Shown: positions 1 to 64,000, counted from the stretch's first letter. The stretch: DNA of 64,000 nucleotides from Balanoglossus misakiensis (GCA_040954595.2 CM082586.2:4223125-4287124); one strand, 5' to 3'. Program-made: numbers and translations. The notes: generated by a model from the letters alone, not told the origin.

Positions 1-2198
1 TTATTTTATTTTATTTTATTTAATTGGCTGGAAGCTAATCGGTGACGATGGGTAATCAGTCTTTCGATTCCGACAATAATTCTTTCGAGAAGTGTGAATC
101 ACGTGACGTCACCACCCGCGCTCAGCTGCAGGCATGACAAGTTATCTGAATATCATCATTATCAAAATTTCGTCGTAAAAGAGTACAGCGCCGGCCACGC
201 TAAACACGTCACTCGAGTTTTTGTCCAATTCATTGCACTAAAAAACTCCGGTGTAACCGCGGCCGCGATAATCACCGTCCATGTTTGTCGACATCCATGA
301 AAGTGTGACTAACGGTGCTATTACACGGTAATCATAGCGTACCTGCATTTTACGGCGTTATGAAAACACCACAAAGCAGGAAATCAACACTAATTTTGCC
401 CACCGATCATTGCGAAAAATAAATTGAAAAATTTACGAGGGGTCACCCGGGGTCAATGCAGACCGACACGTTATGAAAACGCCTGTCGTTTCTCACAAAC
501 AATCTAAATATATCATAATTTGAACCCTGACCCCGGCAAAGTATCCGGCTCTTAGGCATCGCAAAGGTTAGCATTTTACTCAGATACCGTGTTGCGCACC
601 ACTTTTTTATGGCATCGTTAAAGCCGAGAAAATTAGAGAGAGAAAAAAGCCATCGCGGCTAAATGGAAGTGCAGCGCTTGGTGCGGCTAATGTGAACCTA
701 GCCTAGGTTTACTCGAACGACTTTATGATACTACCGAACGTCGACATGTGGAAAATGTACGGGTTAAAAATAATGGGGGGAAAAGGCTAGGGTAGAAAAA
801 AAAAACTTTCGTCGGTTACAAGATAGGGATGACCTTATAAGGGTAGACTTATTAAGAGCGATTCTGTGTGACATATGACGCCACGAAATGGATGATTTGG
901 GAAACGCAGATTGTTTCGACGACTTTTCTGTAGCAGAAAACATCGGTGCGTTTGTAGAGGATAGATCTTCTATGCAACCTCATTTAGCGGACGATGCGAT
1001 GAAAACCCATTGGTGTCATTTCGCGAGCTTGTCGCGGCCAGTTTTTCAGAAATGGCACGAAGTTGCCTGGGGGCTGGAGTAATGAAATGACGAGTAAACT
1101 AGCAAAGCGACACGATCACACGCTTAGGGTCTTCAATTTGACGCAGATTTTTAACTAGTGCTTTGGAGTATTAATTGCAACTGTCATTAAATGAGACGAG
1201 ATGAGATAGTCTTATTCTCAGGGTTTACAGCCCAAGGCGCTACGCTTTCTGCCAAATGTACTGCGTCTACCAGTCGCGATAAATTTGGTTAATCATAAAG
1301 TATTAGGAGTTGGGAGAATGACACCCAATACGGCTCTAAAATGACATATTTAGAAGCGAAATCAAACGCGAAAGGTGAAACATTTTTAATGAGAATCTCA
1401 AGTTCTATTGGCGACTAAATACTCGTCGCTGAGAGCTTCTCTCTTCGGAGACTAGCGTCTGGTGGACGAGGAAATCACCGGCGTTGAGATGTGTCAAAAT
1501 CAATGCCCTTCTGACAGGCAGACAACGAGAAGGGGGTAAAGCAATCGTTATTTCAAACAGACAGTGACGGGATAAGAACAAAAGACGTAGCCGTTGAGTG
1601 TCTCAACACCGCGGCCTTACTCGGCCCTAAACGACGCATTTCTCGAACGATAGAAACAGATTATGCGATGCGTTTGTCTGAGAATTTGAACATTTAACAA
1701 ACATGAATGGAGGACGCGTTAACGAGTTTTGTCATCATATCGTGTGTCACACACACTTCAAGTTAAGTTTGTGACAAAGGAAATATTATAATAATATAAT
1801 ATCGATTATGAATGGTCCGGTCTATACAACATAGCACTGATAGCGGAAACCTCTTTGTTCTCTAGCACGAAATAAAATCAAATAAAAATATTGAGAAGAA
1901 AAATCTAACGTCTGCACATATTTTTTGCGAAGAGTGGACAAAACCGTTTAATAGTCCACTCACTATCATTGGTTCTTCCGACAGACAAAATGAACCTTTA
2001 AACTGAGAACATCCGATCGTTTGTCAGAGTGTTTAAAATACAGGTAGTCTTCGACACATAATCTTGATCGCGTCCTCTAAATTCAAGGTTGCGTCGATCG
2101 ATCGTTAACGTTATTTTCATACAGACGACGTGATGCGGTTTGCAATAGCGGAGATTTTTTTTCTAAATTGATGGTATTGTCCGATCAGGGTTAGTTCT

Positions 2199-2359
2199 TG
2201 GTGTGGTGTGGTGTGGTGGGGTGTGGTGTGTGTGTGTGTGGGGGGGGGGTATGTATGTATGTATGTATGTATGTATGTATGTATGTATGTATGTATGTAT
2301 GTATGTATGTATGTATGTATGTATGTATGTATGTATGTATGTATGTATGTATGTATGCA

Positions 2360-2390
<31 letters not shown>

Positions 2391-2597
2391 ATGTATGTAT
2401 GTATGTATGTATGTATGTATGTATGTATGTATGTATGTATGTATGTATGTATGTATGTATGTATGTATGTATGTATGTATGTATGTATGTATGTATGTAT
2501 GTATGTATGTATGTATGTATGTATGTATGTATGTATGTATGTATGTATGTATGTATGTATGTATGTATGTATGTATGTACATGTATGTATGTATGTA
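2199..2597. repeat. Compound microsatellite: short (GTGTG)n/(GT)n/poly-G followed by ~350 bp (TATG)n
   Basis: Directly visible; explains the MYVC/YIHT ORFs. Confidence 0.98.
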
Positions 2598-4351
2598 TAT
2601 CTTGTATTGTCCCTTCGCGTTTACCCTGAATCGACTAACAACTACAGCGTGTCCTTAAAACCTATAAGCTTTGTCACCATCAAAAAAAAACTTCTGAAAG
2701 CCAAATGTTCGCACCGGTTCAAATTGAAATTAAAACTCAGGCCTACAGCATGCAACAAATATGAGTTATGGTGGGTCCACAGAGATTTGTCCTCAAATTT
2801 TAAGCGTTCCGCTACAAAATAAAGAAATATGATTATGAGATGAACAAGGCGCGATATCATAATACCCATCCCCCCTGGGAAAATAACTCATTTCAACAAA
2901 AATTAGCGCCAATAATTTACAACTGTAAGGTCCGATATGTTATTATTAGTCCCTAGTTATACCTCCCATCTTAATCGATAATTTTTCAACTCCCCATTCC
3001 AAGGAATTTCTTTGACTGAAATGGCAGTGAGTAATACATATCCTTCCATCTAGTGTTACCAGTGCATTTATTTCAATTATGAGTGTGTCATATTTTGCCC
3101 GCACATCAATACTACGACCTGACCTCGTCATTCATATACATGTACATTGTACGCCTATATCTTTGTTCGCCTAACCATCTCACGCATGCGCTGCCTCTAC
3201 ATAGGTGCGCAGAAATGTACACTCAGCCGAGCGCGGGTCGATCGGTCTAACAGGGCGTCGGAACGCGGACGCGCGCGTCTTTCTTGATGTCGTGGCCACT
3301 TTCTTCTCCGCCGATTAATCGCCGGTTATTAATTTATTTCTTACACGAGGCAAAAGCATTTTGCACGGGTCAGTGAGAATTAAGGCGAGAGTTATGCGTG
3401 TGAGCAGTTCACCGTAATAAAAGGCGGACTCCCTCGTGTTATTCACTAACAACGCAATAAATCTTCCAACATTCTAACATGTCTGCTGAGAATAGTAAAG
3501 CAACTGGAAACGGTTACACCTTGCGAAAATGACTTGCTCCCGCCAATAAAAATTGACGGCCAGGCATTGAGAACAATAACGAGGAAGAGAGCTCATTTTG
3601 GTGACTGTTAAGTAGTGGTCTCCGATGAGTGATAAAATATACTTTGATACTTTAAACTATCAATAGATGAATTAAACCATAGTGGTCAATCAGGAGCCTG
3701 ATACACCAAGGAAATGTTATAACTATCGTTATCGCTCGGGAAAGTGTCAGTTCCGGCCCGCCTATCGATATCGTCGACACAATGTTCACCGGCTGCTTGG
3801 CTCACCTTCGTGGCTAAGCGCCTCAGCAAGTCCCCCGAAGGTGGACTGGCTAAACGACCCTTTAGTTTCGTTGACAACATTTGTCTGGATGTGAGAAGGA
3901 ATTTGCCCAGCCCCGCGCCATTGTCCGGCGCGTTTTGTTGAAACCCGGGCAGTAACTATAGGACGAGTATTCAACCCATTGTAACAGACACCCTAAAATT
4001 CTTATTTTGATTAGATCATTTCACTCACATTTATTTAATTTCGGGGGGAGGGGTGTACAAGTTCTTCAAATCCAGACGAAAATATTTATAGTGGTGTTTT
4101 GAGGTGTTTTCTACGAGCTGATAAGTTGCGACAGACCTGTCTAACTTTCATCATCGCAGTTTTTCTGTCCGCTGCAAATCACCGAAGTCAAATCTCACGG
4201 TTATAAAAGTCCTGGAAACAAAAAAACATCTCTTTAACGAGAAGAGACTTCAGAGCACATTCGTAAAACAATTGGGCTGTCTGATTGAAAGATGCAGTCG
4301 CTTAAACGCGCCTCGTATCTCACGCGCAATAATTCCACGATAGCCACCGTA

Positions 4352-4364
4352 GCGCCCTCTAGGG
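4352..4364 (-). promoter_or_regulatory. CTCF-like motif (CCCTAGAGGGCGC on minus strand)
   Basis: Motif match only. Confidence 0.4.
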
Positions 4365-7300
4365 AGAAGAAAATTTCCCCACGATTTACGAGTTTTAATA
4401 TTTAGTACAACTTTCTTCGCCTGGGCAATATCGCTAATTCTAACGTCTCCTTGGCAAATAACGGCGTTTCTTAATGGTTGGCTCTCTGCGAGAATTATGA
4501 CTCGGTGAGTACCGCACCGGCGTTTCCTGACTGTAGGCGAGGAAATCGGTACCCCCTAGGTCACAATCAAATGCGCTGTGATTCTACTGGGAGCTATTGG
4601 CTACAGGAACATGTTACTTCTCATTACCAAAGGCAGCAATAAAATATGCCAGTTCCATACTTAAAAATATCATAAACACTTATGATGAATGTTTATGTCT
4701 TTAACATTTCCATACGTGATTTTAATGTTACATCGACAGAAAGCCCAGTGTCAAAGATGACGTCACTGCATGGGACATAATCATACATTTTTTTCCAGTT
4801 AGCAGCGTTTTCAAAGGTTCGATGTCTTATGATCACATGTTGATATTATGATGCTGTTAAATTGTTCTTAGTGGAACGGTAGTTGTAACTTTTATTTTCG
4901 TTAGTTCCGAGTGCCCACTACAGTTTCAAATTCTACTCCTTCGATAAATATTAAACTGTCAAATAATAAGCTTGTCACCCAGCTTCTATTTTCACATTTT
5001 GCATGATTAATATAGACAGACGATTTCAAGTCCGGAATACAGAATTCAACTTTCAACAATAACGGAGAAGTCACACATGGATTAACAGTACATGTATGTA
5101 CCGACAAGTGGAATTCTGCTTATGACAAGGAAGGGGCAGTTAATGTACAAAACAAATACGGAAAAATATCAAAATTGTTGCTTTTCCTTTGAAGTTACCA
5201 GGGAGAAAAGACATTCTTGATTGCAATTAATTATCGCGTGATCAAATCATGGTATCGAACTCTTATTCAACCCTTGATATCTCCATTCCTCTCTTACATT
5301 TTAGCTCTTAGTCCGATTGTCTCCGTCTCTTTCTTACACGTATTATCCCGTCTCCAACGCTTTTCGTCAGAGGTAAAACCCAACATCTTTTATACGTTTG
5401 AACGGCGATCTCTTTCAAATAATTTCAACATACAAAACCAAATTAAGATTATAAGCATCATTTTAGTATTGTTAGCTTGTTTGTGTTTTGTGGGTTTATT
5501 TTGGAAGTACGGGTCGTCTGGTCGACTAAGAAGAATAAGCAGGTTTTCACAATGGAGCAATTTCCCGGTCATGAAAACAGTTAGATTCGAAATCCACGCT
5601 ATCCTTCTACAGCCCAATATCGCAGCAGCATCACACTTCTAATTAGACGTTGTCAAAATTACTATTAAACGAACCAACATGACCCCAGATTAAATGAAGC
5701 ATTTCTGCGCTAGGTTAAATGAGGCTGAATACACAACTTACGATGTTTCGCGATGCATATACAGTATATACTATATTAGTATTTCATGTCGAAACGCTCG
5801 CCGTCCAGAAAAAAAACCATCCACGCAGGCACGTATCAATACAAAGATAACAAAATCATAGAATTTCTTCTGCTGTTATACATTTTCGGGGAAAGTCACT
5901 GCAACACAGATTTGATTATCTTACCTGAAAGGATAATACAATGGTTTGATCCAGGCTGCATGATGAACAGATAACTGTGGTGTGTATTGATGATGGAACG
6001 GAAACGCGGAGGGGAATTCAAGAAAACCATAGTGACCATACATGATTCGATTAGCTTTCTCTAAACTTCTCGGGCCTAAGAATGCAGTCTCTCGTCCGCA
6101 GAAGTCAAATGCGGGGATCAAAATCTAACAAATGATTTATATAATATCTGATAAAACATAACCATAGAACACGGGAAATATATGCACATATATTAATGAC
6201 GTGAAATAATCGACGCGAATTCTGGCCAATTGCGTTAACTCGTTACTTTTCTTTCCTTCATCGGTTAAACACAAGTGGCACTAAGTGCCCACAACTCCTG
6301 CTCTCGTCAGAATGCACTTATTGTTGCAGTGCGCGTGCTCGCTAAATTTTAAGGCGATAAAACAACCGCGTGCTGTCTAGACTTGTTGCCTTGGTGACTG
6401 GCGACCCGGCGAGACATGTGCAAAACGAGCGATTCCCCGTTCAAATTTCAATTTCGCTTCCCACACGACAGTTTGGGTACATGGTATACACCCCACCACT
6501 AATATCCATAGCCAACACCCAACGTCTCCTAACCTAAGTTTTCAAATTGGAGATGTTTCATTCACTTGTCTTGGTGTTTATTGCTGAAAGGAAACACCTA
6601 CAGTATATTGCGTGTGTTCTTTATGTATAGTTGCATACCTGTCATTATTACATCACACTGACTTATTACATCACACTAACAAATTAACTCACTGAATATT
6701 CAAGAAAATTATCCGCACAACATGCAAGGGTATAGGGCTGACTCAGAGATTTTTTTTAGCAATCCTCAAATTGTCTCAAAGCTTTTTAAAATGCGGGTTG
6801 ACGTAAAACAACGGGACATTCAGCATATTTCAGTGAGCAACATAAGTAGCCAACCCAAAAAAATAAACCAATAATGTCAAAGGTTAACAACCTTGCCCCT
6901 TTACTCCGACAACAAAATCCTTCAAACCGTTTCAACCAATTAAACTTTTGAACGGAAACAGAGACCTTGCATTATGGTACTTCTGTCCTTCATATCTGAT
7001 CCGTTGTGTTCTTACACACAAATCATATTGAGTGACATTTGACCTTTTTTGCGTTCAAATAACACGCCCCAAAGAAACACATTGACAGAGATGATCTGAA
7101 ATTTAACCCAAAGCGTTTAAAGATGGACTAAAAATGTTTGCACATATTGACGTTATGTCTGGCAGATGTTCAGGATGACAGTGATGACAGACAAAGTGGT
7201 CATTTCGATATAATATCTGGATGCTACAACCACTCAATAATAATTTCAGTTTGCAATCTGCCACCATCCTTCACATCATTTCCGGTCTGTTTACAATGGC

Positions 7301-7645
7301 TGCGTCCCTGGCGATTATTGGCGTACCATCCTTTAACGCACACGAGGTCAGTGACCTAACAGGTTGTCTCTCCCCCCCCCCCGTGAGTAACACAATCACT
7401 CGTGAAACAAAGGACATAGATATATGCGTGTAGGCTTTGACGTTGTGATCAGTTTTGATATCAAAGTAAATTACCACGAATTCCCAGGTACGAATCTGAC
7501 CAGAATGAAAATAGAAGTTTTAGCACGCTGTGGGCTTTATACTCGTACCGTCTGTGGTTTTGCAAAAATACTTGGGTTTAAAGACCGCCTGGCATTTCCT
7601 GTTTTAAATCCACTTGTCTGACAACAATGCACGAGGCAAAAAAAA

Positions 7646-7897
7646 TCCACAGAGCGTGGAACACGTGTGACCGTCTGGGACGCTGGCACCAGACCGGTTG
7701 AAATATTTGATGGAAACGCCGGGCAAAGGTTTCGATCGACAGGGGAAGGAGAACCCTGGTTCCCGTGTTGCAGGGTTCTATTCCGCTGGCAACCTTGTCT
7801 GGGTCACGGTCAGGGTCGGTGAAACGTTGCCCTGGATGCGTGGTGCATCCGGTGCCCGTGAAGGCTGACGGTGTGCGAAATCAACAGCGGTGGGAAT
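7646..7897 (+). other. GC-rich multi-hairpin element (structured RNA candidate or retroelement 5' UTR remnant)
   Basis: Stems: 7646-50/7656-60, 7673-78/7689-94, 7713-17/7729-33, 7750-58/7771-79 (9 bp perfect), and 7783-88/7885-90 enclosing 7789-93/7826-30 and 7832-39/7845-52. Confidence 0.45.
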
Positions 7898-10800
7898 TAT
7901 ATGAATTTATTTAAAAATGCCATTATTGGCCCGGCGTCTGCATTGAAGACCCCGGTATTACAAGCGATCGACGCGTTGGTATAGTTGTTGAAAAAAGAAT
8001 ACCGACGACTGATCTGATGCAATTGTGTGCGGCAAACTCTGTCAGCTTCGTTCAATTGTCTTTTAAATTTGATAATAATAATAATAATCTAACTCATGAA
8101 AGTACTGAGCAACCAACTTGCGAGATGGTCGCGTGCTTAACGCGATCATAAATACTTTATATAAATGTGTGAAGTTCCGGGAAAACAATACGCATTTTAC
8201 ACCTAGTTTTAACTTGGAATTTCCATACGGATATTCCGTTTCCTGTCTTACTTTACATACAGTAAAGCGAGTTAATGGCAAACATCAACTACGATAACCT
8301 TTGCATTGCTAACATCATTGACTGAACACACTCCTTTGACCAGTGCAGTCATTGAAGTTATTTTTAAATCGCTCATTTAGGCATTCTTTTCTTCTGTTGA
8401 TGGGAATGTTATTGTTTACACGGCTACACATAGCCCCTGTATTCATCCGTCATCGCGTCAACTTGTGTGTCCTACACCGAGGTATCGAATTTACAGTAAA
8501 TCCGGACAGCCGCGTATCCAGCGTCTATATAAATTATAATTTATGCCGACTTTTGCCAGTGAGGTTGGGTGTGTGTGTGTGGTGAACCTTGCTGTATACC
8601 GTGACATTCGAACTCTCACATTTCTTTCTGGCAGACTCAGAAAGTGGAAATTCACTGAGAAAGGCTGCATTCCAAGACAAAGAGCTTGTACTTGCAAGCT
8701 GCCTCCGTTACGATGGCTGGTTTTTGTTTCTGTTTAAGAAAAATGGCTTCTAATGAAGTTACCGGAAACTGTAAATCGAAGTGGTAAAATAAAAGTCGGG
8801 GTGGTTTTCTGATATGTTCATATTAGTTTACGGTCTCAAGTTTTCCGAGCCGATCTTGAATTTGATTTCGTTCACTTCTCACGAGGATCGACAACGTACT
8901 AAACTGCAGCCTGTTGGTAAAATGTTCGTCTGAATTTTTTCGCACATTTCCGGTATTTACGCGTGTGGTAAATGTTTTCCATTGTTTAAAATTATCGCTT
9001 CCCAGTATACCTGGAGCAGTAATTCAAATCAGTTAATCACTTCTCGCTACAAATATAATATGTCTAGGCAGAAATGTATTTAAATCATCCAATATTTTAT
9101 TGAAAGAGCTAAGGGGCATGGTTACAGCTGACCGCGGTCCCCTGAAAGTTAATCTGGGTGGAGTTCTGTGAAGTTGACCTCTGCTAACGCCTTATCCAGC
9201 AATCACTTTATTGTTTCTGGGCATCGGTAAATCTTTCCCCGGGGGCACTTTTAATCACGTACACACTTGCCGGGCTGCAGAGTATGTTCATGTGACATTT
9301 TTTGTCCTCGATTCTTTGTTTTTCTTCTGACTTATCCCAATCAGTTGCACGAGATCAAGACAATCTGTGTAAGCCAACAATGCATAACAATGCTGCGTGG
9401 CGTGGAAGTATGAAATGACCTTTGACATAGAAGAGGCATGAGACTATGTATAGCATACGACCGGCCCTTTCGCTAGACAATTTCATCCTACCTTAGAAAT
9501 AAAAGGGGCCTTTTGTCTTCATTAGCAAAACGAGTGCAAAATTGTCTCGTCTCCGTTCGCTCTGGCAGACGACGTTTTGGTCGAAATCTGCAGCATCGAA
9601 AAGATGGCGATCGGAAGGGGTATATTGGCCTATCACTAAAAGACACAGGGCAGTTTCGCTCTGTTGTCTAATGATAGATATCACGGCCGTGCGGACACGG
9701 ATTGCTAAACGTGCATTTCAAAGGTCGGTCACCAAACCCCAGCAAAGCATGCAAAGAGAGTTCAACTAACCCAAAAAGTAAATATAAACGAGCCCAAATT
9801 GACAATATGCCAAGCGCGTTGCGACATCGCGACACCAAGCGTGAATCAACAAAAAAAAATCCAATCACGTGCCTATGTGACATCCTTTCTCGATCGGACA
9901 CAACAACTGCAGGGAAAATATACGGGTACACTGCTGACGCATGTACGAACGCAGACCATGATTCATGCATATAAAACGACGCCGCTGACGGGAACACCCA
10001 AATCGCGCGTCCGTTGTTGACACGCAACATGTCTACCAGGAATTCCAGCGAAGCCCTGCAAAAGCCGAGCGAGGCTAGGGCTTCCTGGCCGAAAAGGATG
10101 TTGTTACGGTGGGCGCACAATTTAATGGCTGCGCTGCGGGAACCAATTTGCACCAATCTGTTGACACAGTTGCTTGCTAACACAATACCCCAACCAAACC
10201 AGTCCCCCCCCCCCCCTTATCTCTAGTGCGCACATGACCGGCGCTTGTTACAACGTCAACGGATTTCACGCATCCTACCCATGACCAGACAGGTCTACCT
10301 TATGGTGAAGCAAAGTTCCCCATGTGCAAATAAGCCTAATCCTAGCAAGTTTTACAATAACGAAAAACTATCCATCGTCAATGTCGATTTCTATCCGTGT
10401 ATTGCAGCGTCGCAACCCAGATAGTTCAAATTTATTTGGACCCTCGCCAACTTAGCAATGCACACTTCACCAATTGTCATGGTTCAATACAATGTTTCCT
10501 GTGGAGACAATTGGCGCACAGCGTATTGTACTTCGGAGAATGACAATAAGGTGGTCGATGCGACAAGTTAGTCAAAATAAGGGCTAAATTTAGCAAACTG
10601 CGATCAACATAACACGGACGCCTCCGGCCTCGACTATTTCGCTGCTAAAATTGGTCCTTGAGTTTGAAATTTCCAATGCTCCGGCGATGTTTATTTTTAA
10701 ACACCAAGGACACTGCACTTTGTTTATCGGGTTCTATTGTCTGACTGCTGAGTTTCCTAATTCCCCACCGATGACTAATCGAACCTGTGTCGCACAAACC

Positions 10801-13800
10801 GACGCAGCGGGGCCATTTTTTCCACTGTTGCATGAAATGGTAAGGTCGCGTCGTTTGCCGACGAACAGCTGTTGTTGTGTGTGCGATAGATCGCCGGTCG
10901 GCCTGTGTGTGTGCGTTGCTTTTTGTGTGTGACCGGCGCGGCCGTACGTCACATCCACGCACTTGCATATATTACCGTCCGATTTCACCCCTTCACTGTC
11001 GTTAGCTGGGCGCACTCAATACAAACAATCGACCATGCAACCACGCAATCACTCCCACACAGTCAAGTTTTCCCTGGCTCGAGATTATAACCCACTTTTA
11101 AATGCTACGGAGCTCCAGACGCTATGGGGAAACAGCACATATACGCGTTATGGTGACTATTAAAACGTGCACACATTCCCTACAACACTAAATTTAGCGT
11201 ATGACTTCATACCATACGAAGTTGCACTGGAAGTCGACGCCCGCGCCCGGTGGTTGACTGGTCGGGTCATGCGACGCTAGGTCCACGGACACGCTGTTGT
11301 CTTTGATTTTCAGACATGCATACGGTACATGATCAATGGTGTATGTTTTGGTCATGAGGCCGGCACAGCTAACAATAGCGCTGTTTGCAGTCGCCGTGGC
11401 CACATTTTGCAAGGTCGACAGCGTTCTAGCCGCTCGCTGACACATATGCACATGGGGTGGCGAATATACAACGCACAACAAACAACGCCATGCACTCCAG
11501 TCATTTTAAAGCATGCATCCTGCTATTGTGCCGGTATTAGCAAACAAATGCGTCTACCTACCGAGCGAGATCGTCCTGTGTTTTCGCCTTCCTGCACGTT
11601 GCATGCATACGATTTACACGAGTCTTGCAAATGATCAGCCCTGTAATGGGGCGGGCAGGCTCTGGTCGGCTCCGCAGCTGTATCGGTGTTTAGTGTTATA
11701 CGTTGCACTGGGCTGGTTACGTGCGGTCTGTTCCTACTGAGCGGTCACTGTTCGATACACTAAGGACCCTCGAAGGGCCTGGATTCCAAACGGCGCGAAA
11801 TGCGTCATCCGAATACTTCCGCCTAAGCTGCTACCCACAGCGTGTATGCTACAAGGTCCCACAGCGCCCAAGCGCATACAAGCACATTGTGTGCAGACAA
11901 TGGGAGGCCCCTTAACCTATTGTTGCTTTGTGAGCGACCACACTACCAGTGCGCCCAGCCATTGTGTGAAATGCTGGCGTGTAATATTCATGAGGTCAGA
12001 GGGCGCTGTCTTTATGCGAGGGTCTGCCAGACTGTAGCCATGGCAACGATCACGCTGCCGATCCAGGGTCTGGCTGGGCTACGAAGACTCGACTGGGCTT
12101 CAGATACGCGTGACGTTAAGAATAAGACCTTCCCGAGTAAACATGAGTATATTAGAGTTGGGAAACGAATGTGTTTGCAATGCCCTAGCTTTACAAGGCA
12201 TAAAATACCGGTTAAGTCAAAATGTTTACGTTTCTCGGTGCAATGACTATGTGAGTGCCCTATGAAGTTTAATGGCATCCTCAACATTAAAATACCGTCT
12301 TCGTGGATAAAAAGAACTCACCGAGCCCCATTTTACGCTGTCAATCAAATTCTTGTCATGCCTACAGAATTAAAAATCACTTGATAAAATTTAAGGTTTT
12401 TATTGATGACGTCGCTCATTTCCGACTGGTGTTGACTCGATCGGAGACCATAACTGGCGTCTTCGGTCTGTTTCTTGCAGGCAAGAATAATGTTGTATAC
12501 GTTCTCTTTTTTATGTTGTGTACGCCAAATGTGCTAAGCGGAGGCAAAACTTCCGTTTACAAACAAACCATGGACGTGTCCGGACACGAAGAGATTCTCA
12601 AGTTAGCAGCGACGAATCGGATACGGAACATAATAGAAAATTCCTGGGGCTAATGCCGCGTCCACCTGAAAGTTTGGACCGCGGCCAGGGTGCCGCCACC
12701 AAAACCGGGGACGGCAGATAGCCTTTTTCCCTTCTCCAAAATACAATTTGCACGCTTTTGAACAACAATAGACGTGGACAACTGCATCCAAAGTAATCGC
12801 GTTAACTACTCAATGGGCCGGACACGATTGACGCAATGAGTGACGTCAACGACCATCCGATCGGCAGCTTTTAATAGCTCAATTAGAGAGATTTAGTTTA
12901 TAAAGCCCCGTCCCGATGAAGTGAGAAAGAGTATTGGTTAAGCATATTTGTGCCCGGTGGGCTAGGTTTCGGGTTCCCCAGTCTCACAGCTTATGACCTG
13001 AACAATGTGTCCGCGGCGAAACTGTCATAAGCAACTCACTGCCGCAGACAACTGGTTTTTTTTATCGTCTAGCACATCTAGAAACAAATGAAACGACAGC
13101 CGGTGTGTAGGTCCAACAGTGTGTATCTATATCGCATAATTCCATTTCAAGCCGTGGAGCGACTGCATTTGAAAAAAAAATGGACGACAAGTACAAATCC
13201 GTCGCCATGACTTGGCTATTGCAACCCCGGGCAGCAAAGCCAATCGTACTTGGACCCGTCCAGTTGGTCGAGTCGACGTCTTTCCAAGAATTGCTGTTGC
13301 GTGACTAGGCAACACGTCTATCCGTGCAGTGCACTGGATAACATTTTGAACTTTTGAGCTTTTGTGGCTCTATGGAGACCGAGACTCGACGATGAGAGGG
13401 CAAGATCTCGCTGTCGTTTAGCGTGTTTTATTTATTTGGCCATGACGTGTTCGAACCGTTGCAAGCCGAGTGTTCGCCGACACACTTTCCCGCAGAACCA
13501 GTGCGACGCATTGATGGAAACCAACACTACACCAAAGACCCCGGTAGGCATGATGTGATTTCGCACGTCACTCATGCAATTCCCAGTCTTGTACTATAAA
13601 CCCTGGGTATATCTGCTGGTTGTTCGCCTGTTCTGTGGGAGTTGACTGCTGCGCGTCATCACTTATGACGTAAAGTGACGCACGCGCATACGGTAATCAA
13701 ATGGTACGCGCACGGCACTGCGTCTACGCGCTGCTATCCCCCATTTCAACGCCACAACTTCCCGTGCCTATAATCCATTGTTGCTTGCCCACTCCTTTTG

Positions 13801-16800
13801 CGTACATTCCCCCATAATCTCTGTCCGCCTCAACACAACATCAACATTGGAAACCACAGGCCTATAGTATAACCCGGGTATGACGTAACAATATGCCACG
13901 GGGGAAACTACGTACCAGTATTCTTCTAAAAATAAACTTTTGTTAACAGCCAAAGCAAACCAATCGAATAAACCGTTTCAGAACAATTGCAGAGCGACTT
14001 TTCACCCAAACACAATACTAGATATAAACGGAAATCTCAGAAACATGGATCGCAAAGTGCCCCTTTAAACATACCTCTGATGGTTTTCTGAAGTCACTGA
14101 ATGGAAATATACTGCTGACCAACGCGTATCATAACGGAGCGACACGCTCTTCATCACCATTGTGGAAAGAAACTTCGATATAAACTCCCGGATGCACCCG
14201 GGATGGTTGTCGTCATCGGAAATCATATCGGCGGATATTTGAGCGCGACCACCGTTCCGAAACCTTCCTGCTGCCATGGTGACAGTGACGATTATACAGT
14301 CGGGCAAGGTATGCACGTCTGTTGCTCAATTGTGACGTCAGCGCCTTGAGTGAAAAGGGACACGTTTTGGAATTTGGTGCATCGCAGACAAATTTTAATT
14401 AGAGTGTAATTTTGTCACTTTCATTTGTCTGTCGGCCGCGGCTTTACTGCTCAAAAACGATGACATCCAATTAATAAAGTCAATATTTCATATTTACTGT
14501 ATTGCCTAAGGCCATAATCCCCGTTTTCTGATTGCCCCATCTTTATACAAAGACATGACCTATGACCCAGTGCATGATACACCAGGATCCTTTGTCACAT
14601 CCAAATTGATTAATCCGCGGCATTTAACACGTATGGAATTCCTAATTACCATATAAAACCTGCAAAATTCAAATAAACCACATTTTTTTAGATTTATATT
14701 AGCAGTACGATGTTGGGGGTCTTTGGATTTTATACCAACACAACCCTCCGGCATAATATCTTATTTATTCTTGCTCAAGTTCAACACTGAGTTGCATGCA
14801 AGTGTGTGTGTTTTTCAGGACTTAAAAATATCAAAACAAAAACCTCTCTGTGCTCTAATGGCGGCACAAGATTCCAGACGTGTGAGAGAGAGAAACAAGA
14901 GGGCTGAGCTTTTTTGGCGGGAAATGTGTCAGGCACTGGTAGATTTACACTGCCACGGGCGATGTCGACACCCCTGGAGAATGGTGGACCCTCGTCTATT
15001 TGACCAAACAGAATTCCGCACATTTTAGTGTATTAATATTAATTTTTATTATAGTTTGTACACAGAGCCCTACAGGTACATGACATGTATAAGCATATGT
15101 ACATTACACTTATGTCAAAATGATATTTTAACACATGTTGCGTGTTCGATATATGCCGTTTTTGTGTGTGTCTGCGTGCCCTATACATGGAGAGGTCAGC
15201 ACTAATGTGTTCTAACAAGCACCTACTGTGTTACCTGTCAGACAAAAAAGCGAAATGTTTCCCCCTATTCGTGTGCGCACGTCAAGAAATGTGCCCCTTT
15301 AAAGACAATCCAAAGACTGTCCAATCAGGTGACACCGCCCCAATAGTGAAGAGGGCTTGAGCCCATACACCACATATCACCCCATTGTCCGCTTGTTCGA
15401 ATCAAAACAACACACCTGTGCAATAAGCGACCTGACGCCTGCGCGAGGTTCCCACGCTGCCTTGATCTTTTCAGACAGTTCGCGCGATTTCTACGAAACT
15501 GATTCAAGGCTGCATGGCCGCGGCGGTACTTTGCATCGCACGAACAATGTGAGGTGGCGAATTTTAGGAAGCCATACACACAAAATGTAGAAAAAATTAA
15601 AAATGCCAGCCTGCAAGGTTTCTAGACGTCAGAGAGTTGACAATATGATTTGTTTTACAGTTAATACACGTATATCCGCCTTCGAAGATCCTGGTAGACA
15701 TTTCTGATTTAAAAAAAATACCCCCGCGTCTGAAAATTCCCGTCTGAAATTGCCGACTTTCCAATGACGTTACGTCTGTGTGAAAAATAACCGCCCACAG
15801 TGCACACACTCAAACTACAGGTACTATCATGCCTAAGGGCCTGTACAAAATAGACCGGAGGGAGGGCCTCCCTTGTTAATTGTGTCCACGCCATATTTAG
15901 ATTGAACTGTCCCTGGTTCATATAGTTGCAAATATTACATCATCAGATACACATGTCTCTCTTTATTAAAATTAGGCAATACGTGAATCCGGGAAAGATG
16001 GGTGTACAAAATATTCAAACTACAGTTTCTAAATCTTTTGATAGCAGGACAGTCGTTCTCATGAGCGTGTTTTACTGAAAGCGGAGCGGACAATGACTTC
16101 GGTGAGTATTTCTCGTGCCTGGGAGGTGGACATGGCTGCCCTGGCAACCTTTTGACCTTTGATACTTGACCTCTCAATAGCAATACTATTTTCACCATGA
16201 TTAAACATTACCGCCGGGTAGTAAAGGAAAGGTCGTTCTGGCAAAACCTGTTCCACCCATCATACAGCTTTCCCGCCAAAAACGAACAGGTCACAAGACA
16301 CAAGAATTCCAGCTATTCTAACTGCCTTTATAGTTGTGTCGATGAATTGTTCGTAACACGACAGCATTTACCCTCGAGTTGTAACACTACTCCAGGGCGC
16401 TGAAATAACTCATTTTTTTCGCACGACACTGGCACGGCAGTTCACTGATTGTAAGAGAGCGTAGAATTTACTCTTACCGAGTCGAAAACCATGCCTACTC
16501 AAAACAGCAAAGAAATCTCAGGTGTGACACAACATCATCAGTGCAGTGTAGAATCCAGAGCGTCTGATCCTGTTACTATGACAACCAGGGCAGCTGTGAG
16601 TGGACATTCAAGTGTGATTAGTTTTATTAAACTTGATAATGAAGATGGGGATAAGACGGTGGATCATTTTAGGCTTGCCAACCCCAGGTCGATTAACTGG
16701 TGCCTTGAAACAACCATTGTGCATTTGCAAATATTAAAAAAAAATCATTCCGTTACGTATACTTCGGTACTGGGTTTTTCTCTTTGCTATGACTTATTGC

Positions 16801-18027
16801 AATTTTAAACGTCTCCAAGTTGTCCACCGCGGCGAACAAGAAGATATGGCGTTGCTCAAAACCCGAATAAATCACCGCATATAACGTGCCGGGTCAAATA
16901 CCTTTATGCCTACACGTTGACGTCATACATTTCTAACACCGGGAGAGAAAAAAACACGCTCTGAAAACAGAATCAGGGCAACCTTTAATGCCTGACCCAA
17001 CACCAATAGAACACGTTGGGCAAAATTCCGCCCACGGCAGAAAAATACAAATTTGCGGTCACGCTGGACAGGCGATTGACCTCTGAGGGTACAGCTATGT
17101 GGACAAGCAGGTAGACACACAGGTGGACATACATGTACAGTCACCCAAAGACAAACACGGAGATGACAGACGGACAGACAAACTCCCGGGGTATCAGATG
17201 CCACGCGACGATCGGAGAGCCCACTTGCGCTGTACGTCACCACGGCAACTAAATACAGTAACTTGGACGCAATCAATTATGTAGTTCAAAGCTACCGGGG
17301 GTCATAGAGAGTAGTACACAACAAACTTGTTATCACAATAAATCACCCTCCGAACCGAAAAGCACGTGGCCGATTTACTTCTAGGGTTGCAGGGTTTTCA
17401 TATTAAAAGCAACCAGTTGGAGCTAGCTTTCTGAACCAGACAATTGAAATGCCTTCACCTCAGCAGCAAATCACGGGTGCTTCACATGTCCCAACCATCA
17501 TTCAATAACACGTGTGATTTCGAATATATTCTGGAAATTGAGTAATTCTTAATCTTATTCTTTGCAAGAGAAGCATTTTAGTAAGTGACGATACTATAAA
17601 TGTTGCCTAAACATTGATTGTATAGCTTTAATTTCGATCAGTGGTTGTCGATTGCGCCGCAGCGACCTTGTTTTGCCAATCATAACGCTTATCTCAGAAT
17701 ACAATGAATCTGCGATATCGACGCCACAATGCATTTCCAATCTCTCTCAGGGTTGTGCAATGCCTCTAGCCATGGCTTGCCTCCAGCGCCTTATCGCCAG
17801 GTCGGTCCTGATAGATAAGACAGTTCCTTTGTTACACCAAACAGTATACCAGAGGGCGAAACCGGTACCTGGCTCAAGAATGCATGAACCTCGCCGATCT
17901 GAATACAATTCTCTCCCAGCTTACAGTTTTCTGCAAGCGAGGATAAAACGTCTCCCTGCACACAGTTCGTCATGCCCTATAAATTAAAACACGACGCAGA
18001 GGTCGAAACCAGATTTCGCCCCAAGCA

Positions 18028-18041
18028 GTTACCATGGTAAC
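18028..18041. promoter_or_regulatory. Perfect palindromic RFX X-box GTTACCATGGTAAC
   Basis: Matches the GTNRCCATGGYAAC consensus; further X-box-like sites at 6385, 12034, 16572 and 27590. Confidence 0.5.
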
Positions 18042-19670
18042 CTGGTCAGGTTGGCCAACCGACGTTTGAATGCTAAACAACGCACAAAGTTATTTCGTAC
18101 ACTTGTGCGCGTTCTGTATATTCCGTTGACGATATGTCAAACAATTTTTTTTGCACGCAACCGCAGTTACAGTTGTTTTCGCTATTGATTTGTTTGTATG
18201 TCTCTCTGATTTGTTTACCGGGCGGCTCGGTGTCGGTCACCACGATCGGCGTTGCTATTTTTCCGTTTACAAAAGAAAGGCTGGGCCGGCTGACACACAC
18301 GGAGTCCGCCTACACTAAACATACCACGCATACCTGAAATTGCAAAACCCACTCCAGGGGCCCCTAAAACGGAACTGTAGACGGTTCTTTTGGTATGCAA
18401 ATTAGCTCACCTGGATATGTTGTCATGCTGGCTCTTGTCATCGGCGGAGTCCGGATTTCCTCTTTGGGTCATGGCTCTCGCCGCATTTATGCGGGGCAGC
18501 TAATCCCGAATTGATTTCTGTCTGCAAACGGTTGCAGCCGAGATCCAGTTACAAAGGCCCTCAAACGCTCTGCTAACTTCTAGTAAAACACGGCGAAGTT
18601 TTGGAACGGGGCGAAGTAAAGCTGACGTGCGGGGCGGCCTGACTTACCGCTCACCGGAACTAAACTAGTAAAAGCACGGGACGCGTCGCATGTTTGCTTG
18701 CAGCGTGTTCCAGCATGCCCGTGCGTTGCAGCATATCTGAGGAGATTCGAAGCTTTATTTAACACCTACGCATGTGTCAACAAAGGAATTAAACCAACGT
18801 GTTAAAAAACGGGACTATAATCAGGTGGCCGCTGGATGTTTGAAACAAAAGTCCGGTATGCGCACAGGATGCGTGCGTGGCCTCATAATGCGAGTCCTTG
18901 CTCTCACGGCCGATGCTTCGCCCAGTGTATCCGCAATTGTAACGGTCCCTTACATCGCAGACGCATTGATAAACTGCAAGACCACACGCACACTATATGC
19001 GTCCCAGACCCTAATTTGATCAGAATAATTCAGTGTACTCCTAAGATATTCACACTCTTGAAGAGGTGTAAACTCGTGCACATCTGCACAGACACGTCGC
19101 CTCTTTAAATTCCGGAAAGGCGTGATAGAGACATTGAATGTCAAGTTGACAACGCCATTCGCAAGTTTGGAATTCTATAGCTATTGTTTGAGATGGGCGT
19201 CACTCATTTTACAGACCTCAGCCGACGCACCGTGGTAACTGCCCCCCCCCTCTCCCTCCCCCGAAAGAAGATTTGGGTAGTGTGAATGGGGAAAAAATGA
19301 TGACGTCGATCACGACCACATAACATGCGCGACTGAGTACTTTTGAGGAGCTATGCAGGCATACAACAAATACATGAGGTCTACCCCTAATTGAAAATGA
19401 TCTGAAGTAAGAGTCTGTATTTAATTCGATAGACCATCTCCGATAGATTGCCAAAAAGCGCACATTTATCCTTCGCGTTCACATGGTAACTGTATAACAA
19501 TGTACTATTACGTAACGCAAATGGCGTCCAGGCTCTAAACACACTGCAGCAGCGACTCTGCACAATACACCACGAACGAATCATCATTTCCGAGAAAGAT
19601 GATTGAACAACCTGGACATGTTTACTGAACTGAGGAGAAGAAGGGCTCTCTTTTTTCGTTAGTTAGTGCA

Positions 19671-19878
19671 TGGTCAGTTTCTTCGGCCTGGGGGAGGGGC
19701 GATGGATTCTATTTTGTGGATATCAAAAAGTGACTTCTCCCCTCCCCATTTTAAAAATTGAAACGTTGGTAACACCCCCGTGACCCCCCCCCCCCCATCA
19801 CCCGATTCCAAAACAGGGTGACCCCCTCCCACCCCATGAATCCACCGCCACCCCAGGCCGGAGAAACTGACCAGTCCC
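19671..19878. mobile_element. MITE-like element with ~35-bp imperfect terminal inverted repeats
   Basis: Left TGGTCAGTTTCTTCGGCCTGGGG...TGGATTC is the inverse of right GAATCCA...CCCCAGGCCGGAGAAACTGACCA; right end CCC is followed by TTAA; no ORF. Confidence 0.7.
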
Positions 19879-21401
19879 TTAATGGAAGCGACGTTCTGCT
19901 ACGTTCCAGACACGGGGGCGAAACGCCTAGACTCATATACGGCAGCGAAAGTCAAGTACACCGGTCGACAATTAACTGAATGTGAACAGACGTCAGCGCC
20001 GAGCGACTTGCGTCGATGATTATTCAGGTCCCTGGGAATTCTGGTTATCATCGTCGAGGTCACTTCCAACAAATCACAATACTGCAGAAAGGTCATCCCA
20101 CACGTAACGACATTGTCAACATCACGTTTCCCGGTCAGCTGAGAGAAACCATTGTTTCCTGAGATACCCCCGTGGCTAGTCCTTAGTTTGAATGTATCAT
20201 TAGGTACTAGTATATACACCTCTCCCCTATAGTCTGCATCATCATTGTCTATCTTTCTAATTTAACCCAAACATAACAAAGTAAGACAAAATAAATCGCA
20301 GTATAAATGAGATCTGAATAATTTTGATCGTGTTTTTTATCCTTGGATGCAAGGCGAGACGATTTTCAAATGAAAACAAAACAATAGGTTCAGAAGTCAT
20401 TACGAGGAGTTTTAAATATTAAATTTGACAAAGCATTGGCAAAACGATAAAATAACCCTACTTACTTTCTCACATTGAAGTTGTTGATTTCCGTTGCTGT
20501 GGTTATTCGCTGCGCTTGAACAATTGGCGTAGATTCGACCAGGTTCTAGTGTTCTACCATGGTTCTACGTATCGCTATTCTAATTCTGCCCTATGGTTGT
20601 TGCGTTTGTGCTATTTATTTCGCGATGCGTGATGTTAATAAAACAACAATCTTATTTACAAGCTATTCAGCCAATAATAAACAAATACAAGCAGAATTAA
20701 AACATACGTCACAAAATGAGTCACGTGACCCCCGCGTGAAAATAGCGGTGAGCTCACCTGACCTGTTTTGCATAAGCGGAAACAAAAGCAGGTATTACTA
20801 GACATAAATGATTGGCTTAGGGCCAGCAGATATTACCGACAGCAACCAGTGTCATTAAAGCCCCGTGAGCCGCAACTTTTGAGAAATTATCATGAAATTG
20901 ATTTTCAAACTTTACTAATATTAGTCCATGCAGATTTTTGCACTGAGGTATATACAATAATGATGAACCCTAAGTATCTAGCAAGTCAACGCGGGACTGA
21001 TGGTCAAAGTAGGCATGCGTGTTACCGCTACAATACTCATCATTACCAACAATGCGATTGTTATTTTGTATTCCGACGTGTATTTCGCAAACAATGGTTG
21101 GCGTGGTCTCCCTGAACTGTTGGCACAATGCCAACTGTGTGTTTGTAAACAGAAAAGTCACTCGTGTGTAGTTCACCGGACCCTTTCTATATGTATCACT
21201 ATATGTATCACCTATACCAGGCACTATTATTAATAGATTAATTGTAAGTTTAAACAATTATGTAAATTATTCGTTAAAATATTAGTCATCAGCTGGAAGT
21301 AAACATGAGTTCGAAATGTAAAAACCCTTCCCTGCTGTGCCAGCACTATCGATGATATGAGAAGACCTTTGACCACGCACCGCGACTAATGCCGTTCACA
21401 A

Positions 21402-21415
21402 CCACCAGATGGCGG
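21402..21415 (+). promoter_or_regulatory. CTCF-like motif CCACCAGATGGCGG
   Basis: Close match to the bilaterian CTCF core CCASYAGRKGGCRS; motif match only. Confidence 0.45.
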
Positions 21416-23688
21416 TGTTGCGTTGGCGGGGAGTTTTGTTGTGGTTTTTCTGGAAGCTGGTACAGTCAGTTGAGACCTTTGCCAATCGTGTCAAAGCTGT
21501 CCAGAGCGCCACTGCTGTCGGGACATGTTGACTGATTACACAGAAACCAGAGCGAAGTCATGTGATATGAAATAAAGTTATGTGACAAAACCCGCTTATC
21601 TGAATTCTTCTACGCGCATGTACTTTTTGCCGAGTCATGCACTGCAAAAATGCTAGAAAACAACCGAAATTGCAGTATTTATTATGTGTATGTAGCTACT
21701 TGTCCATCACTACAGGCCTGTTCTTTCATTGTAAAAACAGATGCCCACCTTTTATCCATGGCAACCAATTTCCCAAATATTTAAATATTACATGTAAATT
21801 GCCAAAACCCTAAATATTGAACGTTCTGCCTTGAAGGAGGACAAAGGCACAAAAGGGCTCTGGATCGGATATGATTGACAGTTGAAGAAAAAAAATTGCT
21901 CCGCGTTGACGTTACTACACGCGATGGTTGCCATCACTGCCTAGCCTTCGTGTGCGCGCAGACAATAAAGAGCCTCGCTCGTTGTCCAAACCACATTCAC
22001 AATTTCCACTCAACCGAATAAAACACTATTTAATGGGGAATAAAATCGCACAGGCTTTTGAGGATCACCCGACATCTCGGTCAAGGTGAATAACAAAAGA
22101 TTGTCCTGAATTCAAGTTAACACCCAGCGACTCTATGAAGGAGAAAGCACATACATGTATGTACAACGCAATGTACAGCTGATAATGTATTTTCGGGATA
22201 GCAGTTCAACTGTTATTTTTATTTTAGCAATAAAATTGAAATTGATAAATAGATTGCAAAGGCAACTTTACAATTCATACGTAGAGACTCAGGATCAAAT
22301 GTATTTTCGAGGCGAGGTACTTCGCCTTTATATCAGCAATGCCCCCCCCCCCCCCCCCCCCGCCGGACTGCGACCCTCCCTCGACACGCTAGCACTACCC
22401 GTATCTTTCTACCGTTCGTGATTTATTCAGTTTTAATGGGTGGTTATAACAACAGCGTTTCAATGGGTTATATTGTGTTTATGTTCAGTCTAACGAATCG
22501 TTAAATCTGGCAAACCATATCCTGCACATCATTTGTCGAATTGCTCGGTGAAACAGCGCTTGTTCCGGGGTCATCACATTGTCTCGGATTATCAAACTTT
22601 CCCAATGTTTTCCAGATTTTGAGGTCTTCTAATGTGATGACCCAAACTTCAGAGAAGAGCAGTTGAAAACACCAAAATATTAAATAACTATATGTTTATA
22701 ATTATTGCCCTGTAAAGAAAGGGGGTCTGAGCGACGCTGCGATTAATGTGCGTGACAGAAAGGAAATTGCGGATGGCGTTTAACGTTTATTTCACCTAAT
22801 GAATTCCAAGTCTGTGACACTACCACCCACAATTATGAATAAATGTGGTACTTAGGTGCGTTTAATTTTCATTTCAATTAAAGTACCTCTCACGAATCTT
22901 ACAAATACGAAAAATGGTTAGGCAGGCTGCTCATAAGAATTCACAGATTTTATCGTTCCCAAACGATACCGAGTTACTATAACACCTATAACGCTTTGAG
23001 CGAAATGAAAGAATATCATCAGCTTGGTCTGATGATTGCCCTGTTAATTGCAACATCGCAGACCACGTGATTGCTTCTGTGAATATAACCAGCACTTTAT
23101 TATTTTAATCCCGAGATACCGACAGTACTATTAAATTTTAGACCACTTTATATCGGGAATTATTCAAATGGTTTTGACACGTATAAATGAAAACAATCAT
23201 TGTCCTGTCTTCTGCCAATGTGAAGTAGCGGAGCAGTATTCAGACCGCCAGATCAAAGTCAGGCACACCGTTAAAGTAAAACAATTCTCTCGGGGATATT
23301 TTTGACCAGCGTGTTAATACTTGACCATTTTCCGTTCTACCTGTCGACGACAGCCGATGAAATGTACGGCTTTTGTCTTCAGGAAATGAATCGTAAACGC
23401 AAACTGCCCCCGAAACTGGTCTCGTTAAAGAAGCGTACTAAGGGTCTCGGGTGCAATGACTGATGGCATCAATTTTATTGTTAATAGTTTAATAGTTATT
23501 AGTCTAATCACTAACCGTTTCCTTCCCATTCTTTACCTGTTTATGACTCGATTTCCATATCGCTTCGGTTTACGGTCTTTGCTAATGACCATTACAACTG
23601 TCAAATTGCTGGCCGTTGTTCATTTAACAATCGTCGTTCGAAGATGCCGAGTTTCGCTTGCACGCGCGCCATTTTAAAGATTATAAAC

Positions 23689-23692
<4 letters not shown>

Positions 23693-23784
<92 letters not shown>
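23693..23784. repeat. (CT)n microsatellite
   Basis: Directly visible. Confidence 0.98.
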
Positions 23785-23785
<1 letters not shown>

Positions 23786-26700
23786 AAATGTGTATAACCA
23801 AAATTGTTGCTCCACTATCACAAAAATAGGGGGATTATGGTGCAGCAACGTATAATACTGGTTTTTTGTTTTTACGTATAATAGAACCAGTGCACTTTTA
23901 ATCTCATCTTTCGTTTACATCATGTATTTTTAACATGATGGTCACAGGTCTCACAGACTTGAGAGTATAGGCCTTCTGAGGGGTAGAGGGTGTCCTTCTG
24001 TTTCAATACACATCGGAGCACGATCTCGTTTCTTAAGATAGCCTGCTCTTTCTCTTTCTCTCTCTGCAGTCGATCGGTGTAATACAAGCTGGCGATTCTG
24101 TGGACTCAACATGCTCGGCTAATGTTAGATCTAGGGATGGGTTACAAGCTCCCGGTGTAAAAATACTCTTGCTCTGTTGACAACTCGTGAAAACCATACC
24201 GGATTTTAATTGCACCGGGCATGTACAATGCGAAACGAATGATTTGCAAACTGTCAGATTGGGTATATGTTGGCTGCTGGCCGTCTAGTTCCAAGACCAC
24301 ATCGTTTGGTTAAACTTCACGAGTTTCGTAGATGGATGGCGTGATGCGTGTCCGGTCTGATGCCTCGTGCCACTCGTTGACTTTTGAAAGGATAGGACTC
24401 GCAACTTTCCATGCACCAATATCTGAATGGATGGTTCTTGTCGATGTTCACTGAGACATCTTCCAATACACTAATCGATTCGTTCGAATTAAATCGATAA
24501 CTTTCGCGTAAGAATAAACATTTTTAACAGACAGGTAAACAAGTTAATATCAGAATCAGCGAAAACAATATATATTGTTTTTCAACTAGTGCGCCAATTA
24601 ACGCTTGTCGGTATAGATAAAACCCTGAGGAGGAGGATCGCGATAGCCATCTCATCTTCAAGTTGCTGCATAGCCATCACAGAAATCAACCGAAGTCTTG
24701 AAAGTGTTAATGTCCCAACCAATAAATATAGATAGGTTTGAACAATATAGTGTGGTGTAGGGTTACCGTGTATGACGTGAGGCACTGTCGGACGCCCATT
24801 TTCCTCTTTTAACTTAATTTTTCGAAAAACATCCACGGGTTCAGCACGATTAGATGAACCAATTAAACTACGTCGGGCGGCCATAATGACTATAAACCCC
24901 GTAGAACAAAGGACTCGACACTAATTGGCCTGTTTAGATTTCACCAATCTCTATTTTCTTAAGTCTTAAACGCCTCGCATCTTTTATAGTCGCATCCTTT
25001 CAGACTCCAATTTATCCATTGGATGTTGACAAAAGCATAGTCCGATACCCCCTAAATCGATCAATGCGCGGAGGTTCTCACGATCGGCTCAGAATTCCAA
25101 TTTGAATCTCGGCAGCACGGCCATAGCACATTCATTGCGGCATTGAGTATAGCTGGATGCTTCGCACGAGTGTGACTGGTGATGATGATAATGACGATGA
25201 CAGCGAGATTCACTTCAATAAATACTAATCTGTCGACATCACAATAGATATCCTACCTCCCGTTTGCAGAGGGAGGGGTTTTATATCAACGATAGTGGAA
25301 GTAATTTACTCATTTGAAGTGAGGATGAAAGATTGTGTTTTTGTGAGAATCTGGAAAAATCAGATTGCGGAGATTAGATAACTTTTGCATGTATAGCTTT
25401 GCCGTAAGTAGTTATATAAGCGCTTGGCCAACGGTCGTTTAAGAGTTTGGCCAATATTATTCGATAATTGCCTGTTGTTTAATTAAGAATAACTATAAAT
25501 CCCATGACTTCAACAACGAAATCCGCGCTTTTCGTTGGTAAACAAATCTGGACAGGGTTTGCAATGGCCACGAAAGCATGATAACTTATAACGAATAAAA
25601 TTGTAAGGACAAACGATATTGTTTGATTCAACGCTGAGGCTCTATTAAGTATGGTACTGAAAATCGATTTGAATAATGAGCAAATTCGACGACTAAAGAT
25701 ATTTTATTTTCCCCTATTTTCATTGCAAGGAGTCATCCATGCGATATTGGTATAATTAGACGTCTCGTTTTCGAATATGGACCATACTCCTCGAGTATTG
25801 ACAACTTTATGATCAAAACCGACCAAGACATCAACGAATTACGAAGAAAAAGCCAATAATACAGTGTATAATCTGGCTTGGTCGGAAAATTCACATTTTG
25901 CAACCTTCGACGTAATGGCCGCCATTAAAGTACAGCCAGGATACTGGCTTTCCAAGATACATACTTTAAGGCTGTGTTGGCCCTTCACGGGGAGTGAGAA
26001 CGGAGCGCGCAATACAGGTCCCATATTCACCCGAACAAAAATCGTTGCCAATATCTAAAAATAGTATAGATTCACCATTGCTGGGTTTAAGACAATCTGT
26101 CGAACTTTTTCGCACAAACTTTTCTAGGCCAAAATTTCACATTAAATATAATAATTTGCGTATCCTTTCAGTACATGGACAAATGAACAATTGAATTAAA
26201 TTTTACACCGATTAGAGTAGTTGGAACTCAGACCTTCTGGAAAAAATTCTTACTGATCAACTCCTCGGCTGCAAGGATGTTCGTGGCGTGACGGTTTGTA
26301 TACTGAGTATTTAAACACAAAACACATGGCATCCCGATCAAGGTTAGGACCAATTTAAAGAGATTAACTGATGAGATAAGCCAGTATTGAGATCACTGAC
26401 TGGCGATAGTTGTCCAGATATTTTCATGTCCTCCCACCGAGCTCTCTATTTTCAGTACCGTCTCATCTTTCATCTTCTCAGCCCTGGTATCTCTTTTTTT
26501 CCCCAAACACGCGCGCACCCGCACGCTTTAAACTCATTAAACCCATAATCGTCAAATGATCAATTGCGAACATAGTAAAAAGTATTTAATCAAGCTAATT
26601 TGCAGCAATGATAAGATTATTAGCAATTTAACTTAGTTTATATACTATTATTACGTATACAGAATTCTACCGCGTCGTCTCAGGTAGTACAGTAATGTTG

Positions 26701-29700
26701 AATTGACATAGGGCCTACCCGTTTCGAGACAACTGTTTGGCAAAGTTTTGATCGTGATATTGCTAAGCCATGGCGTGTATACAATTAAGTATTCACTGCA
26801 CATTAGTCAAAAAAATTAGAAAAACAAAGCCCCCTTCCATCATATGTGTCTGCCACTATTTTGCGTCTAACTTGAACATTGTTCTCTCCATTTTAAATTA
26901 ATGCGATAGTTGCAACAAGCCCCATCCTTCGGTTATAGACGCTGTTCCAGCGGCGTATAAAGCGGTGCTTAATGGAGCATATACTCTCTCTCTCTCTCCC
27001 CCCCCCCCTCCCTCTCTCTCTCTCTCAAACGATCAGAGGTGTTTACATATTTTTCCGGTTTCTTGCGTCAAATATTTTGGCGTGTTTATATCATTCTCTT
27101 ACAGCACACATGAATTCAAATATCATGACATGTGTATTATTGTTGTTAGATGGATGATATAATGCTATTGGCATCCTAAAGGTACCGCCACAGAACCGTT
27201 TTACAATGTAATTAATTACCCGCACATTGATATTGCGAGCGTCTTCATAATGGTGGATCGAACCGGGTGAATGAATTTTGTCGTGACTATGTATATTTCG
27301 TCGTGATGATTTCGACAGCGCGGTGGTCAAAATTAAGGTTTCGAAATTACGTGAATCCGGAACACTATTGTTCTGTAAACAATGACCCCCGCCATTTTCC
27401 GTCACATTTCCAGGCCATGGGTGTTGATCATCACGACTTCCCATCTTCATTTCTATTTTTAAATTTCTCGTTAAATTGAAAACATAATTGTTATCTTTTG
27501 AAGTCTGGAGCTACCGTTTTAATTACGCCGTTGTCATTTTGAAATTTATCGGTCGAAAACTGCGCGCTCTTCATTAATCACGTTTAGATGTTACCATGGC
27601 AACGAGGCGGCGTTCGCGTATGGCAAGAATGCAGAAATTTGGACAGAGTTCAAATGCGGCTACATTTTATTAGAATTCAAATATATGTGTATATTAATGC
27701 ATTTATATTTATTTACATATTTATGTTTATGTATTTATGATGACATATGTGATAAACTCTGTCAGAAAAAAAGCGCCGCCTAGCGTCAAAAATTGGCATT
27801 CAAAACAGACTACTGCACACGGACATACTAATAATCCACTCCGTGTCTTTCTGAGAATCTGTTCATTGGAAACAGTTGATTTTCCTTCAATTTCTGACAA
27901 CAAATTCAAACGCTGTGTAATTAAATTTCTACAAATGAAAAATGATGAATCACCACTAACAGACGGTCAGTGCGATATGCGTGAGTGCTAATCACCATTT
28001 TTTTTCAAATACGAGATGTCGATAAACCATATTTTCCTTGTCATGATTGTCATCCGCAAATTATATCATTATGGCGATTTTCTCCCCCAAAATAAATAAA
28101 TTGACAGTTAGATCGCAGTTGTTGAACCGTTGCCAAATGCAGCGTTTCCAAAAATTGACGGAGTAGCTCAGTTGGTCTTGTCGACGGTTGCTTTGAAAAG
28201 TACTCGCGACAAAGTTGTGATCTACAATCATATTCTTCGCCATTAATGCTTCCATAGTGGGTCATTCCCAAAAATACTACAGTCTACGATGACGTGCCCT
28301 CTGACTGACTGACAGATAAAACAGGAATAACCACCACAGCGCAAAGTACATATATCGCATACACATACCGTGAACAAATACACGAATTGCGCGTCGGTTC
28401 GTTGCAATCCTGTTTGGACGGTATCTCGCAAAATTTCTTTTGCTAAATGTAAATATACAGGCGCAACTGTTTACGTTGACGGATATAGTTTTGAGGCAAA
28501 AATCCATTAAAAATCCACATATATGATCTGTTTTTACTGTGGAAAATGAATGTTTGCGATCAGCTTGTACAGCCTAAATCTTCCGAAGTTTACAGTCAGA
28601 CCAGACTTTTGACACGCATTTTGGTTGAAGCCCGTAAGAAAGTCGGCATAAAATTATATAACTGTGTTTTCTCATTTCTTCACTAAGGCGAAAACTTGAA
28701 GCAATTGCGACTGACATCACTGCCGGAGAAGAAAAGGTGCCTGCAAAAATATCTCCGGCCTGTGCCGGCGTTTAGAATATCTGTGGCATGAAGAGGGCCG
28801 CGTTCAGCTATAATGGTTACGACAGTGCTGACGGGTAAAGGCAATGGATGGGATAGGCGCTTATACGCCTTGTGCAGTGTCTAGTCAAAAACAGTCAAAA
28901 CTAATTTGACTTACCAGAAGTGGTTCAAATAACTTGTGTAGTACATGTTGTTCTCGTAGCCGAAGCGATAGTACGTCATTGGTGCTGGTTTCAGCGACAT
29001 TTCCACGACGCGACTACTACACGCGATGTGTGGTGCTAGTTTGCGAGCCTTGTGGGTGTGGCTTCTACACACATATACACGCAACGTATACTATTCGTCT
29101 TGTTTTAGTCCACGGAAGGCGGTGCCCATTAGGGCGCGTGGAGAGCCGACCTTTCTAGCGGGCCTATAGGCGCATCCAGAATTAACGAGATTAATATAAC
29201 TGGCCCTTTTTTTCTCTTTTGGCATTCAAACAATGAGTTCTCGGCAATTGGAAGGAAGGGCGCTGGACACGAGAGAGAGTATATAGGGTGTGCGTGTTCA
29301 ACAACTGGACAAATTACAAAGTGTTAGCAAGTTAAACGCGGTGAACGGGCGAAAACCAGATAGACTTATAACTGGCACTTTAAGTTTCTGCCTCCGTCCC
29401 TTGATCGAATATCTAACATCTCTACCATTCTTTTCGCTTTGCTATCGTCTGGCAAGATTCCTGAACTGTTGATCTGAAGCGTATTATTCTTGAAGGAGGA
29501 GCACAATTTGTGACAAACCCACTTTTCCGTATTGTGTAAGTCAGCAACACTGTACATATAAGAATTTTAGAATTATACATTAAAATATGAAATGGAGCAG
29601 AAATTTTAATAATACGAACAAGTACTCATAAAATAGGATCTTTAACAAGCAGGTGTAGGTGATAAAACCAATTGTATTTAATGTGAAAGGACTATCATTT

Positions 29701-29805
29701 ATCACTTTCCTTTTCATTTAATTCGCGAGTAATAGTGTATGAATTATTAAATATCTTCCTCTAATGGACCTTATGTTTTAATAACCTGGCCTATATTACT
29801 TTTAT

Positions 29806-29858
29806 TGTTGTTGTCGTCGTCGTCGTCATCATCATCATTATCATTACCATCATCATCA
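29806..29858. repeat. Compound trinucleotide microsatellite (TTG)/(TCG)/(ATC)
   Basis: Directly visible. Confidence 0.85.
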
Positions 29859-32253
29859 TTAACACAAGGAACAGATGTGAAGTAGTTTCCTCTAAACAAA
29901 TAGATGTTATATCAAAGTAAATTTGAAATGTGATAAAATGTAACAATGCATTGTATGTCATGATATACATTGTAATACAAAGTAACGACATCATTGTCTG
30001 TAACTATGTACATTCTGGCAGTTACACCTCGCGCCTACTAGCAGCTGTGTCGTATAAGACCCATACACGCAGCCGCAGATGGAACGACACATACCCTTTA
30101 ATTAAACATGTCGTCAAAATATCTTCCTCGGACTCACACTTTGGCTGAAACTACCATTGCATACACGCGCAGTTTACTCTTTGGAAAAAGAGCATACCGA
30201 CTGAACTCGAAGAGGAAAATGCAAGGATTGCCAACGGAATTAATTATTGGTATGCTTGTTTGTAATTTAAAAGGAATTAATTTATTTTCGAAAGTCAATC
30301 ATAAACTTCGACCCTCTCACGGCTATAAAATACCACATCACGTTGTAAAATCTGACCCCCCATTCCTCAGCCCCACCCCTAATAACTAATGAACGCCCCC
30401 TTAATTCCGCAAATGGCTATATATCACGCGTGTCACCCCTCTGCCAGAATTTTATGAGTTATAGTTACCGCTGCGTATCGTGTATGATACAAATTGTCGT
30501 TCAGTAGGCACAAAATGGCGGCTCTATCGCAATGTTGAGAAGAGCGGCTGGAAGTGGCGTATTTCCTAACCCGAGTCGATACTCCGAGGCAGCTCCCCGC
30601 TTTGATTTATCATAATTACCTGTAACCAGAGGCTAGGTAGAAATTGTGGTAATAATTTGACTATTAGCAGCCAGTATCTACAAGCCTCGCCATTAATAGC
30701 TTCATTTGTATACAGCAAGGTACAGCTTTGTGTAACCTCTCACTAGGTGAGACTAAAGTACCTGTAAGGTGTTAAGTGTTTTTCATCATTCAGTACACTG
30801 CTAATCTCTTTTTCTGTCTTATATTTAGACTATAAGGGGAAATTGGCAGTGAACACTTAATGGACATTGTTAACACGACAGAGGAAATTATACATTTATT
30901 TTAATGATTGCTATTGCTATTATTGCTGTAACGGGACTCCCTTCGTGGGGACTCCCTAGGTCAGCTTAAAAAGTAAGCATAGCGTCCCTAGGTTACCGGC
31001 GTTCTTGATTTTCTCCTTTCAAAACTTCTGTGTATACTTTTACAGCGATTTTCCCCGCGTTTCAAACGTCGAATTAAAGGTTAAGATTTCTTACATTCAA
31101 TTCCGAAAATGTGGCTGTGCTGCCAAAATGTTCTGCTTATTGCAAATTCTATTTTATGACTGTTCACAAGTGACTGTGTGCCATTTCTGCATGTTTCGAC
31201 TAAGATTAAACGGTTTATACATCATTGAACAACAAAAATATTTTTTTGAACATTTGAAAGTTACAAACTCTCAAAATTCATTAGGCCAGCGCCTCAAAAA
31301 CAATGTTCATCCCTGAATTATTACATGAACTTATCATAAATCTGCTAATTATTTAATTATACCGAATTAACGTGTTATGTTAAATCTGTTGCGTGTCCTC
31401 ATTGAAAAACCCAGCTTGCACTATGGACGTAGGCGCTGTATCATGTTGGCATGACAACCTGAAACTGATTGCAAGTACACAGGAAGATGAAGATATATCC
31501 ACGACGAAATCAAGACAGTCTTTCTTTAACTGACGGTGACGTAAGTTGTCGGGTATGGATGTTTTCTCGGCTGCCTATCCTCTCCCGCTAATAGCAGTGA
31601 CAAGTTCAATCTTCAATTCACACGTTATTGTTCTGCAACGTGCAGTAGGTATACTACATTCATGTGTCATAATAGTTGTGTTAATTTGATACGCTGTTGG
31701 TGTTTTTGTGGGGGGTTTTCGGATACGTCTCTGCGAAAAATGTCAGTTTTTGCTATATAAAAAAAAACTTTTTATACCACAATCCGTTTAATCACGGTTC
31801 CAGTGTAAAAGTCTGGCGTGCACAGTGGGGGTGTGATTACCACTTAGAACAGCTGCGACTTGCGCTGGTTCCCGATGATAAATGTTGTAATTTACTGCGC
31901 GTAAGTAGCAATTTCTCACCTGGCCTTATAGATCAGATTTCTTGGGGCATCTAGATCTGTTTCTGAGTCCCTGATTACTTTAATTTGTCCACATACAACA
32001 CTAAGTATTGCCCCGTGGCTATATTCGCAAAGCCAGTTCCCAAGTCGAGTAAAACTACCTCATACATTATTCCGACAGAGGACGTCTTTAACTCTCCTGC
32101 TCATCATCATTCAACGCCATTTCATTGATTCTGCAAAACCTTTCACTCACAGTATCGGTGATTCACTCTTTCCAAGTTTCCGCTGTTGTTTTCTCCTTCT
32201 GGTTTACGCTCCTGCCTCCCCCTCCCCCCTTTCTGTTTGCCTCCCTCCCTCCC

Positions 32254-32263
32254 CTATCTATCC

Positions 32264-32318
<55 letters not shown>

Positions 32319-32370
32319 CATCTATCTATCTGTCTATCTGTCTGTCTGTCTGTCTGTCTGTCCGTCCGTC
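32254..32370. repeat. (CTAT)n/(CTGT)n tetranucleotide microsatellite
   Basis: Directly visible. Confidence 0.95.
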
Positions 32371-33639
32371 TAAGTGTTCGTTTTGTTGACTTTTGACATG
32401 CCAACTTTACTTTACAAAGACCTTTCATATCAACGTTTATAAATTTTCGTGGGAGACGACTGGAACAACTGATTTAGCGAATAGCAACAATCTGCCGTCT
32501 TTAAAACAGAAAACGACACGGAAATGTAAATGACTGGACGGTAATTCTGCGAGTTCGACGTCGGGCTCATTTGCCTTTGACAAATGGTATCATTTACACG
32601 GCCTTACCTAAAGCGACCTAAATTATGGACTCAAAAATTGCTACCATTTGCAAATAGCTATTAGGTTTTGGTTATGCGAGGCTTATGACTTAATCGTGCA
32701 TTTCCGTTGATTGGGTGTAATTGGTAGTCTCACCCTTTACCGGGCGCATGCGGTTAGTGGCGACCTTTGACCCCTTAATTTGCCATCATTTCCTGATCGT
32801 ACTTTGTCTTGGGGAAGTATTAGTCTCATTTGCACGATGCCATTACGGTTTTCTCTCGACCTGTGCATTCATCATTACCGGCGGTAGCGGGGTTGCCCTA
32901 CAGCGCTCTCTCACAAGGTCGCCGCTCATTGGCCTACACACGCGAAACCAGGTGCACGCAGCTAGCTCCAGAGTTGCTGAGAAATGATTGAAAAGTCTCC
33001 ATAGTCGTCCAAGGCTAGGCCCTCAGCTGACGAATACATGACTCGTTACCTTGAGTGTGTCAGATATCGGGGTAAAAACACATAATTAAAGACGGAGAAA
33101 TTCACAGACGTCAACTGCTCTGATTGAGGGCGGTGGTCCAGGCGCTGGTCAAATGACAGGCTTCTGGTTGAGGGCGCTAGACAATCAGTCGAATGTCAGA
33201 ACACAATTATACTACAGTCAGCTAAAAAATCTATGCTCACTCAAACAAATATTTTCATAATGAATTTCATCTCGTACATTACATTAGAAAATGTCGGTTA
33301 AATCACTTTTACTGCTTTGATCTACATTCACTGCTTTTGATAGTTCAATCGATATGGAGAAAAAATGTGGCATATGCAAAATGTCAACTTTGAAATATCA
33401 CTATACATAAATTCATTCAACTATTTGGGGCGTACACTGTATCAACAACAGAATTGAATTAAATTTCTTGTCCAAGCTTTTTTTTATACCGAATTCCATA
33501 CTCCTGGCGCTTGTACATTGACTTGTTGCAAAAAAGGGACAATTATCATTTTGGGATACTTTAAAAAGCTCTAAATATACATAAAAATCACTGGCAATAC
33601 AGCAACATTGATCTGTTGGATACCGGATGCCATTTTCTA

Positions 33640-36600
33640 TCAATTAATTTCTGTGTTGTACACCACTTCAAATTTGAATTTTGGGAAAGGCAAGCGCTCT
33701 ACAATTTCCGGCTGAAATTCCGTGTCTTTCCATTTCTTTTTCATTTTCCGATCACCGTTGGCATACTCCACAATGAAGCTGGATATCTTAATGACAGGGA
33801 AGTGCTGAGGGGGAGTAGCTATGCCCCAGTCTTGCTTGCAGCTTTTACAGTAGATTTTCAATATTCCAAGATCCCTTTTGTTTTCTTTAGTATGTTCCCG
33901 AAATTCAAAGTTGCCCTCAACGATATCTTTATCTCGGATGAAATGGTTACAATCAAACTTGTAAACATGGCTGCCTTTGCAGATGTACTTACTGCATCCC
34001 CGACAAAACAGCTTTATTGAATCAGCAGCATTTGCACTCTTTTTGAGATTCTGTTTTAACTCTTGATCGCAGCGGTCGGCAACAACTTTTGGCTGAATAT
34101 CGCGAATTTCGTGAAGAAATTCATCTATTGGCATCTGCTGGACTAAATCAGTTGCCTTTTCAACTTGTTGATCCAGCAATACATTTACCTTATCTTTCGA
34201 AGCAGTCTCGTCATCACCTATGAAATGCACTTTGCTCTCTTTGGCCCTAGCGCGCCCTCGTGACTGCCTCATGGAAATTTCATTGGTCGCGTAATTATAC
34301 CGGATCACCAAGTGGCATTCCGGGATATCTAACCCTTCCTCGACAACGCTTGTTGCTACTAATAATTTGTGCTCTCCTTTTGAAAACCGTTTAAGAGCTG
34401 TATCTTGAACACTCTGTGACATGCCGTCATCTTTGGCTTGGACCCCTGTTACTATAGCAGGGTTCAAGACGGTCAATAATTTGTCGTCTTTGATGCTGTC
34501 ACAGACTGCCTTGGCAAGTTTTCGTGTCTTCACAAATATTATCCCTGAAAAATAATTTATATACCATATATATCAAAATCAGGAAGGTGACAATATTCTA
34601 AATTTTGAGTGTAAAACCAATGCTTACAATTCACACATAAATCTTTTCAATATTTTTACCTCGAAGATTCTGTCCATTCTGATTAATTTCTTCTTTCAGA
34701 ACTGACTTCAGTGCATCAACTTTGGGATTGGAATATTTCTCTTCCTCTTCACTGATGTCATACAAATAACTGCAATTTCCTGGATATAAAGAGGAATATT
34801 TAATAAGTCATAGTCATAACGACCGTCCACGTTTGATTTATAGTTTAGAAACTAGATGTTGTATACATGCCTTTTCATAAGTGTAACGCCCTCACGCAGT
34901 CATCAGACAAACATTTTGTAGACATACTTACTTTTAAATTGTTTATACAACCATTTCTCAATCTCGGTTGTCTTGTGTTGACCGCGCTGTAACCGCTCAC
35001 TATAGAAGCCCTCTATTATATCGAGGGCATCTGTCATTCTACACAAACTGCTCATCTGCAAAGCTGCACAGAATAAACATTTAGAGAAGATTAATTACTT
35101 GATTTATTAAAGATCCAGTAAAGCTGATTTTTAGCTTTCTTTCAGTATATTTCTTTCAGTATTTCTCCCATCCATCTTGAACTCCAGTTTCTTGTTTTAC
35201 TCGCTTGACAATTTAAGACTTTGAATTTGAAGGTGTATTAATTTCAAACTTAAATGGTCATTAATAAACTCACTGACCAAGTTCACAAAAGCAAAAGAAG
35301 TTTAGGGTATCTTTCGGGTGCAAAACTTACCCGTGTTGTATTCTCTAAGATGCTCACAACACTTGGCTTCCTCATGGCGATTTCCACTCGTGGCAGATTT
35401 TAACGCTTCTATGATGAACGTCTCGTATTTTTGAGTTCCTCGTTGAAAACCTCCGGACAACCCAGCTTTCTTTTCGATTTCCACCATTATTTCTTCTACT
35501 TTCTCCTTGAACGGGTCTGGGTTTCGGGCATCGGGTATCTTCGTGTATTTGTCGGGGTCGTTGGTGACCGACCTGAGCTCTTCTTTGTTTTTCTCGTCCT
35601 GCACGGTGACGAACGCGTGCGCGTCTAAGTTCGCGCAAAGCTTCAAGATGTGGTCTCGGGCGGCGCTCAGCCCGCTCTTGCTGCCAGAGCCAGGGCTGGC
35701 TGTCAGGCCGACGATCTGCGGCAGCTGCAGGGCGGGGTTGGCCAGCTTCAAGCGCAAGTACTCGGTCATGATGACGTTGTACGGGTGGTTCTTCGTGGCG
35801 TGGTGGCACTCGTCGATGATGATCAAGGAGAACTTGTCGAGCGACACCTTCTTGTCGTCGAGGCTGTTCTTCAGGATGCCGCCGGTGGTCACGACGACGT
35901 CGTTGACGGCGACCAAGATCTCGAAGCCCGTGGTGCTCAGGGACGCGCCGCTCCGCTTGGCGATCTTCAGCAGAGGGAAGTACTGCTTGAACCGCTTGTA
36001 GGTCTGGTTCAGCAAGGGGATGCGGTGGACCAGAAATATGACCTTCAGCTGGCTGGACGTGTCGCCGGCATCTGCGTCCGACAGCCTCGCTTCCTCGGCC
36101 AGTGCCAGGTCCATGTGGTGTTTGGCGATTCTCATGGCTACGTGGGTTTTCCCGGTACCAGTTGGTGCGCAGATGATGCAGTTATTACCCTTAAGGGCCG
36201 GCTGCGCGAGTTCCTCCTGGTAGCCACGCATTTCAAGCTTTTCATACTTGAGTTTTGGTTTCCTGTAGGAAAAAACTCAAGTTCGATTTTGGCATACACA
36301 TCTATAAAAACCATACTATAATAAACTATTAAGTATACTATTAAGGAAGACACCTGTATTTTGATCACATCCTTGACCCAAATCACAGAATACTTGCCAC
36401 ATACAGACATTGACAGAACTAGAATCAAACATTTATAGACAATACTATGCCAGATTTAAATACTTCTGTGTATACATACGTGTCTGATTGTGAAGTACTA
36501 GCGCTTGAAGAAACTGTTCCATCGGACGTTTGGTCTTCTGTTGATTGAACATCTTCCCTGGTGCGACCAACATCAGCCGCTGCCCTGGCCTCTCTGACAT

Positions 36601-38917
36601 CCCTTGTCTCCATGGTAACAGCAGCTACATGTAATACAAACAAAGAAATAGAGTGAATTTCAAGTTTATAGACTATCAGCTTTTTTAAAATGGCAGGAAA
36701 GTTTGATCAGATAGCCACTGTCATTGCACAGAACCCTGGATACATAAAGGCACATGCTGAGCTAATGCACCTACGAGTATAATTAATTGCATAGTATAAC
36801 CTTCATATCACTCCCCCACCCCCCCCCCCCTCTCTCTCCTCCCCTGAATGAAAGTTTCAGAGTACGAAAACGTGACAATGAATGCTTCGAAATTTTGACA
36901 CACCTCCGCGATAACATTATCTGTTCCAAGGAAGGTATTTTGAATTTGGAAGGAAGTACTTACATTTCTTTGCTTGGCCATTTTTTTCTTCCTTATGATA
37001 TTCAGACATAAGGCCGTCTTCTTCATCGTCTTCAATGATCTCCCCTTCAATTATACAGTCTTCGTCATCAGTGTTTTCAGACTGTGAGACATCATCTGAA
37101 ACCAATACACATACACACATACAGTCAGAAACTTGGTCAGCTCTGCCATGTTGTAAGGCGCTGGTTGCAGTATGGACCGTGGCTGCCAATAGGAACACCA
37201 AAGCTAACAGCAGCGCCTAACTCTACATCTGTTTTCAATCAGATTGTACAATCACTTGACATCACACACATACCCTTTTCGCCACTCTTGGATGATTTCT
37301 CGACGTCCGTCGGTTGCTCAGTCTCAGTCGCCTTGGGAATTAAGGTATTCCCACTTCCCACTTGCACAGTACTGCCTGTGCCGACACTGACGTTGACGAA
37401 ATACTGGTTCAAGGTCAACGGTTTATCCTGTTCGGGGTTACCCCCAGCTGATGGTACAAGTCTTCCGCCATCCTCAAAATAGGTGCCAGCTGTGTAAGGG
37501 GGCGGCTGTTCGACAGGAGCACTCCCAGCGACAGTTAATCGCACATCTGCAGTGAAGAAACCCAGGCAAGAAAAAACAGTCACTTCTCATGACAGGTCAC
37601 ACTGACCTTGTGATCATTGTTGTAATTGGCACTAATCAGTGATGTAATTATGACATCACAACTACAGTTGTTTGTGGGGATACTGCTTATGTGTGCAACA
37701 ATTTTTAAAACCCCAAATTTCGCTTTTCAATTTCATGTTTCTTGAAAATATCTATTAAAACATTGTTTAAACGGTTTATTAAAAATCACTTGCCTTTCAT
37801 GGCTGCTTCAAGATCAGTGACATTGATAAATCCAGGTACGACTCTCGTTCCAGCTGGTGTTGTCACTGCCGATGTTGATGGTGGAATGTGTGCTGACTGG
37901 AGCCCTGTATCTGTTGGACCTTCTGCGTAGCTGGCACCGAATGTTGCAGATCTTGAACAATTGGGTCTCTTTTCTTCTTCTTTACAAGTTAAAAATTCTG
38001 TACTCATTAAAAGAAAAATCTAGTTTCAATTTCTTTTTGATAACTTGATCATTTTATATTAAATGCAGAACAATCTGCCTGTCACAGAAGATTTTATTTA
38101 ATTATACAAATTTCCAGCAAGATAAAACATTACACCCAGCTTCCAACATAAAGGGTATCAGGTCACTTTTTATTTACATATCAATTATCATAATCAGAGG
38201 GATGCGTCTACTAGTGTCCAAATTATCATTTGGTGCCACATTTTTTTTTCGTGTGAGCCACCCACTGAAAATCTGTGATTGGCTACAATTTCCATGGCAA
38301 CAGTATTTAAATATCATCTTGAATACACAACATTCGGTCTGACGACGCCCCCATCGGTGAAAAGCAATCACATCCGGGTCACGCGGGGTCACTTAAGGAC
38401 AAGTCCGTGTATCAAATATGGACACACCTAGCAAAAACGAAAGTAGCGTGTATCTTTATATCCTTGATCAGTATCCCACTTTAAAATAATCTCCGTAGAA
38501 AAGGGACCATGTCAGTATACTTCTGTTTGAATTTGGGGGGTTATACATGCAAACATGCAGGTAAAAATAGAGCTCACCTTTCTCCAAATCCGACGCCAGG
38601 TGCGACAGTTTAACGTCCTCATCCCTCAGAGCCACAAGTAACGTTTCATACCAATGGTCGCGGTCTTTCTTCATTAAGAAATCTATTAAAATCATGGCCC
38701 CGCGGATAGGGCCCTTGTTTCCTTCTTGAGCTAATATCTCCTCTTCTTCCGGACGTGTTAGACATGTTTTGAGACACGGTATGATGTGCGACGGCACGAT
38801 GTCGCGGATAAACTTTTGCCGCAGTCGACGTAGCGCAACTACTTCTGGGGGGTCTTCATACTCCTCCACTTCTTTCCCTTCTCTCGCTACAGCGCCGTAG
38901 TTGAACGGGGTCGCCAT
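33640..38917 (-). CDS. RIG-I-like receptor (RIG-I/MDA5 family DExD/H helicase): one CARD, RHIM-like linker, helicase, pincer and C-terminal Zn-binding regulatory domain; 9 exons, ~1060 aa
   Basis: Exons (minus): 38917-38578, 37997-37794, 37546-37274, 37095-36964, 36624-36480, 36262-35331, 35063-34932, 34779-34660, 34544-33640. All junctions are phase-compatible and sum to 3183 nt. Helicase motifs intact: APTGTGKT (I), DECHH (II), GLTASPG (III), IIFVKTR (IV), ATSVVEEGLDI (V), QSRGRAR (VI). CTD has LFCRGC...IYCKSC...DWG and KKWKD. Exon 1 is CARD-like (LRRLRQKFIRDIVPSHIIPCL...WYETLLVAL). Orthology to DDX58 versus IFIH1 cannot be resolved by eye. Confidence 0.93.
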
Positions 38918-39001
38918 TTCCTCGCGAATGGCGAACGAAAATTCCACGAACTGTCAACCGCGATAACCCAGCAGGGATGACACAACTCGGAACTGACAGA
39001 A

Positions 39002-39013
39002 GGGGATTTCCCC
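39002..39013. promoter_or_regulatory. NF-kB-type site GGGGATTTCCCC ~85 bp upstream of the RLR ATG
   Basis: Matches GGGRNNYYCC and is near-palindromic; CRE half-site TGACGT at ~39035. Confidence 0.55.
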
Positions 39014-39272
39014 CGAACGCTTGTTGACGCGCGATGACGTATGTGAGAGGCTAGTTCTCTTGAAAATGTTTTGCCATATCCATGATGATTCGACGCACAA
39101 CCTCCAGAACACAGACAAGTGTCCTGGCACATCCCACGAAATGAGAATTTTCTGGGTTACCTTTCGCTATTTGGTGACATTTTAACAAGTCCAGCGGTCA
39201 ATGACTCGACTGAATCGTCTATATGGTACTGCCGCAAGCGACCAATAATTAATCTACGTTTGTTTTTATGTG

Positions 39273-39390
<118 letters not shown>

Positions 39391-39960
39391 GATTGCACCG
39401 TCCCTGTGACTATGGATGAAAACCCCTATCTATAAGAACCACGGCGTCTAAGAACCACGACGGCTATGCTTGAAAATCTATTTTCAATAGAGATTGAAAG
39501 AAAACCTCTATTTGATTGATGCTAATTGTGTTATATATGATATAGATTAAAATGTATGCTTATGTAACTCTTCTATTCTAAAGGCGGAAATAAAGAAACA
39601 AGAACAATACTACACAGTCCCGGAAGAGCCAACACGCAGCAACGAATTCTAATTAAAAAAAAATACACGCCCTAATTAATGCGTTTGCAGTACATTTCGC
39701 TTTTATTGAGGGACTGTCGACTGTGATTTGAACAATAGTAACAATTCGTTGTTGTATAGACTGTCCATGGTTGATGTGTATTAGCTCTTCCGGGCCTATG
39801 TAATGTTTTCTATCGAATCGCGTCTGTAAATCGGGCATACGACCAACCATGGGGCGTGGTCATGTAAATCGTTGGTTCATTTTATCCAGGTATTAATACC
39901 GCTGTACCCAACAAGTTGAGCTGGAGTGTACTGTACTGTTCTTGGCGAGATCAGTAAACC

Positions 39961-42900
39961 ATGGAACTGTTTGGTTTCGAAGTATCCATACCGATAATTT
40001 TGCTCGTAGCGGTGGTGGTTTTACTTTACTTGTAAGTACATTTATTTAGAGTCTCTAGAACTGACACGTTTTGCATTATTTTCATGATTTTATTTTCCAA
40101 CTTAGATGGGTTCATCGAAATAAGCTAATACTGAGGTATAGGCCTACGTGAACATATCATCGACAGCCGATTGTGGCTGTACTGTAAAACACTTTATTTT
40201 CGCGAGTAGAAATTTTCGCGATATCGAGAGAGGCAACTGTTTCGCGAGTATTAATTTTCGCGTTCTCTTATTTCATTCACTGCATCGTTATCGCGACTTT
40301 TCATTTTCACGCTATGTATTGCTCGCGAAAATGAAGTGTTTTACATAATTATATACCATTCTTTAAACAAACCAATATGGCAAAAACAGCGGGTACGTAG
40401 TACGTGCACTGCGAGTATACAGACTTTTAATTGATCTAAATGCAATTATCCCAAAATAGTTCCAATCGCGTTCAATTTACAATCGGGCATTATACTCATT
40501 AAAATTATATAAAAATCTCTAGATATAAATTTTGAAAAAAACATACTGGTACAGGCAATAAAATTTGATACAGGTACCCGGTTAATTAAAAATAGAGGTT
40601 AATTAACTGTTAATTACGTATCTTACATTGAGTATGTTTCAATTTGAACGCGCTACAGTATATATTTAATCAGCCTCCATACAAACAGTACGCAGCTATC
40701 GTGGTATACGTCGCCAGTAGATGAAAAACTGATGCAAATGAAAGTAATATGGCTTAATGGTGAAGATTCACATTTTGGGGGCCAACCCATCCGATGTAAC
40801 ATGTTTCAATGCTTTTTTAAATCAAAGGTATGGAACATGGACATTCTCAACATTCAAGAACATGGGAATTCCTGGCCCGGCACCGCGACCTTTCTTTGGA
40901 AATTTGTTGCAGATGAAACAAGTAAGTTAGTCTTGCTCTAAGACTGTGTGATACTGAAATGCGCGTATAACAAAAATAAATCTGACTTCTTCAATATATT
41001 ATTAATTCAAAATTATTTTTTTATGTAAAGGGTTACTTCAAGAAGGATATTGAGTGGATAAACAAATATGGAAAGATCTTTGGGTAAGTGAAAATCGTAA
41101 CAAATCATAACCCAGAAACTTTAGCTGGAGTATTATCTGTTATTTTGATCGTTCCTTGAGACTTCTTCGCTCCTGCTTTTTATTGGTGAGATTTAGTTTC
41201 TATCTCCAGCGTCAAAAAAAATGAAAATCACTTACTTTTGTCTGTCTAAATCGCCGAGACTCACGAATCGTGTGGTATGTTTTGTCCGTTTTCAAAGCGT
41301 GTATGAAGGACCGACGCCGATTCTGATATTTGGCGACCCAGAGCTTGTCAAACAAGTCTGCGTCAAACACTTCACATCCTTTTACAACAGAAGGGTAAGT
41401 TTGCTTCATTTATAACTAAACAGGTAGTGTAAAAGAATGACGTCATAGTTCTTGCGTGATTCAAAGTTTACATTGTATTGTGCGGCAAAATAATATTTAT
41501 GACGCCATGTTAGTCTGTTCCATGATGCCTCACCTTTTATTTAATGTCTATTAATTTTTAAAAATAACACGAACAGTATATATTCTTTGTTAAGTTTCAC
41601 ACCATCTTCTGTAAGGTAATTAATACCTGACGCTGCACATCAATGCATTAAGCACTTGTAACATTTACAGTACGTTTTAATTTTGAACGGTGCTAATTCT
41701 TATAAGCAATGATATATTTAGGCTGACTTGATTTTATCTTAACTTGTAGCCCTTCCTTTTCGCCAATAAACCACTTGACACTGGTGTCCACGCTCTTCGT
41801 GGTGAAAAATGGAAGAGAACGAGGAATATATTGACGCCTGCATTTACTGCCTCCAAAATGAGAATGGTAAGGCTGTGTTTTCTCATTTATTTTCTTGCCA
41901 TACGCATACGACACAGGGCTTAACATATATAGCTAGTACGTGCGTGTGGTTGAGTTTCAACATTATTTTTCACAGATGACGCCCATTGTCAACAGTAATG
42001 CAGATCCAATGATGAGAATTTTGCGTAAACACAGCGAAGAAAGTGAGCCTGTACTTTGTAATGAGTAAGTACTCGCTGAGATTTCACTACCTGTACGCAG
42101 CTGTACCGTTGGGGGGGGGGGGGCTGCGGATTACTCCCACGGTACGTCAAACTTTACAGAAAGCTTGATGACGTCATAACAGAAATTCGTGACGTTGCGC
42201 GTTCACGTTCGCGTTAAACCAGTAGCCGAACCAGAAAGAGAGAGAGAGCTACATGTAGGAAATCTTTGCATCTACCTTTTTGCGACTACACTGACTGAGC
42301 CAATCAAACGAGTCAGGGAAAACACATGTTGTGTAGTGACTCTCGAACAAACTATCGATCTGTCACTTGTTAGCCTGAGATACCCCGAAAGCAAGCGATT
42401 GCCAAGTGAAACAGTTGAGCTTTGGCAAGTTGAAAAAAGAACAAATCCCGGATAAAACTTAAACGGGACAATTAAAGCATTGCCGTTCCTTTTACATCTA
42501 ACACGTCTGTTTATAATTCAGCCTATTCGGTAGTTTTGTGTCGGACGTCGTCGCTAGTACTGGGTTTGGTGTCGAAATTAACACCCAAGAAAACCCTGAT
42601 CATCCCTTCACCAAGAACGCCGAGCAGGTTAATACAGGAACCCCTTTCATGCCTTTGGTGTTGATGACGTGTGAGTATTCTTAGTAGGTATTTTTCCTTC
42701 TTAATTATCTGCCTCTTCTCTTTCTAAAGGGGTAGAGAACCTCGTCAACTATTCTGACTACCGTAAATAAAGAAAAGGGCAAAGTTATGTGTCAAGATCA
42801 ACATCCTGAAGGCAGATTTCTCCTGTAGAAAATTGATTTAGGAGGAACTTTTTGTCTAATATCAATGTTTGCAATTTATTCTAAGGACGAATGGTGTAAA

Positions 42901-45278
42901 GAAAACAAAGCTTTAATTCGAACAATCATACTAATGAAAAAAATCCCTTATCCATCTTTAATACTGCAGTGTTGTTTCCACGCTCTGCGTCACTTCTCAA
43001 TTGGTTGAATATTTCACATATTCCAAGGAAGCCCATTCAGTACTTCATTGACCTAGCTGAAGACACAATCGCATTGAGGAAAAATCAGGATGCTTCAAAT
43101 AAGGTGAGAATTGTATCACTGTACATAATTTATTTATACATGGTCTATGGCGTTGCTGAAAAACTTGAGATAATCACAACTTCTAATATGAAACAGACTA
43201 CTGATATTTTGCCTATTTAATTATATTTACCGCTACAAAATATGTATCTAGATAGAATACCGTATGCAAATCACAAACTATATATTCCAGAGGGTAGACT
43301 TTCTGCAATTGATGTTAGATGCACATGATGTGTATGAAGAGTACATCAAAGGAAATGAAGCAGAAGAGGACGAAAATGGAGTTAAACTGGTCAAAGATGG
43401 CAAACCACACACAGGCGATTTGCATAAAGGGTTTACAAAAGAAGAAATATTGGGACAGGTACGCTTTTGGGGTTTCACACCCTGGCATTTATGGGCCATG
43501 GTGGGCGGAAGTTGGTCCTGGCGCTTTTTTTCCCATGATTCAAATTACAGTAAACGCCATATTGGAAATTCTGCCAACTTTCTCTCGATTTTGTAAAAAA
43601 TCGCGCGACTTATACATGGCGAACATGTTTTTTCTGAAAGAGTGACCTCAAAGCTACCAAATTATGTAGAAATCAGCTACGCCGGATTTCCCCTTTAATA
43701 CGGTAAATACATAAAAAAAAGTTTTGGCAGCTATGCAATGAAGTCTATTAGGAAGGAGGCAAATACTAATGGCATGTCAGTGTGACTGTAGAATCTGACA
43801 TTTGACCGTTCTTTGTAAAATTATCTTTGCAGGCGTTGACCTTTTATACGGCTACGTATCACACGACAAGCACTTTGTTGAGCTTTGTTTCTTATGCCAT
43901 GGCAACCACACCAGAAGTGCAGGATAAGTTGTGTGCTGAAATTGATGACGTCATGGCCAACTATGACGAACCGACCTATGAGGCTATCTCCAAGATGCCA
44001 TATTTGGAAATGGTCATCTGTGAAACTCTAAGAATGTATCCTCCTTCGACAAGGTGAGATGGGTACCAATCTGACCCTTGACCTGTTGACAGCATAATTG
44101 TCCCATCGGCCTCGCAGCTCGCATCGAGTTCAAAAGTCATGACGACGGCGTGAGGGCGCTTGACTTGAGAAAAGGGCGTATTGGCCTACAGTGTTTGCCA
44201 CTTACATATAACTGTAATACCTCACCGATATCATTGACTTCTTTTCAGGTTTACCAGAGTATGTAATGAAGATGTCACTATTGCTGGTGTACACATTCCT
44301 AAAGGCATGATGGTTAGTTTTCCGATATATGCGATCCACCACAATCCGGCCATCTACCCAGAACCAGAAAAACTCATCCCAGAAAGGTAACAATTTTACC
44401 AGGTTTCTCAAAATCTCGGCAAGATTTGTGGTTGCATTTACAGATTAAAAGTTAAATGTTTTATCTTTTCTTCGATTCCGTCAAAATAGGCCACTCTGTA
44501 GATTTGAATTATGTATTATATTTTTGTTTTGAAAATATGCATTAAAATATATTCATTAAGACATAGTACATGTAATGTCTAAAATGGTACATGTATTTTC
44601 TGTGGACTGCAACTGTAAGCTAAGTACTTATAACCTATGCAGCACCACGTGATGACAGACATAACATTGTAATTTCATCCAAACCCCCACTCGGTTTATC
44701 TGTTTAACGTCAAAACGTTTATTTAGATTCACCAAGGAAGAAAAGGAGAAACGCCATCCTTATGCATGGATACCATTTGGAGCTGGACCTCGAAATTGTA
44801 TTGGAATGAGATTTGCTCTCCTGGAAACTAAAATTTCACTGGTCCGTATCTTCCAGAAGTTCACATTCGAGCCATGTGCAGAGACAGAGGTAAGATAAAC
44901 ATGATACTGGGAGTGTGGGATCGCCGGGCCCAAACTTTTTAGAGCTTCGTAAATCCGAAAGTAAAAAAAAACAAACGATGTCAAATATACAAAATTTATG
45001 AAAATTGCGCGAATCATGCGAGAACTATGACGTCATTCTCTTACACTACGGCGGCCAGAGAAATAAACTAAAATCGCAAAATATATTTTTCCCTACCTAC
45101 CCACCCTTTTTTTCGAAAAACATGTAATCAGAACAGCACATATTTTTTTTTTTGCCTTACTTAAATATTTCTTCATTTTCTACGTTTGACATTCTCCCAG
45201 ATCCCCATGAAACTTGGAACATCTATAATGTTATCACCTCCAAACGGAATTAAAGTGGGTGTGAAGGAAAGACGGTGA
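39961..45278 (+). CDS. Cytochrome P450, CYP3 clan (CYP3A-like), 13 exons, ~523 aa
   Basis: Exons: 39961-40031, 40828-40921, 41031-41083, 41298-41394, 41750-41866, 41976-42064, 42522-42670, 42970-43103, 43291-43458, 43833-44053, 44249-44386, 44727-44889, 45201-45278. All GT-AG and phase-compatible, 1572 nt. Shows N-terminal TM anchor, GIPGP hinge, WKRTR (WxxxR), RVDFLQLM, ETLR (ExxR), PERF and heme motif FGAGPRNCIG. Most intron positions resemble vertebrate CYP3A. Confidence 0.93.
40180..40347. mobile_element. MITE-like element in CYP intron 1
   Basis: TIRs TGTAAAACACTTTATTTTCGCGAG (40183-40206) and CTCGCGAAAATGAAGTGTTTTACA (40322-40345), 23/24 match; internal TTTCGCG subrepeats; TA-flanked. 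Confidence 0.8.
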
Positions 45279-46963
45279 AACGTACGCCCAGATCATTGGA
45301 CAGAAGTCGTACAGTAACGATTCAGTCAAAGACGTAAAGCTACAATTTTTTTTAAATCCGACAAATATGTTACTAAATCATGAAACTGCATGATCGTATT
45401 CACAATAAGAGTGTTTTATTCGTGCTGGCTGATTTTTGTACTCGATGGAAATATTTCGATTTTTTTTCAATACTGGATGTGGCTTACATATACATGTATA
45501 CTAATTAAGGTATCAAAAATCTTTTTTTTTTGCGACAACGGTTGTGTCTGTAAAGTATTAGTTCTACACATCTGCGTCGTTTGAATTCAGAAAGAAATTT
45601 AGGCACATTACCAACACCTTGCTTGGTTATATTATGCCTCTGCACAACCGTAGTAAAACAAATGCTTGTGACTAACCATAACCACATATCTGTTGTTCAA
45701 GAGCAAGCTCAATTTTATCTAGATTTTGTTATCCCTCTTTTGAGTTCTAGAATGCTCCAAATAATTTGGATTCCGCTCTTGTTTGTACACGTTCAAAAGC
45801 CTTTGGACAAAACAAAAGCCTATTATGTATTATCCTTGTAAAAATGACTGATTCAATTTCAATGCATAGATTTTGTCGGTCTATTAATATATTTCGTGCT
45901 TTCAACCTGTCAGAGCATGTATTGGTACACAATATGTCGAGTTCCAAAGATTACCAGGTGATCAGTCTAATTAGCATGTGAATTTATTTTTCTTTTGGCC
46001 CGTTGTCATGATTTTCAATATTAAAGATTTCTCCAGATATTGTGAACTTTAAACTTTATGTCCAGAATGTTTTCAAGGGGGAACAAGGTATAGTGTTCTT
46101 AACCTTAAAGTGCATACTAATTACATGACGGGCCAAAGTCACTTAGTATCTGTAAGGCTATTCATGTTCTGCTCAATCACCAGTTATTTCATGTTCTGCT
46201 CAATCACCAGTTACCACTCTAGGCCTATGTGGACGTAACACTTGCATGAATGCTTTCAAAATTTTTGGGTCAATTGCATCATAGCCGTTCTGTAAAGGCA
46301 TTCATTTTCGCTGGGAATAAAATTTCATAGTTTTGATGTTAAGCGCACACTGACTTGTTTTAACCATTGTTCGTTCACAGATTGTAGCTAACAGAGGGGG
46401 TCTGGCAGCCAGTCAGACCCCCTAGCTAGATTGGAATTATCCACTTGCTACAATCTCTGTACAACAGAAAACCGTTCATGGAGAGATGATGGCATAGCAT
46501 TTTCTTTATTACTGTCATGGCCTCAGATTTCTTAAACTTACTAGCACAGTGACCAGTATTAGAGTACTTTTTCACTGCAGAATTTGACAACTCTCACAAG
46601 AAAATGAAAAATCCACCACTATTAAAAGAAATGGCAAACATACTTTCAACTTTTACTGATAGTACGTAGATCTTTAAAACCCCATAAGCTGCCACTTTTA
46701 GTAATTTTTTTTATAATGAAATACCTTCATCTACCGGTACTCTTTATCCTTAGCCGACGGACAATGCCATTTTGAATTTGTGACTATTCTGATATGTTGT
46801 GTACTCTGGCAATGGAAGGCTGAATAAACAGGTGTGGCACCTATTTATTATTAAACTTACTGGTACACAGTGAAACATACAGAAATAAAAGACTGGTTGA
46901 TAGGTGGACCAAACCACATTTGAAAGTAAGAATTATGAAAATAATGCAAAAAAATAATGTTGT

Positions 46964-48598
46964 TTAAATACTGGGGTCTTCTGGTGAAAGTTTGGCATCA
47001 GGGTGGTGGGCTGACTTGTGTCGGACCATATCCCGTTTGTAGACGTATTCTTTATCGCAAAGATCGCACGCAAAACGCTTCTTTCCCGTGTGCTTGTGTT
47101 TATGTCCCAGGAGGCTGTCGTTGCGATTGAACGACTCCCCGCATTCGTCACACTCGTATTTCTTGGGTTTCTTCTGCAACTGCTTGAGTTCTTGGAGTCG
47201 GGAGATTTTCGGGGCGATTTTGATGATGGGCGCCTCCGGCGGCAGGGCGGCCGGCGGCATCACGGCGTGCACCTGGCGTCTGTGCCGGTGCAGGTCGCCC
47301 CTGTAGAAGAAGCCTTTGCAACAGCGGTCGCACACGTACGGCCGCTGGCCCGTGTGCGTGTAGCGGTGCTGGCGGAAGCAGTCGCGGGAGGAGAAGCCCT
47401 TGCCGCAGTGGTCGCAGCGGAACGGGCACTCCTCCAGGTGGGTCAGCTGGTGGCGCGAGAGGTCGCGGCGGTAGCTGTACGCCTTGCCGCACGTCCCGCA
47501 CCGGTGGGGTTTCACCCCCGTGTGGCAGACCGAGTGCTCGCGGAGATAGTCCGGCCGGATGAAGCTCTTGCCGCACTCGGCGCACACGTAGAGGTCGGTG
47601 CCCGTGTGCACCTTCATGTGGTCCTTCAGCGACTTGGGGTACACGTACGACTTCCCGCACTCCCGGCAGATGTAGCGCTTCTCCGAGGAGTGGCTGGCCC
47701 GCGCGTGGTCGCCCAGCTCCTTGACGGACGAGAAGATCAGCCCGCAGAACTTGCACACGCAGACTTTGGACTGGGAATGGAAAATGGCGTGCTTGTTGAG
47801 AGCGCGCTTGCTGCGGAACGTCATCGCGCAAGTATGACATCCGTACGCTCCAGTGTCAGCCGTTTCGTCACCGCTCTCCTCCTCCTCCATGTTGCCGCGG
47901 GCAACAGCATCGTCATCTGCTTCGTCCTGCCCCGTTTCGATGTGTCCGTTCGAGTGAATGGCGCCATCTCCTGTTTCAGTTTTGACAGGATCTGTCGGCC
48001 TGTCCTCCCTGTCAGGGAGTGACTGTCCTCCCGCCGACTGCAAGGCCTTCACCTTATCCAGGATGGAGCCGGAACACATGTTCACGAAATCGTTGCACCC
48101 TTTGCAGAGCGACGGCACTCGGAAGAAAGCGGCCGCCGTCTGCAGAGGCTGGAGGTTGTCCAGGGTCAGGTCGATTTTCCCCGTGTACAGGAACTGCAGA
48201 AGCGCGTCCACAGTGGACGCGGCGATCTGCGTGATGGCCACTTCGTCGGCCTCCGGGCGCGACTGGAACATGGTCAGGAAAAACTCGCTGGCGCTCGCCA
48301 AGACCACCTTGTGACACAGAAACTCCCTCTCCTCCACGATCACCTTGACGTCGGTCAACATCCCCTGGCATCGCAGAAAGTTCAGCTGATGCATCATGGA
48401 GGTGTTGTACGTCGGCTCGACGAAAGTCCAACTCACTAAGCCAGGCAGTCGTCCAAACCTGCTGGTTATTAAATCTCTAGGAACAGTTTCTCTCTGACCG
48501 GCATCCCCTTGGGCAATGTGGATTACAATTGATGGGTTATTAGCATTTATGTTATTGAAGTGCTCATTCGTGGCTTGGCTAATCTCCATTGTTTTCAT
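46964..48598 (-). CDS. BTB/POZ domain + 9 C2H2 zinc-finger protein (ZBTB-like), single coding exon, 544 aa
   Basis: BTB signature LNFLRCQGMLTDVKVIVEEREFLCHKVVLASASEFF...LLQFLYTG; nine CxxC...HxxxH fingers with TGxxPY-type linkers. Acceptor (ttgccag) at 48602-48604; candidate 5' non-coding exon donor AG|GTAAGT at 49104. Confidence 0.92.
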   Translation of the reverse strand: MKTMEISQATNEHFNNINANNPSIVIHIAQGDAGQRETVPRDLITSRFGRLPGLVSWTFVEPTYNTSMMHQLNFLRCQGMLTDVKVIVEEREFLCHKVVLASASEFFLTMFQSRPEADEVAITQIAASTVDALLQFLYTGKIDLTLDNLQPLQTAAAFFRVPSLCKGCNDFVNMCSGSILDKVKALQSAGGQSLPDREDRPTDPVKTETGDGAIHSNGHIETGQDEADDDAVARGNMEEEESGDETADTGAYGCHTCAMTFRSKRALNKHAIFHSQSKVCVCKFCGLIFSSVKELGDHARASHSSEKRYICRECGKSYVYPKSLKDHMKVHTGTDLYVCAECGKSFIRPDYLREHSVCHTGVKPHRCGTCGKAYSYRRDLSRHQLTHLEECPFRCDHCGKGFSSRDCFRQHRYTHTGQRPYVCDRCCKGFFYRGDLHRHRRQVHAVMPPAALPPEAPIIKIAPKISRLQELKQLQKKPKKYECDECGESFNRNDSLLGHKHKHTGKKRFACDLCDKEYVYKRDMVRHKSAHHPDAKLSPEDPSI

Positions 48599-50251
48599 AA
48601 TCTGGCAATGAAATGAAAGCAGAATAAAATTAAGTTATCACAGTACATTCAGGCTTTTCATTGTTTCAATGATCAGATGAAGAGTGAAATTCCAAATTAT
48701 CTGAAAGTCCCAACCATTGTGACCTCCACTGACCTCACTGAACTCGACAGGTCTTGTTCGGCCACGCCCACCCTGTCTCGACAGACCCCCAGCAGAGCCC
48801 AGACGAGCCGCAAGCTCAAGTTACTACGGAGCAAAGCACGGCCGCGCACACCGGTTCCACCTTGTACCACGTGTAAATTCTCACTCAAAAGTAGCGCCTC
48901 TACAGCTGAATATCTTTCTCTGACATTAGAACAGAGCCACTGCATGGCATCACCAATGTTTATATCAAATGCTATCGCCATTTTGTGCGTCTGTCGACAG
49001 TCTCACCCGCGCGCCGTTGCGTGCACGCTCCAATATCATTGCACATAACCTCAATTTTACGTGACAACTAAACTGCACTACTTGCTGTTATCGAGGAACT
49101 TACCTAGAATAAGGCGGCTCCGGAATTAAAGCGTGACATAGGCAGTTACGAGTGTTTTCAAAAGAAAATTTATCAAATAGGCGAGGCCACAAAACCGGGC
49201 ACTATGCATGTATATTACGCGTAATTGTCAACCGTAGGAGGCGCACTGCAATAAACAAGATCCGCGTCAGCTGCGCGCGCACGCAGGAACATTTCACCGT
49301 GCCCACGGCAATATCAGTGAAAACCCGATATTACTTTCTCTTTGAAGCGAAAATGACCCAAAACAAAATGCTAAACTTTTATAGGGGCAATATCTTTGTT
49401 TGATAATCAGTCCTCGACAGACCATGGTCTACGATACCATGTACGGACGTGTTTTTTCCACGCGAAGAAAGTTTTTACCATAAGGATTTGTCCCTATATG
49501 GACTATTACTTATTCGAATACAAAACCATCAGTTACGTTTAATAGATTTCTTCTTTGTGGATTGAGGTTACCTTTCCACTTACAATGTACTATTATATTT
49601 GAAACAAAATAAAAGCCATAATACACTACGACTTGAAAAACTCTTGACAACTGTGTATGCCATGTGCATTTCAATCATCATATCTTGGATAGTACGCCCC
49701 CTTGAGTCAACTTTCTGAATATAACCTCTGACCCGAATCGTGGCGTCAACCAGCTCATCAGTGGGTACGGGCTACAAATTCAGTGATCCTGTAAAAAGGA
49801 AAGAAAGGTGAGATATATTTTACCGTTAGTTGCAGTGCACATGTAGTACTTACACGGTGTACAGGCGACAGAATCTCTGACTGCAAGGCTGTGCCACAGG
49901 CGGCTCCATAGTTGCGCTTACAGTTATACCAGACCTAATATTTAGGGCCACAGATTCTTCTATATGGATTGTTTATATCGTGGCAGATAGTGCATTAAAA
50001 ACAGGAAAGTTTAGCCATCGTGTTAAACCTCAAGGTTTGGCCCGGTAATGCCACAGGTAAAACGTCACAACCCCAACACCAAGGCAAAAGACAGACATCA
50101 TCATGGTAACCATGACAACATTTAGAATCAGTGTTTATTGTGCTTTGCCACCAACATTTCAGTCCGTGCACCGAATTAAGATTAGCCCGAGACAGGTAAT
50201 GATATCAAAATGTGTATCTTTTCAGGATATAAATGAATTTGGCTGTATACT

Positions 50252-51451
50252 ATGGAAACACTGGAAGTTCTGTGCAATGATAATCAAACACATGTAACCA
50301 TGGAAACTGAGAATTCATGCTATGTAGTGGTGGAGGAAGGTGTCGAAGACGGCATCGCCTTGTTGCATCGCGATACGAGTGTCGATGAACATGCAGAGAA
50401 TCATGAGGAGGACGAGCGCAAAGAACTCGCTTCACACAACAAACAGAAAGCCAAACGTGTCAGTACAATATCCCTCAAGTCAGAGGCAACCTGGAAGTAC
50501 ATAGGAGAAGGCCATGGCCAGGCCGTGCTCTCGCGTTTTTCAAAGCTGAGAGAGCAGTGCCTGCTGGTCGACGTGGTCATAAGCGTGAACAAGAGAAAGT
50601 TTCCCTGCCACAAAGCCATTCTTGCCAGCTGCAGCGACTTCTTCTGCGAGATTTTCACCCAGTCCGCCAAGAGGCACCCGGAACGGAGCGGCGCGAAGTT
50701 GGAGACGTTTGTCGTCAAGGAAATTCCCGTGACCACCATGGAGCAGTTCTTGGAGTTTGCGTACTCCGGGTCGGTCTCCATCAACAGGAAGAATGTGCAG
50801 AACTTGCAGACTGCCGCCGAGTTCTTCAAAGTGCCCCTGCTCGCCCGGGGGTGCACTGAGTTCATTCAGAATTACATGTACACGGTAACCATGAGTGGGG
50901 ATCCGGTTGTAACCGGTTCGCTGAGTTCCTCTGGAAATCTGGTTGCAACCGGTTCGCTGAGTCCCGCTGGGTCGAGCGTGTCAAATCAGGAGACTCGTGA
51001 GGCGGCCGAGACTGCCACTACACACAATGGGGAAGAGAGCCACTTATTCATCTGCGGGAAGTGCAGCAGGACATTCCAGACCAAGTTGATTCTCAGTCGG
51101 CACCTGAAAGCCCACGGGGCCGAGGGGGACGAGAAGAACAAGTCCGACCGGGACTCGAGCGGCTCGTCAATACACGTGCCCCGCAGGATCAGGGGCACGA
51201 GGGACCCCAAGCAGCAGATTCACAAGTGCGACAAGTGCGGACGCGGCTACAAGTACAAGCACAGTCTGCGCGAACACAAGCGGAAGCACGACAAGTGGTA
51301 TCCGTGTACGCAATGCGACAAATCGTTCGGACGCAAGGATCACCTGGAGGGCCACAAAGTAAAACACATGGAGAAGTCGAAGCGATTTAATTGCACAAAG
51401 TGTCAGCAGGCAGTCGGCAGCCTGAAAGAACTCAAAAAACATCTTTGTTAA
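50252..51451 (+). CDS. BTB/POZ domain + C2H2 zinc-finger protein (3 full fingers and a terminal CxxC...H-x-C finger), 399 aa
   Basis: BTB signature FSKLREQCLLVDVVISVNKRKFPCHKAILASCSDFF...FLEFAYSG; acceptor tcttttcag at ~50225 just upstream; divergent from the 46964-48598 gene. Confidence 0.9.
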   Translation: METLEVLCNDNQTHVTMETENSCYVVVEEGVEDGIALLHRDTSVDEHAENHEEDERKELASHNKQKAKRVSTISLKSEATWKYIGEGHGQAVLSRFSKLREQCLLVDVVISVNKRKFPCHKAILASCSDFFCEIFTQSAKRHPERSGAKLETFVVKEIPVTTMEQFLEFAYSGSVSINRKNVQNLQTAAEFFKVPLLARGCTEFIQNYMYTVTMSGDPVVTGSLSSSGNLVATGSLSPAGSSVSNQETREAAETATTHNGEESHLFICGKCSRTFQTKLILSRHLKAHGAEGDEKNKSDRDSSGSSIHVPRRIRGTRDPKQQIHKCDKCGRGYKYKHSLREHKRKHDKWYPCTQCDKSFGRKDHLEGHKVKHMEKSKRFNCTKCQQAVGSLKELKKHLC

Positions 51452-53283
51452 GGAAGTACACACAGAATGCAAAATTGTATACAGTGAAACCTGTCAATAC
51501 GGACATCTCTCAAAGGACATACTGTTCAAGACATATTAAGTTAGTTTAAATAGAATATTACCTGTCTATTGTAAACTGCTTGTGTATTTCTTCTTTTTGT
51601 TATACAGTAATAAACTTCTAAAAAAGTTATAAAGATCAGAGAAAGTCTAGAAGTGAAATAAACTGTACTATTTGTTTGCCCTGAGAGACTGAGCTGTGTT
51701 ATTACTGTGCACTTTCTTGCAACCATAAATAATTTAATCTCATGCAAGAAAGTGGGAAAATGCAAGGTTAATTGGCACGTCAGAGATTGTCACTTTCCTG
51801 TGTCAGTTTCGTTATCAGCTGCAGCCAGCTGAACCCAGGTATCTGAAATCATGTGATACCGACATGCTGAAACCGAGGCTGATGTGAATTGCGCGAAGAA
51901 TTCCGATTCTGATTCTTTTCAGTTCTGGTAATTTCTTCCCATCCTCTGTTTTTTTCATGACAGACATTGTACTCTGCCTTAAGTAGCCTACACTATTAAA
52001 TGAACTTCGGTGATAAATTGGTCGCGCAATATCAGCGTCTTACTCATTGTTACTCGTATAAACTGGGCGTGAACTGAATATTCAAAATTTTGTTCTAACC
52101 CGTTGGTGGCGTCCATTCTAAACATTTTTCTTTGGTTGTAGAACGAAAAATAAAGAACTTTAACTGTCCAACTATAACTTATGCATGAAATATGTTTCAG
52201 TTGGAAGACCTGGTGAAACTGAATCCGTGTTTTTTTGCCCAAAACGCCATGAAAACCAATCTAAAATGTTTTGCGTCAATGACCTTTGACCCATTGACCC
52301 ATACTCGCGCCACCAACGTTGAGCGCTGAATCGACAGTTTGTGTTTCCAATGCTGGCAAACTTCTTCGTTTTTGAGCGCCGTTCAATCATTTTGACACCA
52401 ATCATCAAATCACGTTAGATCTTGGAATACCAGGTATGATTTTCAGATTACTTTCCTATGACCACAAGTTTTTTTTGGGGTCATTAGACCAGTAAATGTG
52501 AGTGACCTAATCCAAGCTTGGCCGCATTTAGTCATGAATGCCAGTCGAAACCAAGCCACGCCATTTTGCATAACAGTTAGAAACCGAAATCGCACATATG
52601 TCGTGATTAGTCAGACGTTTCGATAACTTGTGTGAATTTGAACTTGGTCCCCTCGTTTTAGTGCTTTTTGTGGAATTCTTCATTTGTCGTGCGCTGGTGG
52701 GATGGGGAAAATCTGAAATGGTGACCGTGAAATGTACATGGCGACATGTAGTACAAACTGGTGTAAGCAACACAACTTCGACCTCCACAGACTGCATACT
52801 GCGTGCTGTACGGATCCCAGATATCTGTACTTAAATTCTTGCAAGATCCATTACTGGAAAAAAATCCGAATGTGGATACCCGGTACTATCTATTTCCAAA
52901 ACAAATATTGTTTTCTTGTTGAATGTTGATATCTGGCTGATTTGAAAAAAAAAACAACAACAACAACACAACAACTAAATGCAGTATTGTATAAACTCGG
53001 TAATCACATCAAAAAAAGCACACAAGAGTGTGAGCTCATAGATTAGTATTCTTTTTGGCCTGTATAATACGAGTTTACTTACCTAGCAATAAAAGTCTGA
53101 TATTTTTGGACAAATGTTAGAAATACAGTATTATGTGTGTGGATTATTTTTTATATTTTTGACGATATGCCCATGCTCACACCTGCCTCGGATAAAATAA
53201 GAAGAAATATATTTCTGGTTTTATTACAGGTCTAATTGTATCTCCATGTAAAGAACAATCCCCCTCTGAATTGAAGTGACACA

Positions 53284-55644
53284 ATGACGTCTGCAAAAGC
53301 CGTAACCTTTGAGTGGGAGTACAGAAACCCTGGCCACCCCAGCTCAGTCCTGAACAAGTTGAACGAACTGCGCCTGAAGTCATTCACGACCGATGTGGTG
53401 CTGTGCATTTCCGAGAAGCAGTACCCGTGTCATCAAGTGGTGCTGGCGAGCTGTTGCAAGTTTTTCATGGGGTTCTTCTACGAGAAATCCGAGAGCCAGG
53501 AGATGGCCGCGACCATGCTGGAGGGTATGAACGGCAACTTGTTTGAGCTGTTCCTGGAGTACATCTACACTGGGTGCGCCAAACTGAACACGGGCAATGT
53601 CGACGACGTCTTGCAGATAGCCGAGCGCTTCGAGGTTGAATCACTCATCGAGGGGTGTAAACAGTTCCTGCAGAATACAGAGTCTGAGAAAAAAACTGTA
53701 GACCCCGCTGTTGCGGTCAATGACGAGGAGCAAGAACACAGCCAAGTTGAAGGTCCCGCTGTTGTGGTCAACAAAGAGGAGCCAGAACACAGCCAAGTTG
53801 AAGGTCAAGATCATGACTATATTGCCTCGAGCAGAAAACCCAAACGCGGCAAGTCTGCCGAAGATGATGACCCTGACTATGATGTACAGGATGACGAAGA
53901 TTCTCCCGACGAAGCTGAGGTAGCCGTCAAGGTGGCAGTGTCCGGCAAAAGTAAGAGGGTCCGGAAACCGACTGCACACGGCCGGGAATACATGGCGAGC
54001 CTGCGACGAAGTACCACATCCTCAAGGTCTCCCCGAAAGTGTGCGAAATGCGGGAAGAGTTTCTCCTCCAGTTCGAGTCTGGCGACACACATGAGGACCG
54101 ATCATGGGGCGGATCTTGGCGAGAAGACAGACACCCCCGCGGTGACAGTGGACGGTGCCAGCAGCGATTCCAAAGAGCCACCGAAGAAGAGAGCGAAGGA
54201 GACAGAAGACCCAGCCGAGGAGGGTGCGCAGAAAGAACGAAGATTCAAATGTTCCAGCTGCTCCAAATCCTTCCATTCCAACGAGGGGCTGATCAAACAC
54301 GAACGGACTCACACGGGGGAAAAGCCCTACGAGTGCCCCGAGTGCAAGATCGGCTTTTCCGTCTCCTCCAACTTCTACAAACACATGCGCATGAAGCACG
54401 ACGTGGACACCAGCACGGCGCGCACCGAAATCCTCAAGAAGTCCACAACGGGCTCCGGGTGCCGCCAGCACCTGCAGAAGAAGTTGCGCGACTGCTCCGT
54501 TTGCAAGATCTCTTTCTCGTCCGTCAAGTCCTTCAAGCAGCACATCCGCGAGGTCCACCCGGACGATTTGGATCTGTTCAAACCGCCGTCGTACAAGTGC
54601 GACTACTGCCAGAAGACGTTCAAGTGGCAGAGCGCGCTGAAGGACCACATGAACGTGCACACAGGCGAGCGGCCGTACTCGTGCGACCTCTGCGGCAAGC
54701 GCTTCAAGTTCAGCCAGAGCGTCAAGTTCCACCGGACGCGCGTGCACGAGAAGAGCCGCCCCCACAAGTGCCACCTGTGCGACAAGGCCTTCAGCGTGCT
54801 GGCCAACCTGAAGATGCACCAGGTGTGCCACACGCGCGAGCGGCGCTTCCTCTGCGACCTGTGCGGCAAGGCCTTCGCCTACCCGCAGAGCCTGGCGCTG
54901 CACCGCCGGACGCACGGCGCCGAGAAGACCCTGCAGTGCGACCTGTGCAGCAAGCTCTTCAAGCTGAAGAAGCAGCTGCTCAGCCACCGCAAGTACGCGC
55001 ACACGTCGGACAAGGTGGCCTGCGACGTCTGCGGCAAGATGTTCAGCAAGCTGTACATCGACAAGCACAAGGTGCACCACCTGACGGAGCCCCAGCACGA
55101 GTGCGACGAGTGCGGTAAGATGTTCCGACTGCAGAAGGGGTTGAGGACGCATAAGATGACAGTTCACAGTGAGGAGCGGCCGTACGTGTGCGACGTGTGC
55201 CGCAGAAGTTTCAAAGACCGGTACCTCCTGAGGAAGCACGAGCTCCTCCACTCGCGCCCGTACTCCTGCGGCGAGTGCAAGCAGGGCTTCAAGACGTACG
55301 AGAGTCTGGAGAAGCACCTGAAAACCCACAAGCGCAAGTTCAGCTGCAAGAAGTGCTCGCACAGCTTCAACCGGGCGGAGCTGCTGGAGAAACACCTGCG
55401 AATCTGCACGGTTGTGCAGACGGACGAGCCGTACCCGAAGAGCATCGTGTCGTCGCCCCCGGCCGCGGCGACGCCCAGCGCGCAGAGCGTACAGAGTGCG
55501 CAGAGCATCCTGAACCTCATACAGACCGGCCTGCAGAACCAGGGCGAGCCGGGGCAGACCCACACCATCATGATTCCCGTGCACACCGACATCGACGTCA
55601 TCGCAGCTGTGGCCAGTCTGCAGGAAGTGACTACGTCAAACTAG
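53284..55644 (+). CDS. BTB/POZ domain + 14 zinc-finger protein (ZBTB-like), 786 aa
   Basis: BTB signature LNELRLKSFTTDVVLCISEKQYPCHQVVLASCCKFF...FLEYIYTG; acidic linker; 13 C2H2 fingers and a terminal C2HC finger. Acceptor ttttattacag ends at 53229; candidate upstream non-coding exon donor CAG|GTATGA at 52433. Confidence 0.93.
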   Translation: MTSAKAVTFEWEYRNPGHPSSVLNKLNELRLKSFTTDVVLCISEKQYPCHQVVLASCCKFFMGFFYEKSESQEMAATMLEGMNGNLFELFLEYIYTGCAKLNTGNVDDVLQIAERFEVESLIEGCKQFLQNTESEKKTVDPAVAVNDEEQEHSQVEGPAVVVNKEEPEHSQVEGQDHDYIASSRKPKRGKSAEDDDPDYDVQDDEDSPDEAEVAVKVAVSGKSKRVRKPTAHGREYMASLRRSTTSSRSPRKCAKCGKSFSSSSSLATHMRTDHGADLGEKTDTPAVTVDGASSDSKEPPKKRAKETEDPAEEGAQKERRFKCSSCSKSFHSNEGLIKHERTHTGEKPYECPECKIGFSVSSNFYKHMRMKHDVDTSTARTEILKKSTTGSGCRQHLQKKLRDCSVCKISFSSVKSFKQHIREVHPDDLDLFKPPSYKCDYCQKTFKWQSALKDHMNVHTGERPYSCDLCGKRFKFSQSVKFHRTRVHEKSRPHKCHLCDKAFSVLANLKMHQVCHTRERRFLCDLCGKAFAYPQSLALHRRTHGAEKTLQCDLCSKLFKLKKQLLSHRKYAHTSDKVACDVCGKMFSKLYIDKHKVHHLTEPQHECDECGKMFRLQKGLRTHKMTVHSEERPYVCDVCRRSFKDRYLLRKHELLHSRPYSCGECKQGFKTYESLEKHLKTHKRKFSCKKCSHSFNRAELLEKHLRICTVVQTDEPYPKSIVSSPPAAATPSAQSVQSAQSILNLIQTGLQNQGEPGQTHTIMIPVHTDIDVIAAVASLQEVTTSN

Positions 55645-56388
55645 CGTCAATCTCGCTTTTCCATCAGTGACAGTAATCAATCAAGAAAAGCCCAGAAATG
55701 CATACACATACTTTGAAACGAAATTATTCATTCAGGGAAAAGATAGAATGTTTCAAATTCACCAGTCTTACGGGGCAAGACTTGTAGTTTGACTAGTACG
55801 TTACATGTATGGTGTGAAATCTTGGCTGCCATTTTCTCCTTGCTGCCGGGATTAGTGCAGATCTTTGCAATTGTCTTCACACACACGCGCAGGCTCTTCA
55901 AAGAATATCAACACTCGGAAGACACTGTGAACTGTCATCTTATGGGACTTCAGGACTTTTCTCTACACAAATATGACATATTTGACAAATGCATTCAGAG
56001 AAACCAATTGTTCAACCAATGCATATATATACAGTACTGGTAAAATAATGATAACACTTGTTACTTTCTTAGTTTGTACTATGGAATTTTTAAACAAACT
56101 ACACAATGGCACTAAAATAGCATATCAAAACAGTGCTTATTGCAAAATTGATTTTATTGCATGCTTGTAAATGCTGTATTTCTACCAGATTTGAACATGT
56201 GAAAAATTAGAAAAATATGAAGGGGGCTCTTGCCTGAATTGTTAGCTTGGATACGTTTGAAGACTTTCACTTCAACTTGCTGAAGTATAAAGGCTAAAAA
56301 TGGTGCATTTATTTATTTACAACTAAATTGATCAATTTATACGACCCAAGTTATTCTTCATGTACTGGTTGTTTTCTGTGATTTCCAG

Positions 56389-57129
56389 GCCCGCATAAGT
56401 GTACTCACTGCGACAAGACCTTTAAGTTTCCCAGTGCTTTGAAAGACCATCTGAATGTCCATACAGGAGAACGGCCCTACGAGTGCGACGTGTGCGGAAA
56501 GCGCTTCAAGTTCACCCAGAGCGTCAAATCCCACCGTAGGAGCGTCCACGACAAGAGCCGCCCCCACAAGTGCGGTCTGTGCGGCAAGGCCTTCTTCGCG
56601 TGGTCCGCCATGAAGGTTCACATGGTGAGCCACACAAAAGAGCGGAGTTTCCTCTGCAGTCTGTGCGGCAAGAGCTTCGCCTACAAGCACAGCCTGAACC
56701 TCCACTCGAAGTCGGAGCACGGCCGGGCGGGGGAGACGTCCAAGTGCGACGTGTGCGACAAGACGTTCCGGACGCAGAGAAAGATGCGGCGACACAAGCA
56801 GTACGCCCACGAGTCCGACAAGGTCCCCTGTGATATCTGCGGGAAAGTGTTCTCGTCACAGTACATTAAGAAACACCAAAGCGTGCATACAAGTCCGGAG
56901 CAAGAAGGAGATGAGACTTCGCAGCATGCCGCAGTGATTCTCAAGTGCGCCGTGTGCGACAAGACGTTTGGGACAAGGAGAAGGTTGCGACGCCACAAGC
57001 AGTACGCCCACGAGTCAGACAAGGTCCCTTGTGAGATCTGCGGGAAAACTCTCTCGTCCCAGTACATTAAGAAACACCAAAGCATGCATACAGTTCCGGG
57101 CGTACGGGAACAAGGAACTGACGTGTCTG
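56389..57129 (+). CDS. Zinc-finger cassette exon A (8 C2H2 fingers), symmetric phase 1-1, 741 nt
   Basis: Acceptor tgtgatttccag|GCCCGCATAAG and donor TCTG|gtaaga; open frame (x)PHKCTHCDKTF...EQGTDVS; paralogous to fingers 5-10 of the 53284 gene. Upstream partner exon not established. Confidence 0.75.
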
Positions 57130-58332
57130 GTAAGAAATTAAAAATAAACTACTGCACTGGCACTGGACTAGCGTATTAACTCTTAACAGTGATAATGGCA
57201 GGACTTTACATGAAGCTGAACAGGCAAACGTGATTTTTATTGCATGCTTGTAAATACTCTATTTCTTCCAGTGGTTCTGTATTCTTTGTGTACTAAATCC
57301 TTTTTTTTGGTGTGATTTCCAGGCCCACATAAGTGTACTTACTGCGACAAGACCTTTAAGTCTCCCAGTGCATTGAAGGACCATCTGAATGTCCATACAG
57401 GAGAACGGCCCTACGAGTGCGACGTGTGCGGAAAGCGCTTCAAGTTCACCCAGAGCGTCAAATCCCACCGTAGGAGCGTCCACGACAAGAGCCGCCCCCA
57501 CAAGTGCGGTCTGTGCGGCAAGGCCTTCTTCGCGTGGTCCGCCATGAAGGTTCACATGGTGAGCCACACAAAAGAGCGGAGTTTCCTCTGCAGTCTGTGC
57601 GGCAAGAGCTTCGCCTACAAGCACAGCCTGAACCTCCACTCGAAGTCGGAGCACGGCCGGGCGGGGGAGACGTCCAAGTGCGACGTGTGCGACAAGACGT
57701 TCCGGACGCAGAGAAAGATGCGGCGACACAAGCAGTACGCCCACGAGTCCGACAAGGTCCCCTGTGATATCTGCGGGAAAGTGTTCTCGTCACAGTACAT
57801 TAAGAAACACCAAAGCGTGCATACAAGTCCGGAGCAAGAAGGAGATGAGACTTCGCAGCATGCCGCAGTGATTCTCAAGTGCGCCGTGTGCGACAAGACG
57901 TTTGGGACAAGGAGAAGGTTGCGACGCCACAAGCAGTACGCCCACGAGTCAGACAAGGTCCCTTGTGAGATCTGCGGGAAAACTCTCTCGTCCCAGTACA
58001 TTAAGAAACACCAAAGCATGCATACAGTTCCGGGCGTACGGGAACAAGGAACTGACGTGTCTGGTAAGAAATTAAAAATAAACTACTGCACTGGCACTGG
58101 ACTAGCGTATTAACTCTTAACAGTGATAATGGCAGGACTTTACATGAAGCTGAACAGGCAAACGTGATTTTTATTGCATGCTTGTAAATACTCTATTTCT
58201 TCCAGTGGTTCTGTATTCTTTGTGTACTAAATCCTTTTTTTTGGTGTGATTTCCAGGCCCACATAAGTGTACTTACTGCGACAAGACCTTTAAGTCTCCC
58301 AGTGCATTGAAGGACCATCTGAATGTCCATAC
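56445..58332 (+). repeat. Tandem segmental duplication, 934-bp period, two apparently identical copies including the intron
   Basis: 56445-57398 matches 57379-58332 by eye; the 20-mer GACCATCTGAATGTCCATAC occurs at 56445, 57379 and 58313. Confidence 0.92.
57323..58063 (+). CDS. Zinc-finger cassette exon B (8 C2H2 fingers), near-identical copy of exon A, phase 1-1
   Basis: Same acceptor and donor as exon A shifted by 934 bp; the ORF-track proteins 56439..57179 and 57373..58113 are identical. Confidence 0.7.
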
Positions 58333-59284
58333 GGGGGAAACGCCTTACCAGTGTGACGTGTGTGGAAAGCGCTTCAAGTTCAGCCAGAGCATCAAACCCC
58401 ACCATAGGCGCGTGCACAACAAGAGCCAGCCTCACCGGCACAAGTGCGATTTGTGCGGCAAGGGCTTCCATGGTCTGTCCTTCTTGAAGGAGCACATGGT
58501 GAGGCACACCAAGGAGCGGAGTTTCCTCTGCGATCTGTGCGGCAAGAGCTTCGGGTACAGCTCCAGCCTGAGGATGCACAAGAAGTCGATGCACGCGGCG
58601 GCGGGCGAGGTCTTCAAGTGCGACGCCTGCGACCGGACGTTCGCAAGGGCAAAGCAGCTGCTGCATCACCGGCAGTACAGCCACACGTCGGAGAAGGTCG
58701 CCTGCGACATCTGCGGGAAGACGTACTCGTCCCTGTACATCGAGCGACACCGCATCATGCACGCGAGTCGGGACGTCTGGGAACACGAGTGCAGCACGTG
58801 CGGCAAGCAGTTCCAGCGGCAGAGCCACCTGCAGTCGCACCTGGCGCGGGTGCACAGCGACGCCCGGCCCCACGTGTGCGAAGTCTGCGGCCGGAGCTTC
58901 AAGTACCCCCACACTCTGAAGAAACACCGGCTGCTGCACGCCCGGCCCTTCTCCTGCGACACGTGCAAGCAGGGCTTCCTGACCCGGGAGAGTCTCGACG
59001 AGCACATGCAAGTGCACCAGCGCCTGTTCAGCTGCAGGATGTGCCGCTACAGCTTCAAAACCGTCAAGCAGCTGAACAAGCACATGACAGTGTGTACCGT
59101 AGTCGAGGGAGGCAGCGACCCCTCCGAGGGGGTCACCCCCGGGCCTTCCACGCGAAGTGCAGAGGGCATTCTGGGCGTCATAGAAACAGGGCTACCACAT
59201 TCACAGGTGATTCCGGAACAAACCAACACGGAAGTCGTCCAGGCTGTGCAAACTGTGCGGGAAATCTACACACTAAAGCACTAA
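58257..59284 (+). CDS. Terminal zinc-finger exon C (10 fingers plus C-terminal tail)
   Basis: Acceptor tgtgatttccag|GCCCACATAAG (phase 1), open to stop at 59284; colinear with fingers 5-14 and the tail of the 53284 gene (CTVV...SAEGILGVIETGL vs CTVV...SAQSILNLIQTGL). Confidence 0.8.
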
Positions 59285-62153
59285 TACTCAATATGGCCAT
59301 TTTTTGTAATTGAAACGAAACCAAACATGAATTCTCCTTCGTAATACAGTAAAACCTGCCTGGACCGAATCTTGTGTGTGGCATGGGCAATCCGTAAACC
59401 TGTCTATTTTGAACACATTTTCCTCAACTTGTTTGTGATATTATACCAATGGTGGGGTTGATCTGTTTTTCAAAATTTTTATGCTTTTTTTTTTGTAACT
59501 TGAGTTCATAGAGTAGTATGAAAGATTTGACTGTTTTGCTGTGTGTGTGTGAACTGGGAGTGCTTGCTAAGTCTTCAGTCATGAGATCACCACTTGAGCT
59601 TTAGTGATGAGCATAAATTGTAGAGTTCAGGGAAAATTTTGATGATCAATTTTATTTTTTCACATTGAAAAGTTTATATGTTACACATACACGACTAATA
59701 GCAATAGCTACTGGCTTCAATGTTAACTAGGGGTACATGTACATTTAGCATTCTCAGCATGTAAAGTTTCTTTTCCTAACCCAGTACCTTGTTTTATTGA
59801 TGCATTTATTCAGAATTTATTAGTACAAGCCACGAGACCATTTATGACCTTCGTTTGATAGTAGCTAGTGTTGGAATATTTAAAAAAAAGGATGTACATA
59901 TTTCGACAGCAAGTGTCTGATTTCAATTTTGATTTTTGAATGCAATTCCAATATTGAGGTTGTTAAACAATTCCAAGGTTTTTTTCTTTCAATATGGTAT
60001 AATTTGTTCATGTAGTAATAAACCCGTTTTTCATGAGACAAATATTTGTGTGTGTGTTTTTACTGGAGTGTGAGGGGTAGTGACAGGCACTTCTGAGCTG
60101 AGTGTGCAGATACAAAATTTAACGCAGTCTTTAACTTGATGTGTGTGGTCTGTGGAGTGAAGTACCACTGGGACAGTCGTGGGAAGGAAGTGGTGTTCTG
60201 AAACTTCTGTCAATGTGTCAGTGGCAAGAGGGAACCGGGAAATCTACCCAGAACACATTTCAATAGTTGCCTGCCAGCTGTGCATGGGAAATACATGACG
60301 CCCTCTATGGCAGTATTTGGAATTTCCGGATATTAATATGTAAATTTACTGCTAGTTTACATTCTTGACTGGACTACACAAAATTCTCTTTGAAATTATT
60401 AATATAAAAGCCAAACAGAGAATACTTATCTGTTGTTTTTTTTAATTAGAAAACCAACAATATAAGAACAACTTTCTTTGAAATGAATTCAATGTAAATA
60501 TAAAGATTCACCCCCACATGCACACACACTTCCCAAAAACCCCAGAAAAAAAATCTCAATTTATATATATCTGTTTGGACGGACACTCAGACACCATATT
60601 TCAAAATTTCCAGTTTCATGAATTAACTCATGAAGTCTGACATCTTTACCACCCATATCAAATACTACAGACTATCTTATCGGTTATTTACAACTATCTC
60701 CCATTGCAATTTGATTAGACACACAATTGCACACAAAAATATATGACGTTTGTATATACATGTATAAAGGCAAACACTGTCATACATTGACAAGAAACCC
60801 TGTCATGCCAGTTTCCATGTGGTATGATCCACCTTCAGCACAGAAAACATTGAGAACACTTCAAAGTTCAACTTGTGAAAGGGGTAAGTCACAGCAATGC
60901 AATTTCTGCTGTGACTTTCCATGCTTAAAGCGAGATTTGAGACCACACCCAAATTTACAACTTCGTAGAATTAATTTAGTCTTTCACGTAGTATTGTTAA
61001 ATGCCCCAGTATAGAAGCATTTACAAACTTTGACATAATAGTTGCGACCAAGCCTCGTAACGAAAAATTGCTGGTAAATGGACGTTTAGTGCAATTTGAT
61101 TCTCGAGGATACTGTTAACATTATCCAGGTCAAAATTAGCATATGATCAGACTCACAATATTGTAATATTAAAACTGGAATTTTTTTAGCAACCCTGTGA
61201 AGAGAAAAAAGATGATACGAAAAAAAAAATACCAATTAGTATCCCTGTAGTTCAAACAAATCTGGTTTTGATAAATTTCACTTCAAAAATCACAGGCAAA
61301 AACAGGGTTCACATCATTCACAGGGTAAAAGTATAAACACCTCAAATCTGACCGGACTAGGATCATGGGTTCAAAGTTCAAACCTGGGTTCAAAGAGGTC
61401 AAAGGTTTCAACATTTGCATACCTGTAATAGCTGATGGGAGATGAGGGAATGGGGTAAATCTGCATGCCTATATAAAGAAGGATGGTGTATGTCACATCA
61501 AATCGACTGGAATGCTGGTCAAATGTAGAAAAATTGTAACAAAAACCTTTTTACCGTCCTTCCACTGAATTTTTAAAATGTTTATGAAGTTCCACAGTAA
61601 CATTGGAAATGTTTGTATAAAGCACTGATGTCTGCTCAGCCCAAAGTAAAGTTTCAGTGGAAGTCCAGTAATAGATTCACAGTACGGGCGCTTGCGACCT
61701 TAACCAAAGAAATCATATATTTCTGTAGGTATACAACAATCCATGCTCAATCATCGAAGTTGCTTGGGTAACTGCACTGGAAGGCAGTAAAGTCTCAAAA
61801 CAAAACCATGCAGTTCATGTTTGTATCAGTGAATGTGTAGGGAAACACAGAATTCAATCTATACTATAAGTTGATAATGGCAGATATTTTTTTACTGGAC
61901 GGATGTTTGACATTTTATTGTAATACTTTTTTGGCAGTTTTTGCTTGGATACAATACTGTTCACTGTTTCCCCTGGGACAAGAGATTGTCAGTCCAAAAA
62001 AGATCAACGTTTAGTTTGCAATATACCACAGGGGTGAGAGTACATAGAAAGAACTGCCAGAGTGACCATTCCCAGGGAAGACAGCAGCACTCCAAGTATT
62101 GCCAATACCCCCTCCCCAATACTTGTGTATCCGAAACTTTTGGGCTACATCTT

Positions 62154-62724
62154 CTATGATGCCCCACCTGCGAGCACTTTCTTCTGGCGCACTTTTCTCG
62201 GAATGGGTACCGACAACTCGTTTATCCGCGGAGTCGGTCTTGCGTTTCTCGCAGCTGGTGTGACTTTATACGGGTCGTAGCTGTCGTTCTTCCCCCGACT
62301 CTTCGGACGAGCGAGTTGCTGCAGTCGGATCGTGGCCAGGGCCTTCATGGCCGGCTCGGCCACCGGCCACTGGATGGGCTTCTCCGGCTGGAAGTACGCG
62401 TGCGTGGTCTTGGCCTCGGCGAGCGCCTCCAGCCTCGCGCTTCCCCCCGCCTTCTTGGCCGCCTCCGAGATCTCCTGCTGCCACTCGTCCACGTCCCACT
62501 CGCGGCTCGGTTTGATCTTCAGGGGCGCGTAGACTTTCGGCAGCGCGAGGTGCGTCACCCGGTCCGAGGCCTCGGCGCTCCTGGCACCGGCACTGACCTG
62601 GGTGTGAACTGGACGTTCCACTTGGTATTCCCGGTGCAGCTTTTTGTGTTCACTTAGAGTTTCAACGCGCTCCGAGGCAGAGCCCTTCTGCGCTGATTTA
62701 CTCACTGGCCATATTGGTGACGGT
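62154..62724 (-). CDS. THEG: Last coding exon of a THEG (testicular haploid expressed gene)/SPMAP2-like repeat protein; upstream exons lie outside the window or were not recognised
   Basis: Repeats of the type (W)xVSxxAxxAxASxRxxxLAxPK (PIWPVSKSAQKGSASERVETLSEHK, IQWPVAEPAMKALATIRLQQLARPK, PYKVTPAARNARPTPRINELSVP); acceptor tttttggcag at 62725-62727. Symbol is family-level only. Confidence 0.8.
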
Positions 62725-64000
62725 CTGCCAAAAATCAATTTGTAGATTTTTAAAATGTTGGTAATAAAATAATTACTTATTGCTCTAAGTGAAAATACAG
62801 TATTATATTTAAATATGTTATTTTGTATAATACTCTTACCTATCACCAATATAAAGCTTGGATACATATTTGGAATTGGATAATTCGGCCTGTCTTGGTG
62901 TCATTGCTGAAATTAAAATTAAAATACATTAAAAATATTTTATACATTTCTCGACAAAAATGAATGACCTCTACACATGGAGGTCCCACTGTTCAAAGTT
63001 GAAGTGTGTGTGTTCTGCCTGTAGTCTGTCATTAAATTTGATGTGCTTCAGTGAATGACCAAAAGATTTTCTCATAATGGGTGTACATGTACTGGAGTTG
63101 TTGACATTGTTAACGAACAAAAAGACCCTCGCTGAACTTGATGTCCTGTTTCTGGTGGTGGATACCAACACTCCTTCGTACATTATTAACTTTCCCACAA
63201 CAATTCTACAAAGCCTCCCTGGGCCTTTGTGGGCGATTTTAATACTAGTATATTACAACAGGCTGGACATCACAATAGTTCCCATCAACATAATAGACCA
63301 GAGTGTGTGTACAATGGAGTTTTTCGTTTGAGGCACAGCCACACACTGTGTGGAATTTGGTTTAATGGAGTTCAGATTGTTGAGTAGTACTACTCAATAC
63401 CTGGGGGACCAGTCGTGTAACGCACTGCAGAGTTGTGTGTTTTTCTCTTCATGTGACTTGCATGGTTGTGTTTAAAACACAAGATCAAAACCCTTCTTAA
63501 CAGCAAATGGATGAGAAACATCAAAATGTTGATGTTACATACAATACTTGTGTATGTGGATGACCCCAATTGTGTGTTTATCACATGGAAATCAACAGGT
63601 GTCCATATCCGAAAGATCAGCACATATACTAATAGAATTAGGGCGTGCAATTGAAATAAATTTCAGGTACTCTTTGCGTGAGTAACTGTTGTCCATGCCT
63701 ATCTGTCCCAATAGTTTACCTTTAAATATCTTGGAAGTTTGGTTTTATACCTACATTCTGCAACCGCAAATCAATAAATCGTTGGCTGGTTATTTTCAGA
63801 GCAACAACCTAAACACTGAATATTTTTTCCTGCTTGTAATTGTAAACAACAACTGCGCTGTTGTATTCTCTTGCACTATAACCCTATTCAACATGGTGCC
63901 ATAAAACACTTGTTTATACACTGCAGGTACAATTTACAGACTGCGTTTAAACCTTATCATATCGATTTATAACGACCTCTTGAAAAAGGTCAACCCAGGT

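Follow-up and report, generated by a model that had tools for sequence, protein, structure and literature searches.

A single-CARD RIG-I-like receptor of the acorn worm Balanoglossus misakiensis carries a conserved RHIM-like motif and may signal in part through amyloid

The DNA analyzed here, a stretch of 64,000 nucleotides from Balanoglossus misakiensis (GCA_040954595.2 CM082586.2:4223125-4287124) that we refer to as the window, carries on its minus strand a gene for a RIG-I-like receptor (RLR). Testing of splice sites by script yielded a model with nine exons that extends from 38917 to 33640 and encodes 1060 amino acids, with a single terminal stop. All introns possess GT-AG borders except intron 2, which is of the GC-AG type; its GC donor (37794-37793, minus strand) is located immediately upstream of the motif-bearing cassette exon 3. 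The gene model of the Ptychodera ortholog continues through the exon 2/3 junction in the same frame and includes the matching exon 3 segment. Since exons 2, 3, and 4 are each of phase 1-1, any one of them could be skipped in frame. The features of the gene are as follows:

38578..38917 (-): exon 1, with the ATG at 38917 and the single CARD, aa 27-107 (about 38839-38597); gene model, Pfam CARD_2
37794..37997 (-): exon 2, phase 1-1 with a GC-AG donor, disordered linker that includes the TFGxSYxE island; gene model
37274..37546 (-): exon 3, 273 nt, phase 1-1, module of PPxY and RHIM-like motif; gene model
37494..37505 (-): PPPY, a PPxY sequence and predicted WW-domain ligand, aa 196-199; motif scan
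37338..37406 (-): RHIM-like motif (aa 229-251) with its VQVG core at 37367-37356; gene model, RIPK register
36964..37095 (-): exon 4, phase 1-1, acidic-hydrophobic island, aa 283-298 (37066-37019); gene model
36480..36624 (-): exon 5, variable low-complexity linker; gene model
35331..36262 (-): exon 6, first helicase lobe with Walker A at aa 397, DECH at aa 515, and motif III at aa 551, plus the beginning of the insertion domain; Pfam, motif check
34932..35063 (-): exon 7, helicase insertion domain; gene model
34660..34779 (-): exon 8, junction of helicase insertion and lobe 2; gene model
33640..34544 (-): exon 9, second helicase lobe with motif VI at aa 853, pincer, zinc-binding C-terminal domain (about 34014-33706), stop; Pfam

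Pfam searches with the single exons detected CARD_2 at aa 27-102 (E 1.5e-16), followed by DEAD/ResIII, RIG-I_C, Helicase_C, and RIG-I_C-RD, the last of these (E 4.5e-17) representing a zinc-binding C-terminal domain (CTD) with both CxxC pairs. The helicase is intact: Walker A, DECH, motif III, and motif VI are all present, and so is the insertion domain. By its helicase and CTD the protein is a member of the RLRs, and the same domains suggest that it binds RNA and hydrolyzes ATP in an RNA-dependent manner. The architecture proposed in the original prediction, a single CARD followed by a linker, an intact DECH helicase and a CTD, is thus the one found in the nine-exon model and by Pfam. The position given there for VQVG in exon 3 (37367-37356, minus strand) was likewise correct and corresponds to aa 242-245; the range 37406-37338 assigned to the motif encodes aa 229-251, and the 24-aa peptide quoted with it ends at 37335. 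The linker, described as about 250 aa of low-complexity sequence, is indeed long (260 aa) and predicted to be disordered but is not merely of low complexity, since other conserved islands are embedded in it.

Cytochrome P450 exons are present upstream of the RLR gene on the opposite strand (about 43800-44900, plus strand). The window further contains a cluster of BTB-C2H2 zinc-finger genes (46964-59284), with two near-identical zinc-finger blocks (56382-57179 and 57316-58113) that point either to a tandem duplication of recent date or to a repeat in the assembly, and an exon of a THEG-repeat (testicular haploid expressed) gene (62154-62900, minus strand).

Vertebrate CARD1 and CARD2 profiles detected only one CARD in the window protein and in its hemichordate relatives; tandem N-terminal CARDs of the vertebrate type were not found. 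This CARD is well conserved (49-74% identity) and scores higher with the CARD2 than with the CARD1 profiles (RIG-I, 56 against 27 bits; MDA5, 18 against 10 bits). A degenerate CARD2 within the linker was also considered and is ruled out, as nothing scored there with the vertebrate CARD profiles. The proposal that the RHIM stands in place of CARD2 consequently lacks support: no remnant of a CARD is detectable in the linker, and the sole CARD of the protein is closer to vertebrate CARD2. Single-CARD RLRs are already known from cnidarians (PMC8998645), and from its sequence the motif has been added to a receptor with one CARD and is not a demonstrable replacement of a second. The lancelet members of the subfamily delineated below have a degenerate CARD (Pfam E about 0.1) but retain the motif.

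The RHIM core has been defined as the tetrad (V/I)-Q-(V/I/L/C)-G (PMC9444067), with a downstream Asn-x-apolar element (PMC4262963). A deep mutational scan of the RIPK RHIMs reports Y531/V450, I533/I452, I539/V458, and I541/V460 as key residues and also names M547 and N545 in RIPK1 (bioRxiv 10.64898/2026.02.19.706818); counted from the first residue of the core, these positions correspond to the offsets -8, -6, 0, +2, +8, and +6. With its aliphatic residues V234, V236, V242, and V244, together with N248 and L250, the window motif has the register of the RIPK1/RIPK3 RHIMs: the core tetrad, the upstream aliphatic pair at -8/-6 (V234, V236) that completes the nucleating interface, the Asn at +6 and the aliphatic residue at +8 (N248, L250) are all in place, and positions -10 to +8 around VQVG are free of charge and proline. 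The motif differs from the RIPK RHIMs in that it falls below Pfam detection, has Thr instead of Gly at -1, and is found on a receptor and not on a kinase.

By itself, the core tetrad is a weak signal, since it arose in 2,833 of 200,000 linker shuffles (1.4%) and occurs four times in the six-frame translation of the window. The strict full-register pattern, composed with the window sequence known and with spacings taken from the mutational scan (bioRxiv 10.64898/2026.02.19.706818), arose in none of the 200,000 linker shuffles, once among 127,996 six-frame residues, at the VQVG site, and in a single one of the 311 proteins compared, the window model. A looser pattern matched 11 of the 311 proteins (ten subfamily members and the lancelet protein P0174), a count that is biased because this pattern was composed after the homologues had been seen; the RHIM patterns matched no vertebrate RLR in this set of 311. 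The outcome of an earlier relaxed regular expression was unconvincing (11 of 214 N-termini, compared to a mean of 4.1 and a maximum of 11 in shuffled sets).

Profile and structure searches contributed less. The Pfam RHIM model (PF12721), with which the original prediction had proposed to score the linker, left the window motif unmatched: there was no hit in exon 3, in 49-aa and 28-aa pieces, or in the subfamily homologues scanned, and only one RHIM-like copy of P0174 was matched, at 16.5 bits (E 0.0064), under the cut-off of 20. Sequence searches of the PDB with E values up to 10 returned one weak match for the motif and seven weak matches for a profile of eight rows, all unrelated and with no RIPK RHIM chain among them, and queries of the ESM Atlas with exon 3 and with the lancelet motif returned nothing usable. 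The monomer AlphaFold model of exon 3 has a mean pLDDT of 52. In the AlphaFold model of the Glandiceps ortholog P0002, aa 23-120 and the helicase are folded, and aa 121-375 have pLDDT values under 50; judging from this ortholog, the flanks of the RHIM-like motif are predicted to be unstructured, as is expected for RHIMs (PMC4262963).

The six best matches to exon 6 were all acorn-worm RLRs, from Glandiceps (69% identity) and Saccoglossus (56-63%), and a representative search added a Ptychodera RLR with 74% identity; when exon 3 served as the database query, the Ptychodera ortholog was the only match. VQVG and the Asn at +6 are kept in the orthologs from Ptychodera (P0121, P0266, P0267) and Glandiceps (P0002). 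The paralogs possess the cores LQIG (Saccoglossus P0004), FQLG (Glandiceps P0005), and FNLG (Glandiceps P0006), and the lancelet proteins P0008, P0124, and P0268 have the degenerate core VVVG. Among the 12 motif copies tabulated, Asn is found at +6 in all and an apolar residue at +8 in eight (the Ptychodera proteins have His there), and the Gly at +3 is invariant. The -8/-6 pair stands at its exact position in the window protein, in P0005 and P0006, and in the three lancelet proteins; Ptychodera and P0002 have it displaced by one residue, and in P0004 the displacement is larger. Subfamily members without a clear copy of the motif are P0001/P0003, P0007, P0009/P0010, and P0077; the last, from Amphiura, contains two V-N-(F/V)-G tetrads with no Asn at +6 and was left out of the motif count. 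As judged from these alignments, three further genera of acorn worms keep the motif in their RLRs, and lancelets have it in degenerate form.

Over aa 226-250, the identity to the window protein amounts to 44% in P0002, 28% in P0004, 40% in P0005, and 28% in P0006; in the linker after the motif, the corresponding values are 27, 14, 10, and 10%. Between the window and Ptychodera proteins, the motif is 59% and the following flank 28% identical, and both the segment preceding the motif (78%) and an acidic island (76%) surpass the motif itself, which makes the motif one conserved island among several. The question raised in the original prediction, whether the motif is a conserved island in a divergent linker, is thus answered in the affirmative with respect to the following flank; the preceding segment and other islands are conserved as well. 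A profile built from the six hemichordate rows ranked the three lancelet copies as the top non-training matches among 220 N-termini (6.0, 5.8, and 3.1 bits), where the best scores in 20 shuffled sets ranged from 0 to 4.0; this ranking provides modest but independent support. Taken together, the six-position RIPK register and this conservation uphold the view that the motif is RHIM-like.

Several gene models of the relatives deserve mention. P0266 of Ptychodera flava, a 292-aa model encoded on another contig, has the CARD, the PPxY sequence, and the RHIM-like motif and no helicase, and the P0267/P0121 models from the same species end inside the helicase; P0266 and P0267 may serve as decoys or adaptors, or may stem from gene models that were split. 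In the P0001/P0003 models of Saccoglossus kowalevskii, the first helicase segment is duplicated and the CTD is truncated, which is probably an artefact of assembly or annotation.

The RHIM-like motif shares exon 3 with PPPY (aa 196-199), located 46 residues upstream of the core in the window protein, and the aa 193-250 block as a whole is conserved among the orthologs. PPxY sequences bind WW domains of NEDD4-family ligases. We found PPxY in 11 of 245 RLR N-termini, ten of them from the subfamily; its distance to the core is 45-46 residues in the window protein, Ptychodera, P0002, and P0004, and 35-37 residues in P0005 and P0006, and it is absent from the lancelet subfamily members. PPPY is also present in Amphiura P0077 and Saccoglossus P0001/P0003, which are devoid of the RHIM-like motif. 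Two further islands were noted in the linker. The TFGxSYxE island that follows the CARD (aa 132-139; 37944-37921, minus strand) is restricted to six hemichordate proteins among the 245 N-termini. The acidic-hydrophobic island DCIIEGEIIEDD (37066-37019, minus strand) is common to Ptychodera, Glandiceps P0002, lancelet P0008/P0124, and Amphiura P0077, which account for seven of the eight matches to its pattern among the 245 N-termini; we take it to be a candidate for a SUMO-interacting motif, which it resembles.

To place the receptor among its relatives, we calculated a tree from 48 helicase regions (657 columns) with SH-aLRT support. The window protein, six further RLRs from hemichordates, two from lancelets, and one from Amphiura, a caspase-fused RLR from Lingula anatina (P0009/P0010), and the Logan protein P0007 form one clade (SH-aLRT 100), the subfamily referred to above. 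It stands apart from the MDA5/LGP2 clade (SH-aLRT 100); a sister relation of the two is supported by a value of only 38, and the inner order of the subfamily is not settled. In a published analysis, Saccoglossus and Branchiostoma sequences were grouped with MDA5/LGP2 (PMC5101713). The presence of the caspase-fused Lingula RLR indicates that this clade swaps its N-terminal effectors. A search with the Amphiura helicase recovered no further echinoderm members of the subfamily, and none of 41 further proteins scored with the motif profile. P0174 from Branchiostoma belcheri, a RIG-I-side RLR with no detectable CARD, contains two RHIM-like copies within aa 250-335 and belongs to another branch, where it groups with a CARD-TIR RLR (SH-aLRT 100). 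By inference, P0174 likely represents an independent second gain of a RHIM in the RLRs.

Because the motif matches RHIMs and is conserved, the receptor likely signals partly by amyloid stacking. On balance, we lean towards a reading in which the motifs of clustered RLRs likely stack as an amyloid and likely seed a RHIM-bearing adaptor that drives immune transcription. RLRs are known to bind viral RNA through their helicase and CTD and to release the N-terminus (PMC3879448); by analogy, the helicase and CTD of the window protein would bind viral dsRNA, several receptors would cluster, and their N-termini would be freed. If the motif behaves as RHIMs do (PMC4262963, PMC9444067, PMC13506858), the clustered copies would form a cross-beta seed that holds together the single CARDs, adding avidity, and templates the RHIM of a partner. 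The output might be of the NF-kB/IRF type rather than necroptosis, and the neighboring PPxY sequence might recruit a ligase of the NEDD4 family, which would tune the assembly or clear it. A transcriptional output is weakly favored because RHIM-dependent NF-kB activation has been reported for non-mammalian RIPK1, including that of a mussel (PMC12119088), hemichordates possess NF-kB and IRFs (PMC10210618), and apoptosis terms were not enriched in Saccoglossus after exposure to poly(I:C) (PMC11251625).

Lancelets carry many RHIM-containing immune proteins (PMC4262963). The published list of RIPK1 proteins (Fay 2025, supplementary file 4; PMC12119088) includes Branchiostoma, Lingula, and Dreissena and has no entry for Saccoglossus or Ptychodera, which makes a RIPK partner in hemichordates doubtful; echinoderms and tunicates are reported to lack RIPK1 (PMC12119088). 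Within the 64-kb window, there was no other CARD or motif segment that would mark a partner gene, and a scan of 141 of the 286 flanking open segments revealed cytochrome P450 only. In an alternative that we regard as unlikely, the motif forms a true RHIM-type amyloid solely among the RLR, its paralogs, and helicase-less copies with CARD and RHIM, and clusters the single CARDs for ordinary CARD-CARD signaling with no RHIM adaptor involved. The missing hemichordate RIPK1 entry fits such a scheme, as do the several motif-bearing paralogs per genome (three in Glandiceps), the helicase-less P0266, and the conservation of the CARD. It is harder to reconcile with the lancelet proteins, whose degenerate CARD next to a persisting motif suggests, together with the RHIM-like copies of P0174, in which no CARD is detectable, that the motif may by itself constitute the output; moreover, the RHIMs described so far mostly join two different proteins (PMC4262963, PMC9444067).

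That the motif is RHIM-like only by convergence strikes us as rather improbable. It would then be a conserved non-amyloid docking element, a beta-strand or hairpin ligand of a folded partner, within a regulatory exon centered on PPxY. The failure of Pfam and the PDB to return a RHIM match, the conservation of the entire aa 193-250 block, and the other short islands of the linker are compatible with this idea, but a docking element does not readily account for the six-position RHIM register, the invariance of Gly at +3 and Asn at +6, the exclusion of charges and prolines, or the retention of pattern rather than identity out to the lancelets. That the motif is the remnant of an ancestral RHIM in decay, or arose by chance, and now serves no function, as might be read from the loss or alteration of the motif in P0001/P0003, P0006, P0007, and P0077 and from the in-frame skippability of exon 3, is very unlikely given that VQVG and the Asn at +6 are identical in three genera next to a following flank of only 27-28% identity, and given the lack of the full register in the shuffled linkers.

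The preferred reading, an RLR that seeds a RHIM-bearing adaptor, resembles several known systems in part. Like ZBP1/DAI, the window protein would be a cytosolic nucleic-acid sensor with a RHIM in a disordered region, and ZBP1 can seed a downstream RHIM protein (PMC4262963, PMC9444067). ZBP1, however, senses through Z-alpha domains, has two to three RHIMs and neither CARD nor helicase, and has been reported only from tetrapods (PMC12119088), whereas the window protein has an RLR helicase, one motif, and one CARD. With vertebrate RIG-I/MDA5/LGP2 it shares the DECH helicase, insertion domain, pincer, zinc-binding CTD, and an RLR-type CARD; it differs from them in having a single CARD where they possess two or none, in its disordered linker of 260 aa, which carries PPxY and the RHIM-like motif, and in its separate subfamily. 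RHIM proteins of Branchiostoma likewise belong to invertebrate deuterostome immunity, and in them a RHIM takes the usual place of a death-fold domain (Kajava 2014, PMC4262963). Effector swapping on an RLR chassis is illustrated by invertebrate RLRs with grafted N-termini such as DED, death, caspase, TIR, or a single CARD (PMC8662601, PMC8998645); in the accessible portions of these two papers, neither the word RHIM nor an amyloid motif as a grafted module appears. The route from receptor via amyloid motif to a lytic or non-lytic output is shared with Drosophila PGRP-LC/LE-Imd, the cryptic RHIMs of insect STING, and fungal and bacterial NLR amyloids (PMC13506858). These systems rely on other receptors and ligands, and the fungal and bacterial pairs are gene-clustered, unlike the RLR gene, which has no partner in the window.

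In agreement with the original prediction, no description of a CARD-RHIM-RLR was found among the matches listed in the full-text literature, a body that leaves most subscription journals outside, with Figure 1 of Kajava 2014 (PMC4262963) excepted: this figure, outside the scope of the search, may draw a lancelet RHIM-RLR, and the accessible text of the paper names a NACHT protein and mentions no helicase, RLR, or hemichordates. The term RHIM is absent from the portions available of PMC10210618, PMC5101713, and PMC3879448, and those of PMC7889193 and PMC11652944 add no case of a host RLR. As a real and conserved RHIM-like motif on an RLR, the arrangement is, as read from sequence, a new combination of two known modules.

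More tentatively, and with a confidence that falls somewhat short of balanced, we propose that a whole, previously undescribed subfamily of RLRs in deuterostome invertebrates may signal through RHIM amyloid, with RNA clustering the helicase, the RHIM seeding an adaptor, and PPxY recruiting a ubiquitin ligase. RLRs would have gained RHIMs at least twice, which would place a ZBP1-like sensor-to-amyloid circuit on an RLR chassis long before ZBP1 itself, a circuit that would have been lost in vertebrates. Within nucleic-acid sensing, RLR signaling through CARD filaments and RHIM signaling through amyloid are regarded as distinct branches. If our reading is true, a receptor joining both would show how invertebrates with single-CARD receptors and no interferon reach a signaling threshold, and would provide a concrete, testable pathway for the antiviral immunity of hemichordates. 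RHIM-based RNA sensing would then have existed at the base of the deuterostomes, and ZBP1 would be a later re-invention of it.
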